Origin: a virus
Reading direction: 5' to 3' (one strand)
IMG/VR virus record: IMGVR_UViG_3300009964_000008
Location: 1 to 49,182 of that record
DNA length: 49,182 bases
In this document: piece by piece, positions 1 to 49,182 of the stretch
How positions within the stretch are numbered: the stretch's first letter is position 1
Layout: every line of letters starts with the position of its first letter
Position numbers and translations under genes: made by a program
The notes under the pieces: generated by a model
What the model was told of the DNA's origin: nothing
Databases searched by the model: none
The model's input: the letters and a program-made list of their open reading frames with translations, nothing else

Positions 1-127
1 TAATAGGCGAACTTGTAAATGATGCGCTCGCTTCCATCGGGACTAGGGACAGTCACACTCACGGGTAGGTACCCGTGCATGGTGTAGGCATAACCGCGCC
101 GCTCACCCGGGAACTGTGCGTCAAAAA
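1..127. repeat. Terminal direct repeat, copy 1 (identical to 49056-49182)
   Basis: Bases 1-127 recur base-for-base as the last 127 bases of the window. The repeat cuts through a minus-strand ORF, so it behaves like a circular-assembly overlap. Confidence 0.95.
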
Positions 128-251
128 AGTTGCGCAGGTTATGAGGCTTGGAGTCATCGGTTGTTTCATCGTGTCGCACACGGGACCACCGCCCGCTAGG
201 GGTACGGTATTCAGTCCAACGGGTAACGGTTGCATGTGTTGTGTCTCGCAT
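1..251 (-). CDS. Hypothetical protein, 5' portion of a gene that wraps the window junction (251->1 then 49055->49013; 97 codons)
   Basis: ATG at 251-249 (rc) reads MRDTTHATVTRWTEY... and the frame stays open to base 1. It continues in 49055-49013, ending ...NYTYED-TAA. Linearisation splits the gene, so it is absent from the ORF track. Confidence 0.6.
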   Translation of the reverse strand, partial: MRDTTHATVTRWTEYRTPSGRWSRVRHDETTDDSKPHNLRNFFDAQFPGERRGYAYTMHGYLPVSVTVPSPDGSERIIYKFAY

Positions 252-280
252 TTTTGTTGCTCTTTCTGTGTTGTATGTGG

Positions 281-604
281 TTACTTGAGGTGCTTAGCGA
301 ACTGATTAAGCGCTTCAAGTAGGTTATGTGCTTCCTTGTATTCGGACGGCGATAGACCAAGACGGCCTGTTTCCACTGCAACAGTGAGTTTAATCGCAAA
401 GTGGAACGCATCGTCAAAAACTTCCGTGCGCTTGGATTCGACTGCCTTAGCGCGCTCAATTTCGCCTAGCGCTGTCCTTAGGGCAATTTCGCGGCCCTCA
501 ACAGCGCCTATCATTTCGGCGTCACCTTGGTTGAGAATTGCGTCAGTCTCAATTTCTGCGAGACGCTTCAGCGTCTCATAATCACAAGCAAACGAACGAA
601 TCAT
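281..604 (-). CDS. Hypothetical helical protein (107 aa)
   Basis: ATG at 604 is preceded by GGAAGG 8 nt upstream. The ORF-track start at 646 is a TTG without an RBS. First gene downstream of promoter P1. Confidence 0.7.
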   Translation of the reverse strand: MIRSFACDYETLKRLAEIETDAILNQGDAEMIGAVEGREIALRTALGEIERAKAVESKRTEVFDDAFHFAIKLTVAVETGRLGLSPSEYKEAHNLLEALNQFAKHLK

Positions 605-650
605 TGTTCTAACCTTCCGGTCAATTGGGTTGTTGGTTGTGTTCAAAAAT

Positions 651-714
651 TGGTGAGCCGGTTAGGAATTGAACCTAACCACCGCGCGGGATGCGCAGCC
701 CATTCTAGCGGCCC
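651..714 (-). ncRNA. tRNA-like element A (no D stem, non-canonical anticodon-type loop, encoded CCA)
   Basis: RNA sense: GGGCCGC TA GAATGGG CTGCG-CATCCCG-CGCGG TGG TTAGG-TTCAATT-CCTAA CCGGCTC A CCA. It has a 6-bp acceptor stem with G2-U71, U8-A9, a canonical T-arm, and discriminator A plus CCA, followed by ATTTTT. Only 64 nt, with no D stem and A rather than U at loop position 33. Confidence 0.5.
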
Positions 715-781
715 CTAACGTATGCGCCGCGCCTATTGTTGTGACCTAACCAACAGCTTCAGCGCCTTGCATCGTAGCCGA

Positions 782-839
782 CACGGGCGATTAGCTTACC
801 TGCTAAGTAAGCCGTTAGGGCTTGCACCCTAACCCCGTG
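782..839 (-). ncRNA. Three-way-junction RNA structure inside the P1 leader
   Basis: Outer stem CACGGG(782-787)/CCCGTG(834-839) encloses hairpins GCTTAC-7nt-GTAAGC (794-812) and GTTAGGG-6nt-CCCTAAC (814-833). Confidence 0.4.
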
Positions 840-931
840 CTTAATTTAGTTTACAAAGATCATTCGGACCAAGGTACTTTGCCGTTACTTTGCGTTTCGC
901 GTTTCGCGGGGTTTCCCTTGCCGATAACTAA

Positions 932-960
932 AGATTAGCAGGGCGCTAGTTGGCTGTCAA
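932..960 (-). promoter_or_regulatory. Leftward promoter P1: TTGACA-17-TAATCT
   Basis: rc of 955-960 is TTGACA and rc of 932-937 is TAATCT, with an exact 17-nt spacer. The -10/+1 box CCTGCTAATCTTTAGTTATCGG is shared with P2. Confidence 0.7.
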
Positions 961-1094
961 CTTGATAATGTGTGTTGTGCGTCACATGCTGGTGCTAGTG
1001 GGTAGGCGACAGTGGGAATAAGGAAACGCGCGTAATAGCACCTTGGTTGCCGGTTGTCAATAGCTAGGGGTGTGTCGTTGGTCATACTGTGGGT

Positions 1095-1152
1095 AAGTTA
1101 GGTAAGCCTAACAAAGTTTGCGCCGGCGTGATTAAAAGTTAGGTAAGGCTAA
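1095..1152. repeat. Two copies of a 17-bp direct repeat AAGTTAGGTAAG(C/G)CTAA
   Basis: Copies at 1095-1111 and 1136-1152 with one mismatch, starts 41 bp apart. The first copy is also a hairpin (GTTAGG-TAAG-CCTAAC). Confidence 0.8.
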
Positions 1153-1278
1153 GTATGTGGGAGGGGCCGTGTAAAGACAACGACAGGGCACTAGACATCT
1201 CACAATGTGGATAGTTTTTGTGTTCGTGTTGACTTTGGGGGGATAGTATGTTACTCGCATTGGTTTTTGGTGGTTTTA

Positions 1279-1306
1279 GGGTGGTTAGGGAGGGTTGGTA
1301 GGTGGG
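1279..1306 (+). other. G-run tract with G-quadruplex-type spacing (long loops)
   Basis: GGG-N6-GGG-N1-GGG-N9-GGG on the + strand, inside a stretch (about 1226-1460) that is almost free of C by eye. Confidence 0.4.
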
Positions 1307-1360
1307 TGTGAGAGTGTGAGACGTTGTTTAAGGGGTTTAGAGAGCGTTTTAAGGGCATTA

Positions 1361-1396
1361 GGGGGGTGTAGGGGTATGTGGGTAGCCTAGAGGGGG
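1361..1396 (+). other. Second G-run tract (G6-N4-G4-N5-G3-N9-G5)
   Basis: GGGGGGTGTAGGGGTATGTGGGTAGCCTAGAGGGGG. Confidence 0.4.
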
Positions 1397-1454
1397 TGAT
1401 AGGCCGTGAGAGGGGCCGTAGCGTAAATGTTAGGACAATTGAATATGGGTAGGT

Positions 1455-1488
1455 ATGCATATTATGCAGAGGGTTGCATAATATGCAT
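1455..1488. repeat. Perfect 14-bp inverted repeat ATGCATATTATGCA / TGCATAATATGCAT, 6-bp spacer
   Basis: Arms at 1455-1468 and 1475-1488 are exact reverse complements. Candidate protein-binding site next to the AT-rich tract. Confidence 0.85.
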
Positions 1489-1519
1489 TTCCTCGCGCGC
1501 GTACGCAGCTACGCAGACG

Positions 1520-1622
1520 AAATTGAAATAAATAAATATAATAAATAAATATATTAATAATAATAGATAATAGTCTAGTATAGTAATATATACACGTATA
1601 TAGATTCTTGATTATACAATCG
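1520..1622. other. AT-rich tract with a perfect 13-bp tandem duplication (candidate DNA-unwinding element)
   Basis: AATAAATAAATAT occurs at 1527-1539 and again at 1540-1552. The surrounding ~100 bp are nearly all A/T. The tract is preceded by TACGCAG x2 (1502-1508, 1510-1516). Confidence 0.5.
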
Positions 1623-1741
1623 ATTTCCGCGTTTTAGTTCTTATGCACTGGGGTGTATTGTGTGTAATAACTTTGCCTTGTGTGTTGATTTTTGAGGGGG
1701 GGATTACACGAGGCGAAATTAGCGGGCCGTTGGTTGTGTTG

Positions 1742-1786
1742 GTTGCAGTTGTTGCTAGTTCGTTGCAGATGCTTGGTAGGTTGCAG
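1742..1786 (+). repeat. Three GTTGCAG direct repeats spaced 20 and 18 bp (iteron-like)
   Basis: Copies at 1742-1748, 1762-1768 and 1780-1786, within a G/T-rich stretch. Confidence 0.6.
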
Positions 1787-1927
1787 GTTGTGGGTTGTGT
1801 GACGCTTGGCACATGTGTGGTGTAGGGCACATAGGGAGCGGTTAGTTTAGTTAGGGTGGCCTAAGTTTTGTTAATTGACCTCCGGTTGGTTTTTGTATAT
1901 GTTGGGCGTGACGCGGGTCACAAAATT

Positions 1928-1948
1928 GGGTATGGGTCTGGGTCCGGG
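1928..1948 (+). other. Canonical G-quadruplex motif GGG-TAT-GGG-TCT-GGG-TCC-GGG
   Basis: Four G3 runs separated by exactly 3-nt loops. Confidence 0.6.
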
Positions 1949-2145
1949 TATGCATATCGGGATATGGGGCCGTTGGTGGGTTGCAGAGTAGGAACTCACT
2001 TGACAGGTAGGTAAAACGAGGGCAAAAATAAGCAACTAAAAAATCAAATGCTTAGTAAGTGTAAAGCTGGAGGGGGTGTCATACCCCCGTGTGTATTTCT
2101 TCCCACTTGGGGATAATAAGGTGGGTTAAATCACACCCTACCATC

Positions 2146-2175
2146 TTGACTTCTACCCTCCCACTCTCCTATACT
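2146..2175 (+). promoter_or_regulatory. Rightward early promoter TTGACT-18-TATACT
   Basis: -35 at 2146-2151 and -10 at 2170-2175, 27 nt upstream of the RBS/ATG of the first rightward gene. Confidence 0.65.
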
Positions 2176-2202
2176 TAAACCATCAACGAAAGGAGAAAAC
2201 AA

Positions 2203-2751
2203 ATGATTACTTCACGAGAGCACTACACAGGCAGACTGTTCACAATCACAGACCCCATCGACCTGTCGTCCAAGCCTGGTGTCGTCCTTGCCTCCGTAGC
2301 ACACTACGAGACTAACTACATGTCGATCCCTGGCGATAAGTGGGTGTCGAGCAGGGGTGATGTCCTCACGTGTGAGCAGCTTTTTGATGCGCTCTCTAAG
2401 CGCGACAACACCGACACCAAGATGGTTTGGCTGTCTGATTACGACTTCCAGGGCATGTACGAGACGGACCTTACCACACAGTACGCACGGATGGGACGGA
2501 TTGTCGAAGAACAGGAGGTGCCGGTCTACGACCCACATCTTGATGTCTTCACTAACCGCCCTTATGCCACCCTACTGAAGACCGGCACTGTCGTTTACTT
2601 TAAGGGCATTAAGCACTTCTTCTGTGCCGAGTTTGGTCTTCCACTGCTGGAAGGCTCGTGGGTGGATGAGGAAGGCTCGTGCCGTGCGACAGCTGAGTTC
2701 CTGTTCTACGTCCTGAACGAAGACGAGGCGATCACACTTGTCAACATTTAA
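2203..2751 (+). CDS. Hypothetical early protein; C-terminus carries the GTVVxF...W...GxW paralogue motif
   Basis: RBS AAAGGAGAAAACAA-ATG. C-terminal sequence is GTVVYFKGIKHFFCAEFGLPLLEGSWVDEEG. Confidence 0.8.
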   Translation: MITSREHYTGRLFTITDPIDLSSKPGVVLASVAHYETNYMSIPGDKWVSSRGDVLTCEQLFDALSKRDNTDTKMVWLSDYDFQGMYETDLTTQYARMGRIVEEQEVPVYDPHLDVFTNRPYATLLKTGTVVYFKGIKHFFCAEFGLPLLEGSWVDEEGSCRATAEFLFYVLNEDEAITLVNI

Positions 2752-2830
2752 CGAACTATATGACGCTTACGACGAGCTAGTGGCGAAGATTTGTGGCGCG
2801 CCAATCCTGGTTTAAGAAACCGACAAGCCT

Positions 2831-3043
2831 GTGAGACCACTTGAATACGCAATGGTTCTCTACCACGGCACTGTCGTCCAGTTTGATGAGCACACCTGGC
2901 TGTTTTCTCTCTCATCAGAGGATAACTTGCTGGACGGCTTCTGGACTAACGAGGTTGGCGAAAGGCTGAGCCTGTTGTCCTTCCTAATGAATGTTCACAA
3001 CAGTTGCGCATACTGCCGTGTCGTCCACTTTCCGTGGCAGTAA
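2831..3043 (+). CDS. Hypothetical protein, paralogue of 2203/3069 products (possibly decaying)
   Basis: Carries GTVVQFDEHTWLFSLSSEDNLLDGFWTNEVG. GTG start without a clear RBS; alternative ATG at 2852. Confidence 0.45.
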   Translation: MRPLEYAMVLYHGTVVQFDEHTWLFSLSSEDNLLDGFWTNEVGERLSLLSFLMNVHNSCAYCRVVHFPWQ

Positions 3044-3068
3044 TACCAATGAGCAAAGGAGAAAACAA

Positions 3069-3404
3069 ATGACAGACAAGGTATTTAAGCTGAGCGACAA
3101 GTACGCGAACCTGCTGATCGAGGTCTGGGAAACCAAGATCAAGGTTGTAGATGACTCACGCCATAACCCACGCGTCACAATATTCTACGGCGACCTTCTT
3201 GAACCCAGCACGATGGTCTACTTCAAGAGCCGACAGTGGTTCTACTCGAAGCCCTATGGTGTTGGTGTGCTGCACGGGATGTGGACAAACTCGGATGGAG
3301 AAGCAAAGAGCGTGTACGACTTCCTCACTGACATCATTGGCTTCGAACGACCTGTCGAAGTTGTCTTTGACCCCCGACACTTTACCCCGAAAGGAACGAT
3401 CTGA
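3069..3404 (+). CDS. Hypothetical protein, paralogue family member
   Basis: ATG at 3069 with RBS AAAGGAGAAAACAA; the ORF-track start 2991 has none. Carries STMVYFKSRQWFYSKPYGVGVLHGMWTNSDG. Confidence 0.8.
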   Translation: MTDKVFKLSDKYANLLIEVWETKIKVVDDSRHNPRVTIFYGDLLEPSTMVYFKSRQWFYSKPYGVGVLHGMWTNSDGEAKSVYDFLTDIIGFERPVEVVFDPRHFTPKGTI

Positions 3405-3733
3405 TGACCGATAACAACAACATTAAGAAGATGATTGGCGATGCTGTCGAAGAGTTCCGTAAGAAGCTCGAAAAGGAGTTCAAGGAACCTGAGCTGACAG
3501 GCACACAGTTTGAGTGCATCGACAACAACGGCGAACTGTATATTGCGGACGCTGAAGAGTTTATGACAGGAACACTTATCATCGTTGACGATTGGGAGGT
3601 GTTTCGTGTCCTAGAGGCTTTCGATCAGAAGCCGTGGATTACGTACGTTGGAGAGGCATACACTCACTCACAGTTCGCTGAACTTATGTGTGAGCAGTTT
3701 GTCAAGCCGAAGATCATTCACGTGGGGTTGTGA
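3404..3733 (+). CDS. Hypothetical acidic protein
   Basis: TGATG stop-start overlap with the upstream gene. Contains GTLIIVDDWEVF...W, loosely resembling the paralogue motif. Confidence 0.7.
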   Translation: MTDNNNIKKMIGDAVEEFRKKLEKEFKEPELTGTQFECIDNNGELYIADAEEFMTGTLIIVDDWEVFRVLEAFDQKPWITYVGEAYTHSQFAELMCEQFVKPKIIHVGL

Positions 3734-3738
3734 CGTAG

Positions 3739-3939
3739 ATGATACCTGGTATTATTCACTGTTTCCTGGCTCTTCTGTGGGCCGGTGCAGGGTTTATACT
3801 CGGCTACTGTCGGCATGATTGCCGAGACATCCTCAGTAGGCCCGTGTCGTTCCTGCTGGGACTCGCTACCTTTTGCGCGCTAGTTGAGTGCATCTTGCTC
3901 ATGGGTATTGGTGTCGCATTGATTGCGGGGTACCGCTAA
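3739..3939 (+). CDS. Small membrane protein (two hydrophobic helices)
   Basis: 66 aa with two hydrophobic stretches (IIHCFLALLWAGAGFILGY and LMGIGVALIAGY). Confidence 0.55.
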   Translation: MIPGIIHCFLALLWAGAGFILGYCRHDCRDILSRPVSFLLGLATFCALVECILLMGIGVALIAGYR

Positions 3940-4193
3940 TGAAGAAACGTACGACACGGCTACGCTTGTTTACACCTAGCGGGTGGGAGTTCTATTGCGA
4001 CAGCCTTTACGAGTTCACTGCTGGCACTGTTCTGCATGTGAAGGGTACTCTTTGGATGATAGTTCGTAATGACAGCCAATGGGGCGCAGTAAGCGAAGAG
4101 AACAAATTCATAACGCTGCTTCGTTTGGAACGCCTTATCCATGCGGAAGGTTTCGGGGTTGCCGTTTGTATACCTGAAGATTATGACAACTAA
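3939..4193 (+). CDS. Hypothetical protein
   Basis: ATG in a TAATG overlap with the upstream stop (MKKRTTRL...). The ORF-track start 3888 lies inside the upstream gene. Confidence 0.65.
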   Translation: MKKRTTRLRLFTPSGWEFYCDSLYEFTAGTVLHVKGTLWMIVRNDSQWGAVSEENKFITLLRLERLIHAEGFGVAVCIPEDYDN

Positions 4194-4213
4194 CAACAAG
4201 GAAGGAATTAACA

Positions 4214-4564
4214 ATGAACATTGAAGAAACGCTGTCCAAGTGGGGCGAACTGCACGATAAGTACGAAGCAGCTTATCAAGCGTACAGGACGCTTCAAGTA
4301 GAGATGTGGACTGTTCTCTACGACAACGAGGAACCATTCGAGCTGGTGTATCTCAATGGTGAACATACTGGAATCAAGATTAAGACACCGGATGACGTGG
4401 CAGACATTATTACCGGGTGTGTGATTGCTATTGGTGGTGCAGAGTGGTTCCGTGCTGATGGTTACTGGCTGAGCTGCTACGACACCAAAAAGGACGATCA
4501 CGAGATGTTTGTCCGCATCATGCGTAACCGTGAGCATGTCCACCTGATTCATAAGAGTTACTAA
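4214..4564 (+). CDS. Hypothetical protein
   Basis: RBS AAGGAAGG 8 nt upstream of the ATG. Confidence 0.75.
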   Translation: MNIEETLSKWGELHDKYEAAYQAYRTLQVEMWTVLYDNEEPFELVYLNGEHTGIKIKTPDDVADIITGCVIAIGGAEWFRADGYWLSCYDTKKDDHEMFVRIMRNREHVHLIHKSY

Positions 4565-4734
4565 TGGTTAAACTAACAAAGACCGGGGTGGGGTTTGAGT
4601 TCTCACCAGAAGGTATCGCTGCACTTTGCACTGATGTGACTTCCTATTCCCGCAAAATGCTTTTTAATGCCTTGAAACGTGCTTGGGACGAATCGGAGAC
4701 TTTCGAGGTTGAACTTGAGATTCCAGTGTGGTAA
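4564..4734 (+). CDS. Hypothetical 56-aa protein (below ORF-track cutoff)
   Basis: TAATG overlap with the upstream stop. Reads MVKLTKTGVGFEF...LEIPVW-TAA. Confidence 0.5.
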   Translation: MVKLTKTGVGFEFSPEGIAALCTDVTSYSRKMLFNALKRAWDESETFEVELEIPVW

Positions 4735-4765
4735 AAGCCCTACACTTACTTTTTGAGGGTTAAGG

Positions 4766-4793
4766 TTGACCCTTCTGATAAATCATTTACTAT
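4766..4793 (+). promoter_or_regulatory. Promoter TTGACC-16-TACTAT
   Basis: -35 at 4766-4771 and -10 at 4788-4793, directly upstream of the RBS GAAAGGAG of the 4812 ORF. Confidence 0.5.
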
Positions 4794-4811
4794 TGAAAGG
4801 AGACTGCCATA

Positions 4812-4931
4812 ATGCTAGTGACAGTTGATACTGAATATATTGATCTGGTTCACAACACGGAAGTTCTTGAAGCTGCTTTGGGTGAAACACCTTATGATGT
4901 CGCTGATTCATTGGTGGCCTCTATAGAGTGA
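4812..4931 (+). CDS. Hypothetical 39-aa protein (below ORF-track cutoff)
   Basis: RBS GAAAGGAG, ATG at 4812, reads MLVTVDTEYIDLVHN...SIE-TGA. Confidence 0.45.
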   Translation: MLVTVDTEYIDLVHNTEVLEAALGETPYDVADSLVASIE

Positions 4932-5016
4932 CCCACTTCACACTCAACTAGTGTTGCACGATCTCTTGTTGCTGTGCTAGACTGCTCAGTACCAGTTGAT
5001 GGATCTCTGATCCGAT

Positions 5017-5057
5017 AAAACCCCTGTGCTTGGCTTGAGGTACAGGGGTTTTATTTT
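5017..5057. terminator. Rho-independent terminator
   Basis: AAAACCCCTGT(5017-5027)...ACAGGGGTTTT(5042-5052) followed by ATTTT. Confidence 0.8.
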
Positions 5058-5096
5058 GCCTTCACAATGATGTGGTACACGTCACGTGGTTAGTTG

Positions 5097-5126
5097 TTGA
5101 CAGGTTGCAGACGAGTGGATTAGCAT
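5097..5126 (+). promoter_or_regulatory. Promoter TTGACA-18-TAGCAT
   Basis: -35 at 5097-5102 and -10 at 5121-5126, upstream of RBS AAAGGAGAAACAA-ATG (5159). Confidence 0.5.
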
Positions 5127-5158
5127 AAATACATCGGCAGCGAAGAAAGGAGAAACAA

Positions 5159-5338
5159 ATGGATAAGGGTGAGCTTGCAATTATTCAGGAGCTTAGCGCT
5201 CTTGCACATATGCGATGGAGAAAGAGCTGTGAGCAGCAATATCCAGATGAGCCGCCTAGACCTGATTTGGGTTGGCATAAGATGGTGACTCTTATTGATA
5301 CTCTGGTCGCCTTAAAGGAAAGTGAATGGGCTATGTAA
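5159..5338 (+). CDS. Hypothetical 59-aa protein (below ORF-track cutoff)
   Basis: Consensus RBS AAAGGAGAAACAA, then MDKGELAIIQELSALAHMRW...SEWAM-TAA. Confidence 0.65.
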   Translation: MDKGELAIIQELSALAHMRWRKSCEQQYPDEPPRPDLGWHKMVTLIDTLVALKESEWAM

Positions 5339-5475
5339 TGGCAACATTTGGACATTCTCTGCTTCAAGAGATTTTTAATATCGCAACCAGTGAATACAGC
5401 AATAACCCAACTAATATGAGCTGGTTCACTGTAAAGGGATACGCTGAAGCACTACTTTCATTGGAGGTAGACTAA
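5338..5475 (+). CDS. Hypothetical 45-aa protein, paralogue of 5806 product
   Basis: TAATG coupling. Its WFTVKGYAEALLSLE matches WLKVKSYAEALIELS of the 5806..5991 product. Confidence 0.5.
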   Translation: MATFGHSLLQEIFNIATSEYSNNPTNMSWFTVKGYAEALLSLEVD

Positions 5476-5627
5476 TGATTACTGGACTTGAAGGTACTGT
5501 GTTTGATACCGACGAGCCTCCCTTTGTTAGCATCAGCGCTGACGTGATGCTTGACGGTGACGAACACTGCGTCAACATTTACTGGTACCCAGAAACAGAC
5601 GAAGTGTTTGTTGAGAGGCAGGACTGA
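5475..5627 (+). CDS. Hypothetical 50-aa acidic protein
   Basis: TAATG coupling. Reads MITGLEGTVFDTDEPPF...VERQD-TGA. Confidence 0.5.
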   Translation: MITGLEGTVFDTDEPPFVSISADVMLDGDEHCVNIYWYPETDEVFVERQD

Positions 5628-5806
5628 TGCGAGCACGGACCACTAAAGATTGCTACTGCTATACCTGTGATAGGGAGTTTAACTATCTTGGTATTGCGAG
5701 CCATAGGGCTTCGCATCGACGTAAGCGCGAAGATTGTGTCATCGAGTTTACGTACGGCAACATTGGACATTGGAAGTACTCTGAACTAGAAGAAGGAGAA
5801 GAATAA
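5627..5806 (+). CDS. 59-aa protein with C-x2-C...H-x4-H zinc-finger-like motif
   Basis: TGATG coupling. Contains CYCYTCDREFNYLGIASHRASH followed by a basic RRKR. Confidence 0.5.
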   Translation: MRARTTKDCYCYTCDREFNYLGIASHRASHRRKREDCVIEFTYGNIGHWKYSELEEGEE

Positions 5807-5991
5807 TGATCAGTGGTGAGCTGCAATTCGTAAAGGCTATTTACTCAATTGCTAAGAGGCAGTACAACGACAGTTTTGAACCATTGCACCCTTGCGAGCG
5901 ACCTGGCGAGAGGGTAGACCCTAATTGGCTCAAGGTGAAGTCGTACGCTGAAGCATTGATCGAACTCAGTAAGGAGGAAAATAATGAGTAA
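5806..5991 (+). CDS. Hypothetical protein (paralogue of 5338 product)
   Basis: TAATG coupling; ORF-track ORF. Confidence 0.65.
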   Translation: MISGELQFVKAIYSIAKRQYNDSFEPLHPCERPGERVDPNWLKVKSYAEALIELSKEENNE

Positions 5992-6325
5992 CAAGACATT
6001 TATCGCCACCTATGATGAGATATGCGAGGGGTACAAAAAGCTGCACAACATGATTCTTGACGACATTAGGGTGCTTTTTATTAGTGGTCTTGGTCAGCGT
6101 GAGATTGGAACCGTGGCAGACTGCCGTGATTTCAATGCAATCACAGCAAAAGGTAGTGTGCTCATCACCCGTGATCGAGGGGCCTTCCTGAAGATCAGTG
6201 ACCAGCATTGGGTGACGGCTGATCGACTTGATGCTGAGGGTATCCGACATGATGTTGACCTTATCCGTATGCTGGCCGACTATGACGGCATGGCTACGCT
6301 GATTGACCCAGGTGTCCAAGAGTGA
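5984..6325 (+). CDS. Hypothetical protein
   Basis: RBS AAGGAGGA upstream of the ATG. Confidence 0.75.
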   Translation: MSNKTFIATYDEICEGYKKLHNMILDDIRVLFISGLGQREIGTVADCRDFNAITAKGSVLITRDRGAFLKISDQHWVTADRLDAEGIRHDVDLIRMLADYDGMATLIDPGVQE

Positions 6326-6540
6326 ACGTCGAGTCAATCAACACCCCAGACGATCTCGAAGCCATGCCTGTCGGTACCATGTTTGGTTCCTCGATTGGGT
6401 ACTATGTGCGTTCTTCTAATGGCTGGTGCTCACTGATTCTTGAAGAGTTCTATCCCAGTAGCCAGCTGTTCAACTATCTTCCTGTCGGTATGGTGCCGGG
6501 TACTCGACAGGTGCAGGTCTACTTCCGACCTGACAAGTGA
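6322..6540 (+). CDS. Hypothetical protein
   Basis: GTG start overlapping the upstream TGA (GTGA). Confidence 0.6.
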   Translation: MNVESINTPDDLEAMPVGTMFGSSIGYYVRSSNGWCSLILEEFYPSSQLFNYLPVGMVPGTRQVQVYFRPDK

Positions 6541-6561
6541 CACACAACACACTGTATGGAG

Positions 6562-6591
6562 TTGACAGCTCAGAAACGGTGACTCTATACT
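6562..6591 (+). promoter_or_regulatory. Promoter TTGACA-18-TATACT upstream of the tRNA cluster
   Basis: -35 at 6562-6567 and -10 at 6586-6591. Confidence 0.65.
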
Positions 6592-6664
6592 AAACACATA
6601 ACTGAATAGCCTCTAGGGTCTGTTATTCAACTACAACAGTCGCTTCACCAACCTAGGGGCACCA

Positions 6665-6750
6665 CCCCTTGTGGCGAAATGGCATACGCAGCGCACTCAA
6701 AATGCGCCGCCCGCACGGGCATGTGAGTTCGACTCTCACCGAGGGGACCA
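6665..6750 (+). tRNA. tRNA-Leu (anticodon CAA), class II, CCA encoded
   Basis: Acceptor CCCCTTG/CGAGGGG (one G-U). Anticodon arm GCGCA-CTCAAAA-TGCGC. Long variable arm GCCC-GCAC-GGGC. T-arm GTGAG-TTCGACT-CTCAC. Discriminator A plus CCA. Confidence 0.9.
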
Positions 6751-6913
6751 CCGAGCACCGGACGATGCTGGATGATTAGGTGTATAAACCTGCCGCTCTG
6801 ATCAAGCGGCCGTGCCGGTTGCCGTGACGGGGGTCACGTGCGGGGTAGCACCCTAGGGCTGACAATTTTTGTGTGATGGTTTTTGTTTCGTCAGTCAACA
6901 GCACCCCTTCTAA

Positions 6914-6986
6914 CGGAATGTAGCGCAGTAGGTAGCGCACCTGGTTTGGGACCAGGGGGCCGTGAGTTCGAGTCTCACCATTCCGA
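6914..6986 (+). tRNA. tRNA-Pro (anticodon TGG)
   Basis: Perfect cloverleaf: CGGAATG TA GCGC-AGTAGGTA-GCGC A CCTGG-TTTGGGA-CCAGG GGGCC GTGAG-TTCGAGT-CTCAC CATTCCG A. Confidence 0.95.
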
Positions 6987-7046
6987 CGTTGCATACGCGT
7001 GTGTAACACCTAGTTCCCAGGTGTCCTCCGGGACTACCTGGGTTTA

Positions 7047-7117
7047 TCCCAGATAGTGTAATGGCAGCATGGCAGGTTTTGGCCCTGTCGGACTAGGTTC
7101 GAGTCCTAGTCTGGGAG
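7047..7117 (+). tRNA. tRNA-Gln (anticodon TTG)
   Basis: Acceptor TCCCAGA/TCTGGGA. Anticodon arm GCAGG-TTTTGGC-CCTGT. T-arm CTAGG-TTCGAGT-CCTAG. Confidence 0.85.
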
Positions 7118-7204
7118 CGCTTGACGATGAGGTTGCTCGATAGCACAAAGTGTCACGACCAAGACACCCCCATCGAACGGTTGGGTCACCCTGGTCAGGT
7201 GGCA

Positions 7205-7276
7205 AGCTGCTTAGTGTTAGGGGTTCAGCACGCTGAGTAAGATTCAGAGGGGCAGGTTCGAGTCCTGTAGCAGCAC
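7205..7276 (+). tRNA. Atypical tRNA or pseudo-tRNA (apparent anticodon AAG, short variable region)
   Basis: T-arm GCAGG-TTCGAGT-CCTGT. Acceptor is 6 bp plus an A1-A72 mismatch. U8-A9 present. Anticodon stem is only 4 bp with loop GTAAGAT. There is no long variable arm, although AAG would read Leu codons. Confidence 0.4.
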
Positions 7277-7295
7277 GACAGAAAGGAGAAACAAA

Positions 7296-7685
7296 ATGAA
7301 GCTACGTCTTACTAACTTCGACTCAAACACCTACGAGGACACCAATGGTTCTTGTGAGTATTGTATGACCACTGGAATGTACGATCACCCCCGGTACACG
7401 TTCACCGATAGCTACGGCGGCGAGCATGTTGTTGAAGGTTGGTGGTCTGAATGGGGTTTCCTGTACTCATACGATGTTAACGTGCCTGTGTTCGCAACCT
7501 GGCTTCACACTGCTGAGTTCAAGGAACTTGTTGGACTTTCCGAAGAGTTGGAGCACCCATCAGATGAGCGCTTCTGGGAGGAGTTTCTAACCAGGGTTCT
7601 TCAGTGTGCACAGTATTGCAGCAATGAGGAAGAACTCAATGAAGAACTCGACTGGGCGTTGAAGGGAGAAACCAATGTTGAATGA
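7296..7685 (+). CDS. Hypothetical protein (Trp/Cys-rich N-terminus, acidic C-terminus)
   Basis: RBS AAAGGAGAAACAAA-ATG. Confidence 0.8.
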   Translation: MKLRLTNFDSNTYEDTNGSCEYCMTTGMYDHPRYTFTDSYGGEHVVEGWWSEWGFLYSYDVNVPVFATWLHTAEFKELVGLSEELEHPSDERFWEEFLTRVLQCAQYCSNEEELNEELDWALKGETNVE

Positions 7686-8001
7686 TGAACAGTTTGACGA
7701 GCTTGCCGATAAGCTGCTGAAGGTGTTCGCCCCGAAGCTGGGTGTCGAACTTGAGGAAGAAAAGCCTAAGTCTGCCACTGTAGTCCGAGACAAGGACGGC
7801 GAAGAATATGATCTCGAACAGTGCGCTATCGGGCCTTGTGTGATCACAGCAGAGGGTAGCTACTTCCTCCATGTTGAAGAAGGCATCCCTGGTAATGATG
7901 ATTACAAGGAATACTGGATAACTACTTGGTGCGATAAGTTCAGTAGTAAGGAGCTAGCAACCATCCTTACGGAACTGGGAGGGGACTTCGATGTCATCTA
8001 G
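7675..8001 (+). CDS. Hypothetical acidic protein
   Basis: ATG overlaps the upstream gene end by 11 nt. Confidence 0.7.
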   Translation: MLNDEQFDELADKLLKVFAPKLGVELEEEKPKSATVVRDKDGEEYDLEQCAIGPCVITAEGSYFLHVEEGIPGNDDYKEYWITTWCDKFSSKELATILTELGGDFDVI

Positions 8002-8048
8002 GACTGATACACTGTCCTCGTAACAACAACGACAACCAAGGAGTAACC

Positions 8049-8345
8049 ATGAGCATTGTCGATCTCGCAGTCAAGCTCGGTAAGGCTTTCGAGGGTGCTT
8101 ACTCGTCCGTTATCAAGAATGACGAGATGAAGACCACCATCACCCAGGAGGCCCGTACGGGTGTCTACACGATCACCACCCAGGACGGTGAGCTGATTGC
8201 TCTTCTCGACCAGGGCATTGTCGAGAAGCAGGCGATTACGATGGTGAAGCCTCATACTTATGGTGTCGTCTCGCCCGGTGTCTACACCGTTCCCGGTCAT
8301 AAGATGCAGGAGATTCTTGAGAATCGTCCGATGGATTATCTGTGA
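8049..8345 (+). CDS. Hypothetical protein
   Basis: RBS AAGGAG 7 nt upstream of the ATG. Confidence 0.75.
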   Translation: MSIVDLAVKLGKAFEGAYSSVIKNDEMKTTITQEARTGVYTITTQDGELIALLDQGIVEKQAITMVKPHTYGVVSPGVYTVPGHKMQEILENRPMDYL

Positions 8346-8449
8346 TTGACGACCTGAGACAGCGCGCCTCTGATCTCAGGATTAAGTAACTGAAGGGTTC
8401 GTCCTTTCGGGTACTGGCCTTTCACGCGGGTTCAAAATGCGTGAGGACT

Positions 8450-8484
8450 CATCCCCCTATCGACTAACACTCGGTAGGGGGATG
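8450..8484 (+). terminator. 10-bp stem-loop (possible terminator, no T-run)
   Basis: CATCCCCCTA(8450-8459)...TAGGGGGATG(8475-8484). Confidence 0.35.
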
Positions 8485-8518
8485 ATACTATGTGTGGGTA
8501 GAGTCACACATTCATTAG

Positions 8519-8548
8519 TTGTAACCAGCCTGGTCTGTCAGCTACACT
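8519..8548 (+). promoter_or_regulatory. Candidate promoter TTGTAA-18-TACACT for the surface-protein gene
   Basis: -35 at 8519-8524 and -10 at 8543-8548. Confidence 0.4.
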
Positions 8549-8589
8549 AAATGTTGTCAGACAGGACAACAACGAAAGGACCAACCAGC

Positions 8590-9906
8590 ATGAAGAAGTT
8601 TCTTGCGACGACTGGTGTCGCACTACTGATGATTACTGCGGCTGCTGCTACTGCCAATGCTGCCGACAACACCGAGATCAAGGCCGAGGTCACGAAGGCC
8701 ACGTCCTCGTCTCGACAGACCTCTTCTGAGATCAACGTCGGCGGTACCTGGGCCGTGGGGAAGCTGGCTGTCGGCCAGCAGTTCACTGTTTCGACCGTGC
8801 CGAACGAGGGCAAGGCCCCGTTCACGTGGGCGGCATCTTTCCCGTTCACGTTGGACGACGGCACCAAGATCGGTGAGTGTTCTGCCAACGAGGCGACACT
8901 GACCTGCACGGTCAAGGAAGTGCCGGACGCTTACAAGGATAAGACGGATGTTACTGGCACTTGGTGGGCCAAGGCACGGCTTCAGGGTGGTGCGATTGGC
9001 ACCACCGAGGGTACGATCACGCTGAACGGTAAGGCCGTGAAGACGCTCGTCTGGGGCGACAAGGATGGTACGGGAACCTGCTCGAACGATTGTTCTGCCC
9101 CGGCCCATTATGAATACGCAAACCCAGAGAACGTAAAGTTCGGCTGGTCCAATGCAGACGGCACTATTAGCTGGGGCATTAAGTGGATTGCCAACGGCGG
9201 TGTCGAATATACTGTCAAGGACTTTGACGCGAAGCTGGGTACGACCGTGAAGTGCGCGAAGTCCGACACGTGGAACCCGGATACAACCGAGACCATCACT
9301 GCCACTCAGGTGGACCCGAACACGATCAAGTTCACCGCGCCTGAAGGCTCAAAGACGTGTGTCACGTACCCGCCTGAGCATACTGTCGTTCCTGAAGGTC
9401 AGACCTCTGCGACCAACCGTGCTGAGGTGAATGGCATGAAGCTAGAGGCTACGGCGACGGTTAAGAGCAATGGTGGTACTAATGGTGATGGTTCTGTGAA
9501 GCCGACTCCTGCCCCTGCTCCTAGTGTCACGCCTGAGCCTACGCCTACTCCGTCTGAAGACCCGAAGCCTGAGCCGTCTCCGTCTACCCCTGCACCCGCT
9601 CCGTCTGCGGAACCGACCCCCGCTCCTGCGCCTTCTACGCCTGCTCCTAAGCCTTCTGATGAGCCGCAGTCTGCACCGTCTCCGACCCCTGAGCCGCGTG
9701 TGACGACTTCTCCGGTGCCTACGCCCTTGCCTGAGACCCCGAAGGCTGATGTGCAGCCCACCGTTGCGCCCGCTCCTGAAGCCAAGCTCGCTAAGACGGG
9801 TGCTGCCTCTGAAGGTATCGTGATCGCGCTTGTTACGGTCATTGCTGGTATCGCTGCCTGTGTCGTCGCGTGGCGTGCCGGTCGATTTGGCAACGACCAC
9901 ATCTGA
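8590..9906 (+). CDS. Sortase-anchored (LAKTG) cell-wall surface protein, adhesin-like, with Pro-rich stalk
   Basis: Signal peptide MKKFLATTGVALLMITAAAATANA-AD. A ~300-aa beta-rich region. A long PxP/TPEP stalk. C-terminal LAKTG, hydrophobic helix and RAGR basic tail. RBS GAAAGGA before the 8590 ATG. Confidence 0.85.
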   Translation: MKKFLATTGVALLMITAAAATANAADNTEIKAEVTKATSSSRQTSSEINVGGTWAVGKLAVGQQFTVSTVPNEGKAPFTWAASFPFTLDDGTKIGECSANEATLTCTVKEVPDAYKDKTDVTGTWWAKARLQGGAIGTTEGTITLNGKAVKTLVWGDKDGTGTCSNDCSAPAHYEYANPENVKFGWSNADGTISWGIKWIANGGVEYTVKDFDAKLGTTVKCAKSDTWNPDTTETITATQVDPNTIKFTAPEGSKTCVTYPPEHTVVPEGQTSATNRAEVNGMKLEATATVKSNGGTNGDGSVKPTPAPAPSVTPEPTPTPSEDPKPEPSPSTPAPAPSAEPTPAPAPSTPAPKPSDEPQSAPSPTPEPRVTTSPVPTPLPETPKADVQPTVAPAPEAKLAKTGAASEGIVIALVTVIAGIAACVVAWRAGRFGNDHI

Positions 9907-9937
9907 GTGCTACACTGAGAGCACCTTCCTAACGGGG

Positions 9938-9972
9938 TAAAGCGCCAGTGCTTTCGAGTGCTGGCGCTTTGC
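9938..9972 (+). terminator. Rho-independent terminator after the surface-protein gene
   Basis: GCGCCAGTGCT-TTCG-AGTGCTGGCGC followed by TTTG. Confidence 0.7.
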
Positions 9973-10013
9973 CTTACCCACAAAGCTAAGTGATACTCGT
10001 CACATCAGTTTAG

Positions 10014-10042
10014 CTTGTACTCCGTACAAAAACGTATTAACA
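10014..10042 (+). promoter_or_regulatory. Candidate promoter TTGTAC-17-TAACAT
   Basis: -35 at 10014-10019 and -10 at 10037-10042, upstream of RBS GAAAGGAGG. Confidence 0.4.
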
Positions 10043-10066
10043 TAGACTGCGTAGAAAGGAGGACAC

Positions 10067-10591
10067 ATGACAGACCCTAGTAAGGTTGTGGAAACGTGGC
10101 TCAAGAAAGTTGGCCGCACTAGCTTTAGTTACTCCGATAGAGTCATTCACCAACCGGAAAGCGTCAAAAAGTTCAATCCGGTTAAGTTAGACTCGACAGT
10201 AGAAAAGCTCATCGACAGCATCTACAGGTGGTGTGATGGTGAGATAAAGACAAAGCCGCGATTCAATGATGTCGTCATCTGCCTGAGCCAGTACGTAAGC
10301 CGGAACAACAACTACGCGAACAAGCTCGTTCCACACGTACCAGCCCTTGATGACCTTAACTTCATCTGGGATAAAGAATCACGTATTGCTGTGACAAGCG
10401 GCGACCCAGTAACATACATGGGCATTAACCGTGAACTCATCAACAAGTGGTATAAACACTATAAAGACCTAGAAACTGACTTCGGACAACTAGCTGACGA
10501 AGTTATCTCAGACTGTGTTGTAGCACCAAGCACATTGAAGTTTGCTAAAGCTGCTGCACTCATGGTTGTACTCAACGAAAGGAGAAAGTGA
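10067..10591 (+). CDS. Hypothetical protein
   Basis: Strong RBS GAAAGGAGG. Confidence 0.8.
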   Translation: MTDPSKVVETWLKKVGRTSFSYSDRVIHQPESVKKFNPVKLDSTVEKLIDSIYRWCDGEIKTKPRFNDVVICLSQYVSRNNNYANKLVPHVPALDDLNFIWDKESRIAVTSGDPVTYMGINRELINKWYKHYKDLETDFGQLADEVISDCVVAPSTLKFAKAAALMVVLNERRK

Positions 10592-11001
10592 TGCGACCAC
10601 AACGACAGCACCACAACGATGCTGGTTTCGACCTGTCCACGAAGATGCCTGTCCTCATCTACCCAGGTGAGGTTATCTACGTGGCGACAGGCTACTACCC
10701 TGATAAGCACGACATTCCTGATGGGTCTGTCGGCCTCGTCTTTGCACGCTCGTCACTGAGCAAGAAGGGCCTTCTACTCGCTAACGGTGTCGGTGTCATC
10801 GACGCTGGCTACGAGGGTGAAGTTCTCGTTCCACTGTGGAACATGAGCAAGGACACCCCTGTCGTGCTGGAAGAGCATGAGCGTATCGCTCAGATTGTTA
10901 TTGTCAAGCTAGAGGTCACCTCTGCTCTCTACGCACAGCCACCCGTCCAGGCCGGTGAGCGTGGCGAAGGTGGCTTTGGTTCCACCGGAAAGGTCAATTG
11001 A
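10591..11001 (+). CDS. dut: dUTP diphosphatase (trimeric dUTPase)
   Basis: Motifs AGFDL, ARSS, GVIDAGYEGE, RIAQ and GERGEGGFGSTG. ATG in a GTGATG overlap with the upstream stop. Confidence 0.9.
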   Translation: MRPQRQHHNDAGFDLSTKMPVLIYPGEVIYVATGYYPDKHDIPDGSVGLVFARSSLSKKGLLLANGVGVIDAGYEGEVLVPLWNMSKDTPVVLEEHERIAQIVIVKLEVTSALYAQPPVQAGERGEGGFGSTGKVN

Positions 11002-11003
11002 GA

Positions 11004-11246
11004 ATGATTACCGTTTACTCCAAGCCCAACTGCCCGCAGTGTACTGCAACGTACCGCAAGCTGAAGGCGCTGGGACTACCCTTCAATAGCATCGACGTGA
11101 CGGAAGATGCTGATTCGCTGGCATTTATCCGCGCACTGGGTTATCAGCAGGCACCTGTCGTTGTCGTGCGTGAAGGCGCGCAAATTAAGGAACACTGGTC
11201 TGGGTTCCGACCCGACCTCTTGAAGAAGTATGAGGTGAAAGAATGA
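11004..11246 (+). CDS. nrdH: NrdH-type glutaredoxin-like redoxin
   Basis: CPQC active site near the N-terminus and the WSGFRP motif. Confidence 0.85.
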   Translation: MITVYSKPNCPQCTATYRKLKALGLPFNSIDVTEDADSLAFIRALGYQQAPVVVVREGAQIKEHWSGFRPDLLKKYEVKE

Positions 11247-11665
11247 AAATTACCGACCCTGTGAAGCTCGAAGAAGCGCGCGCCCGTATGGCTAAGGCTC
11301 GTGCGTCTCGTGGACCTGAAAAGTACCCCAAGGATGTCGAAACACGGCTTGAGTTTGTCCGACAGCTCGTGATTAAGCAGTTCAAGGACGTTGGCCTGTC
11401 AATTACAAACGATGGAAAACTGCTCGGAGGGTCTTCTGCGCAGTATTACCGCTCTAAGTTGGTGAACGGTAGCCTGACGATCAAGGACATGATCTTGCTG
11501 GGTGACTACATGCCTGTTGACTGGACTCTTATCTTCAAGTCTATCCGACAGCCGAAGGACGTTCTGCGTCCAATGGATGAAGAGGCGGCAACTATCAACA
11601 TGGAGTTTGTGGAGCCGGGGGATAACCCGTTTGCTGACTATTTCGTTGATGTGGATGGTGTGTGA
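11243..11665 (+). CDS. Hypothetical protein (possible HTH DNA-binding)
   Basis: ATGA overlap with nrdH. The helix-turn-helix guess rests only on the SSAQYYRSKLVNGSLTIKDMILLGDYM segment. Confidence 0.7.
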   Translation: MKITDPVKLEEARARMAKARASRGPEKYPKDVETRLEFVRQLVIKQFKDVGLSITNDGKLLGGSSAQYYRSKLVNGSLTIKDMILLGDYMPVDWTLIFKSIRQPKDVLRPMDEEAATINMEFVEPGDNPFADYFVDVDGV

Positions 11666-11961
11666 TGGAGCCTTCGTTGCGTGATTTTGCTGCGGGCCTC
11701 ACGGACATCCCTAAGTTCGGTTCGACAAAGCTCGTTCGTTTCCTCCGACGTGAAGGTTTCTTGAAGAAGGGGCGCTATATTAGCGAACCGACTGAAAAGG
11801 CCAAGGGCTTGCTCGATGTGCGCCGTGTCTACACTGATGAGGGTAACTCGTATCGGCAGGTGTTCGTCACTGAAGAGGGTGTCCGGGCGTTCACTGATAT
11901 GATTAAGGCTGAGTACGAGGACTTCGGTCCTTGGGAGATTAGGAGCAATTATCGTGATTAG
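11662..11961 (+). CDS. Hypothetical protein, KilAC/antirepressor-C-like by pattern
   Basis: FGSTKLVRFLRREGFL...YRQVFVTEEGVRAF resembles the KilAC DNA-binding domain pattern. Not verified. Confidence 0.6.
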   Translation: MMEPSLRDFAAGLTDIPKFGSTKLVRFLRREGFLKKGRYISEPTEKAKGLLDVRRVYTDEGNSYRQVFVTEEGVRAFTDMIKAEYEDFGPWEIRSNYRD

Positions 11962-12979
11962 TTGGACTGACCTTACTGCTGACTACAACCTGTGGATTCC
12001 TAACTTTGATACAGGGCGTGGTGGTAATGCCATCGACCGCATCATCATCCACCACAACGCTGGCAAGGCCATGTCACACCAAGGCGTGTACGGTGCCTTC
12101 AGCAACAACGGTACGTCTGCGCACTACAACGTGGACATTGACGGCTCGGTTGCTCAGTTCGTTCACGACTGGGATACTGCGTGGCACTGCCCAGGCGTGA
12201 ACAAGCTGTCGATTGGTATCGAGCACGCGAACTCGACGGGCGCTGAGGGTGGCTGGGATGTCGGTGAGACCACCATCGACGCGGGTGCGCACCTGACTGC
12301 TGCTCTGTGTCGTGCGTATGGTCTGGGCCGTCCGCAGTGGCGAGTCAATGTGTTCCCCCACAGCGACTTCTACTCCACGATGTGCCCAGCATCGTTGCGT
12401 GATACGTATGCAAACGAGTACATCGGGAAGGCCCAGCAGTATTACGACAACCTTGACGCTGACCTGTCTGCTAAGGAAGGCTGGGTGTCGCAGAATGGTG
12501 GATGGTGGTACCGCACTGAAGACGGTGGCTACGAGACTGGCTGGTTCCCCGTGGGCGATAAATGGTTCTATGCCAACGAGAAGGGCTGGTTGCAGTTCGG
12601 TTGGCAGCACGTCGATGGTCACTGGTATTTCCTGCATGATGTCCACGATGGGCGTTACGGTGAGATGGAGACCGGCTGGGTGAAGGTCGGTGAGCACTGG
12701 TTCTATCTGAACGACAAGGGCCAGATGCAGACCGGCTGGGTGCTCGACAAGGGCAAGTGGTACTTCCTTGAGGAAAACGGCGCTATGCGTACCGGCTGGC
12801 TGTCGTACAACGGCAACGACTACTTCCTCACCGAGACGGGCGCTATGGCTGTCGGCCTGTGCCAGACGCGACTTGATGGTGCTTGCTCGATTTTCGGTGA
12901 AGACGGCAAGCTGCTTGTCGGCAAGATGGTTGTCGAACAGGACGCTGACGGCATCGTGAAGCTGGTAGAATCTAAGTAA
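11954..12979 (+). CDS. Endolysin: N-acetylmuramoyl-L-alanine amidase (Amidase_2/PGRP) plus cell-wall-binding repeats
   Basis: IIIHHNAG...SAHYNVD...IGIEH...PHSDF..CP zinc-amidase pattern. About six GW-x-(D/N)-x-WYY(L/F)-type repeats follow (CW_binding_1-like). Confidence 0.9.
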   Translation: MISWTDLTADYNLWIPNFDTGRGGNAIDRIIIHHNAGKAMSHQGVYGAFSNNGTSAHYNVDIDGSVAQFVHDWDTAWHCPGVNKLSIGIEHANSTGAEGGWDVGETTIDAGAHLTAALCRAYGLGRPQWRVNVFPHSDFYSTMCPASLRDTYANEYIGKAQQYYDNLDADLSAKEGWVSQNGGWWYRTEDGGYETGWFPVGDKWFYANEKGWLQFGWQHVDGHWYFLHDVHDGRYGEMETGWVKVGEHWFYLNDKGQMQTGWVLDKGKWYFLEENGAMRTGWLSYNGNDYFLTETGAMAVGLCQTRLDGACSIFGEDGKLLVGKMVVEQDADGIVKLVESK

Positions 12980-13003
12980 CTTCGATTTAGGAGGAACGAG
13001 GAT

Positions 13004-13258
13004 ATGGCTAACGAAGTCCTGACTGTTGACCGCACAAAGTGGTACCTGTTGACCCCTGAGCGTCGCAAGGCACTGTACGCAGTGTTTGCGGCTATCGGAA
13101 TGGTTGGTGTCGCTTACGGTGGTTGGACCGCTGAGAACTGGGAGCAGTGGTCTCAGGTGATCGAACGAGTCCTGTCTGTGATCGGTTTCCTTATCGCAAC
13201 CGTTCATACTGGTGGTGTCTATACGGCACCTTCGTATGGCACTCCTGACGCTGAGTGA
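13004..13258 (+). CDS. Putative holin (two hydrophobic helices)
   Basis: Immediately after the endolysin, RBS AGGAGGA, 84 aa with two hydrophobic segments. Confidence 0.55.
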   Translation: MANEVLTVDRTKWYLLTPERRKALYAVFAAIGMVGVAYGGWTAENWEQWSQVIERVLSVIGFLIATVHTGGVYTAPSYGTPDAE

Positions 13259-13269
13259 CATAACAATTG

Positions 13270-13303
13270 AAAACCCCCTTGCTGGTGTCAGTGAGGGGGT
13301 TTT
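13270..13303 (+). terminator. Rho-independent terminator
   Basis: AAAACCCCCT(13270-13279)...AGGGGGTTTT(13294-13303). Confidence 0.8.
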
Positions 13304-13306
13304 CGC

Positions 13307-13312
13307 TATAAT
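13307..13312 (+). promoter_or_regulatory. -10 box TATAAT placed 6 nt before the ATG (leaderless-type start)
   Basis: TATAAT at 13307-13312 and ATG at 13319, with no RBS between them. Confidence 0.45.
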
Positions 13313-13318
13313 GGCCTC

Positions 13319-13783
13319 ATGAAGAAGTTGCTGAGATCAATGAGCGAGCCGAGGTCGGTAACTGCCGTGATGGTAGTTATCTACACAGCTATCGCAATTA
13401 CGGGTATTGGGTTCTTGACGAGTGCTGTGGAACTTCCGTGGGTTGTTATTCTCGCGGGTGTACTTATGCTCGTCTCTGGTGTTTTGGGCGCGCCTTCAGC
13501 ATGGTTGGGTTCCTGGTGGTTGGAAGGCCCCGCTGCGCTTGTCGCTGTCGTGGGCATCATGTTGGTGTCAATTAACGAGTTTGTGCTGACCACGGCACAT
13601 GTTCGCTGGCCGCTCCATGTTATTATTTTGTCAGTAATCATTGCATTGTTCTTCTTGGGGCGTGCTCTGCGTGTGTGGCCATACTCGTATCGGCCTGGGG
13701 TTCTGCCGAAGAGCAAGCTAGAGAAGGCTGAGGAACGGTACCATCAGACAAGGCAGGAATACTTGTCAACCGTTAGTGAGTAA
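13319..13783 (+). CDS. Membrane protein (about four hydrophobic helices)
   Basis: Four hydrophobic stretches followed by a charged C-terminal helix. Confidence 0.7.
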   Translation: MKKLLRSMSEPRSVTAVMVVIYTAIAITGIGFLTSAVELPWVVILAGVLMLVSGVLGAPSAWLGSWWLEGPAALVAVVGIMLVSINEFVLTTAHVRWPLHVIILSVIIALFFLGRALRVWPYSYRPGVLPKSKLEKAEERYHQTRQEYLSTVSE

Positions 13784-13797
13784 CAAGGAGTTAGAGT

Positions 13798-14040
13798 ATG
13801 AACACGGCATTGGTGGGCCTCGTTTGCTCTGCCGTAACCCTTGTTATCAAGGCTATTGTTGATCTGTGCATTGATCGTTACAAGAAGGCTCAAGAGATTC
13901 AAGAAGCTCGTGATGATCTTGAAGCTGATTTGCGTACGCAAGCGTTCCTGTGGAAGGAGCACGCTTATGCGGTGCGTGTTGCGGCTGTTCAGGCCGGTGT
14001 GAAGGTAGAAGACTTGCCTTCCGTTCCAAAGGAGGACTAA
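13798..14040 (+). CDS. Membrane-anchored protein (N-terminal TM, lysis-cassette associated)
   Basis: RBS AAGGAG. N-terminal hydrophobic helix followed by a charged coil. Confidence 0.65.
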   Translation: MNTALVGLVCSAVTLVIKAIVDLCIDRYKKAQEIQEARDDLEADLRTQAFLWKEHAYAVRVAAVQAGVKVEDLPSVPKED

Positions 14041-14192
14041 TGCTAATCGCCTGGTTTTTAGTTGGTCTCGCCGCTGGCTTAATTGCCAGTGCTGCTTGTA
14101 CTTACGTGTACTTGGACAACAAGTTTCAGAAGGCTGTGAAGGAGGTGCTTGGTGGTATCCAAGACGAACTCGCGCGATTTGCTGACGAGTGA
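14040..14192 (+). CDS. Small single-TM protein (50 aa)
   Basis: TAATG coupling and RBS AAGGAGGA. Reads MLIAWFLVGLAAGLIASAACTYVY... Confidence 0.55.
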   Translation: MLIAWFLVGLAAGLIASAACTYVYLDNKFQKAVKEVLGGIQDELARFADE

Positions 14193-14220
14193 TGACCCGG
14201 AGCTGCGCGGCAAGCGCGAC

Positions 14221-14736
14221 ATGGCTTTGTCGCTAATGAAGCGTGGCACTGAGCGAAACAAAATAGCCCAGGCGACGGGCTTCACGTCTGAAGAACTGTT
14301 CGTCATTGAGCAGTCGTACTACGACAGCCGACAGGAGTTGTCGCCTCGCAATATGCGCATCAAGCAGCTTGATCGTCTTGATGCGCTTGTTGACATGGCC
14401 TACAGCCAGATCGAGATGTTTGGTCTGGCTGACGAGAAGGGTAACTGGGGCCAGAATCTTCAGGCTGTTCTTGCTGTTCTGCGTGAAATCTCCGAGGTTG
14501 CGAACCTGAAGCGTCAGACGGTGACTCACGAGATTCGTGTGATCGAAGAGAAGCAAGTGAACATCATGATGTCGTTCACTAATCAAGTGCTCGAAGAGTA
14601 CACGGCACTCATGTATCCGCACCTGTCGGCTAAGGCTAAGAAGGCTTTGGAGACGAACAAGGCTGACTGGTTCTCTCAAGCTGTGTCGAAACCTGCGGCT
14701 CTTCTTGAGGCGACTGTGGAAGTTGAGGGTGACTGA
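14221..14736 (+). CDS. Putative terminase small subunit
   Basis: Lies directly upstream of and overlaps the large terminase gene. HTH-like RNKIAQATGFTSEELFVIEQ. Start uncertain (GTG 14149 or ATG 14221). Confidence 0.55.
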   Translation: MALSLMKRGTERNKIAQATGFTSEELFVIEQSYYDSRQELSPRNMRIKQLDRLDALVDMAYSQIEMFGLADEKGNWGQNLQAVLAVLREISEVANLKRQTVTHEIRVIEEKQVNIMMSFTNQVLEEYTALMYPHLSAKAKKALETNKADWFSQAVSKPAALLEATVEVEGD

Positions 14737-16244
14737 TGCTGCCTTTCGGTGCTGTCGCTAAGAAGTTTTCTGATGCCCAGCGTCTTGAAGTGTGGCGTAA
14801 TAACCCTGCCAAGTGGGCTGAGGACCACGGCCTGTTCATGTGGTCTAAGCAGCGTGAAGTTTCACAGTCTGTAGTCGATCACCAGAAAACCCTTGTGGTT
14901 ACTGGCAATGGCGTGGGAAAATCACGTTTGTCAGCTACCCTTGTCAACTGGTGGGTAGACACTCATCCTGTCGATGATACGACAGTCGTCACGACGGCGA
15001 CAAACTGGAAACAGGTCCGCAACGTCCTGTGGAAAGAAATACCCCGTGTCAAGGCTGACGCTGGCATTGGTGGCAAGGTTAACGCCGATGCAACGTGGAA
15101 GATGGGAGATCGACAAGACCCTATCGCTTTCGGTATGAAGCCGGACGATAAGGACGAGTCGGGCTTTCAGGGTGTCCACGACCAGTACGTCTTAGTGATT
15201 ATGGATGAGGCTGGCGGTATCTCCAAGGAAATCTTCACCGCTGCGGACGCAATCACGACAAATAAGTACGCTCGCATCTTGGCTATCGCTAACCCTAACG
15301 ACCCGTCGTGTTACATGGCCGAGGTTTACAAGCGGGAAATGCGCCTGAAGCCAGAAGAGCGCTCCTGGAACATCATCCAGTTCGGTGCATATGACACACC
15401 TAATTTCACGGGTGAAGTCGTACCTATCGAGGTTGCGACTCGTCTTGTGCAGGTTGACTGGGTTGAGGCACGTAAGAAGGAATGGGGCGAGGATGACCCT
15501 CGTTTCGTGGCGCGTGTCCTCGGTGAGTTCCCCGACGTGTCCGATGATGGTTTGTTCAACATGGGCCGCGTCATGCAGTCGATGGAGGCATACGACACTT
15601 CTGAGCCTGATGAGGGGATGCCGATTGTTCTCGGTGTTGACGTTGCCCGTTATGGTTCCGACAGCTCAGTGATCGTATCTAACCAAGGTGGGTACATCCG
15701 TATTCATGGGCGTTACCAGGGATTGAATGGTCCTGAGCTGGCTCGTAAGGTTGGTGAGCTGGCAGTCGAACTCGGGGCTGTCGAGATTCGTATTGACGCT
15801 ATTGGTGTCGGCGCATCCGTTCTCGACAGTATCTACAACTTCGTGCCTGCTGACATTTCTGTCATTGGTATTCACGGTAACGCAAAGTCTGGGGATAGCA
15901 CGAAGTGGTACAACTATCGTGCTGCTATGTACGATCAGTTCGCTAAGGCTGTCGCTGATGGTCGTGTCTTCCTGCCGGATGATGATGAGCTGCATAACGA
16001 GATTGCTTCGATTAAGTACGAGTATCGTGGGTCAGCAATGCTTATCGAATCGAAGGAGAATATGCGTAAGCGTGGCATTAAGTCGCCTGACGTTCTTGAT
16101 GCTGTCATTTATGCGTACCAGAATATTGGGGCGATTATGGCTGGTGATTCGGAAGGTCAGTATTATTCGCCGGATGATCTGCTTGAAGAAGATGACCTCT
16201 TGGACTCCATGTTCGAGGAAGAGTTGTCTGTATTTTTAGCATGA
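14736..16244 (+). CDS. Terminase large subunit
   Basis: Walker A TGNGVGKS, Walker B VLVIMDEAG, C-terminal nuclease-type acidic residues, and position before the portal gene. Confidence 0.85.
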   Translation: MLPFGAVAKKFSDAQRLEVWRNNPAKWAEDHGLFMWSKQREVSQSVVDHQKTLVVTGNGVGKSRLSATLVNWWVDTHPVDDTTVVTTATNWKQVRNVLWKEIPRVKADAGIGGKVNADATWKMGDRQDPIAFGMKPDDKDESGFQGVHDQYVLVIMDEAGGISKEIFTAADAITTNKYARILAIANPNDPSCYMAEVYKREMRLKPEERSWNIIQFGAYDTPNFTGEVVPIEVATRLVQVDWVEARKKEWGEDDPRFVARVLGEFPDVSDDGLFNMGRVMQSMEAYDTSEPDEGMPIVLGVDVARYGSDSSVIVSNQGGYIRIHGRYQGLNGPELARKVGELAVELGAVEIRIDAIGVGASVLDSIYNFVPADISVIGIHGNAKSGDSTKWYNYRAAMYDQFAKAVADGRVFLPDDDELHNEIASIKYEYRGSAMLIESKENMRKRGIKSPDVLDAVIYAYQNIGAIMAGDSEGQYYSPDDLLEEDDLLDSMFEEELSVFLA

Positions 16245-16257
16245 TAGGATAATTTAC

Positions 16258-17610
16258 ATGAAGTATGAGCAGACATTTCAAGAAGCGCTGGGTGCGTTTT
16301 CTGATTCCCTAGCGCGTCTCAAGCGTGAAGATGTGGGCTGGTTGCCTTTGTCTGCTGTCGAAGGCCCTGATTCTCTGATTACTCTTGACGTGATTAGAGA
16401 CCATTCGGCCCGTGCGCGTCGTTTGGCTACTCTTAACCCTATTGTGAAGCGTGGCCTGGTTGTGCGTAACGCGTACATGTGGGGCGACCCTGTTGTCTAC
16501 AAGGGTTCTACTGGTCCTTCTCGTAAGGTAATCGAAGAGAACACGAAGGCTTGTTTCAGTGTGCAGGCGCGTGTTCGTGATGAGCAGTCTTTCAACACGG
16601 ACGGTTGCGTCATCTACTTGATCGACAAGGCAACGAAGACTGTTACACCTGTTCCGTTGATGCGCCTTGCGGGTGTGGCAACTGATGACGCGACGGGTGA
16701 TGTCGTTGCTGTGCTCATTAACCCCGTCGTGAGTGGCGAGCCTCAGTGGTACATGCTGTGGGACCGAGTGGGCGTGAAGATCACCAAGTCTAACTACAAG
16801 GTGAACAAGCGTTTGACTGCCGTGTACGCGACAGTGAACCGTCTTGCTGCTGAACAGTACGGCAAGCCTGATCTCATGAGTGCTATGTCGTATGCGCAGA
16901 AGTACAAGGAACATCTTGAGGTCGCGCACCTCATGGAGAAGTCCTTGGCAAAGCTGGCCTTTAAGGCGACGAGCGTTAACTCTAAGCAGCAGCAAGCTGT
17001 TCAGCAGCGTATGGCTGGTCCGGGTGTCGGTGCCACGGCGAACATTGGGGCTGGGCAGGACATTCAGGCGATCAACAAGGCCGGTGCAGGTATTGATTTC
17101 TCGGCTGGTACGCCTCTTGCGGCTATGGTGTCGGCCGCTCTCGACATCCCCTTGTCGGTGTTGCTGACTGATGGTTCTGCGGGTGGACGACAGGGCGCTG
17201 AGACTGCGCTGGAAGACCCGACGTTTAAGGCGTTGGAGTTGCGTCGTCAACTGCATATCGACATGTTGAATGAGATTACGCTGGCTCTCGGCATTAAGGT
17301 GTCGATTGAGTACGGTTCGATCAACAATGACCAGACGCACCGCCGTATTCAGTCTTTGACGCTCGCGTATCAGAATGGTGCTTTGCATCAGATTGAGATG
17401 CGTTCGGGTGTGTTGCAGCTCTTGAAGATTGCTGGTTCTTTGCCGTTGGAAGACTTGCCTGCCCTACCCGATGAGGGTGAGAATGAGGATGAGGGCGAGG
17501 AAGATTCGACAACGACAAAGAGTGATGATGCTGAAGACGGGCGCGCAACGGGTGTTGGGCCAATGTCTGATGGAACGAACGACAACCGGGATAGGGGGAC
17601 TGATGCTTAA
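16258..17610 (+). CDS. Portal protein
   Basis: 450 aa, immediately after the large terminase, with an acidic C-terminal tail. Confidence 0.75.
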   Translation: MKYEQTFQEALGAFSDSLARLKREDVGWLPLSAVEGPDSLITLDVIRDHSARARRLATLNPIVKRGLVVRNAYMWGDPVVYKGSTGPSRKVIEENTKACFSVQARVRDEQSFNTDGCVIYLIDKATKTVTPVPLMRLAGVATDDATGDVVAVLINPVVSGEPQWYMLWDRVGVKITKSNYKVNKRLTAVYATVNRLAAEQYGKPDLMSAMSYAQKYKEHLEVAHLMEKSLAKLAFKATSVNSKQQQAVQQRMAGPGVGATANIGAGQDIQAINKAGAGIDFSAGTPLAAMVSAALDIPLSVLLTDGSAGGRQGAETALEDPTFKALELRRQLHIDMLNEITLALGIKVSIEYGSINNDQTHRRIQSLTLAYQNGALHQIEMRSGVLQLLKIAGSLPLEDLPALPDEGENEDEGEEDSTTTKSDDAEDGRATGVGPMSDGTNDNRDRGTDA

Positions 17611-18475
17611 GTTGCATGAGTCAACTGCGGCTGTCGGTACTGAGTCTCTTGGTGAGGGTAAGTACCGCATCCGTATTATCGTGCCGGGCCAGGGTTCGAG
17701 TGGTATTTACACTGCTGAGAACTTGGCTGAGTCTGCGCCTTTGTTTAAGGCGGGCACGGAAATGTTTATCGACCACCCAACCGAGACTGAGGAATGGGAG
17801 CGCCCGGAGCGTTCTATTCGTGATTATGCTGGCGTGTTTTTGGAAGACGCGACGGTTGGTGAGGATGGGGCACTCTACACTGTGTGTAAGGTGTTTTCTG
17901 GGGTGAATGATCTAATCAAGGATAAGTGGGAGCATATTGGTGTTTCCATTAATGCTTGGTGCAACGAGCCAATTGCGGAAACAGGTGTTGTTCCTGTTTT
18001 TGCTGGCGTTAGGTCGGTTGACTTTGTTACCGCGCCTGGTGCGGGTGGTGGCATTGTTGATCTGCTAGAATCAAATAGGAACAACTCTATTACTAAGGAG
18101 GGAACTGTGGACGAAAAGCTGCTTGAGTCCAAGTTCGATGAGCTGAAGGGTGAGTTTGCTTCTCTTATTGAAGCTCTCGGCTCTAAGCTGGAATCTGCTG
18201 TGGCTTCTCTTCAGGAGGCCAAGGTGGAGGAACCTGCTGAGAAGGTCGAAGAGGCATCTGTCGATGTCGATTCCGTCCTTGAGGCCGGTAAGAAGATTGC
18301 CGAGTCGGGTCTGCCCGAGGTGGCTGTCGCCCGTGTTCGTGAGGCTGTGAAGAATGGTGCGGATGTCGAGTCCGCTCTTGAGGCCGAGCGCGCGTATCTC
18401 AAGGAGGCTACGGTCTCTACCGCTACCCCTGTTGTCGAAAAGAATGACAACACCTACGGAAAGATTGGTTGGTGA
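17603..18475 (+). CDS. Capsid scaffolding (possibly protease-scaffold) protein
   Basis: ATG at 17603 overlaps the portal stop. The C-terminal half is E/A/K-rich and coiled-coil-like. Lies between the portal and capsid genes. Confidence 0.55.
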   Translation: MLKLHESTAAVGTESLGEGKYRIRIIVPGQGSSGIYTAENLAESAPLFKAGTEMFIDHPTETEEWERPERSIRDYAGVFLEDATVGEDGALYTVCKVFSGVNDLIKDKWEHIGVSINAWCNEPIAETGVVPVFAGVRSVDFVTAPGAGGGIVDLLESNRNNSITKEGTVDEKLLESKFDELKGEFASLIEALGSKLESAVASLQEAKVEEPAEKVEEASVDVDSVLEAGKKIAESGLPEVAVARVREAVKNGADVESALEAERAYLKEATVSTATPVVEKNDNTYGKIGW

Positions 18476-18480
18476 GCATA

Positions 18481-18972
18481 ATGGCGGTTCAGCCTATTAG
18501 TGTTCCTGTTGTCAACGACAACCAGATTTTTGAGTACTCGAAGACTCTCTCCCTTCCTGTTGATGCCCAGCAGGCCCACCTTAACCCAGGCGACGTTGTT
18601 GTCATTAACAAGGATAACGGCATTGCTGGTATCCTTCAGTCGAAGGTTCGCCTTAAGACTACCGGCGTTACTGTGGACTCGACACCTCTTGCTGATGTTC
18701 TCACGGCCCCTACCTACGGGTTGAACGGCCCTGGCTACGCCTCTGTGCGTATCGCTGGTGGTGTGTTTGAGCTGGTCGGCAAGTCTGCTGCTGATGCTAA
18801 GGCCGGTGCGCCTGTGTATGCGAAGGCTGCGACGGGCCGTGGCACCAAGCCGGAGATTACGACCGTTAAGGCTGGTGCTGATGTTGTTATCGGCTGGCTG
18901 AAGGAGCCGCTTGCTGCGTCTGCCAACCCCCAGAAGATGCAGGTCGTTCTTGCACCTGCTAAGAACGCCTGA
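18481..18972 (+). CDS. Head decoration-like protein (DUF2190-like by pattern)
   Basis: Lies between the scaffold and major capsid genes. VRIAGGVFELVGKSAADAKAGAPVYA is typical of this family. Confidence 0.5.
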   Translation: MAVQPISVPVVNDNQIFEYSKTLSLPVDAQQAHLNPGDVVVINKDNGIAGILQSKVRLKTTGVTVDSTPLADVLTAPTYGLNGPGYASVRIAGGVFELVGKSAADAKAGAPVYAKAATGRGTKPEITTVKAGADVVIGWLKEPLAASANPQKMQVVLAPAKNA

Positions 18973-18987
18973 TAGGAGGCAACTAAA

Positions 18988-20130
18988 GTGCGTTTCAAGA
19001 ACCAGGAAGAGTTCAACGTCCAGTTGGGTGAGGCCCTTGCAGGCGACCGTCTCGCGCAGGCGCGCCTGAAGGAGGCTGTCACCTCTGATCAGCTGGCACC
19101 TATGTTCGTGAAGGCCGCGAACGTTCGTTTCCAGGAGTATTTTGATGCTCATGAGACGATTTGGGACAAGATTGCGACGAAGGAGCTGTTGACGGACTTC
19201 CGTCCTGCTTCGCTTCTGTCGCTGAAGCCTGACGCTACTACGGCTCCTATCGACAATGGTGGCTATCAGCACCCTGTGGGCACGCTGCCTCATGTGCCTG
19301 AGTTGACTCCTTACCCGACCATGTCCTACAGTGCCGATGGTGCGTTTATCACGACTGCCAAGCACGGTGCTCGCATCCAGTTCAGCTTCGAGTCGTTTAT
19401 TAATGACGAGTGGAACGTAATTAGTCGTTTCCCGAAGGATGCTGCTGCTCTTGCTGCGCGTACTGAGGACTTGCTGGTCCTCCTTCAGCTGTTCGACCCT
19501 GCTAAGAAGACTCTGCGCGGTGACGTGTTTAACGGTACCAACAAGACTGAGTTTAGTGTCGATGGTCTGCCTAGTGAGGTCACTGGCGGCGCTTCCGGCC
19601 TTGGTACCGCTGGTAAGAATAGCGAACTGTCGTTTGATGCGATTGTTGCTGCCCGGTTCCAGGCACTTGCTACCCTGCGTGACGGTCACTCGACTTATGT
19701 TCCCGAGGGTTTCGTGCTGGTCACTAACCCCGCTCTCGCTGAGGTTGCTAAGGGCTACACTCAGATTAACGAGATTCGTGTTCAGAACGGCAAGCGCACT
19801 GAGATCAAGGGCAACCCTCTGAAGGACTTGGAGGTCGTTACTTCTGATCTGATTTCTGTTGTTGGTGGCGAGAAGGCGTGGGTTCTTCTTCCGAAGGGTG
19901 GTCGTGCCAATGGTAAGACTGTCCTTGCGAAGACTGGTATGCTTGGTCGTGAGGCCCCAGAGCTTCGTATCCACAACAAGACTGGTCAGATGATCGGTGG
20001 CGGCGACGTTAATCCTTATGAGGGTTCGTTCGACAACGATGATGTCGAAGTCCGTATCCGACAGATCGCTGGTGCGGGTATCGTCCGCTACGATGGTGTC
20101 ATCGGTTCGACTGGTTATCCGACAATCTGA
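18988..20130 (+). CDS. Major capsid protein
   Basis: 380 aa, GTG with RBS GGAGG, followed by a strong hairpin. Position is typical of the module. Confidence 0.8.
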   Translation: MRFKNQEEFNVQLGEALAGDRLAQARLKEAVTSDQLAPMFVKAANVRFQEYFDAHETIWDKIATKELLTDFRPASLLSLKPDATTAPIDNGGYQHPVGTLPHVPELTPYPTMSYSADGAFITTAKHGARIQFSFESFINDEWNVISRFPKDAAALAARTEDLLVLLQLFDPAKKTLRGDVFNGTNKTEFSVDGLPSEVTGGASGLGTAGKNSELSFDAIVAARFQALATLRDGHSTYVPEGFVLVTNPALAEVAKGYTQINEIRVQNGKRTEIKGNPLKDLEVVTSDLISVVGGEKAWVLLPKGGRANGKTVLAKTGMLGREAPELRIHNKTGQMIGGGDVNPYEGSFDNDDVEVRIRQIAGAGIVRYDGVIGSTGYPTI

Positions 20131-20148
20131 TCAGTTAGCTGATTAAGT

Positions 20149-20183
20149 AAGACCCCTGTGGCCCCTTTGGTCACGGGGGTCTT
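20149..20183 (+). terminator. Stem-loop terminator after the capsid gene
   Basis: AAGACCCCTGTG...CACGGGGGTCTT, a 12-bp stem. Confidence 0.6.
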
Positions 20184-20191
20184 GCTATACT
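20184..20191 (+). promoter_or_regulatory. Extended -10 (TGC-TATACT) 6 nt before the ATG (leaderless-type start)
   Basis: TATACT at 20186-20191 and ATG at 20198, with no RBS. Confidence 0.4.
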
Positions 20192-20197
20192 GGTTTC

Positions 20198-20584
20198 ATG
20201 AGTGATATTGATTTTTCTTCGCCTATTGGGCAGGTGCGCGTTCTTATTCCTGATTTGCGTAAGTTGGAGGACTTGCGTGATTTGAGGAACGAGCCTCGCT
20301 ACTTGTTTACTGATGAAGAAATTGGTGCGCTTCTCGCTGTTAACGGTGGTAACGTGAAGCTGGCTGCTGCTGATGCGTGTGACGCTATTGGCATGGATAA
20401 GGCTTTGCAGCTGCTTGTCTTGAAAACTGACGACAAGCAGACGGACGGCGCTAAGCTGCTGGCTGCGATTGTCGGACGTGCTCGTCAGTTGCGTGCTCAA
20501 GCGAAGGAAGATGAAGTAAACAACCTTTGCTTTGATGTTGTGCAGCCAACGTTTGAGCCTGTGGATTGGGCGGTGAACTTCTAG
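20198..20584 (+). CDS. Head-tail connector/adaptor protein (by position)
   Basis: First gene after the capsid gene, 128 aa. Confidence 0.5.
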   Translation: MSDIDFSSPIGQVRVLIPDLRKLEDLRDLRNEPRYLFTDEEIGALLAVNGGNVKLAAADACDAIGMDKALQLLVLKTDDKQTDGAKLLAAIVGRARQLRAQAKEDEVNNLCFDVVQPTFEPVDWAVNF

Positions 20585-21075
20585 TGGGCTTGTCGATTGA
20601 CCCGAATATCCACCCTTTGTTCATGTATGCCTCGTATTATCCGTTGCAGTTGTTGGCTAATACGAAGGTGAGCATTTTCAAGGAGCCGGATACGGTGGCG
20701 TATGACTGGTCTGATGAGGCTGGTTTGTCGCTTGAGTATAACAATCCTGTGTGGAAGGGTTGGGCGAACATTACACCTAACGTTGACTGGCGTGCTCGTA
20801 ACCGTGAATGGGCTGGTACAGTCACAGGTGTTCATGCGTATCGTGTGCAGCTTTTGCATATCGACAAGAACGAGGTTTTTTCACGTGATTTGTGGGGCAA
20901 CCCGGATGCGCGTGTGTCGTTTGCTGAGGGTATGCGCGTCCAGGTAGAGGAAATGCCGACCGACGCTCGTGTTGCGGGGTTGAAGCTGGTTGTGCGTAAC
21001 GCTCAGGTTGATACGCTGAACTGGCAGGTGACTCTTTTGTGTGACGTGGCGACTGGGGAGACTGCTAATGGCTAG
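20584..21075 (+). CDS. Head-tail joining protein (by position)
   Basis: GTG in a TAGTG overlap; alternative TTG at 20566. Confidence 0.5.
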   Translation: MGLSIDPNIHPLFMYASYYPLQLLANTKVSIFKEPDTVAYDWSDEAGLSLEYNNPVWKGWANITPNVDWRARNREWAGTVTGVHAYRVQLLHIDKNEVFSRDLWGNPDARVSFAEGMRVQVEEMPTDARVAGLKLVVRNAQVDTLNWQVTLLCDVATGETANG

Positions 21076-21547
21076 AACGAAAAAGACTGTCCGGTATGAT
21101 GGTCGTGTTGCTGGCATTAAGGTGACTGTTGATACCGACAGGTATGGTGTCGCTGCTAAGGCGAAGAAGAAGATTATTGATGCTGCTTGGAAGAAGGTTG
21201 ATGCTGCTGCTAAGGCTGCTGCTGTCGCTTCTACTGAGTATGGGCGCGCTTTGATTGCGGCAGACCCGCGTCGTGTTGATACTGGTTATATGCGTGATGC
21301 TTTCCGTGTTGATGCTTCTAAGGGCGGTAAGGTCGTGGAGATTGGTTGGCATCGTTGGGACCGTGCTAAGCCATATTATGCGTGGCAGGAGAACGGCACG
21401 TACAGTCAGCGCACTTCTGGTTATTTGCGTTCTGGTTTGCGTGGTAAGCCTACGGGCGGCGACAAGGGGAAGGGTATTACCCCGGCTAAGTATTTGCCTC
21501 GTGTGACGGCTGTGTTCCGTGAAGAGTTCTATGGGAGGCTGAAGTGA
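21068..21547 (+). CDS. Head-tail joining protein, HK97 gp10-like by pattern
   Basis: ATG at 21068. PRRVDTGYMRDAF...YAWQENGT matches the gp10-family pattern. Confidence 0.55.
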   Translation: MARTKKTVRYDGRVAGIKVTVDTDRYGVAAKAKKKIIDAAWKKVDAAAKAAAVASTEYGRALIAADPRRVDTGYMRDAFRVDASKGGKVVEIGWHRWDRAKPYYAWQENGTYSQRTSGYLRSGLRGKPTGGDKGKGITPAKYLPRVTAVFREEFYGRLK

Positions 21548-21960
21548 CTGATAGGACCTTGGAGTTTGACGAGGCTTGTCTGGCTCTTTTGCGCACGATT
21601 AAGGATGTTGAGGTTTTCGACTCTTTTTCGCGTGATACGAAGGTGCCTCTTTATATTGTGTATCACGGCAGCGCTGAGATCAATCGTCAGTTGGACGAGT
21701 ATGTGTCGTTGGGTGGTCACACTATGGATGTGTACGAGCATCCTTTCACGGTGGACGTGTACGCTGTGAATAAGAAACTTCTCAATCGGCTTGTGTCGGT
21801 TGTGAAAGAGAAGCTCATTGGCGCTGTGTTGGTTGAAGGGTCTAATGGGGTGAATATCGCTGCGTCTGTTGGTACTGATAGCGATTACGATTCCACGTTG
21901 CGGCCTACGGTTTATCAGCACAGTATGAGTTTTTATGTCAATTTGGACAGAGGGGAATAG
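21544..21960 (+). CDS. Tail terminator-like protein (by position)
   Basis: GTGA overlap. Last mid-size gene before the major tail protein. Confidence 0.5.
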   Translation: MTDRTLEFDEACLALLRTIKDVEVFDSFSRDTKVPLYIVYHGSAEINRQLDEYVSLGGHTMDVYEHPFTVDVYAVNKKLLNRLVSVVKEKLIGAVLVEGSNGVNIAASVGTDSDYDSTLRPTVYQHSMSFYVNLDRGE

Positions 21961-21961
21961 T

Positions 21962-22135
21962 ATGCGCGTGCGCAACAAGTACACTGGTATTGTGTGCGAG
22001 AAGTCAGAAGCAGAGCTGTCTGTCTTTTCCGACATGTATGAGCTTGTCGATGACGAGACACCTCTGACGCAACCTCCGTGTTGTGGTGCAGATGATACCA
22101 TTGAAGACGACAATACTACTGATCAGGAGGACTGA
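21962..22135 (+). CDS. Hypothetical 57-aa acidic protein
   Basis: ATG at 21962 directly after the upstream stop. Confidence 0.5.
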   Translation: MRVRNKYTGIVCEKSEAELSVFSDMYELVDDETPLTQPPCCGADDTIEDDNTTDQED

Positions 22136-22137
22136 TT

Positions 22138-22683
22138 ATGCCTAAGATGCTGTCTCCGAACACCACTATTTGGTGGGTTCCGGCTGATGCCATTACTAAC
22201 GTTGCTGACCTGTTTAAGGCTGCTACCTACACGGGTGGTACGCCGAAGGCGGTTGACATTTCGTGTGCTATCGCGGCGGGTATGACGCTCGGTGCGACGG
22301 ACTCTGACACGGACGACTCGCGCACCATTTGCGATTCGGGTAACGCGAAGACCCCGACTATCGCTAACTACGAGGCTTCGCTCACATTCTTCCGTGAGGC
22401 TATCGCGGCTGGTCAGAAGGCGGCGGGTAACGTCTCCGTCTACGATAAGGCTTTCCAGTTGTTCAAGCGTGGCACGCTTGATGGTATCAAGGAAGGCTAC
22501 CTGGTCCAGCGTATTGGTTTCCGACAGGGCACTGCTGTCGAGGCCGGTATGGAGCTGTCGGCCTTCAAGGTCGTGCCGGACAACCCGAAGGACGAGCTGG
22601 GTGACGGCGATAAGCCGATCCAGTTCACCGTCCCGTTCTTGCCTCAAGGCTATATGGAACTGAACAAGGCTGTCACTGCCTGA
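22138..22683 (+). CDS. Major tail protein
   Basis: 181 aa, precedes the chaperone pair and tape measure, and is followed by a strong hairpin. Confidence 0.75.
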   Translation: MPKMLSPNTTIWWVPADAITNVADLFKAATYTGGTPKAVDISCAIAAGMTLGATDSDTDDSRTICDSGNAKTPTIANYEASLTFFREAIAAGQKAAGNVSVYDKAFQLFKRGTLDGIKEGYLVQRIGFRQGTAVEAGMELSAFKVVPDNPKDELGDGDKPIQFTVPFLPQGYMELNKAVTA

Positions 22684-22695
22684 TCAGTTCTGCTA

Positions 22696-22730
22696 GAATA
22701 CCCCTGTGCCTCCGAGGTGCGGGGGTATTC
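22696..22730 (+). terminator. Stem-loop terminator after the major tail gene
   Basis: GAATACCCCTG...CGGGGGTATTC. Confidence 0.6.
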
Positions 22731-22754
22731 TCATATCTGATTGGAGTAGACATC

Positions 22755-23387
22755 ATGGCTTTTGAGTTGTCTAAGATTATCTCGTCCATCAAGCCTACGG
22801 TCAAGGCTATTGACGTGCCGCTGAACACTGAGAACGCGGAGCGTTTCGCTCAACTTGTCGAGGTGGCTAATACCGCACAGTTGGTCGAGGCCCCTCTGTC
22901 TCGTTCGATCACTGACACTTCCCCGGGTGTCGAGCTGCAAGAAGAGCTTGAGGCGCTTCGTAAGGAGACGATTACTCTTCGTCTGCGTGCGCTGTCGAAC
23001 AAGGAACTTAATGTCCTGAAGCGTAATGTCTGGGAAGACAAGTTCTTCTCCACAAAGAACAAGAGTGCTGAGGAAAAGGCAATCATTGAAGTCGAGCGTG
23101 AAGACCGGCTGATGGAATACGTCGTTGCCCGCGCTTGTGTTGAGATCATCGACAATGCTACAGGTGAGTCGAAGAATGGCCTGTCGGATGCCGAGGCTGC
23201 GGAGCTGCGTGGTCATCTGCCCGAGTTCCTGTGGGTGCAAATCTGCGCTACGTGGAAGGACGCGCAAGAGCTTGGAGCTGTGGTGGCTGAGGCGATTTCT
23301 GATCCTACGTTTCGTGGGGACGGAGCTGAGCAAGCCGGAGAACCAGTGGATGATTCTTCTACTGAAGACGGCGAGAGCGGAGAGTAA
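22755..23387 (+). CDS. Tail assembly chaperone (G-like)
   Basis: Lies between the major tail and tape measure genes, with an acidic C-terminus. Confidence 0.7.
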   Translation: MAFELSKIISSIKPTVKAIDVPLNTENAERFAQLVEVANTAQLVEAPLSRSITDTSPGVELQEELEALRKETITLRLRALSNKELNVLKRNVWEDKFFSTKNKSAEEKAIIEVEREDRLMEYVVARACVEIIDNATGESKNGLSDAEAAELRGHLPEFLWVQICATWKDAQELGAVVAEAISDPTFRGDGAEQAGEPVDDSSTEDGESGE

Positions 23388-23418
23388 GCCGCCGACACTG
23401 TTTACGGGCGCTCATGGT

Positions 23419-23778
23419 ATGTTTGCTCGCATGGTGCCTGTGTTTATTGGTGATGAGCTTGACTCTGAGCCGATAGATCAAACTGAATACACTAACTTGG
23501 ATATTGCTTTGGCTGCTGGTTATCAATACTATCTTGATAGTTTGTGTAACAAGTGTGGTACACCGCTCTGGTATGGCCGTAGTGAGCATAGTGCGATTGA
23601 GTTCCATGTGGAGACTTCTACGTGTTATTCGTGTGCTGAGCTTGATCGACATCGAGAGCACGCGAAGGAAACCAAGCCGGGTGAAAGCACGTACACAGTG
23701 ATGGGTACTGTTGAATACTCGGATGGTACGAAAGAGCCGTTGCCGTCGCCTCTTGAAGCGCTTGAGCAAGTTAGGTAG
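23419..23778 (+). CDS. Tail assembly chaperone extension (T-like) or independent Zn-ribbon protein
   Basis: Frame is +1/-2 relative to the G ORF and open from 23125. In-frame ATG at 23419 lacks an RBS. Contains CNKC...CYSC. Confidence 0.5.
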   Translation: MFARMVPVFIGDELDSEPIDQTEYTNLDIALAAGYQYYLDSLCNKCGTPLWYGRSEHSAIEFHVETSTCYSCAELDRHREHAKETKPGESTYTVMGTVEYSDGTKEPLPSPLEALEQVR

Positions 23779-23780
23779 GA

Positions 23781-23826
23781 AAAGTCCCTGGTATCATTGA
23801 AGTGGTATTAGGGACTTTTCTTTTTA
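23781..23826 (+). terminator. Rho-independent terminator
   Basis: AAAGTCCCT...AGGGACTTT followed by TCTTTTT. Confidence 0.75.
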
Positions 23827-23835
23827 GGAGTTAAG

Positions 23836-26800
23836 GTGGCAGACGAGTCAATCAAGATCGACATTGACGTTAACGCTGCTGGGGCAGATAAGGCGGCGCA
23901 GAGCATTAGTGCTCTGGAAAAGCAGATTGGTTCGCTTCAGAGTGCTGTCGCTACGCTGAAGTCCCCGTCTGGGCGTGGTGGCACGATTCTTGATTCTTTG
24001 CAGCTTGACAGCTCGAAGGTTAAGAACCTGAAGGACTCTGCGACAGCACTGAAGTCTGTGGCCGATGCGCTTGGCTCGTTGAATAAGGCTGCTGGGGACG
24101 CGAGTAAGGCTGATCTGTCTGCGGGTGTCGATAGGGCAGTTTCCTCGTATCGACAGTTCATCCGTGAGACTCGCACGATGAACAACCTGAGTAAGGACCA
24201 TATCGCTAAGCTGAGGGATACTGCCTCGGCTATGCGTGAGGTGGCTTCTGCGTCTAATGCTATGGCTGAGGCTGAGAATAAGGCGAAGAAGGCCCAGGCT
24301 CAGTTGAATCAGTCGCAGGCGCGTAAGACTGAGGCTCAGGCTGAAAAGCTGCGTGCGCAGGCTTCGGTGAAGCGTGAGGATAATGCTCTTCCGTTGCAGA
24401 AGCAGAAGGGTAAGGACGAGCGTAGCCTTGTGCGGGCGAAGGGCGCTGAGGCTACTCGTCTTGCTGAGATTCAAGCGCTCACCGCTTTGGAGCAGGCAGA
24501 GATCAGGGCTGCTGCAACGACGGCTTCTGCTGAGTCTAAGCGTGAAGCTGCTGTCGCTAGTGCGTCGGCGCGTATTGGTGCTGCTCGTGAGGCTGAAGCT
24601 GCTCGTACTGAGCGTGCTCGTATTCGTGAGGAAGAGCTGACTAAGCGTCAGGCTATTCGCTCGGATGCTAGTACCGCGCGCAATAACGCTCGCGTGAGTG
24701 AGAAGGCGATTGAGAACGTCCGTTATGCTGCACGTGACATGGCCGTGTACTACGGTGCTATCACGGCTGGTATTGGCCGTGTGGTGTCGTCGGCTGCTCA
24801 GGCTGGTATTGCGCAGGAGCGCGCATTTGCTGATGTGGAGCGTACCGCACAGGGTACGACACAGAGCTTGAATGAGCTGAAGAAGTCTTACACTGATCTG
24901 TCTACGACAACTACTACGTCGTTTGCTGATCTGTCGAAGATTGGTACGCTCGGCGCGCAGATGAACATTCCGACGAATAAGTTGAATGACTTTACGAAGG
25001 CTGTCGCTGAGTTCTCTACCGTGACAGGTATGGAAGTTGAGTCGGCTTCTACTGCGTTTGGTCGTTTCGGTGAGATGATGGGCAAGCTGCAAGAGTCAGC
25101 ACCTGGTAAGGGTGACGGCTACGCGGTCTTGGCTAACCAGATTGCTGATCTTGGTGCGAAGTCGGTTGCGACTGAGCCTGAGATTGCGAACATGGCCGTG
25201 TCGATTGCTGCTCAGGGTAAGTCGGCTGGCTTCACCCAGAATGAGATTCTTGCTCTGTCGTCTACGCTGTCGTCGCTTGCTATTCCGAAGGAATGGGCGC
25301 GCGGCTCACTTCAGCGTATCTTCAACTCGATCAACTCTGCTGCTGCTGATGGTGGCGAGAAGATGCACACGTACGCTCAGGCTGTCGGTGTGACTGACGC
25401 TGAGTTCCAGAAGTTGTGGCGTGACGACCCGAACAAGGTGTTCCAGGGCATCTTGCAGAACCTTGCGGGTATTAACGACAAGGTTGAGAAGGCCCAGGCG
25501 ATTAAGGACTTGGGCTTCAAGAACGTGCGTGACGTTGAATTGCTGTCCCGTATGTCGAACAGTGTCGGCTTGTATGTCGAACAGCTGAAGGAGGCCGAGG
25601 CAGCTTCTAAGGGCACGACGTTCATTGATGAGTCGATGGGCATCATCATGGACACTTTGGCGGCTAAGGTTGAGGCTTTCCAGCACGCCCTGCAGAACGC
25701 GGGCGCGGCCATGAACTCTAGCTTCATGGTTCCGTTCAAGCTGATTATCAGCGTTGCGACAGGTGTCGTTAATGCTTTCGCTAAGCTGCCAGCGCCTATT
25801 CAGGCGTTTGTGGGTGCGCTCGCGGCTGTGGCGACAGTGCGTGTGGGTCTTATGGCTGCGAAGGCTGCGGCTGTGTCGATGTCGGCTACGTATTTGCAGA
25901 TGCAAAACCGCATGTTGCAGGCGACAGGCGCGCAGAAAGCCTCGTGGAGTGTCGTGTGGCAGGCTATTCGTCAGGCTCAGACGGCTACGGTCGCTTACGA
26001 CAGTACGCTTGCGGCTAACGTGGGTACGGCTAATGCTGCGGCTGCGGCTAACCAGCGGCTTGCTGCTGCGGATAACATGGTGGCTGCTGCGGCTGGTAAG
26101 GCTGCGGCTGCTAAGGCTGCTCAGAATACGGCTCAGGTGGCTTCTGCGGGCGCGTCTGCGGCTGCTGCCGGGGCGCAGGTTGCGGCTGGCGCTGGTCAGG
26201 CTGTAGGTGCCTTGACTAAGCTGTCCTCTGTTGGCTCTGGCTTGCTGTCGATGTTCGGCGGGCCTTGGGGCCTTGCCATTTCCGGTATCTTGACTGCCGT
26301 GTCGGTCGGTGCTACTTATCTGGGTGACGCTTTCCAGGATGCGTCGGCTAAGGCTGACGAGTTTAAGAACGCTGTCGGTGGTTCTTCTGCGATTCTGAAC
26401 GCTTTGGCTCAGGATACGAAGGAAGTCGGTAACGGCACGCAGTCTGGCTTTGTTGAGCTGAACGCTACGATTGAGCAGAATGGTGAAGTTCTGACTGCTA
26501 ATGGTCAGGCGCTTGGCTACTATATTGATAAGTCTGGTCAGGTTGTTCAGGCTACGCACGAGCAGGCCGAGGCTATGGGTTTTTCGACCTTGAAGATTGG
26601 TGAGCATACTCAGGCGTTGATTATGGATGCCATTCAGGGTTCTGAGGCTTTCAAGGGCATGTCTAAGGAAACCAAGCAGGCTCTTGTCGATATGGGCTTC
26701 TCGTACGCTAAATACATCAAGCTGGCTACTACTTCCGAGTCTCAGGGTGGCGGCAAGGCTGCTGCTGATGCGTATATTGACGGCTATATTGCACAGATTA

Positions 26801-29067
26801 GGGCACGCTCTACTGAAGCTGCCCAAGCAGCTATTGATGAGAATGTTGGTGGTGGTGACTCTTCTGGCAGTATTTTGATTGCCACTAAGAAGTACGACGA
26901 GCAAGAGGCTGCTCTGCAAGGCTTGAAGTCAAACACTGAAGGTGTCGGCGGCGCAATGCGTGACGCTATGAATGATGCTGCTCTCTTCGCCCAGGAGGTC
27001 GAAGAGACCGGCGACGCGGCAGAGGGGGCCGGTCTGAAGATTGGTGACGCTAAGGGCGAGTTCCATAGCATGGCAGAGGCTATCCGCTCTGTCCTTGACG
27101 AGATGTTCTCTTCGACAGACGCGGCTGCTGCGCTCGATTCGTCGTTGCAACAGGTGTACGAGTCCATGCAGGAGCACGGCACGTCGATGGACCCGAACAG
27201 CCCAGACGGCCAAGCGAACATTGCTGCTATCTCGGATTACTTCGAGAAGATGGGCAATGCCGCTGCTGCCGGTATTGAAGAAATGGGTCTGACCGGCGAA
27301 GAAGCGTATCAGTACGCGCAGAACTCGATTCAGGACACGATTGACTTCCTTGCTGCGCAGGGTTTCGACATGAGCCAGTTCGAGCAGCAGCGAGACACTA
27401 TGGCTGCAATTATCGCGCAACCGTACCAGTCTGGCGAGGTTGATCATAGTGCTACGGATGCGTCTCTTGGTCAGATGGTTGATAACGCAGCTCAGGCTGT
27501 ATCGCAGGCTCAAGGGTTCCTTGGCAAGGTGCAGGCTATCTGGCAGTCGATTCAGGGCTACATGGGCGCTATCGGTGGCTCGAAGTCGAAGACTGGCAAG
27601 GGTTCGTACACTGCGGGTCAGAAGTCCAAGATTCGTATGCCAACGTTCGCTAACCGCAACAACGGTACGTCGGCGTTTAGTGGCAACAACTTCAAGGCTA
27701 AGCCGTCTCGTTCCGGTGGGGGTGGCGGTGGCCGTTCACCTCGTTCCGGTGGGGGTGGCGGTGCGTCTCGTGCTCGTAAGGAAACGAAGACCGCTGCTGA
27801 GATTTTCGAGGACTTCCTGTCGCGCTTGAAGTCGGCGCTCGACAAGGCGTTGTCTACGTGGTGGCGCTCGACGACTGCTCAGGACAATTACCGTAAGGGT
27901 CTTAACAGCCTGAAGAAGGATGTTGAGGGTACGACGAAGAAGGTTTCTGATCTTCGTAAGGAGAATGAGAAACTTGCGTCGGATATGCGTAAGAACCAGC
28001 AGGAGTTGCACGACGCTGAGTTCTTCCATGCTGTCGCTGTGAAGTACGGTGATACTGAGCGTGCGCAGTCTACTCAGGTTGATATTGACGAGGCTAAGCA
28101 GAAGATCAACGAGGGGCAGACGAAGATTGCGGACAATGACAAGGAGATTGCAACCCTCCAAGCCGGGCAGTTTGCTCTGAAGGGTTACACTGAGGCTGCT
28201 ATTGCTAACCGTGAGGCTTTGCGGTCGTTGCAGTCTCAGATGATTGGTCTGATTGAGGCGTACGCTGCTGCTGGTCATTCGACTCAGGAGATCGAGGCGT
28301 ACACGCAATCGCTGAAGCAGCAGTTTATCGACCAGGTTACTCAGCTCGGGTTCAACCAGGGTGAAGTTACTGAGTTGGCTGGGGCTTTCGACAGCTTGAC
28401 TTCTACTATCGGTCAGGTTCCTCGTGAGGTGAAGGAGCATGTGACCGATAACGGTACTGTCGGTTCGACACAGGATGCTATTGATTCGCTGCACTCTAAT
28501 GGTGTGACGGTTCCTGTTCAGCCAAGCCACAGTGAGCTTAATGTCAGGATTCGTTACCAGATTGATGAGGCATCCTACGCCGCCGCGCTTAATGCAGCGC
28601 GGATGAATCCGCTTGGTAGTCAGAATCGTACTGTTCGTACCCGTTCTGGTAGGAACATTGGAACTATCTACACGGGTGGTCTGCTGTCGAGTGCTAACTA
28701 TCTGCCCGGTTTTGCGGGTGGTGGCTTGTTGCCTGGTCGTCCCCCGGCTAACCCGAAGGCCGACAACCTCATGGCTACGGACGGCAAGGGTATGTTCCGT
28801 GTCCGTAGTGGCGAGTATGTGATTAGCCAGCCTGCTGTCGATTTCTATGGCAAGGGTTTCATGAACGCGCTGAACACGATGCAGGTTCCGGTGTCGGCTG
28901 GTGGTGTTTACGCTATGGGTGGTAGCTCTGATCTTGTTACAATTAACCCAGCACAGTTTAATCAGTTGGTGAAGGCTGTTTCTACGGCTGTCGTCCTTGA
29001 TGGTCGTGCCATTAGCCAGAGCATCGACAACGGCAATATGAGGACAGGTAATCGTGGTGTCTACTAG
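23836..29067 (+). CDS. Tape measure protein (1743 aa)
   Basis: Largest ORF, GTG with RBS AGGAG. Coiled-coil N-terminus, Ala-rich hydrophobic core and typical position. Confidence 0.9.
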   Translation: MADESIKIDIDVNAAGADKAAQSISALEKQIGSLQSAVATLKSPSGRGGTILDSLQLDSSKVKNLKDSATALKSVADALGSLNKAAGDASKADLSAGVDRAVSSYRQFIRETRTMNNLSKDHIAKLRDTASAMREVASASNAMAEAENKAKKAQAQLNQSQARKTEAQAEKLRAQASVKREDNALPLQKQKGKDERSLVRAKGAEATRLAEIQALTALEQAEIRAAATTASAESKREAAVASASARIGAAREAEAARTERARIREEELTKRQAIRSDASTARNNARVSEKAIENVRYAARDMAVYYGAITAGIGRVVSSAAQAGIAQERAFADVERTAQGTTQSLNELKKSYTDLSTTTTTSFADLSKIGTLGAQMNIPTNKLNDFTKAVAEFSTVTGMEVESASTAFGRFGEMMGKLQESAPGKGDGYAVLANQIADLGAKSVATEPEIANMAVSIAAQGKSAGFTQNEILALSSTLSSLAIPKEWARGSLQRIFNSINSAAADGGEKMHTYAQAVGVTDAEFQKLWRDDPNKVFQGILQNLAGINDKVEKAQAIKDLGFKNVRDVELLSRMSNSVGLYVEQLKEAEAASKGTTFIDESMGIIMDTLAAKVEAFQHALQNAGAAMNSSFMVPFKLIISVATGVVNAFAKLPAPIQAFVGALAAVATVRVGLMAAKAAAVSMSATYLQMQNRMLQATGAQKASWSVVWQAIRQAQTATVAYDSTLAANVGTANAAAAANQRLAAADNMVAAAAGKAAAAKAAQNTAQVASAGASAAAAGAQVAAGAGQAVGALTKLSSVGSGLLSMFGGPWGLAISGILTAVSVGATYLGDAFQDASAKADEFKNAVGGSSAILNALAQDTKEVGNGTQSGFVELNATIEQNGEVLTANGQALGYYIDKSGQVVQATHEQAEAMGFSTLKIGEHTQALIMDAIQGSEAFKGMSKETKQALVDMGFSYAKYIKLATTSESQGGGKAAADAYIDGYIAQIRARSTEAAQAAIDENVGGGDSSGSILIATKKYDEQEAALQGLKSNTEGVGGAMRDAMNDAALFAQEVEETGDAAEGAGLKIGDAKGEFHSMAEAIRSVLDEMFSSTDAAAALDSSLQQVYESMQEHGTSMDPNSPDGQANIAAISDYFEKMGNAAAAGIEEMGLTGEEAYQYAQNSIQDTIDFLAAQGFDMSQFEQQRDTMAAIIAQPYQSGEVDHSATDASLGQMVDNAAQAVSQAQGFLGKVQAIWQSIQGYMGAIGGSKSKTGKGSYTAGQKSKIRMPTFANRNNGTSAFSGNNFKAKPSRSGGGGGGRSPRSGGGGGASRARKETKTAAEIFEDFLSRLKSALDKALSTWWRSTTAQDNYRKGLNSLKKDVEGTTKKVSDLRKENEKLASDMRKNQQELHDAEFFHAVAVKYGDTERAQSTQVDIDEAKQKINEGQTKIADNDKEIATLQAGQFALKGYTEAAIANREALRSLQSQMIGLIEAYAAAGHSTQEIEAYTQSLKQQFIDQVTQLGFNQGEVTELAGAFDSLTSTIGQVPREVKEHVTDNGTVGSTQDAIDSLHSNGVTVPVQPSHSELNVRIRYQIDEASYAAALNAARMNPLGSQNRTVRTRSGRNIGTIYTGGLLSSANYLPGFAGGGLLPGRPPANPKADNLMATDGKGMFRVRSGEYVISQPAVDFYGKGFMNALNTMQVPVSAGGVYAMGGSSDLVTINPAQFNQLVKAVSTAVVLDGRAISQSIDNGNMRTGNRGVY
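27707..27763 (+). repeat. 24-bp perfect direct repeat inside the tape measure gene
   Basis: CTCGTTCCGGTGGGGGTGGCGGTG at 27707-27730 and 27740-27763, starts 33 bp apart (in frame), encoding the repeated unit RSGGGGG. Confidence 0.9.
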
Positions 29068-29977
29068 GGGTTGCGCAACCCGTGAGGTTTGTTTCGGTGT
29101 GGGGAACGACATTATTGAGTGGTTCCCCGCACCGGACGAGTCGCCTGTTTCGACTAATGTTCATTCGGGCGACTCGCAGCGCCTATTGAATGGTCTCGCC
29201 TACATGGGTGGTTCTGTGTATGGTGGTAGGCATTATGAGCTGTCGTGGTCATTCTTGAATCGTGAGCAGGCTAATACGTTCCGTGAGCTGTTTATGAACA
29301 GGACGGGCGAGTGGGTGACGTATCTGGACCCGTTCTCGATGAAGAACGTGTTGTCGCCTTTGATGGGTTTGCCATACTTGCATTACCATGTTGGTTCGCC
29401 GTTTGCTTTCAATGATTGGGGTAAGCAAGCACTGTTTCCTACGAAGGCTAACAATTCTCAGTCTGGGCATCCTGGTGTCGTGCTGAAGAGTGGTGTTCTT
29501 CAGATGAACAACAAGTTCCAGTCTACCGTTGATCGTCTGAATGGGCGGCAGGTGTCTTTGGCTTTGTCGAAGGTTGGAAGTTACACTGAGCGTGTTCTTG
29601 TACCTGAAGACCATAAGGGCGTGTTTTTGTCGTCTGGGCCGGAAGATGGTAAGAGTCCGTTTGCGTTTAATTTCCGTAAATTGACTGGTGTCTCTGACAA
29701 CTTCACTATCAATAAGAATACGGTGCGCGCACTTGATCCCGGTTTGTGGGAGGTGTCGATTCTTCCGAGGTTTGAAGGTGGACTCGATTGGACTATGCTT
29801 CAGATCGTGCCCGAGGATACGCACATCGACACAGCAGTTAACCTGTATGATTATGCGTACCCTTCAGGTGGTGGGAATCTTCAGGTTGTTCCTGGGTCGG
29901 CTAGTGTCGTGACTGTCAATAACTATCGTGGTCATTACACAGCTTCGGTTACTTTGGAAGAGGTTTACTCGTGGTGA
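29054..29977 (+). CDS. Distal tail protein (by position)
   Basis: First gene after the tape measure. Start uncertain. Confidence 0.6.
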   Translation: MVSTRGCATREVCFGVGNDIIEWFPAPDESPVSTNVHSGDSQRLLNGLAYMGGSVYGGRHYELSWSFLNREQANTFRELFMNRTGEWVTYLDPFSMKNVLSPLMGLPYLHYHVGSPFAFNDWGKQALFPTKANNSQSGHPGVVLKSGVLQMNNKFQSTVDRLNGRQVSLALSKVGSYTERVLVPEDHKGVFLSSGPEDGKSPFAFNFRKLTGVSDNFTINKNTVRALDPGLWEVSILPRFEGGLDWTMLQIVPEDTHIDTAVNLYDYAYPSGGGNLQVVPGSASVVTVNNYRGHYTASVTLEEVYSW

Positions 29978-31770
29978 TGCAGGCTATTGGCTTTACTAAC
30001 AACAAGCTGACTGGTTGGTCTGTCGTTGAGGATGCTGTGTCTCTTGACCGTGATTCGACAACGGGTGGCTTCTCTGAGTATTCTCTTGAGGGTGCCGGAT
30101 ACGTTGAGGCTGCTGATGTGATGACGAAGGAGATTCGTCTCGACAGTCCTGTCTTTGGCCGTACTCACGCATTTGTCCGGTCAATTACGAACACCCCGTG
30201 GTCGTGGTCTGCGACGTTGAATGACCCGTTCTATCGTCTTGATGTGTCTGCTGAGGTTAAGCACCTTCAGGGTGTGACGATGGATAAGGTTATCGCGCAG
30301 GTGTTTAAGGCTGCGGGTGTCGAGTCTCCGAAGGTGTATGTTGCTAAGCCGACTGCTAATGAGCGTAATCCATTTATTGCACCTAAGACCACTATTGCGA
30401 CTAAAACGTACGATTTTGTTGGCGGTAAGGGTAATTTGTGGACTATCCTCAAGAGCTTCTTGTCTGCTAACAATTATCAGATTACGTGGGTTTATGACAC
30501 GATTGTGCTGTTTGAGAACCACACGGTCCTTACGAGGTTCCAAGGCTCTACTGTAGACTATTCGATTCAGTGGGTTATTGGTGAGCCTTTCTCACATATT
30601 GAGTGTACCTACTACCCTCCTGTAGTCCATGCCACGTCCTCGGACTACAAATCTGGCAATATTGGGGGTACTCGGCCTACTGTTCCAGGCGAAGATCGTA
30701 TTAGTCTTATCCACCCGCAACCGTCTAACAACAAGACGACAGTGGAGTCTATTAAGGCTGCTGAGGTTTTGTCGGTAGAGTCCGGCGAGACTAAAGAGTT
30801 TGTGCTTGAGATTCAAGGGACGATTGATTACCTGTATTCTCAGCCTGAGTGCGTGATGCCTAACGAGGTTGGCACCGACTTCAACATTAGGACTCGCGCT
30901 AACAATCAGGTCTATTTCGCTCGTTCTGTGTATTCAGTCGTTGGTAAGGACAACAAGCCGATTACACCCGCGCAGTGGTATGCCGAGGGTGGTTCGCTCC
31001 ATATCGAGAAAGGTGATGAGGCGAACCAGATCAAAGTGACTGTGACGGGCATGTCGAATGAGCGTCTAGCCCCTTACCGTATTGCCGAGTCGGACGGTCA
31101 GACTGACTACAGCACACTACGTATTTACGGGCACGCTTACCTGTGTGATCAGGAGACGTTGACGTTCTACACAGGCTACCCGTACAAGACGGATGCTGTG
31201 AAGATCGACAGCATGAACCTAACGACTAAGACCCAGGCGTTCGAGGCTTGTGTGTATAAGGCTCAGAGCGCGTTTGGCTATTCTGCTGAGATGGATTGGA
31301 CTGGCACTGTTCCGATGCACGAGTCATACACGGATGTTGTATATGACTTCGAGCGTGAACCTGTGTACTTGTCCGATGTCGATGCTTTTACGGGAGCACC
31401 GTTGCCTGAGAAGGCTGCTGAGAAGTGGCCGAAAGGTACGACCATGAAGAAGATCATGGACGACTTGTTGGAGTTCACGAAGAACAAGCCTGTAGTGTCG
31501 AATCAACAGGTGTTCGGTCGTATTGCTGGGACGACAGCGGTGTATGACCACTTTACGTGGCATATCAAGTCAGCCTCGTATGATGAGTCGAGTGTGAAAG
31601 CCTCTTGTGAAGCGCTTACTCAGGTGTCGGATGTTGCTACAATATTCGATAGGCCACGGGTTGCGGATTATCCTCTTGAGGCTGGTATTACGCTTCGAGA
31701 GTTGACGTTGAAAGGAGTGACGCATAATGAAGCACAATCTGCCGACACCATCCCAGGCATGGGGAAGTGA
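29977..31770 (+). CDS. Tail-associated / baseplate hub protein (by position)
   Basis: ATG in a TGATG overlap, ~597 aa, second gene after the tape measure. Confidence 0.6.
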   Translation: MQAIGFTNNKLTGWSVVEDAVSLDRDSTTGGFSEYSLEGAGYVEAADVMTKEIRLDSPVFGRTHAFVRSITNTPWSWSATLNDPFYRLDVSAEVKHLQGVTMDKVIAQVFKAAGVESPKVYVAKPTANERNPFIAPKTTIATKTYDFVGGKGNLWTILKSFLSANNYQITWVYDTIVLFENHTVLTRFQGSTVDYSIQWVIGEPFSHIECTYYPPVVHATSSDYKSGNIGGTRPTVPGEDRISLIHPQPSNNKTTVESIKAAEVLSVESGETKEFVLEIQGTIDYLYSQPECVMPNEVGTDFNIRTRANNQVYFARSVYSVVGKDNKPITPAQWYAEGGSLHIEKGDEANQIKVTVTGMSNERLAPYRIAESDGQTDYSTLRIYGHAYLCDQETLTFYTGYPYKTDAVKIDSMNLTTKTQAFEACVYKAQSAFGYSAEMDWTGTVPMHESYTDVVYDFEREPVYLSDVDAFTGAPLPEKAAEKWPKGTTMKKIMDDLLEFTKNKPVVSNQQVFGRIAGTTAVYDHFTWHIKSASYDESSVKASCEALTQVSDVATIFDRPRVADYPLEAGITLRELTLKGVTHNEAQSADTIPGMGK

Positions 31771-32335
31771 CATTGACAGGCGCGTAGCGTATCTTGAGAA
31801 TGACATGACCTTGATGAAGAGCAAGGTTAGTAATTCTTATGATGCTGTTAGTGCCTTGACTTCGACACGTGCTGCTAATGGTGTTGCCCAGCCGTTCTAC
31901 CATGAGTTGTTCATTGAACAGCCAGGTGCGAGGCCCGGTATTGGTGCGTATGAGGACTTGTGGACACTGCCCCTTGACTGGGGTTATTCTGGTTCGTTCA
32001 TGCAGTTGTCAATCACAGGTTATCTCTACTTGCCAACGAAGGAGATTGACCTTTCTAACTACACGCACCCCCAGGCTGTCGTTGGTGTGCGCGATAACCA
32101 GATGCGTGAGCGAAAATTGGTTAGCCACGCTAACTCGATTTTCGAGCGTCAGAATAATTCGACTCGCTATGCCTTGTCTTGTTCGTTGTCGTTTACGATG
32201 GTTGTTGATTTCGATAACTTCCAGTATGGCTATGCGTTTATTGGATTTCAGGGGTTGCTTGGACAGCCTGGTTACATTGACAATTACAATGGGCGGGCAC
32301 ATTTGTCTGTCCAACTCTCGGGAGTGAGGTACTAA
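31727..32335 (+). CDS. Minor tail protein
   Basis: RBS AAAGGAG. Overlaps the upstream gene by 44 nt. Confidence 0.6.
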   Translation: MKHNLPTPSQAWGSDIDRRVAYLENDMTLMKSKVSNSYDAVSALTSTRAANGVAQPFYHELFIEQPGARPGIGAYEDLWTLPLDWGYSGSFMQLSITGYLYLPTKEIDLSNYTHPQAVVGVRDNQMRERKLVSHANSIFERQNNSTRYALSCSLSFTMVVDFDNFQYGYAFIGFQGLLGQPGYIDNYNGRAHLSVQLSGVRY

Positions 32336-32336
32336 C

Positions 32337-33017
32337 ATGGGTACGATTAACGATCAGGGCATCTGGAATTACAGCGACAGCGATATTGTGCAGTCGTGGC
32401 CGGTGTTTATGAATCTCGGTTTCAACTCCGTATCGGATGTTGTGAAGGGTCTGCAAAAGGGCCGTGTCATTATTGCTAATAACGCGAGCGATTATGACAC
32501 TAAGCTGGCCGCTATTCGTAAGGCTAGTGCTGGACAGTTCGATGTGTTGATTTACCGTAAGGACACTGGTGAGTTCCTTGTCAACACGAATGGACAGCTG
32601 ACTAAGGTCAGCGGTGGCGACATCGAAGTCGATTACGTTAACGACAACCGCGCCTTTGGTACGTGGTACCGCTATGGTGTGAATGGCGCTAATGCGCAGA
32701 TTAGCCAGAACATTATGCTGCCAAAGAAGGGTGTTTGGCTAATCACGCCACATATCACGATTTCTAATGACTCTACAGCCGGTGCGGTCAACGCGAACAT
32801 CGACCTCTTCTGCTCTGTCGCAGGTGCCCCGCACAAGAACATCGGTGCTATGAATACGTACAACCAGCCAAGTTGTTTCTTGTTCACAGGTAGCCCTATC
32901 CCGTACTATGCCAACACACCTAACAAGAGCGTTGCGGTTGCTGTCAAGATCGCTTGTTCGACAGGCGCTAACGTCGGTTGGGGTGGCCTGGTAGTCGGTG
33001 CTGCGAAGATCGGTTGA
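32337..33017 (+). CDS. Minor tail protein / candidate receptor-binding protein
   Basis: Last rightward gene, at the end of the tail-tip module. Confidence 0.55.
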   Translation: MGTINDQGIWNYSDSDIVQSWPVFMNLGFNSVSDVVKGLQKGRVIIANNASDYDTKLAAIRKASAGQFDVLIYRKDTGEFLVNTNGQLTKVSGGDIEVDYVNDNRAFGTWYRYGVNGANAQISQNIMLPKKGVWLITPHITISNDSTAGAVNANIDLFCSVAGAPHKNIGAMNTYNQPSCFLFTGSPIPYYANTPNKSVAVAVKIACSTGANVGWGGLVVGAAKIG

Positions 33018-33080
33018 TGTGCTATACTAGTCGGTGACAATTATTCACCTCCGTGTGAGTGTTGTTGGGTGTGAGGCACA

Positions 33081-33124
33081 GAAAACCCCTCTGCTAGTTC
33101 TCCTTTCCTAGCAGAGGGGTTTTC
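33081..33124. terminator. Bidirectional terminator between the convergent arms
   Basis: 17-bp perfect stem GAAAACCCCTCTGCTAG/CTAGCAGAGGGGTTTTC, with A-run and T-run flanks in both orientations. Confidence 0.9.
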
Positions 33125-33125
33125 G

Positions 33126-33587
33126 CTATCTAGGCCACCCGTTGTCGAGTGTCCACTTGTGTTTCAGCTCGTGAACAAGGTAGTACACGAGGTGTCGAAA
33201 TGCGTCTCTCACATCGTTTGCGTCCTTGTAGTTCACGTCCTTACCTGTGAGCCACCACCCCAGGTTCTTCAGTGTCGCATCCTTGACAAGGCTCTTGGCT
33301 TGAGCCGGGGTCTGGTAGTGGATGTCATCGACAAACCAGTCAAGGATTGCGTTGACCTTCACTGGGGTAAGGTCTGCTGTGAACTTGTTGGAAGGTCGCA
33401 GGTCGAACTGTTCAGCAACGACAGTAGCCTGTGGGAACTCGTCAAGGTAGTGCTTGATGAGTTCTGCTGTCTCAATATGTGTCGCACAGATGAACTGCTC
33501 GAAGTGTAGAATCTCCACTTCTTCTTCAACACGCGCCACAACTAGACCTGTGTTAACACCTGGGTCAATTGCTATTACTGTCGTCAT
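33126..33587 (-). CDS. RuvC-like Holliday junction resolvase
   Basis: N-terminal VIAIDPGVNTG catalytic-Asp motif of the RNase H/RuvC fold. Last gene of the replication arm. Confidence 0.65.
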   Translation of the reverse strand: MTTVIAIDPGVNTGLVVARVEEEVEILHFEQFICATHIETAELIKHYLDEFPQATVVAEQFDLRPSNKFTADLTPVKVNAILDWFVDDIHYQTPAQAKSLVKDATLKNLGWWLTGKDVNYKDANDVRDAFRHLVYYLVHELKHKWTLDNGWPR

Positions 33588-33858
33588 TTCTTTCCATCCC
33601 ATCATCACTCAAGACGTTGTAGTTTGTTCCTGCATACTTGTTTCGTCCAGTCGGTGAAAGACCGCCGAATACACCTGAGCGCCACTTCTTACCATCCACA
33701 GGTGTTTCTTCTGCTTCTAGGCAATCTTTGAGGCATTGCTCTCGAATGGGGCATTGTGCGCAGAAGGATCTGACAACTTCGGTGTAGAGTGTTGAGTCGT
33801 AGAACCACTCTGTTGGTGCATTGATGCAGTGTGCCTGTTCGTAGATGTCTACACTCAT
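33565..33858 (-). CDS. whiB: WhiB-family transcription factor
   Basis: C-x21-C-x2-C-x5-C cysteine pattern and the GVFGG turn motif. Confidence 0.85.
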   Translation of the reverse strand: MSVDIYEQAHCINAPTEWFYDSTLYTEVVRSFCAQCPIREQCLKDCLEAEETPVDGKKWRSGVFGGLSPTGRNKYAGTNYNVLSDDGMERNDDSNSN

Positions 33859-35915
33859 ACTTCCTCCCAGTTATTGCCAACCTCAGCTTCAGCAGCAAAC
33901 GGCACGCGATCAAAGACTAGTGTCGCTGCCTTAGCCATTTCGCGCTCCATCATCCTGGAGCACTCTTCGATGGTTTCTTCCGGGCACTCAACGTAGGTAG
34001 CGTCATGGACGAGGCCAATCAGCTTAGCTCCGTACTTCCCTACTTGTTCGTTGATCTTGATTGCTGCATTGAGGCAGATGTCGTTTGCAGTGGACTGCGG
34101 AACAAAGGCGAGTGCTTCGTTCTGTGTCGAACTGTAGTTGTTGTCCGACACGAACAGAGGGTTGAAGGTGAGTCCGAACTTGGTTTTACGTTCGTTGTCC
34201 TCTTCCTTACGTCCGACGCTATGGCGTACTCGTGTCTGCCAGTCTCGAAGTCCTGGGTAGGCACCGAGGTATTGATCGACAACGTGCTGCGCAGTTTCAA
34301 ATGGCTGTTCAAGAGCTGTCGCAATAGCGGCAACACCACGGCCATAGTTGAGGCCGTACACCACGCTCTTGACCAGTGCGCGCCTGTTCTTAGCAGTCTT
34401 TGGCTGTTCGTGCTTGAACGCCTCATATGCTTCGATTGTCGGGAACTCTTCAGGCCAGATTTTTGTCATCAGGTCATCGAAGAAGTCAGGCGCACCCGGC
34501 TGGAAGGCAGCAATCATGGCCTCGTCATCCGCAAGCTCTGCGACAGTACGCAGCTCTGCTTGAGAGTAGTCACATGAGATGATCTTGCACCCTGGCGCAG
34601 CGACAAGGGCACGCTTAATACCACTGTCGCGCCCCATCGTCTGAATCGCCGGACCCTTGGCCGACAGACGGCCAGTCTTCGCACCGTGAGGAAGGTAGTA
34701 TGGGTGGATACGTCCATCCTCACCGACCTTACGTCGCACGTTGGCAATGAAGCTACCAATCACCTTAGCTGCGTAGCGGTAGGCAAGTAGCGCGTCGATG
34801 AACTCAGTCTCCTTGCCTTCGCGTCGCAGCTTTTTCAGGTGGTCTGAGTCGAAAGACGGGGAGGAAACACCCTTGGACTTGAAGTAGTCCTTGATCTGCT
34901 TAGGTGACTGCGGGTTGAAGTCGTCGCCTGCGTGCTTTTTCAAGACAGCAAGGTTCTCGTCACACTGACACTTATATTTTTCTTCCAGCTCATCGAGAGC
35001 ATCGAGCGACACCGCAACACCGTTCATCTGCACGTCGTTCAGAACCTTCGTGACCTGCATACGGTAGCGGTAGTAGTAGTCGTACTTTCCGCTGTTCTTG
35101 AGCATCGGAAGGAAGTATTCGTACAGCTTGTGGGTCCACACAACATCTGCCAGGTTGTACTCATAGAGCTTTTCCCTGGGGATGTTCTCGAAGTATGCCC
35201 CACCCTTCAGGTACGACTTCGCATCCGAGTCCCAATCTTCAGCACGCAACCAGCGGCGAGCAAGAGGTTTCAACCCGTGCTCGCCCGCCAGGTTGTCGAG
35301 CACGAAGTGCATCAGCAGCGTGTCCTCATGATGGTACACACGGATACCGAGGCGTTTCGACAGGTAGGGCATATCGAACGTGCCATTGTGACAGACAACC
35401 GTACAGGTGTCGCACAGACGCTTGATAAGGTCTGCGGCCTTGTCGGTCTCGGCAAGCTCTTCAGGGATGACGACACCGAACTTGCCGTTCCACAGGGCAA
35501 TCGACAAGATACGACCAGCAGCAAAAGTGTCTTCGTCAATGTCGCCTGCGGACTCGATGTCGAGAGCAATCAGTGTGCCAGGCTTGAACGTGATGTCCTC
35601 GCCCTGCCAGATCACCCAGTCCTTACCTTGCTTCAGACCAAGCTGCTCTGCACCCAGGTAGGCGTATTGCAATGCCTGAGCGAGGAACAGACCAGCCTGC
35701 GGATTAGTGACGATCTGCTTAGGTGAGAGTGTCTTGTATGCCTTGCCCTTGTAACCCTTGACAGTGCCGAGGGTGATCTTAATATCCTCGTCATTCACGT
35801 CGTCAGTGATTTCGACGTGCATTTCTGTCGAAAGGCCGGATACTACGAGTGCCCGCCTAAGAAGAATCTGTGCAAGAACAGGCAGCTTGTCACAGTCTTC
35901 AGTCAGAATCTTCAT
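33855..35915 (-). CDS. Family A DNA polymerase with 3'-5' exonuclease domain
   Basis: Exonuclease motifs ALDIES and HNGTFD. Polymerase motif A CDYSQAELR, motif B RRALVKSVVYGLNYG and motif C VHDA. Confidence 0.9.
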   Translation of the reverse strand: MKILTEDCDKLPVLAQILLRRALVVSGLSTEMHVEITDDVNDEDIKITLGTVKGYKGKAYKTLSPKQIVTNPQAGLFLAQALQYAYLGAEQLGLKQGKDWVIWQGEDITFKPGTLIALDIESAGDIDEDTFAAGRILSIALWNGKFGVVIPEELAETDKAADLIKRLCDTCTVVCHNGTFDMPYLSKRLGIRVYHHEDTLLMHFVLDNLAGEHGLKPLARRWLRAEDWDSDAKSYLKGGAYFENIPREKLYEYNLADVVWTHKLYEYFLPMLKNSGKYDYYYRYRMQVTKVLNDVQMNGVAVSLDALDELEEKYKCQCDENLAVLKKHAGDDFNPQSPKQIKDYFKSKGVSSPSFDSDHLKKLRREGKETEFIDALLAYRYAAKVIGSFIANVRRKVGEDGRIHPYYLPHGAKTGRLSAKGPAIQTMGRDSGIKRALVAAPGCKIISCDYSQAELRTVAELADDEAMIAAFQPGAPDFFDDLMTKIWPEEFPTIEAYEAFKHEQPKTAKNRRALVKSVVYGLNYGRGVAAIATALEQPFETAQHVVDQYLGAYPGLRDWQTRVRHSVGRKEEDNERKTKFGLTFNPLFVSDNNYSSTQNEALAFVPQSTANDICLNAAIKINEQVGKYGAKLIGLVHDATYVECPEETIEECSRMMEREMAKAATLVFDRVPFAAEAEVGNNWEEV

Positions 35916-38227
35916 ACCTGCCCTCCCGTATACTTAATGAATCGTTCGTTATTTGTCTTGCCCTTCACGACTTCTTGGATAACTCCACGCGCCTGGGCAT
36001 ATGTGATGATTTCCTTCAGTTCACGCATACCGCTGATTTCAGACTGGAACTTCAACATGAGTTTCGGAATCGAAACCATACCGTTGTCGGTGCGTGCAAC
36101 GAAGTTAATGAGCTTATCAACCTTGTTACTGAAGTTAGAGTTCTTCACGTGGTGAATGAACACCTCGTTACTGGACAGCCAGATGGACGCAAGAGAGATA
36201 GCCTTGAGCATTTCGCGCATCGTCACAACGACAGTGCCCTTTGTTGTCGGCCCGTTATACATGGCAAGCAAGGCCGCGATACGCAACACCGAGAAGGTCA
36301 TACGCTCAGTGCCGGGGAACAGCTCACGGCTGTTCAGCATGTGCCGCTCGGCAAGAACCTTGGCTTCTTCCGAGAACTCAATCCAGCGCTCAAACACACC
36401 CGTCTCGAACTCGATAGGGATACGGACTTCCTCGTTCTCCATGCGCTGCGCACGACGTGCGTTGAACGTAGTGTCGAACTTGCTTACAGACTTGATGAGG
36501 TTCGACAGCATGAAGTCACGCTGCTTGTCCTCAATACGGCCTGTCGATGCGCTCACGGTCACGAGCTTCACGTCCTGGGAGGACGTGATGTACTTGTCGC
36601 GGTCGTCAATGACGACAAGGCAGCGGGGCGTGAAGCCGGACTCCACCTTCTCGGTCGTCAGGTGCTTCGCGGCCTGGTCCAAAATGCCCGTCCCGTAAAA
36701 CGTCATGTAGTACGGGGTGGCAGTCTGGTAGGCGACCTTGCCGCCCTTGTCTTTACGTGCAACAGCCGGAATGTAGCCGTCGTATGACTTGGTGAGGAAT
36801 GGCATCATAGATGCCATATAACTACCCTTCTGGGCGGCGTGTGCGAAGAAGTCTTGAACCTCGTCAATAGCGAAGAGGCCGCTTTCTTTCGGCTTGGTGC
36901 GCAGATACGCAGACAATGCCTCGCCTGTCGAATCTTCCGGTGCAATGAAAGCATCTGGCCCCTTGCCGATACCGACAGCTACGTCTCGCATCATGGACTC
37001 AGCGAGGCGCAGAGACGTGGACTTTCGGGACTGGGTGGTACGGCCAAGAACCAGGAAGTACAAGTTCAATGGCATCTTCTGCACGTTGGTAGGCAGGAAG
37101 GCGTACTTGGCAAACATCGAAGAAAGAATGGCAAGAGCGCCCGCGTAGTGGAACTGCTTAGGGGCCATTGCCGACTTGGTTGATGCCCATGCTGCGAACT
37201 GATCGACAAAGAGGCCCATCGGTTCTTCTTCGCCCACGTGCAAGAAGTCCACGTCTTGAAGGGTGAGTTCGCGTGCTTCGCTCAGGAGGTACGAGGCACC
37301 GATACGGGTCGATGCTTCGAGATCGTTCTCTGTCGGCCCGCTGTGTTCTGCCTTCCAGCGTGCGTAGTCACGGTTGATCTGCTTCCACAGGTATCCGTCG
37401 CCGCGTCCGTCTGCCTCAAACTTGTTGAACTCGGTGGCACGCACAACGGCAAATGCTTCAACAATTGAACAACCTTCTTCCCAAAGGGCACACTGAAGGT
37501 GGTACATCTTCGAGCTACGATCTTCGTCATCGTTGAAGGTGTCGTCCGTAGCCAGGTCCGTGATGTAGCTACGGTTCACCATGCCCAACACCTCAAACAT
37601 TGACGGGATATCGGTGGGGAAGTCTTCTTCCTCAATGCCCATACGTTCGACAGGCGCGTACTCGGCGGCGAACTCAGCAGCGGTGATAGCCTCGTCGTTA
37701 ATGGTGAGAGTGATCCCCCAGGGCTTCACCTTCTTGAGGTTGTGCGTGAATGGGACGCGGAGCTTCTTGGACAGAGGCCAGCCTCGGTCCATGCCGTCGT
37801 TCTTGTGTGCTTCGTACAGTCCTCGTGAGAGGGCTTCAAGCATGTCGTTCGACAGGTCGTCTGCGTCGGTCAGCAGCCAGTATCCCTGCCAGTGCTTCTC
37901 ACTGGTCTGAACAGTGATTGTCGGCTTGATCTTCAGCTTGTCGAGCGGACAGTCATCACCGTCTGCCCAGACGCACGCTGCCTTGGTCACGTTGTCTTTG
38001 GCTGCGTGCCTCGTGTTCGACAGGGCCGGGGGCTTGGTGTACAGGAATGGAGAGTAGTACACGTCCAGATCAGCGTTAGCCTCGGCGTATGCCACCATTT
38101 TGTCGAGTTGCGTGGGCAGCTCGAACCAGCGGAAGTTGGTGAGACCGCCCATAGGCCCCTTGAGGATGATTGGTGTCCAGCCTTCGCCCGCTGGGAGGAC
38201 TGCTTGGAAGAACTCTTTGAGGTCCAT
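35912..38227 (-). CDS. Primase-polymerase / helicase fusion protein
   Basis: N-terminal AEP-like WADGDD and SEKHWQGYW. A central P-loop-like GRTTQSRKST resembles DUF3987. 771 aa, adjacent to the polymerase. Confidence 0.6.
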   Translation of the reverse strand: MDLKEFFQAVLPAGEGWTPIILKGPMGGLTNFRWFELPTQLDKMVAYAEANADLDVYYSPFLYTKPPALSNTRHAAKDNVTKAACVWADGDDCPLDKLKIKPTITVQTSEKHWQGYWLLTDADDLSNDMLEALSRGLYEAHKNDGMDRGWPLSKKLRVPFTHNLKKVKPWGITLTINDEAITAAEFAAEYAPVERMGIEEEDFPTDIPSMFEVLGMVNRSYITDLATDDTFNDDEDRSSKMYHLQCALWEEGCSIVEAFAVVRATEFNKFEADGRGDGYLWKQINRDYARWKAEHSGPTENDLEASTRIGASYLLSEARELTLQDVDFLHVGEEEPMGLFVDQFAAWASTKSAMAPKQFHYAGALAILSSMFAKYAFLPTNVQKMPLNLYFLVLGRTTQSRKSTSLRLAESMMRDVAVGIGKGPDAFIAPEDSTGEALSAYLRTKPKESGLFAIDEVQDFFAHAAQKGSYMASMMPFLTKSYDGYIPAVARKDKGGKVAYQTATPYYMTFYGTGILDQAAKHLTTEKVESGFTPRCLVVIDDRDKYITSSQDVKLVTVSASTGRIEDKQRDFMLSNLIKSVSKFDTTFNARRAQRMENEEVRIPIEFETGVFERWIEFSEEAKVLAERHMLNSRELFPGTERMTFSVLRIAALLAMYNGPTTKGTVVVTMREMLKAISLASIWLSSNEVFIHHVKNSNFSNKVDKLINFVARTDNGMVSIPKLMLKFQSEISGMRELKEIITYAQARGVIQEVVKGKTNNERFIKYTGGQV

Positions 38228-38248
38228 TGCTCTCCTTTCTGCTTGTAT

Positions 38249-38277
38249 ATAGTACGGCGGGCCGCACCCAGTGTCAA
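38249..38277 (-). promoter_or_regulatory. Promoter TTGACA-17-TACTAT interleaved with an 11-bp hairpin
   Basis: rc of 38272-38277 is TTGACA and rc of 38249-38254 is TACTAT. Confidence 0.55.
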
Positions 38278-38290
38278 GATGCGGCCCGCC
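38256..38290 (-). terminator. GC-rich 11-bp stem-loop after the SSB-like gene (no U-run)
   Basis: GGCGGGCCGCA(38256-38266)/TGCGGCCCGCC(38280-38290). The loop contains the -35 box. Confidence 0.4.
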
Positions 38291-38299
38291 TAGTGAAGA

Positions 38300-38761
38300 T
38301 CAGAGTTCGATCCTAGATGCCTTAGACTTCTTCTTAGCCTTGGTCTCGTCCCACTCAACCTTCTTGACATCGTTGCTCTTGCGGACCTCACCGCCCGACT
38401 CGTACTCGCGGATGTCGAGTGTAACAGTAGCGGTCTTGCCAACAAGGTCAAGTGCGACCTTGTTGAAATACGCCTCATCACGGGCAGCGACATCATCCGG
38501 CCAGGTGTTGCCGGATGCCTCGCAGAACTTGGGCAGGTCCCAGTGAAGCCCGTTGTTGGTGACAATGGTGTACCACTGTCGAACTCGTCGTGCCGCGTGG
38601 TCGCCCTCGTTGACAACGTAGTCGATGGTAAACATCGGCTTGTCCTTCTTGTTAGCACCGAAGGTGCAGTCATCGACAGTCACCTTGTACTGGCCCTTGG
38701 GCAGCGGCTCAAAGGACATCGGGGCAGCAACTTCCATAGACATAAGTTCAGCGAGATTCAT
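38300..38761 (-). CDS. DUF669-like putative ssDNA-binding protein
   Basis: FEPLPKGQYKVTV...MFTIDYVV pattern and synteny with a Sak4-like ATPase and a Cas4-like nuclease. Confidence 0.55.
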   Translation of the reverse strand: MNLAELMSMEVAAPMSFEPLPKGQYKVTVDDCTFGANKKDKPMFTIDYVVNEGDHAARRVRQWYTIVTNNGLHWDLPKFCEASGNTWPDDVAARDEAYFNKVALDLVGKTATVTLDIREYESGGEVRKSNDVKKVEWDETKAKKKSKASRIEL

Positions 38762-38763
38762 GA

Positions 38764-38958
38764 TCAGTTCTCCTTCTTGTTGGTGTTGTATTCTTCAATG
38801 GTTTCGGGTAGCCAGCCAAGTGAGGCAGTCCGCTTGTGGGTAACGATAGCGTCAGGCTCGGGGAACTTCCCGTTGTTGATACGATACAGGATAGTCGTTC
38901 GTCCAACGCCTGTTCGCTGGGACGCTTCGTCAATCGACAGATACTTAGTCGTCATCAT
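38764..38958 (-). CDS. AlpA/excisionase-type HTH DNA-binding protein
   Basis: LSIDEASQRTGVGRTTILYRINNGKFP matches the HTH_17 pattern. The ATG overlaps the upstream stop. Confidence 0.65.
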   Translation of the reverse strand: MMTTKYLSIDEASQRTGVGRTTILYRINNGKFPEPDAIVTHKRTASLGWLPETIEEYNTNKKEN

Positions 38959-39727
38959 TCTCCTTGTCCGGCTTGGTGTCGCAATGCTCATGGACCCAAC
39001 CCATGATCTTCTCCATTGTCGTGTTTCCAGACATGGACGGCATCGGGTCGAATCGCGTCTTTGTCAGCACTTCAGACGAAGACCGGACGGTCATGACCGT
39101 GACCAGCTCTTCATTGTCGTCGTCTCCCACGTCCTCCCACGTCATGCGGGAGATAATATCGAAGATTGCGGGCAGCTTCTTGAAGCTCTGCTTACCCTCA
39201 AACGACGGTCCAATCAGGGACATGCGTGACACATCGTTCACTTCGCGCGCTTCATGCGTGATGCAGATGATGTTCAGGCCCATGTCGAAACTGATCTTGT
39301 TGACCAGATCAATGATCTTCTCGTATGTAGCGTCCCACATGGCAAAGCTGTCATTGGGTTTCGTGCTCTTAAAATGGAACTTGATAAGCTCCTGAAGCCG
39401 GTCAACCGTGTCGATGACGATAGTCTTGAACGGCATGTCCTTCTTCTTGCTAATCTCGACAAGGAGTTCAGCAAACTTCTGGTAGGTTGCTGGCTGTACG
39501 ACGAGCATGTTGTCCAGGTCGCCGTACTTAGCTGCGGGCACGGTGCCGCGCTCCAAGTCAATGTAGAGGACTGGTCCCAGCTCTTCGACCTTAGAGGCCG
39601 AAACTGCGAGCGAAGTCTTCCCAGTTCCCGACATGCCGTAAATCAGCATCTTGATCTTTGGGGTAGTGACACGGGGGTCAGACACTTCGATGTCGATTCC
39701 CTTGAGAAATGAATCAAACTTTCCCAT
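38945..39727 (-). CDS. Sak4-like AAA ATPase (RecA-fold recombination protein)
   Basis: Walker A YGMSGTGKTS and Walker B IVIDT. RBS GAAAGGAGAAACA-ATG. Confidence 0.7.
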   Translation of the reverse strand: MGKFDSFLKGIDIEVSDPRVTTPKIKMLIYGMSGTGKTSLAVSASKVEELGPVLYIDLERGTVPAAKYGDLDNMLVVQPATYQKFAELLVEISKKKDMPFKTIVIDTVDRLQELIKFHFKSTKPNDSFAMWDATYEKIIDLVNKISFDMGLNIICITHEAREVNDVSRMSLIGPSFEGKQSFKKLPAIFDIISRMTWEDVGDDDNEELVTVMTVRSSSEVLTKTRFDPMPSMSGNTTMEKIMGWVHEHCDTKPDKENDDD

Positions 39728-39742
39728 TGTTTCTCCTTTCTG

Positions 39743-40447
39743 TTAGCGCTTGAACGTGCAGTAGTAGCAGCCAGGGTGGCTGTCGAGTTCTTCAAGGTTG
39801 TCCCGGTTATTAGTAGACCACTTGAAGATTTGATTAGCACGTTCAAGGACGTTGAGTGCGGCTTCTCGGTTGTACTTGAAGCACAACTCGTGAGTTGCCG
39901 TTGTGACAGATTCTATCGTAGCATCCCTGGGAAACAAAATCAGGGATGTGTGATTCACCTCATAGCCAGCGTTCTCCATACCCAGACCATACAACTGCAT
40001 CTGGTAATAGTACTTTTTGAGTTGGCCTTCGGTTAACGAGTCCGAATAGAACTCAGGGTTGCGGTCATCATCGAGGAATGTTGCAGACGAGAAAGCCTTG
40101 ATCTTCTTCTTCGACAAGACCTTGTAATCAACAACGTGTCCAGTAGACACGTCAAACCCATCAGCAGTGCCACGAATCTCCCCGTATCCTTCAATCTCAC
40201 CGATAGTGACCCTTGTTTCCTTCAGGTAATCCTTGAGGCCAATCGTGTTCTCAAGGTACAAGTGGAAAGCCGTCCCAATCATCGGTGCGAGAGGGTGCGT
40301 CTTTTCCTCCTGGTGGACACCCAACAGCTTTTCAGCAAGACAACGCTCACAGAGGTCTCCCAGTTCAGACGGGCCAACCTTACGTTGCTTGTCACGCTCC
40401 GAGGGCTTCGTCAACTCCCTGATAATGTCATCGTAGATTTCACTCAT
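39743..40447 (-). CDS. PD-(D/E)XK Cas4/RecB-like exonuclease
   Basis: N-terminal C-x2-C and C-terminal C-x2-C cysteines. G-x-A-D-x(n)-D-Y-K nuclease core (GTADGF...VVDYK). Confidence 0.65.
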   Translation of the reverse strand: MSEIYDDIIRELTKPSERDKQRKVGPSELGDLCERCLAEKLLGVHQEEKTHPLAPMIGTAFHLYLENTIGLKDYLKETRVTIGEIEGYGEIRGTADGFDVSTGHVVDYKVLSKKKIKAFSSATFLDDDRNPEFYSDSLTEGQLKKYYYQMQLYGLGMENAGYEVNHTSLILFPRDATIESVTTATHELCFKYNREAALNVLERANQIFKWSTNNRDNLEELDSHPGCYYCTFKR

Positions 40448-40727
40448 TCTTTGCCCATTCCTTGTATTGCTCTTCCTTCATGACATGAAGGTTCCAAGCG
40501 TAATAATGGAGGTCATCTAGTGGCGATTCAATGAAAACCAGAAAGTCGCCTTCCTCAACAACCTTCCACATCTCACGTGTCCCGAAGAGTGGGATACACG
40601 AAGTGTGGCGCACGATCTTATTCGAGCCAGAATTAACCTCCCATCTCGTCCTACTCACCTTGTCTCGTTCAATGTCAGTAAACATGAACCCAGGTGGAAC
40701 CTGAAGGACCAGTTTATTCTTCCCCAC
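40440..40727 (-). CDS. Hypothetical protein
   Basis: GTG start with GGAG upstream. Confidence 0.6.
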   Translation of the reverse strand: MGKNKLVLQVPPGFMFTDIERDKVSRTRWEVNSGSNKIVRHTSCIPLFGTREMWKVVEEGDFLVFIESPLDDLHYYAWNLHVMKEEQYKEWAKNE

Positions 40728-41121
40728 GATGGACTCCCTTCGACAGACCGCTCAAGAGAGCTGTCGCCTCGCTGGAATTGTTGTAGTCCCCCAGGTAGAC
40801 AACCTCCACGATCTCAGGACAGGACGAGATAAGATGCGCGCACCCCTGGCACGGATAGTGAGTCACGTACAGCGTGTATTCGCTCCCATGTTCCTTCATC
40901 TGTCGAATCGCGTTACGTTCCGCGTGAACAGTGTTCACACAGTGGTTGTCTACAATCCGGTGCCCGCCTGTGTCGCACGGCTCAAGGCCGTGGGGTGTTT
41001 CGTTGAACGCGCGAGACACAACCTGTCCCGTTGCACGGTCAACGATCACACACCCCACATGTGCCCTGTCACAACGGGACTTAGCGGCCTCGTCCCGTGC
41101 TGCCTTAATGTACTCTCTCAC
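40714..41121 (-). CDS. dCMP / deoxycytidylate deaminase
   Basis: Zinc motifs HAERNA and PCQGCA. Confidence 0.85.
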   Translation of the reverse strand: MREYIKAARDEAAKSRCDRAHVGCVIVDRATGQVVSRAFNETPHGLEPCDTGGHRIVDNHCVNTVHAERNAIRQMKEHGSEYTLYVTHYPCQGCAHLISSCPEIVEVVYLGDYNNSSEATALLSGLSKGVHRGEE

Positions 41122-41801
41122 TTGGAAAGAATCTCCCGCTGTTCATCGGTCAGGTTGTTTGCCCACAGGAGCACCTTACGGGCAAAGTCCGACAGGCCAC
41201 CGTTATCATTCAGCAGTCCCGGAATAGCCTTCTTATGGTAATCACTGAAAGCGAAACGATCACCGTCCACGTACCGCAGCAGACGACACAGCACCGAGTT
41301 ACGGGACACCACGTAGTTGCCGTCTGCGTCCTCAATAAGGCTCAGGAGCACGGTACCATTCAGACGGTCAGTGTAATAGTGGTGCTCACCAATCGAGAGA
41401 TCGTCCCGGTCAAAGCCACACTCACCTGCAACAGGGTCGGTCCACATGATCGACAGGTCCAGCGGGCGCGCCGCCTTGATGTCGATCTGAGCCGAAGTCA
41501 TCTCCCGCGCATTACACTTCAGATCGTCAACGGAAGGCACGACAAACACGCGGTTGTCGAACGGGTCCACGACAACCATCTCATCCTTTGCGGACCACCA
41601 CTGAGCACACACGGTGCCCCTGTCGTTGATCAGCGCAAGCCGTCCGTTAGGCAGTGTACCCGTCCCCAGGACGGCACCGCTAGGCGCAGTGACCAGACCG
41701 TCTTTAATGTCAAGGTACTGTCGCTTGACGTAGCGGGTGGGAAGGTTCTCCCATCCAAAACCAAGCGGGGGTGCGTAAATGTCACGAATCGTTACGGGCA
41801 A
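41118..41801 (-). CDS. Hypothetical protein
   Basis: TTG at 41801 preceded by AAGGGAG. The ORF-track start 42014 would overlap the upstream gene. Confidence 0.55.
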   Translation of the reverse strand: MPVTIRDIYAPPLGFGWENLPTRYVKRQYLDIKDGLVTAPSGAVLGTGTLPNGRLALINDRGTVCAQWWSAKDEMVVVDPFDNRVFVVPSVDDLKCNAREMTSAQIDIKAARPLDLSIMWTDPVAGECGFDRDDLSIGEHHYYTDRLNGTVLLSLIEDADGNYVVSRNSVLCRLLRYVDGDRFAFSDYHKKAIPGLLNDNGGLSDFARKVLLWANNLTDEQREILSK

Positions 41802-42189
41802 CTTCTTCTCCCTTTTCGTAGTAGTGGAACTCAATGACTGGAAGGTACTCTCGCTTCGTGTAGTCATAGTAGTTTTCGTGGTAGTAGTAGCGCGCATTGT
41901 CGAAGTAAATTGACACGGTGCGAGAGGTGTACGGCTCGTCCTCGTCCTCGTCCTCATCCCAGATAAACTGCCATACGCTTTGATTGTCCTGGAAACTCCT
42001 ATTTTTCCTCTCACCGTTCAGCTTATCTAGGGTCACGTAAGCCGACCAGCCATGCTTAAGCAGATGGATGCACACGACGCTCCCGTCCGTGAACTTCAGC
42101 CAGGCATCCTTGTCGTTGAGCCAGTATTCTTCTACTGACTTCTTCAGGAGGTTTGCTACCGTCTTGTGGTTGAACTGAATAATCTCCAT
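41782..42189 (-). CDS. Hypothetical protein
   Basis: ORF-track ORF in a compact gene array. Confidence 0.65.
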   Translation of the reverse strand: MEIIQFNHKTVANLLKKSVEEYWLNDKDAWLKFTDGSVVCIHLLKHGWSAYVTLDKLNGERKNRSFQDNQSVWQFIWDEDEDEDEPYTSRTVSIYFDNARYYYHENYYDYTKREYLPVIEFHYYEKGEEVARNDS

Positions 42190-42192
42190 GAC

Positions 42193-42408
42193 TCAGAACC
42201 ACTTACTCGCCTTGTGGACCATAACAGCTGCCACAATAAGGGCAATGATCGTAATCACCATAACCACAGCGACATAGCCGACGAAGGCCCACACAACCCA
42301 CATGAACGCAGACGGAAACCAGACCCCCGTCACGACAAACAGGATGCAGAAAATAAGGTAGATGGTCGTAGAAACGTCGAAGCTACGCTCAGTGTTGTTG
42401 TAAGACAT
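42193..42408 (-). CDS. Small membrane protein (two helices)
   Basis: Two long hydrophobic stretches in 71 aa. Confidence 0.6.
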   Translation of the reverse strand: MSYNNTERSFDVSTTIYLIFCILFVVTGVWFPSAFMWVVWAFVGYVAVVMVITIIALIVAAVMVHKASKWF

Positions 42409-42440
42409 GTTATGTCTCCCTTCAGTTGTTGGTTTGTTTT

Positions 42441-43856
42441 TCAGATAAGGCCGGATGCCTTGAGCTTGTCGAATCGTTCCTGCAAGCGTCCCAGAACACG
42501 ATCATCTACTGTGTCAGTCGCCTGAATCAGGAAACGGTTAACAGCCGTAGTCTGTCCCTGTCGGTTGAGTCGTCCCGTCGCCTGTTCGTTAATCACAAGG
42601 CTGTTAGACTGGCTCAGCCATATCTCAGTATGGCAGACTCGCTGAAGTCCGTCAACCCCTTCTGACATGGCCTCGTGTTGTGCGACAATGACGCGCACGT
42701 CCCCGTTAATCATGGCATGGAAGTCACCACGAGACTTTCCAGAAACTTCAATAGCCTTGATACCGGCTTTCTTCAGACGGTACAGCGCCGCCTTAATGAA
42801 TTTCTGGCTATGCACCCACACGACGACAGGTTCATCCTCTGGTAGGTCCGCAATAATATCCATCATTGCATCGAGCTTCGAGGACTTGCAGTCTTCCTTG
42901 TAATCGACAGCCCCGTCCTCGTTGAACGAGGGGACTCCCAGCGTCATCTGTCGCAGACGTAGGTCAAGTTCCATCGGGATCGACAGCGCGAGCGGGTATT
43001 CTCCCAGGAACGTGAGTGCTTTCTGTTCCAGATCGTCGTACGCCTTGCGTTGCGCGCGGGACAGTTCCACTTCCACGCGGTGAATGATCACGCCGGGCAG
43101 CTCTGGGTTAGCTTCAGCCTGTGAAACCTCGTGATAGGACGGCGCACCACGACGGACCATACCGGGCGAGCGCTCTCCCGAAAAGTCTTTCCCGTATGCG
43201 CTCCAAGGGTTGACTTCCACCTTGAAGAACTTTTCACAAAAGTCCCAGTAACCACCGTAGTGGTTAGGCCATAGGAACTTGAGCGCGGCCCAGATGTTGC
43301 AGGGCTTATTCCCAGCGGGCGTTGCCGACAGTGCGAGGCGGTAGCGCGCCTTAATGTGTCGTGCCACGTCAAAGTTGAGCGACGAGTGGTTGCACGCACG
43401 ATGCCATTCATCGGCAATAACCATGCCAAACTCAATGCCGTAGAACGGCTTAGCCATACTCTTGAAGACGTACTTTTTCGCGCGCCCGTCCCAGCGCTTT
43501 TCCTTATTACGTGACCGCATAAGCTCCCAGGTAATAAAGTACACACCCGGCGTATTGTTTTCCAGATCGTCCCACACTGCAAGGGCAGTCTTAGTTTTCT
43601 TACCAGACAGCGTGCGCATGTCAATGCCCGCGAGTGTCTTCCAATGCGAGCGCCAACCACTCTCTGTACGGACAGGGGCGACAATGAGGATAATCTGTTC
43701 CCTGATATGCTCACCGAAAGCGTTAAGCGCGTTCCACACGCTCATTGCCGTCTTGCCCGTACCAAGGCCCGCGCCTACCAGGCCCGTGTACGGCGTTTTA
43801 CTGTTCGCCAGTCCTTCCAGTACACGTTCCTGGTAGTGGCGCGGCTTGAATGTCAT
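42441..43856 (-). CDS. SNF2-family helicase/ATPase
   Basis: GLGTGKT (motif I), DEWH (II), LSATP (III) and QATGRLNRQGQ (VI). Confidence 0.85.
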   Translation of the reverse strand: MTFKPRHYQERVLEGLANSKTPYTGLVGAGLGTGKTAMSVWNALNAFGEHIREQIILIVAPVRTESGWRSHWKTLAGIDMRTLSGKKTKTALAVWDDLENNTPGVYFITWELMRSRNKEKRWDGRAKKYVFKSMAKPFYGIEFGMVIADEWHRACNHSSLNFDVARHIKARYRLALSATPAGNKPCNIWAALKFLWPNHYGGYWDFCEKFFKVEVNPWSAYGKDFSGERSPGMVRRGAPSYHEVSQAEANPELPGVIIHRVEVELSRAQRKAYDDLEQKALTFLGEYPLALSIPMELDLRLRQMTLGVPSFNEDGAVDYKEDCKSSKLDAMMDIIADLPEDEPVVVWVHSQKFIKAALYRLKKAGIKAIEVSGKSRGDFHAMINGDVRVIVAQHEAMSEGVDGLQRVCHTEIWLSQSNSLVINEQATGRLNRQGQTTAVNRFLIQATDTVDDRVLGRLQERFDKLKASGLI

Positions 43857-44201
43857 TTACTTAATCCTCCAATAAATCGTCTGTGTAACGTCTTCCATTC
43901 CAAGCCATAGCATTGCGTTGAAAACAACTTGGAACCCTAGGTTGTCGAATACTTCCTGAATGGCTTGGTTGATACTATCGTCCTCGTACTTAATAGGACC
44001 AAAGTAATCGTCCTTGCCAACGTAGGCATAGATGCACAGGTTCTGATCGTACAGTTCGACACAAACTTCGTATCCCTGTTCGCGCAGGTAGTTCTTTGTA
44101 TCCGTGTCCCAGCGGATAGTAACCATATCAATAGCGTGGCGTACCTCCCACGCGCAAGCGTGATTGTACTCCCTAGTCAGTTCTTCAATATTAGGTTCCA
44201 T
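43857..44201 (-). CDS. Hypothetical protein
   Basis: ATG at 44201 in TGACATG with the upstream stop. The ORF-track start 44420 overlaps the upstream gene. Confidence 0.6.
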   Translation of the reverse strand: MEPNIEELTREYNHACAWEVRHAIDMVTIRWDTDTKNYLREQGYEVCVELYDQNLCIYAYVGKDDYFGPIKYEDDSINQAIQEVFDNLGFQVVFNAMLWLGMEDVTQTIYWRIK

Positions 44202-44202
44202 G

Positions 44203-44628
44203 TCAGTCAAGCTCCCTCGCAATAATCGTGGCGTAGAACACACCGTCCCGGACAATGCCCTCCGCGTATTCCGTTTCGTACAGACTGTCCCTGTCAAACG
44301 TAGCGACAATATCCGTAGGCAGTTCGACAGCCGTGTCAGGTTGAACCACAAGCATTTCTTCAGCTTGAATCCACATAAACGTACCGTTCTGTGGGTGCTT
44401 GTCGTAGTCAACAAAACCAAACTCTTTGACCTTGTCGGTCAGCCACTCCCAGAACATCTCACTATTGTCCCAGTAATCCCACGCGTTGTAGTAGTCCTCC
44501 TCGCTATCCTTGGAGCGCGGGTAGTCCCCAATTTCACGCGCGCAGAACAGTTCGTCGAACGTATCACGTTCACATTCACGCCAACAGAAAACGCCGTCCA
44601 ATACGTAATGTGCAAACATTTTGATCAC
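44203..44628 (-). CDS. Hypothetical acidic Trp/Tyr-rich protein
   Basis: ORF-track ORF with ATGA overlap. Confidence 0.65.
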   Translation of the reverse strand: MIKMFAHYVLDGVFCWRECERDTFDELFCAREIGDYPRSKDSEEDYYNAWDYWDNSEMFWEWLTDKVKEFGFVDYDKHPQNGTFMWIQAEEMLVVQPDTAVELPTDIVATFDRDSLYETEYAEGIVRDGVFYATIIARELD

Positions 44629-44849
44629 TCACTTTCACTTTCGATATAAATTGACATGCCGTTAGGCAACTCTACTTCAGCGCCTACACCAAGGTTTTTG
44701 TGGATAATTTCAGCGGCGCGCATCTGTCGTACCGCTTCAAGCCACATGGTGCTATATTCTTGCAGTTCCTGTTCCTCAAGTGAACGGGCGATATTTTCAA
44801 CCTGTTCGACAGTGACACTATCGCCCGTCCCGTAGTTCTCCCAATTCAT
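44625..44849 (-). CDS. Hypothetical protein
   Basis: ORF-track ORF with ATGA overlap. Confidence 0.6.
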   Translation of the reverse strand: MNWENYGTGDSVTVEQVENIARSLEEQELQEYSTMWLEAVRQMRAAEIIHKNLGVGAEVELPNGMSIYIESESE

Positions 44850-45184
44850 CGGAACGTCGCGTACGTGTCACTCACAGTAGTAGCGGGCGACAGATCAATC
44901 GGAAGATCAAGCGCGGCAAGTTTGCGCGTATTCAACTTAGGCTTGTCATAAACCGACTCACGCACTGCCTTAGGCAGTTTCTTAAACGCGGGCAGTGCTT
45001 CTACAGCGGCGGCGTTGATAGTCTTTCGCACGGCGAACGTGACCTTAGTGTCTCCCACCTGAATCTTGTCCCCTGCGTTGAACTGTGCGCACAGTTCAGC
45101 CTTGAGTGCGTCTCGCGCTTCAGTCAGGGCCGCAATCTCGGCGTTGAGCTTGGTAATCTTGTTGACGAGGTTTTCAGTGTTCAT
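44846..45184 (-). CDS. Hypothetical protein with N-terminal coiled coil
   Basis: ATG at 45184 with GAAAGTGAG upstream. Confidence 0.6.
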   Translation of the reverse strand: MNTENLVNKITKLNAEIAALTEARDALKAELCAQFNAGDKIQVGDTKVTFAVRKTINAAAVEALPAFKKLPKAVRESVYDKPKLNTRKLAALDLPIDLSPATTVSDTYATFR

Positions 45185-45328
45185 TGTTGTTCTCACTTTC
45201 GTTGTTGTTGTTGTCAGTTGTAATCGTCTTGCCCGTGTACTAAGCCGTAATCCATACCAACCTCCCACGTCGGGATAACAAATGGTAGCGGCTTAGGCGC
45301 TACGGGTAGGGCCATTAAATCTTCCAGG

Positions 45329-45442
45329 TTAATTGTCATCCCTGTTGTCTTCCTGTTCGCGCTTGTAACAGTAGAAACCTACCTGGACAAGCATTGCCAG
45401 GAATAGGAACATATAGTAGATACTTCCAGCACCATTCACCAT
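45329..45442 (-). CDS. 37-aa membrane peptide (below ORF-track cutoff)
   Basis: RBS GGGAGA. MVNGAGSIYYMFLFLAMLVQVGFYCY followed by a charged tail. Confidence 0.45.
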   Translation of the reverse strand: MVNGAGSIYYMFLFLAMLVQVGFYCYKREQEDNRDDN

Positions 45443-45461
45443 GTTAGTTTCTCCCACTTTC

Positions 45462-45968
45462 TCACATATAGTTTTCGGTGTAGTACTTGATAGCGTCTTC
45501 CTCGCAGTCGGCATAGATACCCGCCAGAGAGTCACCTGTAGTTTCGTCCGACACAACCCACACATACCCATCGGCCCAAAGACTGTATTCATGCACCCAT
45601 GACTCGCAAGGGTTAACAGGAAACGTATCCTTGCGGAACGCGGCCGCAAACAGCCTAGAATCTAGTTGAGTATGCCAACCGACGTACACCCAGTAATCAG
45701 GGCAAAGAGCCGCCCATTCTTCCTGCGTAGGCGTACGCCCGTATTCCTCATGGAAGTTATCAAACTCCCACATTGCCGGGCAGTCCGTTTCGGCGGGGTG
45801 GTGCAAGATGCAACCATGCGGCCCTCCAATGACACACAGTGCATCGGCGCTATCTACCCATTCAGTAGGGCACTCAGCGTCAATATCATGAAACACTTGG
45901 AAAGTGTGTCCATCGTGTTCCCATTCATCGGGAACGGTGATAGTGTGCGCGAACTGTGTCTGAATCAT
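45462..45968 (-). CDS. Hypothetical acidic Cys/Trp-rich protein
   Basis: First gene after promoter P2. Confidence 0.7.
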   Translation of the reverse strand: MIQTQFAHTITVPDEWEHDGHTFQVFHDIDAECPTEWVDSADALCVIGGPHGCILHHPAETDCPAMWEFDNFHEEYGRTPTQEEWAALCPDYWVYVGWHTQLDSRLFAAAFRKDTFPVNPCESWVHEYSLWADGYVWVVSDETTGDSLAGIYADCEEDAIKYYTENYM

Positions 45969-46011
45969 TGTTTTCTTGCTTCCGCTTGGTTGTTTGTCTT
46001 CCGATAATTAA

Positions 46012-46040
46012 AGATTAGCAGGTTGGCAGTCATTCTGCAA
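46012..46040 (-). promoter_or_regulatory. Leftward promoter P2: TTGCAG-17-TAATCT
   Basis: rc of 46035-46040 is TTGCAG and rc of 46012-46017 is TAATCT. Downstream box CTAATCTTTAATTATCGG is nearly identical to P1. Confidence 0.6.
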
Positions 46041-46410
46041 TGTGAACTACGCTACACGTCTGTGTGTCGTTGTCCCAGATGAACATATGTGCGTATCCGT
46101 GCAAGTAGCGCAGTTCATCTAGCGTATCGCCCTCGCTATCGGACTCCCAGTACCAATAGATACTGTTGTCAGCGGCATTAGTGCGACAACGCCACACGTA
46201 GCCTTCAATGTTCACATACACACCGCTAGGCTCATTCTCAGAGAACAGATCAAATAGTCCCACAAACTCATAGCCGCGCTCAGTAAACCACGGGTTGATT
46301 AGCGACAGGTCCCATCCTGTTTCGGGATTAACGTACCCGGCTAAGTGTTCCTGCATGGACTCTAGCGGGTAGTAACGGTCACTAATGACGCTCAGCAATT
46401 CTTCCCACAT
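46030..46410 (-). CDS. Hypothetical acidic Trp/Tyr-rich protein
   Basis: ORF-track ORF. Confidence 0.65.
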   Translation of the reverse strand: MWEELLSVISDRYYPLESMQEHLAGYVNPETGWDLSLINPWFTERGYEFVGLFDLFSENEPSGVYVNIEGYVWRCRTNAADNSIYWYWESDSEGDTLDELRYLHGYAHMFIWDNDTQTCSVVHIAE

Positions 46411-46411
46411 G

Positions 46412-46570
46412 TTAGAACCCCCTCATATAATCAATTCCGATAATGACACACAAACCACATATAAACGCGCTAAGCATACTTAAAAAACAAAGTATGTTAG
46501 TTTTCGCCATAATACCCGCATAAACAAACCAGATCATAGCCATAATACCCAGTAGGATAACCACCAACAT
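46412..46570 (-). CDS. 52-aa membrane protein (below ORF-track cutoff)
   Basis: MLVVILLGIMAMIWFVYAGIM...CGLCVIIGIDYMRGF. The TAA overlaps the next ATG (TAACATG). Confidence 0.5.
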   Translation of the reverse strand: MLVVILLGIMAMIWFVYAGIMAKTNILCFLSMLSAFICGLCVIIGIDYMRGF

Positions 46571-46574
46571 TTTG

Positions 46575-46826
46575 TTACTCACTTTCTGTAAAGTAGATTA
46601 CGTCTTCCAAGTAATTGACAGCGTTGTCCATTACGTAACTTTCCCATTCATCGTGATTATCAGGGTTCCCACCGTCTTCCAGATAATTATCCCACAATGC
46701 GTCTTCAATATCGCAATTATTGAACTTTCGTCCCTTGTAGTGCAAGATAGGGTCACTTTGGGAACCACACCACTCGAAACCAATATCGGGGATACCATAC
46801 CAATTATGCAACATGCTAATTCTCAC
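46575..46826 (-). CDS. Hypothetical acidic protein
   Basis: ORF-track ORF with ATGA overlap. Confidence 0.6.
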   Translation of the reverse strand: MRISMLHNWYGIPDIGFEWCGSQSDPILHYKGRKFNNCDIEDALWDNYLEDGGNPDNHDEWESYVMDNAVNYLEDVIYFTESE

Positions 46827-47287
46827 TTTCCACTAGGTTTGATTAGACAACTTTCGGTGTAAACGTCCAATACGTCGCAACCATCTAGCAGCCACGCGGC
46901 ATTGTCGATATCGCCGTCCCATTCTTCAATAGGGACACATTTCCAACCCTCGCTAACGATAATATCGTCAACAACATAACCGAGTGCGTCTGCCACACAT
47001 TCAGCCATTGCAGAGATACGGGCATTGGCAATCATTGCGCGCCTACGCGCCGGGTTACGCTCCATGTCATAGTTAGGTTCAAGGTATTCCCATTCATCGG
47101 GACGGCCCATTTTGTCCCACGCGAGGAACACATTAGCATCGTTGCACCAACCACCCGTGAGAGTGCACACTTCGTCCCAGATATCGCTACCGAAAACACT
47201 ACCGTTGATAACGTCCGCTGCAAATTCAACAGTGAGTTCAGGGTAAATGAGGGCCTTTGCGAGCTTGTAAGCGTACTCATTGCACAT
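46823..47287 (-). CDS. Hypothetical acidic Cys/Trp-rich protein
   Basis: RBS GAAAGG. First gene after tRNA-like element B. Confidence 0.65.
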   Translation of the reverse strand: MCNEYAYKLAKALIYPELTVEFAADVINGSVFGSDIWDEVCTLTGGWCNDANVFLAWDKMGRPDEWEYLEPNYDMERNPARRRAMIANARISAMAECVADALGYVVDDIIVSEGWKCVPIEEWDGDIDNAAWLLDGCDVLDVYTESCLIKPSGK

Positions 47288-47335
47288 GGTTCTACCTTTC
47301 GGTTTGTTGTTCGCTAACCACCTTGGTTAGCGTAG

Positions 47336-47385
47336 TTCCCTAGGCACGGATCGAACGTGCATTAAACCTACCATTAGGCTAGGGA
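47336..47385 (-). ncRNA. tRNA-like element B (acceptor stem + D-like hairpin + T-arm, no anticodon arm)
   Basis: RNA sense: TCCCTAG CCTA-ATGG-TAGG TTTAAT GCACG-TTCGATC-CGTGC CTAGGGA A. It has a perfect 7-bp acceptor stem and a canonical T-loop. Confidence 0.55.
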
Positions 47386-47400
47386 TACCCTTTCTAGGGG

Positions 47401-47601
47401 CTAGTATTCTTCCAGAATGAGAACACAGTCACCAGACACTAGCGCGTCATAAACAGGCCCTATCTTATCAATACGCCCTTCGATTGTCTTGGTAACCAGT
47501 GGTTCACCAAGTGTCGCCGCATCCTTGCGCAGTGCGTCAATATGGGCTTCAAGCGCGATACGGATAAAGTCCATCTGTTCCCAGGTCAGTTCCATTGTCA
47601 C
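47401..47601 (-). CDS. Hypothetical protein
   Basis: GTG overlaps the upstream TGA (GTGA); alternative ATG at 47595. Confidence 0.6.
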   Translation of the reverse strand: MTMELTWEQMDFIRIALEAHIDALRKDAATLGEPLVTKTIEGRIDKIGPVYDALVSGDCVLILEEY

Positions 47602-47777
47602 GCCTCAATTTCTGACATGACTACCGCATCCGACAGGCCGTCAAGGGCGGTCACCACCGCGTCAAGGGCGGCAAGCACGCTGGGATTATCGCCGTAGTCG
47701 GCTCCCATCTTTCGAAACGTAATCTTAGCGGCGGTAGCGGCCTTGATAACAGTCATGGTGTCCTTGTTGATTCGCAT
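47598..47777 (-). CDS. Hypothetical 59-aa protein (below ORF-track cutoff)
   Basis: ATG at 47777 after GAAAGCGAG. Reads MRINKDTMTVIKAATAAKITF...SEIEA-TGA. First ORF after promoter P3. Confidence 0.5.
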   Translation of the reverse strand: MRINKDTMTVIKAATAAKITFRKMGADYGDNPSVLAALDAVVTALDGLSDAVVMSEIEA

Positions 47778-47832
47778 TTGAGTTGTCTCGCTTTCTGTTT
47801 GTTATTTGCTTAGGCTGTTTGCCTATGACTAA

Positions 47833-47861
47833 ATAGTAGCTTGGTTGTGAGTTGCTGTCAA
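47833..47861 (-). promoter_or_regulatory. Leftward promoter P3: TTGACA-17-TACTAT
   Basis: rc of 47856-47861 is TTGACA and rc of 47833-47838 is TACTAT. Downstream TTTAGTCATAGGCAA resembles P1 and P2. Confidence 0.65.
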
Positions 47862-47865
47862 GTTG

Positions 47866-48228
47866 TCAGAGTGTGTTGTGCATCACGGGCACTAGCGTTG
47901 CGTTCGGCTCAATGCACGCAGAATACGCGCGCATACTCTCGAAAGTCTGCCAGTCAGGGCGCATGTTGTCCCGCCACATGCTGATAATCTTCCCAATGAC
48001 ACGTTTCTCATGGGGCGTGAGTGTCACATCCTTGTAAACGTAGACAGCGCCGCTGGGATTAAACTTGAAGATAATTTCGGTGGTATCCTCCCTAGCTACC
48101 CAGTAGCTAATCCAATTGCGCGCTAGGTCATTGTGATTCATCGTGAGATACAACTTAGAACCAAGTTGCACAGACTCGCCAATGATCTGGTTAGGATACA
48201 CCGACAACAGGGCGTTGTTGATAGTCAT
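47866..48228 (-). CDS. Hypothetical protein
   Basis: ATG at 48228 in TAAAATG with the upstream stop. The ORF-track start 48432 overlaps the upstream gene. Confidence 0.6.
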   Translation of the reverse strand: MTINNALLSVYPNQIIGESVQLGSKLYLTMNHNDLARNWISYWVAREDTTEIIFKFNPSGAVYVYKDVTLTPHEKRVIGKIISMWRDNMRPDWQTFESMRAYSACIEPNATLVPVMHNTL

Positions 48229-48229
48229 T

Positions 48230-48613
48230 TTAGGCGACCTCCCTAACATTGATAAACTGCGCGCCGTTACCGTGAATAGTCTCATTGTCACACTCACGGT
48301 CGCACGCCTTATAAAGCGTATCCCAATCAATGCGGCGACCAACCATTGCCGATAGGAAACGGCGAACGTGTCGGCTAGTAGTAGTGGAATGGTGGAAAGC
48401 GTCACGATGGACAAACGTATCCCAGTCATCATTTTCGTTCTTGTTCACCATTGCAACGCGCGTTGTGTATGAGTACACGTCAAACCGACTATTGCAAATC
48501 GGGTGGTTATGGTTAGCCGCAATATTGAAGTTTCGCGCGACAGGGTAAAAACCACTCACCCGGTTGTGTAGCAAGTCCCATGCGGCGCTATCAATGTCAT
48601 TCAGAATACCCAT
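48230..48613 (-). CDS. Hypothetical protein
   Basis: RBS GAAAGG. The translation-initiation region is identical to that of the 48901 gene. Confidence 0.65.
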   Translation of the reverse strand: MGILNDIDSAAWDLLHNRVSGFYPVARNFNIAANHNHPICNSRFDVYSYTTRVAMVNKNENDDWDTFVHRDAFHHSTTTSRHVRRFLSAMVGRRIDWDTLYKACDRECDNETIHGNGAQFINVREVA

Positions 48614-48643
48614 TGTCTTTGCCTTTCTGTGTTGGGTTGTTGG

Positions 48644-48901
48644 TCAGTACTGCCAACCGTCACGGTCGGTATCGGTCGCAAACTCTCGCAACGTTGCGCC
48701 GAACGGGTAGTAATCGCCCCACGCTTCCATATCGCGCGCGATACGTTCCATCTCACGGCGTTCACGTGCCCTAATGCGCTTGCTAAGGTCACGCCGGGCC
48801 TTAGTGTAGGGGGAGTGTTCGCGGCGAAACTCGCTAGGGTTCCAGCTAACCCCGCGCGCTTCCTTGACGTGCCAAGGGTCAGTCTTGAAAGTGTGTGCCA
48901 T
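48644..48901 (-). CDS. Hypothetical basic/acidic protein
   Basis: RBS GAAAGG. First gene after tRNA-like element C. Confidence 0.65.
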   Translation of the reverse strand: MAHTFKTDPWHVKEARGVSWNPSEFRREHSPYTKARRDLSKRIRARERREMERIARDMEAWGDYYPFGATLREFATDTDRDGWQY

Positions 48902-48947
48902 TGTCTTTGCCTTTCGGTTTGTGCAACACCTCGGTTGTGTCGCATCG

Positions 48948-48998
48948 TTCCCCCGGTTGGAATTGAACCAACCTTGACACTCACCATTAAGCGGGGGA
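48948..48998 (-). ncRNA. tRNA-like element C (acceptor stem + D-like hairpin + T-arm, no anticodon arm)
   Basis: RNA sense: TCCCCCG CTTA-ATGG-TGAG TGTCAAG GTTGG-TTCAATT-CCAAC CGGGGGA A. It has a perfect 7-bp acceptor stem and a canonical T-loop. Confidence 0.55.
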
Positions 48999-49012
48999 AG
49001 TTGAAGACTTAA

Positions 49013-49182
49013 TTAGTCTTCGTACGTGTAATTCACAATCTCGCGCGGGCCGGTGTAATAGGCGAACTTGTAAATGATGCGCTCGCTTCCATCGGGACTA
49101 GGGACAGTCACACTCACGGGTAGGTACCCGTGCATGGTGTAGGCATAACCGCGCCGCTCACCCGGGAACTGTGCGTCAAAAA
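49013..49182 (-). CDS. 3' portion of the wrap-around gene (49056-49182 duplicates 1-127)
   Basis: Same frame as 1..251(-). Ends ...YTGPREIVNYTYED with TAA at 49015-49013. Confidence 0.6.
   Translation of the reverse strand, partial: FDAQFPGERRGYAYTMHGYLPVSVTVPSPDGSERIIYKFAYYTGPREIVNYTYED
49056..49182. repeat. Terminal direct repeat, copy 2 (identical to 1-127)
   Basis: Exact duplicate of the window start. Confidence 0.95.

Follow-up and report, generated by a model that had tools for sequence, protein, structure and literature searches.

An anticodon-less, CCA-encoding tRNA mimic that closes a phage early leader RNA: a candidate processing signal

What is a tRNA-like structure without a recognizable anticodon loop doing between the first early promoter of a phage and its first early gene? 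The window analyzed here (the whole stretch of viral DNA, 49,182 nucleotides, IMG/VR record IMGVR_UViG_3300009964_000008) is a lytic phage of ~49 kb whose host is probably an oral actinobacterium. A sequence-only reading had singled out a 64-nt element on its minus strand, element A, described as having an acceptor stem, a T arm, no D stem, and an encoded ACCA. That reading offered a degenerate tRNA for glycine (UCC) as one explanation and, as others, a tRNA-like 3' terminus on a longer non-coding RNA or a processing signal related to two further elements, B and C. We propose, with a probability of roughly one in two, that element A is a non-decoding tRNA mimic that would serve as a processing signal for the tRNA-maturation enzymes of the host. 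On this view, its likeliest job is to mark a site for cleavage, not to decode.

The described anatomy is borne out by the fold and by homologues, and the position given for it is exact: the minus strand from 714 to 651 reads GGGCCGCTAGAATGGGCTGCGCATCCCGCGCGGTGGTTAGGTTCAATTCCTAACCGGCTCACCA, followed by ATTTTTG, and the CCA ends at 651, with the ATG at 604 lying 46 nt further on. The minimum-free-energy fold (Table 1) consists of a 5-bp acceptor stem (G1-C72, G2.U71, G3-C70, C4-G69, and C5-G68), a hairpin of 7 bp closing a 5-nt loop, and a T stem of 7 bp, at -28.4 kcal/mol (z = -2.31; 2 of 200 shuffles are equally good). The registers in which the stems had first been drawn, namely, a 6-bp acceptor with one mismatch, a 5-bp stem with a 7-nt loop, and a 5-bp T stem, form an alternative to this fold, and both registers yield 12 stacked acceptor and T pairs. 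The D stem is absent, its place being taken by an unpaired, purine-rich linker of 8 to 10 nt with no conserved pairing. What is kept of a canonical tRNA is the 12-bp acceptor and T stack, present in every intact variant, the T loop UUCAAUU (UUCRANY), and the NCCA end. A further acceptor register, via a second GGGCYGC (701-695), was rejected, as it is not conserved in the 59-nt type of homologue; this register is the one left in the deletion variant L120.

Table 1. Positions of element A, its leader, and the other tRNA-like elements in the window
Feature	Position	Strand	Remarks
Promoter P1: -35 TTGACA (960-955), 17-nt spacer, TGC-TAATCT (-10, 937-932)	932..960	minus	
Leader non-coding RNA body	715..925	minus	alignment and RNAalifold, 9 leaders
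Element A, anticodon-less tRNA mimic with encoded ACCA	651..714	minus	64 nt
Acceptor stem, 5' strand GGGCC	710..714	minus	pairs with 659-655
Linker replacing the D arm, GCUAGAAUGG (U8, A9, GG), unpaired	700..709	minus	
Structural hairpin at the anticodon-arm position, 7 bp, loop AUCCC	681..699	minus	
T arm GGUUAGG-UUCAAUU-CCUAACC, canonical T loop	660..680	minus	
Acceptor stem, 3' strand GGCUC	655..659	minus	fold and homologue alignment
Discriminator A and encoded CCA	651..654	minus	
AU-rich trailer AUUUUUGAAC, which may be a site for a 3' endonuclease or a weak U tract	641..650	minus	
RBS GGAAGG (618-613) and first early ORF (ATG 604, 107 aa)	281..618	minus	
Hairpin spanning the upstream gene's stop codon, 4 nt ahead of element B	49003..49021	minus	
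Element B, 51-nt tRNA-like element	48948..48998	minus	R1 70.2 bits, covariation
Hairpin 3 nt after element B (after CGA), then RBS of the next gene	48922..48944	minus	
Element C, 50-nt tRNA-like element, family of B	47336..47385	minus	R1 69.9 bits
Hairpins flanking element C	47388-47399 and 47312-47332		
Fourth, marginal tRNA-like element at the tRNA cluster end; ATG 7296 follows after 20 nt	7205..7276	plus	

Is this structure more than a chance fold? Between phages, element A is 85-97% identical, versus 32-70% for the upstream leader, and the third codon positions of the next gene reach identities of 0.5-0.8, versus 0.85-0.97 for the element. Stems that fail to persist in relatives had been named as evidence against it; the helices are instead kept, with 97.8% of cells paired in an alignment of 15 distinct homologues that was fitted to a covariance model, and none of 500 shuffles was as good. 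Compensatory changes, on both sides of a pair, affect 8 of the 19 pairs (four of seven in the hairpin and three of seven in the T stem); such support is weak for the acceptor stem, where most changes are switches from G-C to G.U. Seven of nine variants reach the same minimum-free-energy shape with 12 stacked pairs (5+7 or 6+6), and the constant parts of the homologues are the 12-bp stack, the canonical T loop, and NCCA. The linker and the T loop are kept in sequence and not just in structure: the linker is conserved in the window type, and (U)AGGAYR stands in its place in the 59-nt type. All homologues of these two types end in ACCA, L123 ends in GCCA, and the distant L180 type ends in ACGA. 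Given conservation well above the flanks and helices kept in 15 distinct homologues, element A is a real structured element beyond chance, and by these comparisons it is under purifying selection.

The covariance model of element A (R2) gives it 87.5 bits and finds one copy per genome; the real tRNAs of the phage score 15-27 bits against this model, and the model of elements B and C (R1) matches only the T arm of element A. A script with a loose acceptor and T-arm pattern also matches coding DNA. No relatives emerged from 50,697 phage records by megablast or blastn, and short matches to Vibrio phages (28 nt of the leader) were set aside as chance. In IMG/VR, the loose pattern CTAGAWTG..GGTTCRAWTCC..ACCA retrieved mostly ordinary phage tRNAs, including one odd long-arm tRNA-Ile(UAU), and no further A-type elements; the 15-mer ATCGGCAAGGGAAAC gave mainly chance matches there.

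Conservation of this kind does not make the element indispensable. In L108 and L113, the leader is nearly identical, and element A gives way to a plain hairpin that is the T arm in reverse complement; L120 has lost 13 nt of its 5' half, three disruptive changes mark the L004/L107 lineage, and the acceptor of L008 contains a mismatch. On the evidence of these genomes, element A is dispensable or replaceable. Could it then be a decaying tRNA pseudogene, or a hitchhiking remnant without function? The losses and damage in L108, L113, L120, L107, and L008 would fit, as would the fact that the phage has real tRNA genes along with the marginal one at 7205-7276. We nonetheless consider this distinctly improbable, in that element A is far better conserved than neutral flanks and third codon positions, the hairpin and T stem have accumulated compensatory changes, and a distant clade of higher GC has a homologue in the corresponding place.

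If the element is a tRNA, what would it decode? The hairpin in the window can be drawn as 5 bp closing the 7-nt loop CAUCCCG, which is the basis for viewing it as an unconventional decoding tRNA, a tRNA-Gly(UCC) without a D stem. That loop, however, has A33 and C37, and in this register a loop of 7 nt occurs in the window and L106 only; in other relatives the loop measures 6 nt, or 4 nt in the minimum-free-energy register, and the loops are unrelated in sequence (UAAC, AUCC, GUUA, AAAC, CCAU, and CAAG), with no U33. In one lineage the hairpin stem is wholly replaced and AU-rich, and stem and loop both differ in the 59-nt type. Because the loop is not conserved, we conclude that nothing reads it. 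Nor do tRNA models match: ARAGORN, a check that had been suggested at the outset, calls neither a tRNA nor a tmRNA at element A, and Rfam, RF00005 included, returns no match to it at the gathering score or at an E value of ≤10 in searches with 1.1 kb and 111 nt. (A weak Rfam match to Plastid-ycf2 on the opposite strand, E = 0.32, was discounted as an antisense resemblance of the T arm.) The decoding tRNA was rejected, and we give it next to no credence.

The other proposal that was rejected, and to which we attach just as little credence, takes element A for a remnant, of attP type or from recombination, left by the 3' part of a host tRNA gene. Copies of tRNA 3' halves are common at phage attachment sites, and similarity to a host tRNA had been suggested as the mark of such a remnant. 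None was found: the T-arm and acceptor sequence TTAGGTTCAATTCCTRAYCG is missing from the tRNA genes of 185,579 species-representative genomes, among which the true host may be unrepresented, and the sole match in an exact-pattern scan of these genomes is an FMN-riboswitch-like site in Ruminococcus. A scan of large ORFs and early ORFs found no integrase family, and both acceptor strands are present, so the element is not a fragment.

A structure that does not decode might still be charged. Element A resembles the tRNA-like domain of tmRNA, including the reduced jakobid mitochondrial tmRNA (PMC3590771), in its lack of a D stem, its helix in place of the anticodon stem, its T arm, and its ACCA, and the top of its acceptor stem nearly always retains one G.U. 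Might it be an aminoacylatable mimic of that domain, or a host-charged minihelix used on or off the ribosome? The G.U lies at 1:72 or 2:71 in relatives rather than at 3:70, and in L161 and the distant L180 type A-U or G-C pairs take its place (2:71 is A-U in the L180 type). The discriminator varies (A, but G in L123), there is no tag reading frame and there are no pseudoknots, the acceptor strands are contiguous, and neither an ARAGORN tmRNA nor an Rfam tmRNA family at an E value of ≤10 was found. We regard a charged mimic as very improbable.

Promoter P1 lies ~275 nt upstream and is conserved in relatives as TTGACA-17-TAnnnT; its upstream 36 nt share 83% similarity with the stretch at 6534-6569, where the tRNA cluster has its promoter region. 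The sequence-only reading had called P1 a consensus promoter; a simple promoter scan does not call it, since its -10 box matches TATAAT at just three of six positions. Between P1 and element A lies a structured leader, which comprises a 5' helix (UCGG/CCGA), a conserved single-stranded block (GAUCUUUGUAAACUAAAUUA, at about 859-840), a two-hairpin domain (about 836-782), GGCUA, and domain 3. Its helices covary (UCGG/CCGA to UCAC/GUGA; ACG/CGU to ACA/UGU or AGG/CCU). The leader has no Rfam match and is absent as a block from L010-L012, L114, and L115. The conserved block tolerates indels of 2, 3, and 4 nt in relatives and is therefore non-coding; these frame-breaking indels rule out a mini-ORF, MIFVN, within it. 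A likeness of the 5' part of the leader (GGCAA..ACGCAAAG) to the c-di-GMP-I riboswitch was dropped, as Rfam gives it no support, and no target of the conserved block was found within the phage genome. Downstream, the first early ORF has no family match, and no tRNA-related enzymes were found among the neighboring early proteins scanned.

Element A always follows the closed last domain of the leader RNA by 3 to 5 nt, and, in the genomes compared, it is the 3' module of a conserved early leader or non-coding RNA of ~275 nt. Of the explanations first offered, that of a tRNA-like 3' terminus on a longer non-coding RNA has fared better than that of a degenerate tRNA. In five phages (L133, L161, L180, L127, and L163), a new TTGACA-17-TAnnnT promoter follows the leader RNA, with no terminator evident in the sequence read after it. 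Given this second promoter and the lack of an evident terminator, the 3' end of the leader RNA would need processing in those phages; the second promoter also makes the leader RNA look like a separate gene there. Element A therefore stands at a boundary, with the closed last domain of the leader RNA on one side and the early mRNA (or, in distant relatives, the second promoter) on the other.

Bacterial RNase P reads the stacked acceptor and T stems, the T loop, and the 3' RCCA and does not read the anticodon arm. We posit that the host machinery for tRNA maturation would treat element A as a pre-tRNA: RNase P would cut between 715 and 714, an endonuclease would cut in the AU-rich trailer, and exonucleases would trim back to the CCA at 651. 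Three outcomes would follow. The structured leader RNA of ~210 nt would gain a defined 3' end just past its closed domain 3, a CCA-tailed tRNA-like RNA of ~64 nt would be released, and the early mRNA would be uncoupled from the leader. Several observations count against such processing. The base at -1 is G or A and not the preferred U; element A has been lost, damaged, or swapped in the relatives listed above (L108, L113, L120, L004/L107, and L008); and B- and C-type elements, like distant A-type elements, have no CCA, so that processing alone leaves the conservation of CCA in the window type unexplained.

Could the same position be occupied by something simpler? A 3'-end element or attenuator that works without RNase P, either as a leaky intrinsic terminator or as a block to 3' exonucleases, might define and stabilize the leader RNA, with the likeness to tRNA being incidental or serving CCA repair only. 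The plain hairpin of L108 and L113 is followed by CAAUUUUCUG at the position of element A, and a U-rich run follows the element in most window-type relatives. (The trailer pattern AA-U-rich-GAAC is kept in relatives, including L108 despite the replacement of element A.) Yet a terminator scan does not call element A, and the U run begins 5 to 6 nt past the stem and is interrupted in L008 and L109 (AAUUCUGUG) and in L111 (AAGAUUCUG). Moreover, the early ORFs of the window type have no other promoter, so that read-through must be efficient, and a terminator needs no canonical T loop, 12-bp stack, or NCCA, all of which are conserved. We therefore view an attenuator as rather improbable.

The proposal of a processing module extends beyond element A, which in our model would be the CCA-bearing, leader-associated member of a set whose other members, of the B and C type, would punctuate the early operon across the clade. 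Element B has a 7-bp acceptor stem, a 4-bp D-like arm, a linker, a T arm, and A73, with neither an anticodon arm nor a CCA. The family of B and C comprises 74 distinct sequences of 49 to 51 nt, located in the gaps between consecutive early ORFs, with 98.5% of cells paired and compensatory changes in 14 of 16 pairs; relatives carry up to seven such elements per early region (L128 has six in 4 kb). The elements are bracketed by a covarying hairpin upstream and by a hairpin before the RBS downstream. For element B, the upstream hairpin is present and covarying in eight relatives, and the downstream hairpin was found in all relatives folded singly. This layout would be expected if the element were excised and both resulting mRNA ends needed protection. 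As suggested at the outset, element A resembles B and C, which covary, lack an anticodon, and lie in intergenic gaps, and a shared role in processing is what we would predict. The marginal element at the end of the tRNA cluster scores 30.1 bits against the Rfam tRNA model (gathering score, 29) in a short-window search only; it has an A1xA72 mismatch and a short "anticodon" loop and is not called by ARAGORN.

Why, then, is the CCA kept? One explanation is that the released CCA-tailed mimic acts in trans as a decoy or sponge, competing with host tRNAs for factors that read nothing beyond the acceptor stem, T arm, and CCA tail; candidates are defense enzymes that cleave or modify the tail (Cas12a3-type nucleases and MenT-type nucleotidyltransferases), the CCA-adding enzyme, and RNase P. 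Such a role is compatible with processing and would add a function to its product. It would account for a CCA that is strictly kept in the type of element A while B and C do without one and for a linker and T loop conserved in sequence as well as structure. Element A is also accessory, being present, degraded, or swapped among close relatives, as is usual for counter-defense cargo, and it is driven by the first early promoter. Cas12a3 binds the acceptor, T arm, and CCA of tRNAs and still cleaves substrates stripped of loops, and no phage countermeasure to it is known to the authors of that work (PMC12851939). On the other hand, no gene for a partner protein covaries with element A among the proteins scanned, distant homologues have no CCA, and a single copy behind one promoter may fall short of the stoichiometry that a decoy requires. 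We consider a decoy unlikely, if worth keeping in mind. In the most far-reaching form of the argument, the clade would use host tRNA maturation as a general RNA-processing system, in which elements bracketed by protective hairpins would cut the early operon gene by gene, as a parallel in a bacterial virus to mitochondrial tRNA punctuation, and element A would end the ~275-nt RNA and then serve as a CCA-tailed decoy for host factors or defenses (Cas12a3 or MenT type) that read just the acceptor stem, T arm, and CCA; as a whole, this is a long shot.

Are there precedents for such a module? mascRNA and menRNA are tRNA-like RNAs of ~60 nt at the 3' ends of MALAT1 and NEAT1, and the RNase P cut at their 5' side makes the 3' end of the long RNA and frees a mimic that carries CCA (PMC11693755). 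Like element A, they are small, have a reduced anticodon region, and sit at the 3' end of a longer non-coding RNA. They differ in being eukaryotic and nuclear, with CCA added after transcription and a triple helix protecting the upstream RNA (PMC11693755), whereas element A belongs to a phage, has an encoded CCA and an ordinary closed helix upstream, is followed by an mRNA, and is here predicted to be cleaved. The t-elements of plant mitochondria and the model of mitochondrial tRNA punctuation involve non-decoding tRNA-like structures adjoining coding regions, at which RNase P and RNase Z define the 5' and 3' ends of mRNAs (PMC1920247, PMC3790967). The B and C elements, found between nearly every pair of early genes, resemble this punctuation; in contrast to the organellar t-elements, they form a homogeneous covarying family with no anticodon arm and with dedicated bracketing hairpins. 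Literature searches yielded no description of tRNA-like punctuation elements in a DNA phage.

Other tRNA mimics share parts of the architecture. D-armless and "armless" mitochondrial tRNAs (PMC6158502, PMC2797822) likewise have a short unpaired loop for the D arm and a length of 50 to 65 nt, but they keep a 7-nt anticodon loop and decode, whereas element A has no conserved anticodon loop. The 3' tRNA-like structures of plant RNA viruses (PMC7749636, PMC8127992) are also viral mimics ending in CCA; they form, however, the genome ends of RNA viruses of eukaryotes and are pseudoknotted, aminoacylated, and equipped with an anticodon, while element A is a module inside the transcript of a DNA phage, and its acceptor stem is ordinary. 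The tRNA-like domain of YrlA (PMC4201824) shares with it a T-arm/D-arm tRNA mimic in a bacterial or phage non-coding RNA. YrlA is without an acceptor CCA end, and element A has no Ro-binding helix and no Rfam match; no Ro/TROVE domain was found among the proteins scanned, and no rsr gene lies nearby.

The use of tRNA mimics as RNA-processing signals is known for mitochondria and MALAT1, and the literature searched holds no description of their systematic use in a DNA phage. Standard annotation tools miss all of the elements described here, and similar systems may thus be overlooked elsewhere. If RNase P and 3' processing do act on them, they would represent a new route by which polycistronic early transcripts become stable monocistronic units, as well as a new, terminator-free means of generating a phage non-coding RNA's 3' end. 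Element A would then be a tRNA scaffold that is natural and minimal, lacks an anticodon, and has its CCA tail encoded, and such a scaffold bears on how phages may counter defenses aimed at the universal 3' end of tRNA (PMC12851939).

Read on the minus strand from 714 to 651, element A is GGGCCGCTAGAATGGGCTGCGCATCCCGCGCGGTGGTTAGGTTCAATTCCTAACCGGCTCACCA, followed downstream by ATTTTTGAAC, and the ATG of a 107-aa ORF lies 46 nt beyond its CCA; these observations of the sequence-only reading are confirmed. The computed fold is a three-helix, tRNA-like shape of -28.4 kcal/mol (z = -2.31), a stability equaled in 2 of 200 shuffles. The pairing drawn earlier (6 bp with one C:C mismatch, a T stem of 5 bp, and a 7-nt loop closed by a 5-bp stem) is an alternative register of the 12-bp stack in this fold. 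Neither kind of program suggested earlier calls the element: ARAGORN called three other tRNAs and not this one, and the Rfam tRNA model left 714-651 untouched even when a 111-nt stretch was searched at E<=10. A loose acceptor/T-arm script matches coding DNA too, and thus the case for element A rests on comparison with relatives.

Homologues were collected through exact and protein-guided IMG/VR searches, a single protein-guided metagenome scan, contigs encoding homologues of the protein downstream of element A, and R2, a covariance model built on element A. Between phages, element A is 0.85-0.97 identical, compared with 0.32-0.70 for the upstream leader and 0.5-0.8 for the next gene at its third codon positions. 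In 15 distinct sequences fitted to the covariance model, 97.8% of pair cells are paired and 8 of 19 pairs change on both sides; four of these lie in the hairpin, three in the T stem, and one, doubtful, in the acceptor. None of 500 shuffles reached these values. When nine sequences are aligned with MAFFT, 97.6% of cells are paired and four hairpin pairs are compensatory, and seven of nine variants share the minimum-free-energy shape. Acceptor and T pairs always total 12 across variants, and nearly every CCA-bearing variant, contig L161 excepted, retains one G.U pair, either at 1:72 or at 2:71. The helices, whose lack of conservation in relatives would have counted against the sequence-only reading, are kept in these homologues.

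The middle hairpin is kept as a shape only, not as a sequence. Its loops read AUCCC, UAAC, AUCC, GUUA, AAAC, CCAU, CAAG, and CCUA, and in a 59-nt type (contigs L111, L119, L121, L133, and L161) the GC-rich stem becomes CUUUGU/ACAAAG; no U33 or common triplet occurs among the compared variants. With loops unrelated and the stem replaced, we reject a decoding tRNA-Gly(UCC): the triplet that had invited that reading is an accident of one sequence, and the comparison argues that element A does not decode. Recombination with a host tRNA gene had also been raised, and a remnant of this kind is rejected as well. A scan of one genome each from 185,579 species for the T arm together with the beginning of the 3' acceptor strand matched no tRNA; both acceptor strands are present; and no integrase was found among the window-phage proteins searched. 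The single match, in Ruminococcus flavefaciens (L013, about 3060-3090), is FMN-riboswitch-like, and we regard it as a chance resemblance via a T-loop-like motif.

Element A forms the 3' end of a structured, conserved leader of ~275 nt, in agreement with the earlier suggestion of a tRNA-like end on a longer non-coding RNA. The leader promoter is TTGACA, 17 nt, TGC-TAATCT, and its -10 box matches TAnnnT in all relatives. Upstream of element A, the leader (715-925, minus strand) is a conserved, covarying structured RNA with no match in Rfam, and no site complementary to its conserved single-stranded block was found in the phage genome. We also note an operator-like GTGAC(G/A)CACAACACAC before the -35 box at each of two promoters, that of the leader and that of the tRNA cluster; other relatives carry a TGTGTCCCTAATCACA palindrome at this site.

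Five relatives (L010-L012, L114, and L115) lack the whole leader, the same promoter being joined straight to the RBS, and so leader and element A behave as an insertable module. A distant higher-GC group (L133, L161, L180, L127, L163, and others) has the same leader RNA with an A-type element at its end, and a second TTGACA-17-TAnnnT promoter between that element and the first ORF. Given this promoter, and with no terminator seen after the leader RNA in the sequence read, the RNA of this group resembles a separate gene, whose 3' end would then have to arise by processing at the tRNA-like module. ACCA closes the module in L133 and L161. The L180 type reads GAGCCG-[variable hairpin]-GGUGAA-GGCAGGUUCGAUUCCUGCC-CGGCUC-A-CGA, with A2-U71 in place of G2.U71 and no encoded CCA.

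In two independent metagenomic contigs, L108 and L113, a leader nearly identical to that of the window carries, in place of element A, a plain hairpin, GUUAGG-AAUUGAA-CCUAAC, which is the reverse complement of the element A T arm and is followed by CAAUUUUCUG. This is a natural swap or knock-out of element A. Relative L120 has lost 13 nt between direct repeats GGGCCGC...GGGCCGC within the element, three disruptive changes mark the L004/L107 lineage, and the acceptor of L008 contains a mismatch; judging from these sequences, element A is not essential. The hairpin replacement also keeps alive a rival in which element A is a simpler 3'-end structure or attenuator. Weighing against this rival are a terminator scan that made no call on element A, a downstream U run that is displaced and not universally kept, and the read-through that the early genes need.

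Elements B and C have a 7-bp acceptor, a 4-bp D-like arm (a small loop with GG), a 6-7-nt linker, a T arm, and A73, without anticodon arm or CCA. In 24 distinct sequences, 99.2% of cells are paired and 10 of 16 pairs are compensatory; a wider set of 74 gives 98.5% and 14 of 16. Related phages (L128, L141, L178, L170, L166, and L179) hold six or seven such copies in an early region of about 4-5 kb, and each of the six in L128 (887-4185) occupies the gap between consecutive early ORFs, nearly all such gaps there having a copy. Upstream, 1-4 nt away, lies a covarying hairpin that often overlaps the stop codon of the preceding gene; downstream come CGAUGC, a hairpin, and the RBS. This layout is what would be expected if the element were excised and the two new mRNA ends protected. 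The proposed kinship with element A holds in part: acceptor, hairpin, linker, T arm, and A-CGAUG follow one another in the distant A type as they do in B/C, which makes the two variants of one theme, but the A and B/C models cross-match at the T arm only. More distant relatives carry 74-78-nt cloverleaf-like RNAs (L166, 1247-1324; L164, 1543-1616). These have a D-like arm and a T arm, UUAGCAG at the tip of a 12-bp "anticodon" stem, and ACGG at the 3' end.

Features of element A, its leader, and other elements (window positions unless a contig is named)
Feature	Position	Strand	Description
Element A, acceptor stem			5 bp, computed fold
Element A, linker			10 nt, unpaired, with U8, A9, GG; computed fold
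Element A, hairpin			7 bp, computed fold
Element A, T stem			7 bp, loop UUCAAUU; computed fold
Element A, 3' end			single-stranded ACCA, computed fold
Element B	48998-48948	as element A	50-51-nt type
Element C	47385-47336	as element A	50-51-nt type
Leader, 5' helix			UCGG/CCGA, covaries to UCAC/GUGA
Leader, conserved block	about 859-840	minus	single-stranded GAUCUUUGURAACUAAAU
Leader, two-hairpin domain			second loop UURGCAG (7 nt), anticodon-loop-like
Leader, conserved motif			GGCUA
Leader, third domain			closed 3-5 nt before element A
Operator-like sequence	953-988; 6534-6569	minus; plus	83% similar over 36 nt
Replacement hairpin site	L108 about 2430-2460; L113 about 1-30
Perfect inverted repeat	1455-1488		ATGCATATTATGCA/TGCATAATATGCAT, in ORF-free 1000-2200
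AT-rich stretch	1520-1600		in ORF-free 1000-2200
Direct repeats	1095-1171		AAGTTAGGTAAG.CTAA, in ORF-free 1000-2200
Long-arm tRNA-Ile(UAU)	L024 7816-7908; L019 2662-2755; L026 4858-4951		many others

The window ends are identical over 127 nt (1-127 and 49056-49182), indicating a complete phage genome of 49,055 bp, circular or circularly permuted or terminally redundant. Its source is Logan assembly SRR3657276. It carries genes for a large terminase and a portal, a DNA polymerase of family A, a primase, and an SNF2 helicase and, in the tail region, a 1,743-aa ORF that is probably the tape measure; no close cultured phage was found among the phage sequences compared. The endolysin, which combines Amidase_2 with choline-binding repeats, has its nearest counterparts in phages of Eggerthella, Propionibacterium, and Corynebacterium, and a homologue of the protein neighboring element A lies in a MAG labeled Actinomyces bouchesdurhonensis. 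These similarities weakly suggest a host that is probably Gram-positive, perhaps an oral actinobacterial species. The three ARAGORN tRNAs (Leu, Pro, and Gln; 6665-7118) are confirmed by Rfam. CCA is encoded by tRNA-Leu (6665-6750) and not by Pro or Gln (6914-7118), a split that parallels element A and B/C. A marginal fourth tRNA-like element ends the cluster (7205-7276, plus strand, 20 nt before the ATG at 7296); A1 and A72 are mismatched in it, and its "anticodon" loop is shortened. The Rfam tRNA model gave it 30.1 bits against a gathering score of 29 in a short-window search only, and it was missed by ARAGORN and by the whole-window Rfam scan. The ~1.2 kb at 1000-2200, free of ORFs and strongly strand asymmetric, separates divergent operons and may be an origin or a regulatory region.

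Two known systems come nearest: mascRNA/MALAT1, where a tRNA mimic is cleaved by RNase P to create the 3' end of a long non-coding RNA, and the t-elements of plant mitochondria together with mitochondrial tRNA punctuation. The tRNA-like domain of tmRNA is similar in anatomy, but element A fails on G3.U70, a tag frame, and model matches. Full-text literature searches turned up no account of tRNA-like punctuation, or of a leader RNA of this kind, in a DNA phage; tRNA-like candidates receive only generic mention in a survey of structured RNAs from phages (PMC10690425). As a separate observation, unrelated tRNA-rich phage contigs carry a recurrent ~90-95-nt tRNA-Ile(UAU) with a long variable arm (arm loop CUAGAUUGG), an unusual type-II-like architecture for tRNA-Ile.

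Bacterial RNase P recognizes the 12-bp acceptor/T stack, the T loop/elbow, and a 3' RCCA, and ignores the anticodon arm. Since element A offers all of these features, we infer a pathway in which RNase P would cut at 715/714, an endonuclease would cut the conserved AU-rich trailer, and exonucleases would then trim to the CCA. The analysis establishes the fold of element A, its conservation, its position, and its family context; all the cleavage steps are predicted. In this model, three products would result: the leader RNA at ~210 nt, its 3' end structured; a CCA-tailed mimic of ~64 nt; and the early mRNA. That CCA is conserved in the element A type, while B/C do without it, hints that the free 3' end matters, whether for a trans-acting decoy product or for CCA repair and stability.

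Follow-up and report, generated by a model that had tools for sequence, protein, structure and literature searches.

The window, by which we mean the whole 49,182-nucleotide stretch of viral DNA that was analysed, carries on its plus strand an accessory (moron) cassette at about positions 8490–10031, in which a gene for an adhesin-like surface protein lies between a candidate promoter and a terminator-like hairpin. The gene occupies positions 8590–9906, stop codon included, and its open reading frame and translation give a product of 438 aa. An ATG at 8551 was considered as the start and rejected, since it is not conserved in 26 relatives, whereas the ATG at 8590 is, together with an invariant ribosome-binding site (ACGAAAGGA, 8572–8580) that includes the sequence GAAAGGA (8574–8580) 9 nt before the ATG.

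Inspection of the translation reveals a Sec-type signal peptide at residues 1–24 (8590–8661), MKKFLATTGVALLMITAAAATANA, with two lysines, a hydrophobic core and an A-x-A site, cleavage being predicted between ANA and the AD that follows; neither a lipobox cysteine nor a twin arginine was seen there, and a signal-like N-terminal segment is found in every homologue. The beta-rich region that comes next is 276 aa long (residues 25–300) and is divided by AlphaFold2 and Foldseek into two IgG-like domains, the first at residues 25–155 (8662–9054) with conserved Cys97 and Cys106, and the second at residues 181–300 (9130–9489) with invariant K183, D211, N276, C222 and C257 and a GGT(D/N)GDG motif. Between them is a linker (residues 156–180, 9055–9129), recognized as coil in the model and by conservation, whose WGDxDGxGxCxxDC loop includes Cys164 and Cys168, so that the protein has three conserved cysteine pairs in all. 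The columns of this loop are invariant or nearly so across the protein family, and a calcium-binding role can be suggested by inference only; the GGT(D/N)GDG motif forms, in the predicted structure, a short extra strand past the last strand of domain 2, which by inference alone could be a latch. That K183, D211 and N276 form a CnaA-type isopeptide triad is no more than an idea, there being no usable PDB sequence match. The composition of residues 301–399 (9490–9786; GC 0.657) is that of a Pro/Thr/Ser/Glu-rich wall-spanning stalk, which of all the parts is the most variable in length and sequence. It is followed by the sorting pentapeptide LAKTG at residues 400–404 (9787–9801), conserved family-wide as L[AP]xTG, and by residues 405–438 (9802–9903), in which a 19-residue hydrophobic membrane segment and the basic tail RAGRFGNDHI complete a cell-wall sorting signal. 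The first-pass annotation had described the signal peptide, LAKTG, hydrophobic helix and basic tail, all of which can be read in the 438-aa translation, and a proline-rich stalk of about 110 aa, which is present with a length of 99 aa.

The candidate sigma-70-type promoter at 8519–8548 has a −35 hexamer TTGTAA (8519–8524), an 18-nt spacer and a −10 hexamer TACACT (8543–8548). It matches only eight of the 12 consensus positions and was not called by a consensus scanner, so that the earlier proposal that the gene has its own promoter draws its support from the conserved hexamers and spacing: the pattern TTGTNN-18 nt-TA(C/T)(A/G)CT is kept in 26 of 26 relatives, even where the upstream neighbour differs. 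We regard the promoter as plausible on the strength of this conservation alone, as there are no transcript data. Its −10 hexamer lies in the loop of an inverted repeat (8528–8567, plus strand); of the seven sequence variants tested, three carry compensatory changes that preserve two pairs of this repeat. The sequence GCTACACT was also considered as a promoter motif shared across the phage and was rejected, as it is not enriched in the window. At the other end of the gene the hairpin at 9934–9975 (plus strand) has a 19-bp stem (dG −37.5 kcal/mol, z −4.2) and no T-tract, which is why the consensus scanner did not call it; four of its pairs show compensatory changes in relatives and almost none is broken, in keeping with the terminator suggested at first pass. 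Upstream of the cassette, and not part of it, is a conserved, highly structured intergenic element at 8350–8489 (plus strand; fold z-score −6.5) that is 84–98% identical in all relatives and too invariant for a covariation test. Rfam contains no family that matches this element or anything else near the adhesin gene.

The cassette is present in 26 of 28 close relatives. In the two that do not have it, L044 and L046, the structured element is retained and directly adjoins the homologue of the gene at 10067–10591, with clean boundaries, and the genomes are of normal size. The element therefore marks the 5' boundary of an insertion hot spot, and the same site holds a GH16 glycoside hydrolase gene in some relatives. 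Both the promoter motifs and the covarying hairpin travel with the adhesin gene, the GC content of which is 0.593 compared with 0.52 for the window. The earlier remark that the gene interrupts the surrounding gene series is thus borne out by an insertion/deletion difference between close relatives. The adhesin domains are under strong purifying selection, domain 1 having a dN/dS of 0.16 and domain 2 one of 0.08, compared with 0.12 for the neighbouring core gene, and the least constrained part of the protein is its sorting signal (0.49).

All the full-length homologues examined have L[AP]xTG followed by a membrane segment and a basic tail, which indicates that the sorting signal is more than a chance resemblance. 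The phage-side pentapeptides comprise 121 LAKTG, four LARTG, two LAHTG and one each of LPVTG, LAQTG, LATTG and LDHTG, and the complete signal is present in all 126 members of a clade of homologues from TM7 chromosomes described below. The curated anchor models TIGR01167 (NCBIfam) and PF00746 Gram_pos_anchor (Pfam) gave no match at E ≤ 1, so the first of these, proposed in the first-pass annotation as a check on the C-terminus, did not provide the expected support. We infer that the LAxTG variant accounts for this, with the caveat that no curated LAxTG substrate was run as a control. LAxTG is the motif used by class E sortases of Actinomycetota (PMC8225981, PMC7244523), and the housekeeping sortase of Actinomyces oris, SrtA, is a class E enzyme that anchors LAQTG proteins (PMC7244523). 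In line with the first-pass annotation, none of the window ORFs that were scanned was recognized as a sortase. The motif was considered as proof of an actinobacterial host and set aside, because the TM7 copies mostly carry LAVTG, and LAxTG consequently cannot fix the host phylum.

A sorting signal of this type raises the possibility that the protein serves as a highly expressed LAxTG substrate that saturates the essential housekeeping sortase, and that the envelope stress that follows assists takeover of the host. There is a precedent for such toxicity in A. oris, in which unanchored LAxTG glycoprotein GspA in the membrane is lethal when SrtA is limiting (PMC7244523). The pattern of constraint, however, is the opposite of that predicted for a sortase decoy, as it is the adhesin domains that are conserved (dN/dS 0.08–0.16) and the sorting signal that is least so, and the gene is also retained in a prophage and a chromosome; we find this explanation very hard to credit.

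The AlphaFold2 model (pLDDT 88, pTM 0.72) contains two beta-sandwich domains, the strands of the first lying at model residues 7–130 and being followed by coil at 131–157. The best Foldseek match in the PDB is to CNA N1N2 (E 3e-11, TM 0.53), and further matches are to ClfB, SdrE, ClfA, Cnm, RspB, FnBPA, Srr1/2, UafA and Als3; those to CNA, ClfB, SdrE, ClfA, Cnm and FnBPA span both domains, and the MSCRAMM matches as a group lie between E 3e-11 and 1e-8 with TM about 0.5. On this model, which is a prediction and not a solved structure, the beta region would be a tandem IgG-like ligand-binding region of MSCRAMM/Cna type, as the first-pass annotation had proposed from the letters. In sequence the protein is an orphan. 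The sole Pfam match was a sub-threshold one to Tissue_fac (E 0.2), with no hit to Collagen_bind; searches of the protein against NCBIfam and PHROGs produced no meaningful match; and among all PDB sequences none matched a family profile at E ≤ 10, and none gave a usable match to the single sequence. Membership in a known adhesin domain family such as Collagen_bind or SdrG_C_C is therefore not met at the sequence level. The family is small, with only 29 representatives at 50% identity among 1.84 billion, and we found no paper that mentions it. Since no sequence profile links the domain to a characterized adhesin, the fold assignment depends on one prediction alone, made from a shallow alignment (19 sequences), and we describe the family as a sequence-orphan, MSCRAMM-like one, a new sequence family within an already known kind of protein, the MSCRAMM-type adhesins.

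The structure search also bears on whether the product might act as part of the virion or after release by lysis. PblA and PblB of Streptococcus mitis phage SM1 are phage proteins that double as bacterial adhesins, so the idea is not without parallel. The model, however, matched no tail, capsid or other virion fold, the only good viral structure match being a metagenomic 'Clumping factor'; the N-terminus of the protein bears a cleavable signal peptide and its C-terminus a full cell-wall sorting signal; the block of structural genes (14.1–33 kb) does not include the gene; and the close relatives that lack it keep genomes of normal size. Taken with these observations, a virion-associated or lysis-released factor seems to us scarcely tenable.

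The identity of the best matches suggests another function, that of a colonization factor whose domain binds collagen, the salivary pellicle or another component of the human matrix, through which infected or lysogenic cells, and independently TM7 cells, would stay on oral surfaces. The collagen binders CNA, Cnm and RspB are the top structural matches with the highest sequence identity (15–18%), all known carriers come from oral or saliva samples or from Actinomycetaceae, and the long interdomain linker resembles the 'collagen hug' arrangement of CNA. The identities are nonetheless very low and are not accompanied by a Collagen_bind match, and a lytic phage would gain little by anchoring a cell that is lysed within one cycle. 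Judged from the predicted structure, a human ligand fits as well as a bacterial one, and the data do not separate the two; as a full account of the gene, we think human-matrix colonization unlikely without ruling it out.

The carrier has genes for a DNA polymerase, a primase and a helicase of its own, and none of the window ORFs scanned was recognized as an integrase, in agreement with the earlier reading of the genome. The absence of a recognized integrase is also why lysogenic conversion, which had been offered as a possible role of the gene, with adhesion, aggregation or receptor masking as its effect, is a poor fit to this phage, and remodelling of the cell surface during infection is a better description. 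The carrier appears to be a virulent oral phage and probably infects Actinomycetota, and its host has not been identified. The GC content of the window is far from that of Schaalia (~0.65), a point against this assignment. The labels Rothia, Actinomyces and Atopobium attached to ~51 kb contigs in metagenome-assembled genomes were considered as host evidence and discounted, as these contigs are whole phage genomes binned with bacteria. A megablast search with the region, and with 22 kb of the window, found no match among 50,697 phage records.

Homologues of the protein, some of them located in a genome scan based on a four-sequence alignment, occur in otherwise dissimilar elements. The adhesin gene is the only gene that the window has in common with the Schaalia prophage xhp1, with elements of 87–125 kb and with a low-GC phage, while a further genome, D_HF4_2, shares with the window this gene and an endolysin amidase domain. 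Early or replication genes surround the homologue in all of these, and in xhp1, a temperate relative, it belongs to the early genes of the rightward block, where it overlaps the gene that follows. A conserved, monophyletic clade of homologues is found in chromosomes of Candidatus Nanosynbacter (TM7), as a fixed gene between rplA and rplJ, the assignment to Nanosynbacter resting on the neighbouring enolase. Candidatus Nanosynbacter is an obligate epibiont of Actinomycetaceae. The closest relatives are thus other phages and this TM7 clade, and not ordinary adhesins of host chromosomes, a possibility that the first-pass annotation had proposed to check; an actinobacterial chromosomal copy was found only on a deeper branch. 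A WhiB-like ORF beside the TM7 copy was considered as actinophage DNA transferred with it and rejected, as it is present only in some variants and has no phage-locus match, and we found nothing in the literature on the function of the TM7 copy.

A history in which a chromosomal Actinomycetota adhesin passed to phages, and from phages of Actinomycetaceae to an ancestor of the oral Nanosynbacter, in which it reached fixation at the rplA–rplJ site and diversified, is one that we put forward tentatively, as a serious possibility that falls short of being probable. Gene flow from phage to TM7 is physically plausible, given that virions of Xhp1 attach to TM7x and can infect it, though only to a limited degree. 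If correct, the TM7 locus would be the genomic footprint of gene flow from the phages of a host bacterium to its CPR epibiont, and infected hosts and epibionts would present the same adhesin to the same ligand, with phage and epibiont competing or cooperating at the host surface.

From this distribution it might be supposed that the phage copy, displayed on the host, competes for or mimics the interaction of the Nanosynbacter homologue with its ligand, and in so doing alters epibiont attachment, which is known to change phage susceptibility. The family is common to Schaalia/Actinomycetota-type phages and Nanosynbacter chromosomes, TM7x shields strain XH001 from phage LC001 through lowered receptor synthesis (PMC11032452), and Xhp1 binds TM7x (PMC13578794). 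The case is nevertheless wholly circumstantial, neither the host of the window phage nor carriage of TM7 by that host has been established, and interference with or exploitation of TM7 is in our judgement decidedly improbable.

The same distribution can be explained by superinfection exclusion, in which the wall-anchored protein would, on a cell that is infected or lysogenic, bind or shield the receptor used by the phage, which is probably a cell-wall polysaccharide, so that the same or competing virions could not adsorb and progeny would not be wasted on doomed cells. Every phage lineage with the gene has it among early genes, and its occurrence in unrelated phages of the same oral samples is expected if a common receptor is targeted; phages of Schaalia XH001 need a cell-wall polysaccharide, and virions of Xhp1 attach to XH001 as well as to TM7x (PMC11032452, PMC13578794). 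Set against this, the PADLOC models for defence and exclusion gave no match at E ≤ 0.01, a stalked adhesin extends away from the wall instead of covering it, and retention of the gene by an epibiont at a core locus is left unexplained. The known Gram-positive exclusion proteins, such as Ltp and Sie2009, are small lipoproteins or membrane proteins, and are unlike an MSCRAMM-like adhesin on a 99-aa stalk. Exclusion accordingly stays in our view among the explanations that are unlikely but not dismissed.

The explanation that we favour, and consider probable without being assured of it, is that the gene encodes a sortase-anchored adhesin displayed on infected cells, carried as a mobile accessory cassette by an apparently virulent oral phage. 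The gene would be transcribed from its own promoter as far as its own hairpin, and the product exported via Sec. A housekeeping class E sortase of the host is presumed to cleave between the threonine and glycine of LAKTG and join the protein covalently to peptidoglycan, from which the proline-rich stalk of 99 aa would carry the tandem IgG-like, MSCRAMM-type binding region past the wall. On the infected cell, or on the lysogen in the temperate relatives, the adhesin may then bind a ligand in plaque. As ligand we prefer a surface component of cells in the Actinomycetaceae community, since an obligate epibiont of this family has retained the same domain. Attached in this way, the infected cell would stay close to susceptible neighbours, which would help the phage to pass on to them. 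The anatomy of the gene, its predicted fold, its status as a cassette, the purifying selection on it and its horizontal spread are findings of this study; export, anchoring by sortase, time of expression, ligand and benefit are inferences with no experiment behind them. The benefit to a lytic phage in particular is an argument and not an observation. The strong constraint on the domains and the independent acquisition of the gene by several unrelated phages indicate that a phage profits when it changes how the surface of its infected cell adheres, which matters for the spread of phages through structured biofilms, dental plaque among them.

A few prophages of pathogens are known to encode sortase-anchored surface proteins, but such proteins are not known as a conserved module exchanged horizontally among apparently virulent phages whose hosts are commensal oral Actinomycetota. 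The family also links three partners, Schaalia, its prophage Xhp1 and TM7x, that have recently been shown experimentally to interact (PMC13578794, PMC11032452). It provides a concrete candidate for the molecule with which the epibiont recognizes its host and for one that acts in phage–epibiont interference, as well as a case in which transfer of genes between phages and CPR bacteria can be tested.

In its genetic organization the cassette is similar to the phage morons in the lambda sense, which are likewise present or absent at a single site among close relatives, with promoter-like and terminator-like elements of their own and a deviating base composition; it differs in that the carrier appears virulent and in that the site is a hot spot that also accepts a GH16 gene. 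The Ltp protein of Streptococcus thermophilus phage TP-J34 and the Sie-type proteins are, like the window protein, encoded by phages, exported and tethered at the cell surface, and act on the envelope. They do so, however, by blocking DNA injection, whereas the window protein has no lipobox, is of sortase type and adhesin-like, and has no PADLOC match.

The closest resemblance in architecture is to the MSCRAMMs, among them CNA N1N2, ClfA, ClfB and SdrE of Staphylococcus aureus, Cnm of Streptococcus mutans and RspB of Erysipelothrix, in which, as in the phage protein, a signal peptide comes before two neighbouring IgG-like beta-sandwich domains, and a low-complexity region that spans the wall leads to the sorting signal at the C-terminus. 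The phage protein nevertheless has no detectable sequence relationship to these, uses LAxTG rather than LPxTG, is carried by a phage, and has its three conserved cysteine pairs and the DxDGxGxCxxDC interdomain loop; neither a latch mechanism nor a ligand has been shown for it. It has the same LAxTG motif, membrane segment and basic tail as the substrates of class E sortases, such as GspA and other LAxTG proteins of A. oris and the chaplins of Streptomyces, but these are chromosomal host proteins with other passenger domains, while the protein described here is phage-borne and its anchoring inferred. A precedent for phage carriage is SasX, which alters bacterial adherence and colonization. SasX is an LPXTG protein encoded by a phiSPbeta-like prophage of MRSA ST239, and is likewise both phage-borne and sortase-anchored (PMC7047976). 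It is, however, a prophage product of the Bacillota that is expressed in lysogens, whereas the gene in the window is carried among early genes by a phage without a recognizable integrase, belongs to another fold family, and has spread over several unrelated phage lineages and into a CPR chromosome.

The surface-protein gene, which the first-pass annotation had described as a self-contained moron for a sortase-anchored, adhesin-like protein at 8519-9972, is a real ORF at 8590-9906 (+) with a 438-aa product. ATG 8590 is taken as the functional start because both it and the preceding ribosome-binding site, ACGAAAGGA, are invariant in relatives, whereas ATG 8551 further upstream is not. As read from the sequence, the product begins with a Sec-type signal peptide (residues 1-24, predicted to be cleaved between ANA and AD), followed by a beta-rich region of 276 aa, a Pro/Thr/Ser/Glu stalk of 99 aa, the sorting pentapeptide LAKTG (residues 400-404), a 19-residue hydrophobic segment and the basic tail RAGRFGNDHI. 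The signal peptide, LAKTG, helix and tail are thus as first described, and the beta-rich region and stalk are present but shorter than the lengths of about 300 and 110 aa proposed for them. The GC fraction is 0.593 for the gene, 0.657 for the stalk and 0.52 for the window.

Sequence searches with the adhesin were uninformative: Pfam returned only a sub-threshold Tissue_fac match (E 0.2), PHROGs a match confined to the signal-peptide region, PADLOC and NCBIfam none, and PDB sequences no usable match with either a single sequence or a family profile. The NCBIfam result includes the LPXTG-anchor models, so that the HMM proposed as a check on the anchor finds nothing. The fold is instead indicated by an AlphaFold2 model of residues 25-307, built from an alignment of 19 family sequences (pLDDT 88, pTM 0.72), in which two beta-sandwich domains are separated by a coil of about 27 residues. 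The top 23 Foldseek matches of this model in the PDB are all MSCRAMM ligand-binding regions, among them Staphylococcus aureus CNA N1N2 (E 3e-11, TM 0.53); ClfB, SdrE, ClfA, Cnm, RspB, FnBPA, Srr1/2, UafA and SdrC were also matched, as was the fungal adhesin Als3. The region is accordingly predicted to be tandem IgG-like and of MSCRAMM type, in agreement with the MSCRAMM/Cna-type fold originally suggested. Among predicted viral structures only one match is good, to a protein from a metagenomic phage that bears the annotation 'Clumping factor', and no capsid, tail or baseplate fold was matched; the possibility that the product is a virion component or a factor released at lysis therefore fits poorly. 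Six cysteines are invariant or nearly so across the family, and we read them as three disulfides (97-106, 164-168 and 222-257), which would suit an exported actinobacterial protein. Equally conserved are K183, D211 and N276 of domain 2, the loop WGDxDGxGxCxxDC of the linker between the domains, and a GGT(D/N)GDG segment behind the last strand; features of this kind might provide a calcium site, an isopeptide bond or a latch.

An L[AP]xTG motif with membrane segment and basic tail is kept in every full-length homologue. The phage-side set comprises 121 LAKTG, four LARTG, two LAHTG and one each of LPVTG, LAQTG, LATTG and LDHTG, and the clade of homologues found in chromosomes of Candidatus Nanosynbacter (Saccharibacteria, or TM7) has 77 LAVTG, 42 LPVTG, four LAITG and three LAKTG. 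LAxTG is the motif of the class E housekeeping sortases of Actinomycetota (PMC8225981, PMC7244523), and LAQTG proteins are anchored by Actinomyces oris SrtA (PMC7244523). None of the scanned window ORFs was recognised as a sortase, as had been reported, and reliance on a host sortase is a sound inference from this absence rather than a demonstrated property. LAxTG was also considered as a host marker, but it cannot decide the host because the TM7 copies carry it too.

Relatives of this locus were found by scanning viral contigs with the downstream 174-aa gene, which gave 28 loci, mostly on contigs of 46-53 kb. The adhesin gene, or the part of it retained on the contig, lies directly upstream of the 174-aa gene in 26 of the 28. 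It is missing from L044 and L046, where an intergenic element (window 8350-8489) directly precedes the 174-aa gene, placing the insertion at window ~8490-10031. This element is strongly structured, with several hairpins (fold z-score -6.5), and every relative, cassette-free ones included, has it at 84-98% identity. Rfam offers no match for it, and it varies too little for covariation to be assessed; a terminator cluster ending the early operon and a phage non-coding RNA are both possible identities. Accessory genes insert directly 3' of it: eight relatives carry an extra GH16 glycoside hydrolase gene between element and adhesin gene, at the equivalent of window ~8490 (L022:1369-2451 and L032:1478-2425, and also in L023-L025, L037, L038 and L040). 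Its product of 315-360 aa matches PF00722 at 23-24 bits against a cut-off of 22, has the catalytic motif GEIDVLE and a Pro-rich C-terminus, and lacks an obvious signal peptide. Judged by this gene content, the site is an insertion hot spot whose cargo relates to the envelope or to glycans. L044 and L046 additionally lack a 98-aa gene (8049-8345) that lies upstream of the element and matches nothing in Pfam or PADLOC, and which is thus a second variable gene flanking the same region.

Several elements travel with the adhesin gene. The hairpin at 9934-9975, 3' of the gene (19 bp, dG -37.5 kcal/mol, z -4.2), was missed by a simple scanner because it lacks a T-tract, and it shows four compensatory pairs with hardly any broken among adhesin-carrying relatives. 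The candidate promoter at 8519-8548 (TTGTAA-18 nt-TACACT) matches only eight of 12 consensus positions and was not called by the scanner; the TTG of the -35, the 18-nt spacer and TA(C/T)(A/G)CT are nevertheless kept with the gene even where the upstream neighbour differs, as are the ribosome-binding site and an inverted repeat around the -10 hexamer with two compensatory pairs. An own terminator is supported by the compensatory pairs, and the claim of an own promoter rests on a weak consensus match with conserved motif and spacing alone. Together with presence and absence in relatives, these co-travelling elements support a self-contained moron, on comparative evidence without transcript data. 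A further promoter-like site at 9887-9916, overlapping the stop codon of the adhesin gene and lying 5' of the terminator hairpin, reads TTGGCA-18 nt-TACACT and has a TG extension; its TGAGTG(A/C)TACACT part is conserved in relatives.

Computed against 22 relatives, dN/dS is 0.16 for domain 1, 0.08 for domain 2, 0.26 for the stalk and 0.49 for the sorting signal, compared with 0.12 for a neighbouring core gene; column entropy agrees. By these measures constraint acts on the binding region and not merely on the anchor. A product that served to jam the host sortase fits poorly with this pattern, since the sorting signal is the least constrained part.

The window is a tailed-phage genome of about 49 kb. 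A rightward block (2.2 to 33 kb, +) holds early small genes, three tRNAs, a dUTPase and a glutaredoxin-like gene, followed by endolysin, holins, terminase, portal, capsid, tape measure and tail genes; a leftward replication block (33.8 to 49 kb, -) encodes DNA polymerase, primase, a Sak4-like protein, exonuclease, dCMP deaminase and helicase. They are separated by 1.5 kb (~650-2200) without a convincing ORF, G+T-rich with a GC skew of +0.47 and an AT-rich core with short tandem repeats at 1526-1570; this stretch could represent a divergent promoter region, an origin or one end of the genome. The endolysin gene (11954-12979; Amidase_2 with choline-binding-type wall-binding repeats) and holin-like genes lie 5' of the terminase genes rather than behind the tail genes. 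Neither integrase nor repressor was found in Pfam and PHROGs scans of the larger unassigned ORFs, and within the limits of those scans the phage looks virulent, making lysogenic conversion the wrong frame for it.

The large terminase is nearest to those of Arthrobacter phages (41-42% identity), and phages of Microbacterium and Streptomyces likewise rank with the commoner matches. For the endolysin, the best matches come from Eggerthella, Propionibacterium and Corynebacterium phages and Caudovirus D_HF4_2, Streptococcus phages making up most of the remaining matching records. The tRNAs (6665-7118; Leu-CAA, Pro-TGG and Gln-TTG) decode TTG, CCA and CAA, codons that should be rare in a high-GC host. 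Taken together these observations favour, without establishing, an oral actinobacterial host such as a member of the Actinomycetaceae or Rothia; MAG labels on contigs of about 51 kb were discounted as host evidence. All three tRNAs serve A/T-ending or otherwise rare codons, which fits a phage GC below that of its host.

The family is narrow, as 1.84 billion proteins yield just 29 representatives of it at 50% identity. It is abundant all the same: no fewer than 120 distinct clusters (defined at 90% identity) match at 77% identity or more, mostly on contigs of about 50 kb. In the phage collection tblastn found the gene in only two records: D_HF4_2 (69% identity), whose 38.7 kb genome comes from saliva, has no integrase annotated and is predicted to have a host among the Actinomycetota (PMC10537320), and Actinomyces phage xhp1, an inducible prophage of Schaalia odontolytica XH001, whose gp38 is 58% identical and is not mentioned in the published paper on Xhp1. 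Further members occur on an xhp1-like prophage fragment, on 87-125 kb elements (40% identity, LAHTG) and on a 49 kb low-GC phage contig (31%, LAQTG). By local comparison no window gene other than the adhesin is shared with any of these genomes, except for an endolysin amidase domain shared with D_HF4_2. Its neighbours in each phage are early or replication genes of the same strand, and in xhp1 it overlaps the next gene. The 87-125 kb contigs (L015-L017, gene at 10001-11353) also carry many small unknown ORFs and MreB-like_C, GmrSD_N and TnpB/IS605 genes; whether they are large phages or plasmids is undetermined.

The TM7 member P0121 (50% identical over the domain, LPVTG) is chromosomal, in the order secE-nusG-rplK-sua5-(eno)-rplA-[gene]-rplJ-rplL. 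The enolase encoded next to it belongs to a cluster (90% identity, 1,475 sequences) that counts WP_243819164.1 of Candidatus Nanosynbacter sp. TM7-087 among its members, and named relatives of this enolase at greater distance are Candidatus Saccharibacteria. Searching with P0121 revealed a large clade (59-100% identity) on contigs of up to 730 kb, the size of a whole Nanosynbacter genome. Gene neighbourhoods were read for three contig groups, and each has the gene at the rplA-rplJ site; the TM7 loci are L005, L006, L007, L018, L019 and L048 (gene at L048:6001-7350). The clade has diversified, domain 2 more than domain 1. In a distance-based, midpoint-rooted neighbour-joining tree (262 domain columns, 100 bootstraps) it is monophyletic (100) and groups (100) with a clade of the xhp1, D_HF4_2 and window groups (86). 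Outside fall P0125, which is xhp1-like, the low-GC phage, the 87-125 kb elements and P0155, a member of high GC. P0155 (LASTG) is chromosomal in an unidentified actinobacterium of 69% GC, heading a tandem pair that directly follows rpoA-rplQ (L050:1680-2918 and 3104-4069) and ending in LASTG, a membrane segment and RRQRS; this is the only chromosomal actinobacterial context found for the family. The simplest history, inferred from this tree and dependent on its rooting, is of an actinobacterial chromosomal adhesin that was captured and exchanged by phages and transferred once into Nanosynbacter. Xhp1 virions bind Nanosynbacter lyticus TM7x, which lives on XH001, and infect it to a limited extent (PMC13578794), offering a physical route for that transfer. 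This link between phage, host and epibiont is the main interest of the finding.

What the data show is the anatomy of the adhesin, the fold predicted for it, its status as a cassette, the constraint that selection places on it and its horizontal spread; its function remains open, and we favour an adhesin role on the infected or lysogenic cell. The product would be exported via Sec, cleaved between T and G of LAKTG and attached to peptidoglycan by a host class E sortase, with the proline-rich stalk displaying the tandem IgG-like region for ligand binding. As ligand we prefer a surface component of bacteria in the Actinomycetaceae community, because the domain is retained at a core locus by an obligate epibiont of Actinomycetaceae; rival readings are binding to collagen or some other human or salivary ligand, receptor masking for superinfection exclusion, and interference with TM7 attachment.

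The core interpretation, a moron for a sortase-anchored adhesin-like surface protein, stands. In our view the protein works like MSCRAMMs, which it resembles in architecture, and like class E sortase substrates, and by sequence it belongs to no described family. Phage-borne sortase-anchored surface proteins are already known, SasX of a phiSPbeta-like prophage being a comparable example (PMC7047976); what is new here is a sequence-orphan family carried by apparently virulent phages, exchanged among unrelated oral phages and fixed as a clade in a CPR epibiont.

Follow-up and report, generated by a model that had tools for sequence, protein, structure and literature searches.

The window, that is, the whole stretch of 49,182 nucleotides of IMG/VR record IMGVR_UViG_3300009964_000008 that was analysed, is the genome of a tailed phage, with genes for endolysin, terminase, portal, tape measure and DNA polymerase. 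In the primase, identity to its nearest cultured relatives stays below 28%, and megablast and blastn searches of the region detected no DNA similarity to GenBank phages. Searches of PHROGs and Pfam returned nothing for 20 neighbouring and early proteins, which include no tRNA-related or integrase family. The feature studied here, element B, lies on the minus strand in a spacer of a leftward operon of about 25 genes, which is probably an early transcript. The features of this spacer, together with related ones elsewhere in the operon, are as follows.

47401..47601, minus: upstream 66-aa ORF, with no PHROG or Pfam family; its stop codon lies 15 nt before element B
47388..47399, minus: upstream mini-hairpin CCCU-AGAA-AGGG, right after the TAG stop and ending 2 nt before element B
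47336..47385, minus: element B, an anticodon-less mini tRNA-like RNA of 50 nt (from sequence, MFE, covariance model R1 and family covariation)
47385-47379, minus: element B, acceptor 5′ strand UCCCUAG
47378-47367, minus: element B, D-like hairpin CCUA-AUGG-UAGG (4 bp, loop AUGG)
47366-47361, minus: element B, linker UUUAAU
47360-47344, minus: element B, T arm GCACG-UUCGAUC-CGUGC (5 bp, loop UUCGAUC)
47343-47337, minus: element B, acceptor 3′ strand CUAGGGA
47336, minus: element B, discriminator A, unpaired
47312..47332, minus: downstream 9-bp hairpin CGCUAACCA-AGG-UGGUUAGCG, 3 nt past the discriminator
47285..47300, minus: Shine-Dalgarno-like GAAAGG (47300-47295) and ATG (47287-47285), the start of the 154-aa gene 46823..47287
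47833..47861, minus (operon strand): promoter-like TTGACA-17-TACTAT between elements A and B, a consensus match only
48948..48998, minus: element A, a further copy built in the same way (R1 62.0 bits)
651..715, minus: class C tRNA-like RNA, located in the leader of this leftward operon (from a scan and the fold of homologues)

The sequence of element B (minus strand, 47385..47336) reads TCCCTAG-CCTAATGGTAGG-TTTAAT-GCACG-TTCGATC-CGTGC-CTAGGGA-A, a base-for-base match to the parts listed in an earlier, sequence-only reading of this DNA. The T arm adjoins the 3′ strand of the 7-bp acceptor stem (UCCCUAG/CUAGGGA), and the anticodon arm is absent, with 6 nt between the small hairpin and the T stem. 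No CCA is encoded and the trailer is CGA. In place of a full D arm there is a 4-bp hairpin whose GG-bearing loop, at 4 nt, falls well short of the length of a D loop; the positions that would correspond to nucleotides 8 and 9 are missing. The surroundings given in the earlier reading were also recovered. A 15-nt gap separates the element from the TAG stop of the 47401..47601 gene (47403-47401), the hairpin GCTAACC/GGTTAGC lies at 47331-47313 and is lengthened by RNAfold to 9 bp (47332-47312), and the ribosome-binding site proposed for the 46823..47287 gene is the GAAAGG at 47300-47295, ahead of the ATG at 47287. The two flanking hairpins are likely to act as protectors of mRNA ends, the one at 47388..47399 of the 3′ end of the upstream mRNA and the one at 47312..47332 of the 5′ end of the downstream mRNA. 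At the element itself, neither a terminator scan nor a sigma-70 promoter scan gave any enrichment, and the promoter-like sequence at 47833..47861 falls within a 68-nt repeat of 918-985.

Folding of element B and other tRNA-like RNAs of the genome

The fold that had been proposed from the letters alone is the MFE structure of the isolated 50-mer (-17.3 kcal/mol, frequency 0.45). Its z-score is -2.67, with 4 of 200 shuffles folding equally well, which taken alone is modest evidence for a real fold. Within a 121-nt context, the thermodynamic model slightly preferred an alternative acceptor (-39.2 vs -37.5 kcal/mol) and gave the canonical acceptor of element B a probability of 0.10. The alternative is a cloverleaf-like fold, better by 1.7 kcal/mol in the nearest-neighbour model, that uses the upstream CCCUAG (47399-47394); the 5′ strand of the 47388..47399 hairpin can, in this genome, pair with the acceptor 3′ strand. 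Across 101 distinct contexts of the family, the canonical acceptor has a mean probability of 0.85 and exceeds 0.5 in 88% of them. The cloverleaf-like fold was rejected as the functional one because it is unavailable in most relatives and is not conserved.

The likeness to a tRNA seen in the sequence is not picked up by standard detectors. ARAGORN called element B neither as a tRNA nor as a tmRNA, and Rfam assigned it to no family, at the gathering threshold or at E<=10. The Rfam tRNA model (RF00005) had no match at E<=10 in a 121-nt search around the element, the Rfam tmRNA models had none at the element, and neither mascRNA-menRNA (RF01684) nor the viral 3′-terminal TLS families matched it at E<=10. 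The covariance model R1, with which the family described below was searched, scores element B at 65.9 bits (E ~1e-15, filters off), and its best match after elements A and B is the phage's own tRNA-Gln, at 21 bits.

Element B is a member of a family and not a lone oddity, since the genome carries at least two copies together with the CCA-ending class C. Element A (UCCCCCG / CUUA-AUGG-UGAG / GUUGG-UUCAAUU-CCAAC / CGGGGGA-A) differs from element B at most stem positions and is flanked in the same manner, by a hairpin with the TAA stop before it and by an 8-bp hairpin, a GAAAGG Shine-Dalgarno motif and an ATG after it. Class C has a 6-bp acceptor and an unpaired UAGAAUGG; the place of the anticodon arm is taken by a 7-bp hairpin whose loop has 5 nt, and a T arm, an encoded ACCA and AUUUUU come after it. 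The consensus fold of 11 homologues shows compensatory changes in 8 of its 17 pairs, and the ACCA is invariant. A further non-decoding tRNA-shaped RNA with a 5-nt loop occupies 7205-7276. ARAGORN reported three real tRNAs only in the window, at 6665-7118. A scan for a T arm joined to a 7-bp acceptor recovered the real tRNAs, elements A and B, class C (at 714..655) and the tRNA-shaped RNA just named (at 7205-7275), as well as a few matches inside genes that are apparently due to chance (e.g. 15508-15573). The CCA-less tRNA-Pro and tRNA-Gln of the phage carry the same C-G trailer as the elements, and tRNA-Gln also has in common with them the UCCC.../...GGGA ends and a UAAUGG D loop. Since the operon of about 25 genes contains only the two mini elements and class C, the elements do not delimit every gene in this genome.

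Conservation and distribution of the family

Searches of IMG/VR with the covariance model identified more than 130 copies of the element, 84 of them distinct in sequence and 48-56 nt long. Whether related phages preserve the pairing, a point on which the sequence-only reading had made its proposal depend, was answered by covariation. In 62 distinct copies, where 97.3% of the cells are paired and 12 of the 16 pairs change on both sides, the covariation score was 0.628, against 0.200 for shuffles (none of 500 reached 0.628) and 0.06-0.18 for slid controls. In a set of 68 distinct rows taken from 78 model matches in several lineages, changes on both sides affect 15 of the 16 pairs. The acceptor helix is paired in 99.6% of the cells across the family, and the gapless alignment of the acceptor and T-stem columns means that the 12-bp stack (7 + 5) is kept. 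The D-like hairpin, which had no role in choosing the sequences for the alignment, also covaries (CG/UA/AU, UA/UG/CG and GU/AU/CG at its pairs).

Conservation of sequence is concentrated at a few places. The T-loop motif UUCRA is conserved across the family, G53-C61 closes the T loop in 68 of 68 rows and the GG of the hairpin loop is present in 83 of the 84 elements, while the linker between the small hairpin and the T stem measures 5-8 nt. At the acceptor end U1-A72, C2-G71, C3-G70, C4-G69 and R73 are nearly invariant (pair 3-70 is C-G in 64 of 68 rows), and pairs 5-7 vary freely. C occupies position 74 in 114 of 118 contexts and position 75 in only one; position -2 is a pyrimidine in 115 of 118, and position -1 is usually A or U. 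Taken together, covariation and conservation strongly support the earlier reading of element B as the top half of a tRNA, comprising acceptor, T arm and a putative elbow and lacking the anticodon arm and CCA: the element is a conserved RNA of that shape and no chance hairpin.

These data also bear on the idea that the elements are tRNA pseudogenes in decay, or attP-type fragments of tRNAs, that have lost any function. The likeness to tRNA-Gln, the tRNA genes of the phage and the existence of a few degenerate copies would fit such an origin. The covariation contradicts it, since 84 distinct sequences share one truncated architecture with compensatory changes, and their diversity excludes an alignment that is the artefact of a single recent duplication. 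The acceptor is there with both its strands, in two copies here and up to eight elsewhere, and none of the 10 large ORFs scanned matches an integrase family. With true members recovered solely from phage-sized contigs, as described below, this explanation is hardly credible.

The flanks are structured as well. Over 78 distinct contexts, the 24 nt upstream have a mean MFE of -5.75, compared with -1.57 for shuffles (sd 0.15) and -2.5 for random 24-mers, and the 32 nt downstream reach -7.17, compared with -2.51 for shuffles and -4.64 for random 32-mers. The upstream hairpin often contains the stop codon, and most family members have a related hairpin downstream, ahead of the ribosome-binding site.

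The copies come from some 70 related phage contigs of IMG/VR and from at least one lineage, higher in GC, that is unrelated. All 111 matches at E<=0.01, from 64 related loci, lie on the gene strand, upstream of the helicase. The elements examined are all in spacers, with 5-21 nt between them and the preceding stop codon and 31-53 nt between them and the following start codon, and wherever a homologue of the downstream 154-aa gene occurs an element precedes it (20 of 20 loci). The number of copies per locus ranges from one to eight, the highest being in contig L161, where eight elements within 4.5 kb, with U at position -1, fill nearly every spacer. In two contigs (L052 and L040) the 5′ acceptor strand has been lost naturally, by deletions between short repeats, and single copies are therefore dispensable.

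An IMG/VR search with a pattern that fixed TAATGGT and GGGA had no match, the pattern being too strict. A scan of genome contigs used a family-specific pattern that required UCCC...GGGAA ends. Four of its 24 matches are real, all of them in phage-sized contigs in oral Atopobium, Actinomyces and Rothia MAGs, and the scan found no true family member outside contigs of that size. The other 20 (Pseudomonas, Streptomyces, Solirubrobacteraceae and others) were discarded as chance matches with the wrong fold and R1 scores of at most 24 bits. Arthrobacter phage Amigo, one of the nearest cultured relatives, has no mini elements and carries only real tRNAs between primase and SSB. The carriers of the family are uncultured, mouth-associated phages with the elements between early-operon genes; the MAGs hint at a host among the oral Actinobacteria, on which the MAG binning disagrees.

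This distribution is relevant to a second alternative, in which the elements are selfish or recombinational DNA, either tRNA-derived miniature repeats or linkers for cassette exchange, and any RNA function is incidental. The elements border small, variable genes in one to eight copies per locus, deletions have occurred between short repeats, and the family is present in lineages whose fetched regions have almost no detectable protein similarity, all of which would suit mobile DNA. Against this, copies within one genome have diverged whereas copies at the same site in different genomes are alike, the compensatory substitutions show selection on RNA pairing, and an orientation restricted to the gene strand is unexpected for a repeat acting at the DNA level. 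An unsystematic look noticed no target-site duplications or terminal inverted repeats. Selfish DNA is accordingly regarded as very improbable.

Possible roles of the elements

The sequence-only reading had suggested a processing or stability mark within the leftward operon. Strand, spacer position, flanking hairpins, the 20 loci with the 154-aa gene and the arrangement in L161 agree with it, and the cleavage that it entails is a prediction. Building on the directly observed fold, conservation, strand and spacer specificity and flanking hairpins, the elements are proposed, with about an even chance of this being correct, to be cis-acting signals cut by RNase P and RNase Z in the polycistronic leftward transcript. 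Element B appears to retain only those parts of a tRNA that host end-processing enzymes read, namely the coaxial 12-bp acceptor/T stack, the canonical T loop and the purine discriminator, and its small GG-bearing hairpin could form an elbow. RNase P would cut between N-1 and U1, leaving the upstream mRNA with a 3′ end made of a small hairpin that contains or abuts the stop codon. RNase Z, or another 3′ nuclease, would then cut past the discriminator, where the trailer, C74 followed by a non-C, would present no inhibitory CCA. The downstream mRNA would thereby begin a few nucleotides ahead of a stable hairpin and a ribosome-binding site, and a mini-tRNA of about 49 nt, which may gain CCA, would be set free. 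The net result would be an operon split into units that are each stable and translatable on their own.

RNase P, RNase Z and the CCA-adding enzyme all accept minihelices made up of acceptor and T arm, and C74 is reported to lower RNase Z activity in some bacteria. A hairpin ending 1-5 nt ahead of the cut site could impede the RNase P protein on the 5′ leader. In dimeric precursors of phage T4, RNase P copes with adjacent helices at a distance of 3-5 nt, and it also processes non-tRNA substrates such as the phage M3 and C4 RNAs and operon mRNAs (PMC11143913).

The elements could alternatively be uncleaved insulators, in which fold and hairpins remain in the mRNA and block exonucleases, Rho loading or interference between cistrons in folding and translation, the tRNA shape being an inherited scaffold. 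The strict position in the spacer and the three adjoining stable structures are in keeping with this, and a stop codon in or beside the first hairpin means that terminating ribosomes must melt and re-form it. A generic insulator has no need, however, of UUCRA, G53-C61, GG, an exact 12-bp stack and the discriminator with C74, recognition features of tRNA enzymes that are kept in 84 sequences, and the insulator function is considered quite improbable.

The near-invariant pairs 1-4 exceed what recognition of shape would need and, as a pattern of sequence conservation, point to an additional sequence-specific reader. This raises the question of whether the elements are instead genes for trans-acting small RNAs, with processing merely the way in which the RNA is made. 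The freed mini-tRNA of about 50 nt, possibly with CCA added, would mimic the acceptor/elbow half of a tRNA of Gln/Asn type (U1-A72) and titrate or redirect a defence toxin that modifies tRNA 3′ ends, GatCAB, the CCA-adding enzyme or EF-Tu. The contrast of near-invariant pairs 1-4, R73 and C74 with free pairs 5-7 suggests such a reader. The top R1 match outside the family is the phage's own tRNA-Gln, with its like acceptor ends and D loop, class C and 7205-7276 suggest an investment in tRNA mimicry as such, and the dose would be high with as many as eight copies in a genome. A decoy, however, need not sit precisely between a stop-codon hairpin and a hairpin with a ribosome-binding site, spacer after spacer. 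Pairs 5-7 and the T stems differ widely among the copies of one genome, the anticodon loop, which is cut by most known tRNA-directed defence nucleases, is missing, and the 20 neighbouring proteins include no tRNA-related family. A trans-acting role of this kind is regarded as rather unlikely.

The two activities might also be combined, excision shaping the mRNAs and the freed RNAs of about 50 nt serving as a tool of host takeover or anti-defence, as a high-copy mimic of the tRNA-Gln/Asn acceptor/elbow half; such a dual role is put forward as an unlikely one. With U1-A72, CCC/GGG, R73 and possible CCA repair, the freed RNA could sponge a host protein that reads acceptor ends, for which nucleotidyltransferase- or pyrophosphokinase-type toxins that modify the tRNA 3′ end and GatCAB, which reads U1-A72 and the D loop, could be candidates.

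Known tRNA-like systems and significance

For the processing signal that is favoured here, the closest parallel is found in the t-elements of plant mitochondria, which are non-canonical tRNA-like folds with a conserved T arm (GGTTCRANYCC) and an acceptor stem (Forner et al., 2007; PMC1920247). They lie beside mRNAs and do not decode, RNase P and RNase Z cuts at them have been proposed, and for some shown, to make mRNA 3′ and 5′ ends, and the freed small RNA can gain non-templated C or CA (PMC1920247). Like the phage elements, they place a non-canonical T arm and acceptor fold next to coding regions on the transcribed strand. In contrast to these organellar elements, which are scattered, mostly about 74 nt long, cloverleaf-like and heterogeneous in sequence, the phage elements form one compact family of 48-56 nt in which the anticodon arm is wholly absent, the UCCC/GGGA acceptor end and C74 are fixed, dedicated hairpins flank the fold and cleavage is predicted. 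The phage element is an analogue of the t-elements and not a member, because they reside in plant mitochondrial DNA and the window is a phage.

In animal mitochondria, tRNA-shaped units between cistrons act as cut marks, a pattern that the arrangement in L161 resembles; these are functional decoding tRNAs, whereas the phage elements cannot decode. In MALAT1 and NEAT1, the tRNA-like mascRNA and MEN-beta are parts of a longer transcript, in which the RNase P cut forms the 3′ end of the upstream RNA, RNase Z makes the second cut and the small product receives CCA. Unlike the phage elements, they belong to eukaryotic nuclear lncRNAs and are cloverleaves with an anticodon-like arm. The tRNA-like domain of tmRNA, which is processed by RNase P, also combines an acceptor stem and T arm with a D-loop analogue and has no anticodon arm. 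The phage element differs from tmRNA in having no mRNA-like domain, pseudoknots or tag ORF, its halves being joined by 5-8 nt only, in its C3-G70 in place of the alanine identity pair G3-U70 and in the lack of an encoded CCA. Among RNAs more directly tied to RNase P, synthetic acceptor/T-arm minihelices have demonstrated that the top half of a tRNA suffices for the enzyme, and phi80 M3 RNA and the precursor of the P1/P7 C4 antisense RNA are phage RNAs that it matures (PMC11143913). The minihelices are laboratory constructs without an elbow hairpin, and M3 and C4 are single regulatory RNAs, whereas the phage elements are a repeated family located in spacers.

The impression, stated in the sequence-only reading, that such an arrangement had not been described for phage operons agrees with a literature search of incomplete coverage, which found no description and amounts to absence of evidence only. 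Cleavage of the elements by RNase P and RNase Z, if it occurs, would make them the first case known to the authors of a bacteriophage using dedicated non-decoding mini-tRNAs as operon punctuation, which by tRNA shapes is otherwise known from mitochondria. For RNA biology, they would then provide a natural minimal substrate of 48-56 nt that reveals what tRNA end-processing enzymes need, namely the 12-bp stack with its T loop, the GG hairpin, and C74 directly after the discriminator. For annotation, they would account for conserved “empty” spacers that tRNA finders and Rfam miss and that R1 finds, and for synthetic biology they would offer a small module with which the cistrons of a synthetic operon could be kept apart. 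That the acceptor end hardly varies is a hint of a partner that reads its sequence, and so of a testable link to tRNA-directed defence and counter-defence. Should the dual role be true, this group of phages would, with class C and 7205-7276, possess a whole repertoire of non-decoding tRNA mimics.

Sequence and fold of element B

Element B and its immediate neighbours, in window coordinates
47401..47601, minus strand: 66-aa ORF, with its TAG at 47403-47401
47385..47336, minus strand: element B, TCCCTAG-CCTAATGGTAGG-TTTAAT-GCACG-TTCGATC-CGTGC-CTAGGGA-A
47331-47313, minus strand: 7-bp hairpin GCTAACC/GGTTAGC, 3' of element B (9 bp, 47332-47312, by RNAfold)
47300-47295, minus strand: GAAAGG, followed by the ATG (47287) of the 154-aa ORF

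The sequence, acceptor stem, small hairpin and T arm that the sequence-only reading had assigned to element B were correct, as was its placement of the element 15 nt past the TAG of the 47401..47601 gene. The hairpin that it had described at 47313-47331, ahead of the ribosome-binding site of the 46823..47287 gene, was also found, with two more base pairs in the RNAfold structure. When the 50-mer was folded alone with RNAfold, the proposed structure was both the minimum free energy (MFE) and the centroid structure (-17.3 kcal/mol, z = -2.67), and equal stability was reached by 4 of 200 shuffles; by themselves, these single-sequence statistics are only suggestive. ARAGORN made no tRNA or tmRNA call at element B, since the only tRNAs that it reported in the window were tRNA-Leu, tRNA-Pro and tRNA-Gln at 6665-7118, and no Rfam family matched there, whether gathering scores or E<=10 were applied, nor in a 121-nt search. 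The observation of element B is confirmed.

The mini element family and the covariation of its stems

A scan of the window for a T arm directly joined to a 7-bp acceptor matched, besides element B, a tRNA-like object at 714..655 (minus strand), a tRNA-shaped sequence at 7205-7275 (plus strand) and a second copy of the element:

48998..48948, minus strand: element A, UCCCCCG / CUUA-AUGG-UGAG / GUUGG-UUCAAUU-CCAAC / CGGGGGA-A

The 3' flank of element A consists of a hairpin, GAAAGG and an ATG, as at element B. Using the neighbouring SNF2-type helicase as a query, 64 IMG/VR loci were retrieved (71-98% amino acid identity), and the 154-aa ORF retrieved 21. Our own scan of these loci yielded about 80 distinct elements of 47-51 nt that share one architecture and have many differing stems. 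Alignment of 62 of them (A1) served to build a covariance model, R1, which with filters off scored element B at 65.9 bits and element A at 62.0 bits. The next-best match in the window, at 21 bits, was the phage tRNA-Gln, in an alignment of its acceptor and T arm that included a 33-nt insertion. In the 64 helicase loci, the 111 R1 matches at E<=0.01 all (111/111) share the strand of the genes and lie upstream of the helicase.

A covariation test on related phages, of the kind that the sequence-only reading had proposed, favoured the fold. In A1 (62 distinct sequences), 97.3% of the cells were paired, a figure biased for the acceptor and T helices because the selection of A1 required those stems to be paired; 12 of the 16 pairs were changed on both sides, with 31 further standard pair types, and the covariation score was 0.628 versus 0.200 in shuffles (0/500 reached the observed value) and 0.06-0.18 when the 3' partners were slid. 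A broader alignment (A3), comprising 68 distinct rows out of 78 R1 matches from several lineages, had 97.4% of cells paired, 15 of the 16 pairs changed on both sides, 37 further standard pair types and a score of 0.605 versus 0.189 in shuffles (again 0/500), or 0.06-0.15 with slid partners. Two results were independent of the stem-based selection of A1. The small hairpin, which lay outside it, still covaries (CG/UA/AU; UA/UG/CG; GU/AU/CG), and an R1 element was present upstream in 20 of the 20 loci having both a 154-aa ORF homologue and upstream sequence, within about 70 nt in 15 of them and at about 340-355 nt in the other five. Among 84 distinct full-length elements (48-56 nt), the T loop has the consensus G-UUCRAYY-C and the small hairpin loop contains GG in 83; G53-C61 (tRNA-style numbering) is invariant in A3. 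The acceptor and T-stem columns are gap-free, so that the stack keeps a constant 12 bp (7+5). Free variation is seen in pairs 5-7 and in the T stem, and pairs 1-4 are nearly fixed as U-A, C-G, C-G and C-G. The structural interpretation of the mini elements as tRNA-like, anticodon-less RNAs is strongly supported.

Whereas the proposed fold was the MFE structure of the 50-mer alone, RNAfold preferred another acceptor in the 121-nt context. In that structure, the upstream CCCUAG (47399-47394) provides the acceptor 5' strand of a four-way junction. The junction fold has an energy of -39.2 kcal/mol and the canonical fold with the upstream hairpin one of -37.5 kcal/mol, a gap within the error of an energy model that omits tertiary elbow contacts. 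The canonical acceptor had a probability of 0.10 in this context and a mean probability of 0.85 over 101 distinct contexts across the family. Because the gap is within model error and the alternative is not available in most relatives of element B, the canonical fold, which covariation supports, was taken as functional and the CCCUAG alternative was set aside; a register switch to it may occur in the lineage of the window.

When 185,579 species genomes were scanned with a sequence pattern, 24 matches came back; only four of these were real, all on 47-52-kb contigs in MAGs labelled "uncultured Atopobium / Actinomyces / Rothia". These contigs are the same phages, and their binning loosely hints at an oral actinobacterium as host. 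The same pattern identified 58 loci in IMG/VR, some of them on contigs of GC 0.59-0.63 in which hardly any protein similarity to the window could be detected over the fetched regions, which places the family in more than one phage lineage. Mini elements were absent from Arthrobacter phage Amigo, a distant cultured relative. One of these contigs, IMGVR_UViG_3300008133_000172 (L161, GC 0.59), was examined at 1565-6483 on the minus strand: nearly all spacers between its small ORFs contain an R1 element, eight in 4.5 kb. A hairpin follows each element, U is usual at position -1, and a 74-nt tRNA-like sequence starting with G is located further upstream. Single copies can be lost, as is shown by occasional natural deletions that remove the 5' acceptor strand (L052, 6249-6291; L040, 5861-5897); the L052 deletion, between two CCTAA repeats, took the upstream hairpin as well. 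A Streptomyces sp. NPDC101160 chromosome contig (L105, 1364-1412) has a 49-nt sequence that scored 21.8 bits with R1. Its T arm is perfect (GGCGG-TTCGAAT-CCGCC) and its acceptor pairs at 5/7 bp (UCCCU/AGGGA); it may be what remains of a tRNA, or be distantly related to the family.

Genome context and other non-decoding tRNA-shaped RNAs

The complete genome of a tailed phage, about 49 kb long, makes up the window; it encodes endolysin, terminase, portal, capsid/protease, tape measure, DNA polymerase I, primase, a Sak4-like protein and an exonuclease, and no DNA-level relative was found among GenBank phages. The exact 127-bp direct repeat at its ends (1-127 and 49056-49182) is either circular-assembly overlap or terminal redundancy; a minus-strand ORF crosses the end join and stops at TAA 49015-49013. 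Between elements A and B, the operon strand (minus) has a promoter-like consensus match, TTGACA-17-TACTAT (47861..47833). It lies within a 68-nt repeat (47819-47886) whose other copy, 72% identical, is in the divergent control region (918-985); the minus-strand sites of the two copies, TTGACA-17-TACTAT or TTGACA-17-TAATCT, are probably leftward promoters of one type, judging from their sequence. Candidate operator sites in the divergent control region (1095-1171), which separates the leftward from the rightward operon, are two direct repeats of 36 nt (AAGTTAGGTAAGSCTAA...) with 41 nt between them. The SSB-primase spacer (38228-38299, minus strand) contains an 11-bp G+C-rich hairpin, GGCGGGCCGCA...TGCGGCCCGCC, that overlaps another TTGACA-17-TACTAT-like motif, and at this spacer phage Amigo has two real tRNAs.

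Other non-decoding tRNA-shaped RNAs in the window
715..651, minus strand: class C, in the leader of the leftward operon; 6-bp acceptor, unpaired UAGAAUGG, covarying hairpin (7 bp, 4-5-nt loop) replacing the anticodon arm, T arm, invariant encoded ACCA, then AUUUU
7205-7276, plus strand: tRNA-shaped cloverleaf, mismatched at A1xA72 and with 5 nt in its 'anticodon' loop; it closely follows the tRNA cluster and abuts a ribosome-binding site on its 3' side

Class C shows compensatory changes among 11 homologues. The cloverleaf at 7205-7276 received no call from ARAGORN on the window and reached 30.1 bits with the Rfam tRNA model (gathering score 29) only if the region was searched alone.

Flanks and putative role in mRNA processing

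Across the family, the stop codon of the preceding ORF is 5-21 nt upstream of the element and the next start codon 31-53 nt downstream. An upstream hairpin of 4-9 bp, often with the stop codon inside, ends 1-5 nt ahead of U1, the first nucleotide (GAAGACUAAUUAAGUCUUC-AACU before the UCCC of element A; CCCUAGAAAGGG-UA before that of element B). The trailer R73-C-G-A is usually followed by a 6-9-bp hairpin, often ...AACCA-WGG-UGGUU..., an A/C-rich stretch and a Shine-Dalgarno motif. Mean MFE was -5.75 for the upstream 24-mers versus -1.57 in shuffles (sd 0.15) and -2.5 in random 24-mers of the same loci, and -7.17 for the downstream 32-mers versus -2.51 in shuffles and -4.64 in random 32-mers. 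In the 118 contexts compared, a pyrimidine occupies position -2 in 115, and position -1 carries A in 77 cases and U in 31. At the 3' end, 114 contexts have a purine at position 73 and 114 have C at position 74; position 75 carries G or U, with C in a single context, and A fills position 76 in 95. Among the phage tRNAs at 6665-7118, tRNA-Leu encodes ACCA, and the CCA-less tRNA-Pro and tRNA-Gln have trailers (CGU and CGC) with the same C-G start as those of the mini elements.

Nothing that decoding needs is left in the mini element, which has kept the features on which enzymes reading the tRNA top half depend. Both RNase P and RNase Z gauge the 12-bp stack of acceptor and T stem, starting from the elbow, and accept minihelices as adequate substrates. 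The chances that mini elements are RNase P/RNase Z processing signals in phage mRNA are judged to be about even. Non-tRNA substrates of RNase P include phage RNAs and operon mRNAs, and the spacers of less than 5 nt in dimeric phage T4 precursors indicate that a helix near the cleavage site is tolerated (PMC11143913). Plant mitochondrial t-elements, whose tRNA-like fold includes a conserved T arm and whose borders match mRNA ends (PMC1920247), offer by analogy a direct precedent. The hairpin-element-hairpin layout suggests an order of two cuts, in which cleavage at -1/+1 would leave the upstream cistron, including its stop codon, ending in a protective hairpin, and cleavage after position 73 would let the downstream cistron begin just ahead of its 5' hairpin. 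An encoded CCA blocks RNase Z in CCA-less systems, and selection against it would fit the near-absence of C from position 75; the nearly fixed C74 could preserve one RCCA contact with RNase P. Pairs 1-4 and C74 are conserved in sequence beyond the needs of shape recognition, which suggests a sequence-specific partner and keeps alive a rather unlikely reading of the elements as trans-acting tRNA mimics or decoys, possibly alongside processing; the same phage has two more non-decoding tRNA-shaped RNAs, class C and 7205-7276. The processing mark envisaged by the sequence-only reading is plausible as a predicted role and consistent with every computational test.

Mini elements were rejected as tRNAs, having no anticodon arm and no detector call, and as tmRNAs, being without the G3-U70 pair, the mRNA-like domain and the pseudoknots; no Rfam family matched them. 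The sequence-only reading had not been aware of such an arrangement in phage operons, and full-text literature searches of incomplete coverage turned up no description of the elements in phages or in bacteria, which is absence of evidence only. Their functionally nearest counterparts are plant mitochondrial t-elements, mitochondrial tRNA punctuation and mascRNA, and their structurally nearest ones are the tRNA-like domain of tmRNA and laboratory minihelices. Mini elements are classed with tRNA-like processing signals and tRNA mimics, among which they have a distinct, compact and well-defined architecture and a biological setting that is new.

Follow-up and report, generated by a model that had tools for sequence, protein, structure and literature searches.

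Anticodon-arm-less tRNA-like RNAs between the early genes of an uncultured phage and their possible role as processing signals

The window, by which we mean the whole 49,182-nt stretch of viral DNA analysed here, is a circular assembly: positions 1-127 and 49056-49182 form an exact 127-nt duplication, a k-mer-sized overlap that leaves a unit of 49,055 bp and is apparently no terminal repeat of biological origin. Because of this overlap, a 97-aa gene wraps around the ends of the window, as the original prediction had proposed, running from its ATG at 251 off position 1 and resuming at 49182 down to 49013. Its TAA (49015..49013, minus strand) is separated by 14 nt from a 51-nt tRNA-like sequence, element C, and the ATG of the next gene (48901..48899, minus strand) lies 46 nt 3' of the element. 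On the minus strand, positions 48998..48948 read TCCCCCG-CTTAATGGTGAG-TGTCAAG-GTTGGTTCAATTCCAAC-CGGGGGA-A, exactly the sequence and coordinates that had been given for it, with the segments TCCCCCG / CTTA-ATGG-TGAG / TGTCAAG / GTTGG-TTCAATT-CCAAC / CGGGGGA / A. The features of the locus, in the direction of transcription, are:

49013..49182, minus strand: 3' part of the upstream 97-aa gene, translation MRDTTH...NYTYED, then stop (terminal overlap, translation)
49003..49021, minus strand: upstream 7-bp hairpin GAAGACU-AAUUA-AGUCUUC, ending 4 nt before element C (sequence)
48948..48998, minus strand: element C, an anticodon-arm-less tRNA-like RNA (sequence, MFE fold, covariance models R1 and R2)
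48998-48992 with 48955-48949, minus strand: acceptor of element C, 7 bp
48991-48980, minus strand: D-like hairpin of element C, 4 bp, loop AUGG
48979-48973, minus strand: 7-nt linker of element C, from D-like hairpin to T stem
48972-48956, minus strand: T arm of element C, loop UUCAAUU
48948, minus strand: discriminator A of element C
48922..48944, minus strand: downstream 8-bp hairpin UGCGACAC-AACCGAG-GUGUUGCA (sequence, folds)
48915-48910, minus strand: RBS GAAAGG (sequence)
48901-48644, minus strand: downstream 85-aa gene, ATG at 48901-48899 (sequence, translation)

The described three-way junction is both the MFE structure and the centroid of element C (RNAfold; -21.5 kcal/mol, z = -2.8), and 2 of 200 shuffles fold as well, which bears out the anticodon-less tRNA-like fold ascribed to it. 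The original prediction had further described the unit as stop codon, element and RBS. This order stands, whereas the hairpins on both sides of the element and a near-invariant C at position 74 had been overlooked. The upstream hairpin encloses the TAA (49015-49013) of the preceding gene, and the downstream hairpin starts 3 nt past the discriminator, behind the spacer C74-G-A (48947-48945). The U tract of a terminator is absent at element C. Orthologues of the element keep the upstream hairpin with differing loops, a downstream hairpin whose stem varies in sequence, and the same order of RBS and ATG.

Further tRNA-like sequences of the window bear on element C:

47336..47385, minus strand: element B, the second family member (models R1 and R2, fold)
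about 47388-47400 and about 47312-47332, minus strand: hairpins flanking element B upstream and downstream, with an ATG at 47287
651..714, minus strand: element A, a related tRNA-like element of a distinct class, opening the leftward operon (fold, covariance model)
7205-7276, plus strand: fourth tRNA-shaped sequence, 3' of tRNA-Gln, starting with A1 and having a weak D arm

Element B (47385..47336) adopts the same fold as C, in keeping with the architecture that the two had been said to share. In their DNA, B and C have in common a 7-nt D-loop stretch and a few tetramers; 6 of the 16 pairs are changed on both sides and every pair is kept, so the stems do differ while retaining their pairing. 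A mechanical T-arm-plus-acceptor scan of the window gave the set that had been picked out by eye, namely A, B, C and the four sequences at 6665-7276, together with a few chance matches that have no T-loop. When the window was searched with models R1 and R2, B and C were the only copies of the family, both in the leftward arm. With two copies and element A alone, any 'punctuation' in this genome is sparse.

Element A combines a 5-6 bp acceptor with a GG-containing unpaired loop. It and its variants carry an extra 6-7 bp hairpin with a loop of 4-6 nt, not a 7-nt anticodon loop, and a 6-7 bp T arm with UUCAAUU, each of 7 bp in A itself, and they encode ACCA followed by AUUUU; only the T arm of A matches the B/C model. 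Seven conserved variants, whose middle hairpin and T stem show compensatory changes, occur in other loci, and variants were located in L003 (~3816-3874), L009, L014 (~920-981), L023, L025 and L045. An alanine identity of the G3:U70 type was rejected for element A, as the G-U pair moves or vanishes among orthologues. In the element arrays of some relatives, the intergenic slot is occupied by a full-length tRNA-like sequence that includes a pseudo-anticodon arm (L017:3003-3073, minus; L022:208-283, plus, which equals L060:5386-5461, plus); for these, ARAGORN reports 'tRNA-???' and an odd 'tRNA-Ala(AGC)' whose anticodon is at position 33. Armless elements and fuller tRNA mimics may thus form a continuum. 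The sequence at 7205-7276 is called by neither ARAGORN nor Rfam in the window; ARAGORN calls tRNA-Leu(AAG) for an L023 sequence whose ends match it, the ends alone having been compared. Around element A we also recorded a Y-shaped hairpin set upstream of it (about 835-775, minus strand) and a gap of ~1.5 kb between the divergent arms (~720-2200), mostly without convincing genes and with listed short ORFs of up to 72 aa. This gap holds promoter-like TTGACA-N17-TANNNT sites in leftward orientation, found by eye at about 1062-1030 and 960-928, a 36-nt direct repeat (AAGTTAGGTAAG...) at 1095-1130 and 1136-1171, and a perfect 14-nt inverted repeat ATGCATATTATGCA/TGCATAATATGCAT at 1455-1488.

None of the established RNA classes accounts for element C. 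No Rfam 15 family reaches its gathering threshold at the site, and in the whole window three tRNAs alone do so. RF00005 gave no match to element C at E<=10, even with a 101-nt query, ARAGORN made no call at A, B or C and reported three tRNAs at 6665-7118 only, and the tRNA-Sec model scored 15.7 bits against a threshold of 47 bits. Element C does have the top-half features of a canonical tRNA (acceptor/T stack, T loop, G53-C61 and GG). The four-arm cloverleaf, by contrast, is not formed, and we rejected a canonical tRNA, 7 nt alone lying between the D-like hairpin and the T stem. More generally, the elements share with RF00005 tRNA and the tmRNA domain the acceptor, the T stem, UUCRA, a G18G19-type GG and the purine discriminator; they differ from canonical tRNA in having no anticodon arm, no nucleotides 8-9 and a D loop of 4-5 nt. 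The elements are not tmRNA because they have no tag ORF, pseudoknots or encoded CCA; the acceptor of C also has no G-U pair, its 3' side continues A-CGA, and ARAGORN finds no tmRNA there. A viral 3' tRNA-like structure of the TYMV type was dismissed as well, the element being internal to the operon of a dsDNA phage and its acceptor stem being plainly Watson-Crick. So was an attP core, given multiple divergent copies per genome, the presence of both acceptor strands and no integrase hit among the scanned ORFs. The best sub-threshold match to C came from Plastid-ycf2 (RF04354), on the opposite strand and with 25.8 versus 65.7 bits. This identity was rejected, the score being far below threshold and the match falling on the reverse-complemented T arm. 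The antisense matches of this 5'UTR family lie at 48947-48998 and 653-714 on the plus strand. Part of its consensus, GGAAUUGAACC, is a tRNA T arm in reverse complement, and RF04354 may itself be a family antisense to a tRNA-like sequence. What element C does share with t-elements is a tRNA-like fold with a conserved T arm, placed at a cistron boundary in sense orientation.

Element C belongs to a sizeable family. An IUPAC pattern derived from B and C matched in 15 IMG/VR contigs, and a looser pattern matched 56 viral-contig stretches, 92 metagenome stretches overlapping the viral set, and 4 contigs of about 50 kb or less that are binned into Actinomyces, Rothia and Atopobium MAGs. A covariance-model search, which had been suggested with a lack of copies elsewhere as the result that would speak against the idea, instead returned 153 copies at E < 0.01, representing 100 distinct sequences in 64 related loci (model R1; element C 66.8 bits, element B 74.8 bits). 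A second model, R2, was built from A3, an alignment by MAFFT of the 82 distinct copies that were left once every C-type sequence had been removed, and contains sequences from other contigs only, without window or C-type copies. R2 recovered element C with 65.3 bits (E 2.6e-17) and element B with 68.3 bits, the best unrelated match in the window being part of tRNA-Leu at 17.5 bits. The match of element C is far beyond chance. Family members measure roughly 48-56 nt. In the 29 kb of Arthrobacter phage Amigo searched with R1 no element was found, and blastn of a 683-nt query around C against the INPHARED phages gave no match.

Pairing is maintained throughout the family. In the R1 alignment of the 100 distinct sequences, 98.6% of pair cells are standard pairs, compared to at most 58% in controls with slid partners, and changes on both sides occur at 14 of 16 pairs, in 360 cells. 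Because the R1 alignment is fitted to its own model, an independent test was run on A3: de novo folding by RNAalifold gave the same three helices, with 12 of 15 pairs compensatory. Compensatory changes are thus seen across the family in all three helices, and the selection on structure proposed from B and C alone holds for the larger set. G-U pairs are frequent, being present in 36 of 100 sequences at each of two D-hairpin pairs, and this abundance indicates that the structure is read on the sense RNA strand. Judged from its sequences, the family is a well-supported new structured RNA, whatever its function. These covariation data also effectively refute the reading of the elements as decayed tRNA pseudogenes with no present function: the acceptor end and D-loop sequence do resemble phage tRNA-Gln, and neither ARAGORN nor Rfam calls the elements tRNAs, but a precise architecture in 100 distinct sequences with compensatory substitutions and near-complete pairing, subtype and position kept at orthologous sites, and up to 8 copies per operon leave this explanation practically no probability.

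The conserved anatomy is that of a tRNA reduced to its upper half. Across the 100 distinct copies, near-invariant features are a 7-bp acceptor stacked directly on a 5-bp T stem (a 12-bp stack), G53-C61, a T loop UUCRAYY of the T54-Psi55-C56-R57-A58 type, a purine discriminator, and GG in a D-like loop of 4-5 nt (NNGG) on top of a covarying 4-bp stem. Neither nucleotides 8-9 nor any part of an anticodon arm is present. The linker from the D-like hairpin to the T stem measures 5-7 nt across the family and would correspond to position 26 plus the variable loop, left over after removal of positions 27-43. The GG loop can in principle dock on the T loop, giving a predicted tRNA 'elbow'. In the acceptor, pairs 5-7 vary freely, whereas pairs 1-4 are conserved far above the need for base pairing (U1-A72 in 92, C2-G71 in 100, C3-G70 in 87 and C4-G69 in 95 of 100 sequences). 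They are identical to the first four pairs of the phage tRNA-Gln, TCCCAGA...TCTGGGA-G, an identity that suggests an origin from a tRNA of this kind, a reader specific for the sequence, or both. Position 73 holds A or G and is followed by C74 in 120 of 121 contexts; since C does not occur at position 75, no family copy encodes CCA. An N73-C74-nonC trailer is likewise seen in the phages' genuine tRNA genes, except tRNA-Leu(CAA), which encodes CCA. At position -1, the family copies have A, U or G.

The fixed layout of stop codon, element and RBS that had been noted for B and C extends to the family, whose copies do lie between a stop codon and the next RBS. For all 148 copies with enough flank, an ORF ends no more than 80 nt upstream (median 12.5 nt), a lenient test, as 97 of 146 antisense controls pass it too; the element would sit just beyond the footprint of a terminating ribosome. 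An RBS with start codon follows within 150 nt in 132 of 146 copies (median 48.5 nt). All copies of a locus are on one strand, that of the flanking ORFs. Up to 8 copies occur per locus, and in some loci 6-8 copies are spaced by 0.36-1.7 kb, roughly one per small gene. The family sits intercistronically among small early genes, and the small genes adjoining the elements have no known function by Pfam or PHROGs; the leftward arm of the window also encodes PolA, primase, a Sak4-type ATPase, an exonuclease and an SNF2 helicase. Hairpins accompany the element on both sides. Of 134 distinct contexts, 107 have an upstream hairpin, which in most cases ends 0-4 nt short of the element (mode 1), and 113 have a downstream hairpin starting 0-5 nt past the discriminator (mode 3). 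The hairpins persist among orthologues while their stem sequences differ. The whole unit is thus hairpin, element, hairpin and RBS. The same module was seen in two larger contigs, L107 (121 kb) and L069 (62 kb), which possibly represent different phages, and the family may extend beyond the ~50-kb phage clade.

Comparing the early region of the window (~46800-49182 and 1-1400) with related contigs (L003, L001, L005, L007, L010 and L013), we observed indel and transposition junctions at the tRNA-like modules. A 154-aa gene (47287-46823) and a 66-aa gene (47601-47401) are missing or replaced in several relatives, the former being absent directly after the B module in L005, L007 and L010. In L003, a homologue of the 'wrap-around' gene is flanked by two other elements, with a B-type copy after it. 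The elements coincide with boundaries of mosaic gene cassettes.

Among cultured phages, the terminase, capsid and PolA proteins of the phage are closest to those of Arthrobacter phages (30-42% aa identity), and its endolysin is closest to those of Eggerthella, Propionibacterium and Corynebacterium phages. The MAG labels of family-bearing contigs are Actinomyces, Rothia and Atopobium, and several such contigs come from HMP samples. Together, the phage-protein relatives, MAG labels and HMP origin indicate that the host is probably a human-associated member of Actinomycetota. Among 40 ORFs examined by Pfam and PHROGs, no RNase P- or RNase Z-like, CCA-adding, RNA ligase or integrase protein was found; a 195-aa protein encoded just upstream of the terminase gene has a weak 'Rnase E' PHROG match. 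When contigs ending at the element were sought by exact-protein look-up of the downstream gene, only DNA assemblies of about 49 kb were returned.

How might such an RNA serve an early operon? We give about an even chance to the reading that the family members are tRNA-like processing signals in the early operon, excised by host tRNA-maturation enzymes; cleavage, the enzymes acting and the effect on mRNA stability are what we infer from sequence. The elements would be transcribed within the leftward early operon and recognised by the tRNA-maturation enzymes of the host. RNase P would cleave on the 5' side of U1. The cut at R73/C74 would be made by a 3' endonuclease, either RNase Z or an actinobacterial RNase E that cleaves 5' of C. 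With the element removed, the polycistronic RNA would fall into separate pieces. A stem-loop would close the upstream piece, which would so be shielded from 3' exonucleases, and the downstream piece would begin 3-4 nt before a stem-loop, with its 5' end shielded and its RBS free. Stem-loops at mRNA 5' and 3' ends protect bacterial mRNAs, and the flanking hairpins are predicted at the positions expected of such end-protecting structures after excision. The system would be a phage version of 'tRNA punctuation' or of t-elements.

The features of the element can be weighed against what is known of these enzymes. Bacterial RNase P and RNase Z recognise the 12-bp acceptor/T stack and the elbow of T loop and D loop, and R73 and C74 contact the L15 loop of type-A RNase P RNA. 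The R73-C74-nonC trailer, resembling that of a pre-tRNA, counts for the processing-signal reading. Among the points against it, bacterial RNase P generally prefers U at -1, where the family has A, U or G, and for B. subtilis RNase Z a C at position 74 is not reported as the favoured residue. The over-conservation of acceptor pairs 1-4, another such point, is not an obvious need of a pure processing signal and hints at a sequence-specific reader. A dependence of RNase P on R-CCA is reported (PMC12710915), and mycobacterial RNase E cuts immediately 5' of C (PMC10641625). By analogy, the invariant C74 would fit both an RCCA-type contact with RNase P and RNase E cleavage 5' of the cytidine.

The processing reading has counterparts in other systems. 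Animal mitochondrial tRNA punctuation likewise uses tRNA-shaped units between cistrons to define the cleavage sites that release mRNAs; those units are decoding tRNAs, whereas the phage elements cannot decode because they are without an anticodon arm. In MALAT1 mascRNA and MEN-beta, a tRNA mimic in a longer transcript recruits RNase P and/or RNase Z, and the tRNA-like-miRNA transcripts of murine gammaherpesvirus-68 represent a viral use of a tRNA mimic for transcript ends; in all of these a small tRNA-like product is released that is not aminoacylated. Unlike the phage family, they are eukaryotic, have a cloverleaf with an anticodon-arm analogue, occur in one or few copies and are not intercistronic. 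Closest in kind are the t-elements of plant mitochondria, which direct RNase P and RNase Z to mRNAs, the ends of the t-elements coinciding with 5' and 3' ends of mRNAs made by these two enzymes. They carry a conserved GGTTCRANYCC T arm, and the excised element can gain a non-templated C or CA (PMC1920247). Common to both are non-decoding tRNA-like folds with an acceptor-like stem that adjoin protein-coding sequences. The t-elements differ in being organellar, in usually forming a fuller non-canonical cloverleaf and in occurring as scattered single copies, whereas the phage family is homogeneous and arrayed; conserved flanking hairpins are a feature of the phage family and are not described for t-elements in the text consulted. 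Cleavage is demonstrated for t-elements, and for the phage elements it is predicted. In bacteria, RNase P processes phi80 M3 RNA, the precursor of the P1/P7 C4 antisense RNA and, at intercistronic regions, E. coli polycistronic mRNAs (PMC11143913). These M3, C4 and operon sites are idiosyncratic structures, whereas the phage family is a conserved, covarying, multi-copy mimic of the tRNA elbow.

A first alternative places the function in trans: mini-tRNAs of ~50 nt, excised here too by RNase P and a 3' nuclease and possibly given CCA, would accumulate early and titrate a host factor as decoys or sponges. In this view, processing would serve to release the RNA, which is the actual product, and the factor would read the acceptor end or the elbow. 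Candidate targets are defence toxins that modify or cleave tRNA 3' ends (nucleotidyltransferases of the MenT/AbiEii type, pyrophosphokinases of the CapRel type) or a tRNA-binding enzyme. The conservation of acceptor pairs 1-4 past pairing need with pairs 5-7 free, the identity of the former with those of the phage tRNA-Gln, the near-invariant R73 and C74, and the multi-copy occurrence confined to an early operon among small genes without known function would all suit such a reader. However, no candidate partner was found, no RNA-processing or tRNA-related phage protein was detected among the scanned ORFs, and the flanking hairpins and the tight spacing to stop codon and RBS are better explained by a role in cis; the conservation of pairs 1-4 could equally reflect cleavage-site requirements or shared descent. 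We therefore consider a trans-acting decoy fairly unlikely, and the stronger proposal, that the early operon is a production line of many CCA-bearing mini-tRNAs with a fixed acceptor identity, acting in trans for example as decoys of host defence enzymes that attack or modify the acceptor ends of tRNAs, or as sponges of a tRNA-binding factor, is if anything a shade more doubtful.

The place in cis could also be put to use without any cleavage, with a tRNA-like domain in the 5' UTR controlling (re-)initiation downstream or insulating cistrons. A fixed site between a stop codon and the next RBS, with structured elements immediately upstream of the RBS, is what one would expect of such a regulator. 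We think it quite improbable nonetheless, above all because the element does not sequester the RBS: RBS and start codon are unpaired with the element in all predicted folds, and a separate hairpin lies between them. Moreover, no alternative conformer is evident, there is neither an Rfam match nor a U-tract terminator, and the conserved features are those recognised by tRNA-processing enzymes, not by ribosomes or known riboswitches.

Even less probable is a DNA-level linker, at which early genes would be shuffled by recombination and the RNA fold would be incidental or secondary. The breakpoints of homology and the gene-sized indels that fall at the elements in comparisons with related contigs, including the absence of gene 47287-46823 in L005, L007 and L010 and the transposed gene in L003, would follow naturally from such a linker. 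Mosaic breakpoints at conserved intergenic sequence are, however, also expected as a by-product, and the divergence among copies within a genome is too great for homologous recombination to be efficient. The scanned ORFs gave no integrase or recombinase hit. The frequent G-U pairs would be A-C mismatches on the other strand, and the conservation of the T loop and the GG loop follows the logic of RNA tertiary structure. Together with the low DNA identity between copies, both argue that recombination at the elements is a by-product.

Organelles, eukaryotic lncRNAs and a herpesvirus provide known examples of a tRNA mimic serving as a signal for RNA processing, and the literature searched gave no prior description of phage tRNA punctuation or of tRNA-like elements in actinobacteriophages. 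What is new here is the setting in the early operon of a dsDNA phage, the minimal design without an anticodon arm, the organisation in arrays with flanking hairpins, and the fixed identity of the acceptor end. As the elements are invisible to tRNA finders and Rfam, the family also matters for annotation, its members marking the borders of gene cassettes in uncultured phages that form a common clade in human-associated (HMP) metagenomes. As a natural mimic pared down to the tRNA 'top half plus elbow', it should help in studies of how RNase P, RNase Z and the CCA-adding enzyme recognise RNA. The conserved acceptor-end identity makes a decoy or anti-defence role directly testable, and if the RNAs did act in trans, they would form a new class of phage anti-defence or host-takeover RNA. 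Should tRNA-processing enzymes instead prove to cut the elements, tRNA punctuation would be described for the first time in a bacteriophage operon, and mitochondrial t-elements as well as engineered tRNA-spacer arrays would have a natural counterpart there. Phages would then programme the segmentation and end protection of their early mRNAs with the housekeeping RNases of the host alone.
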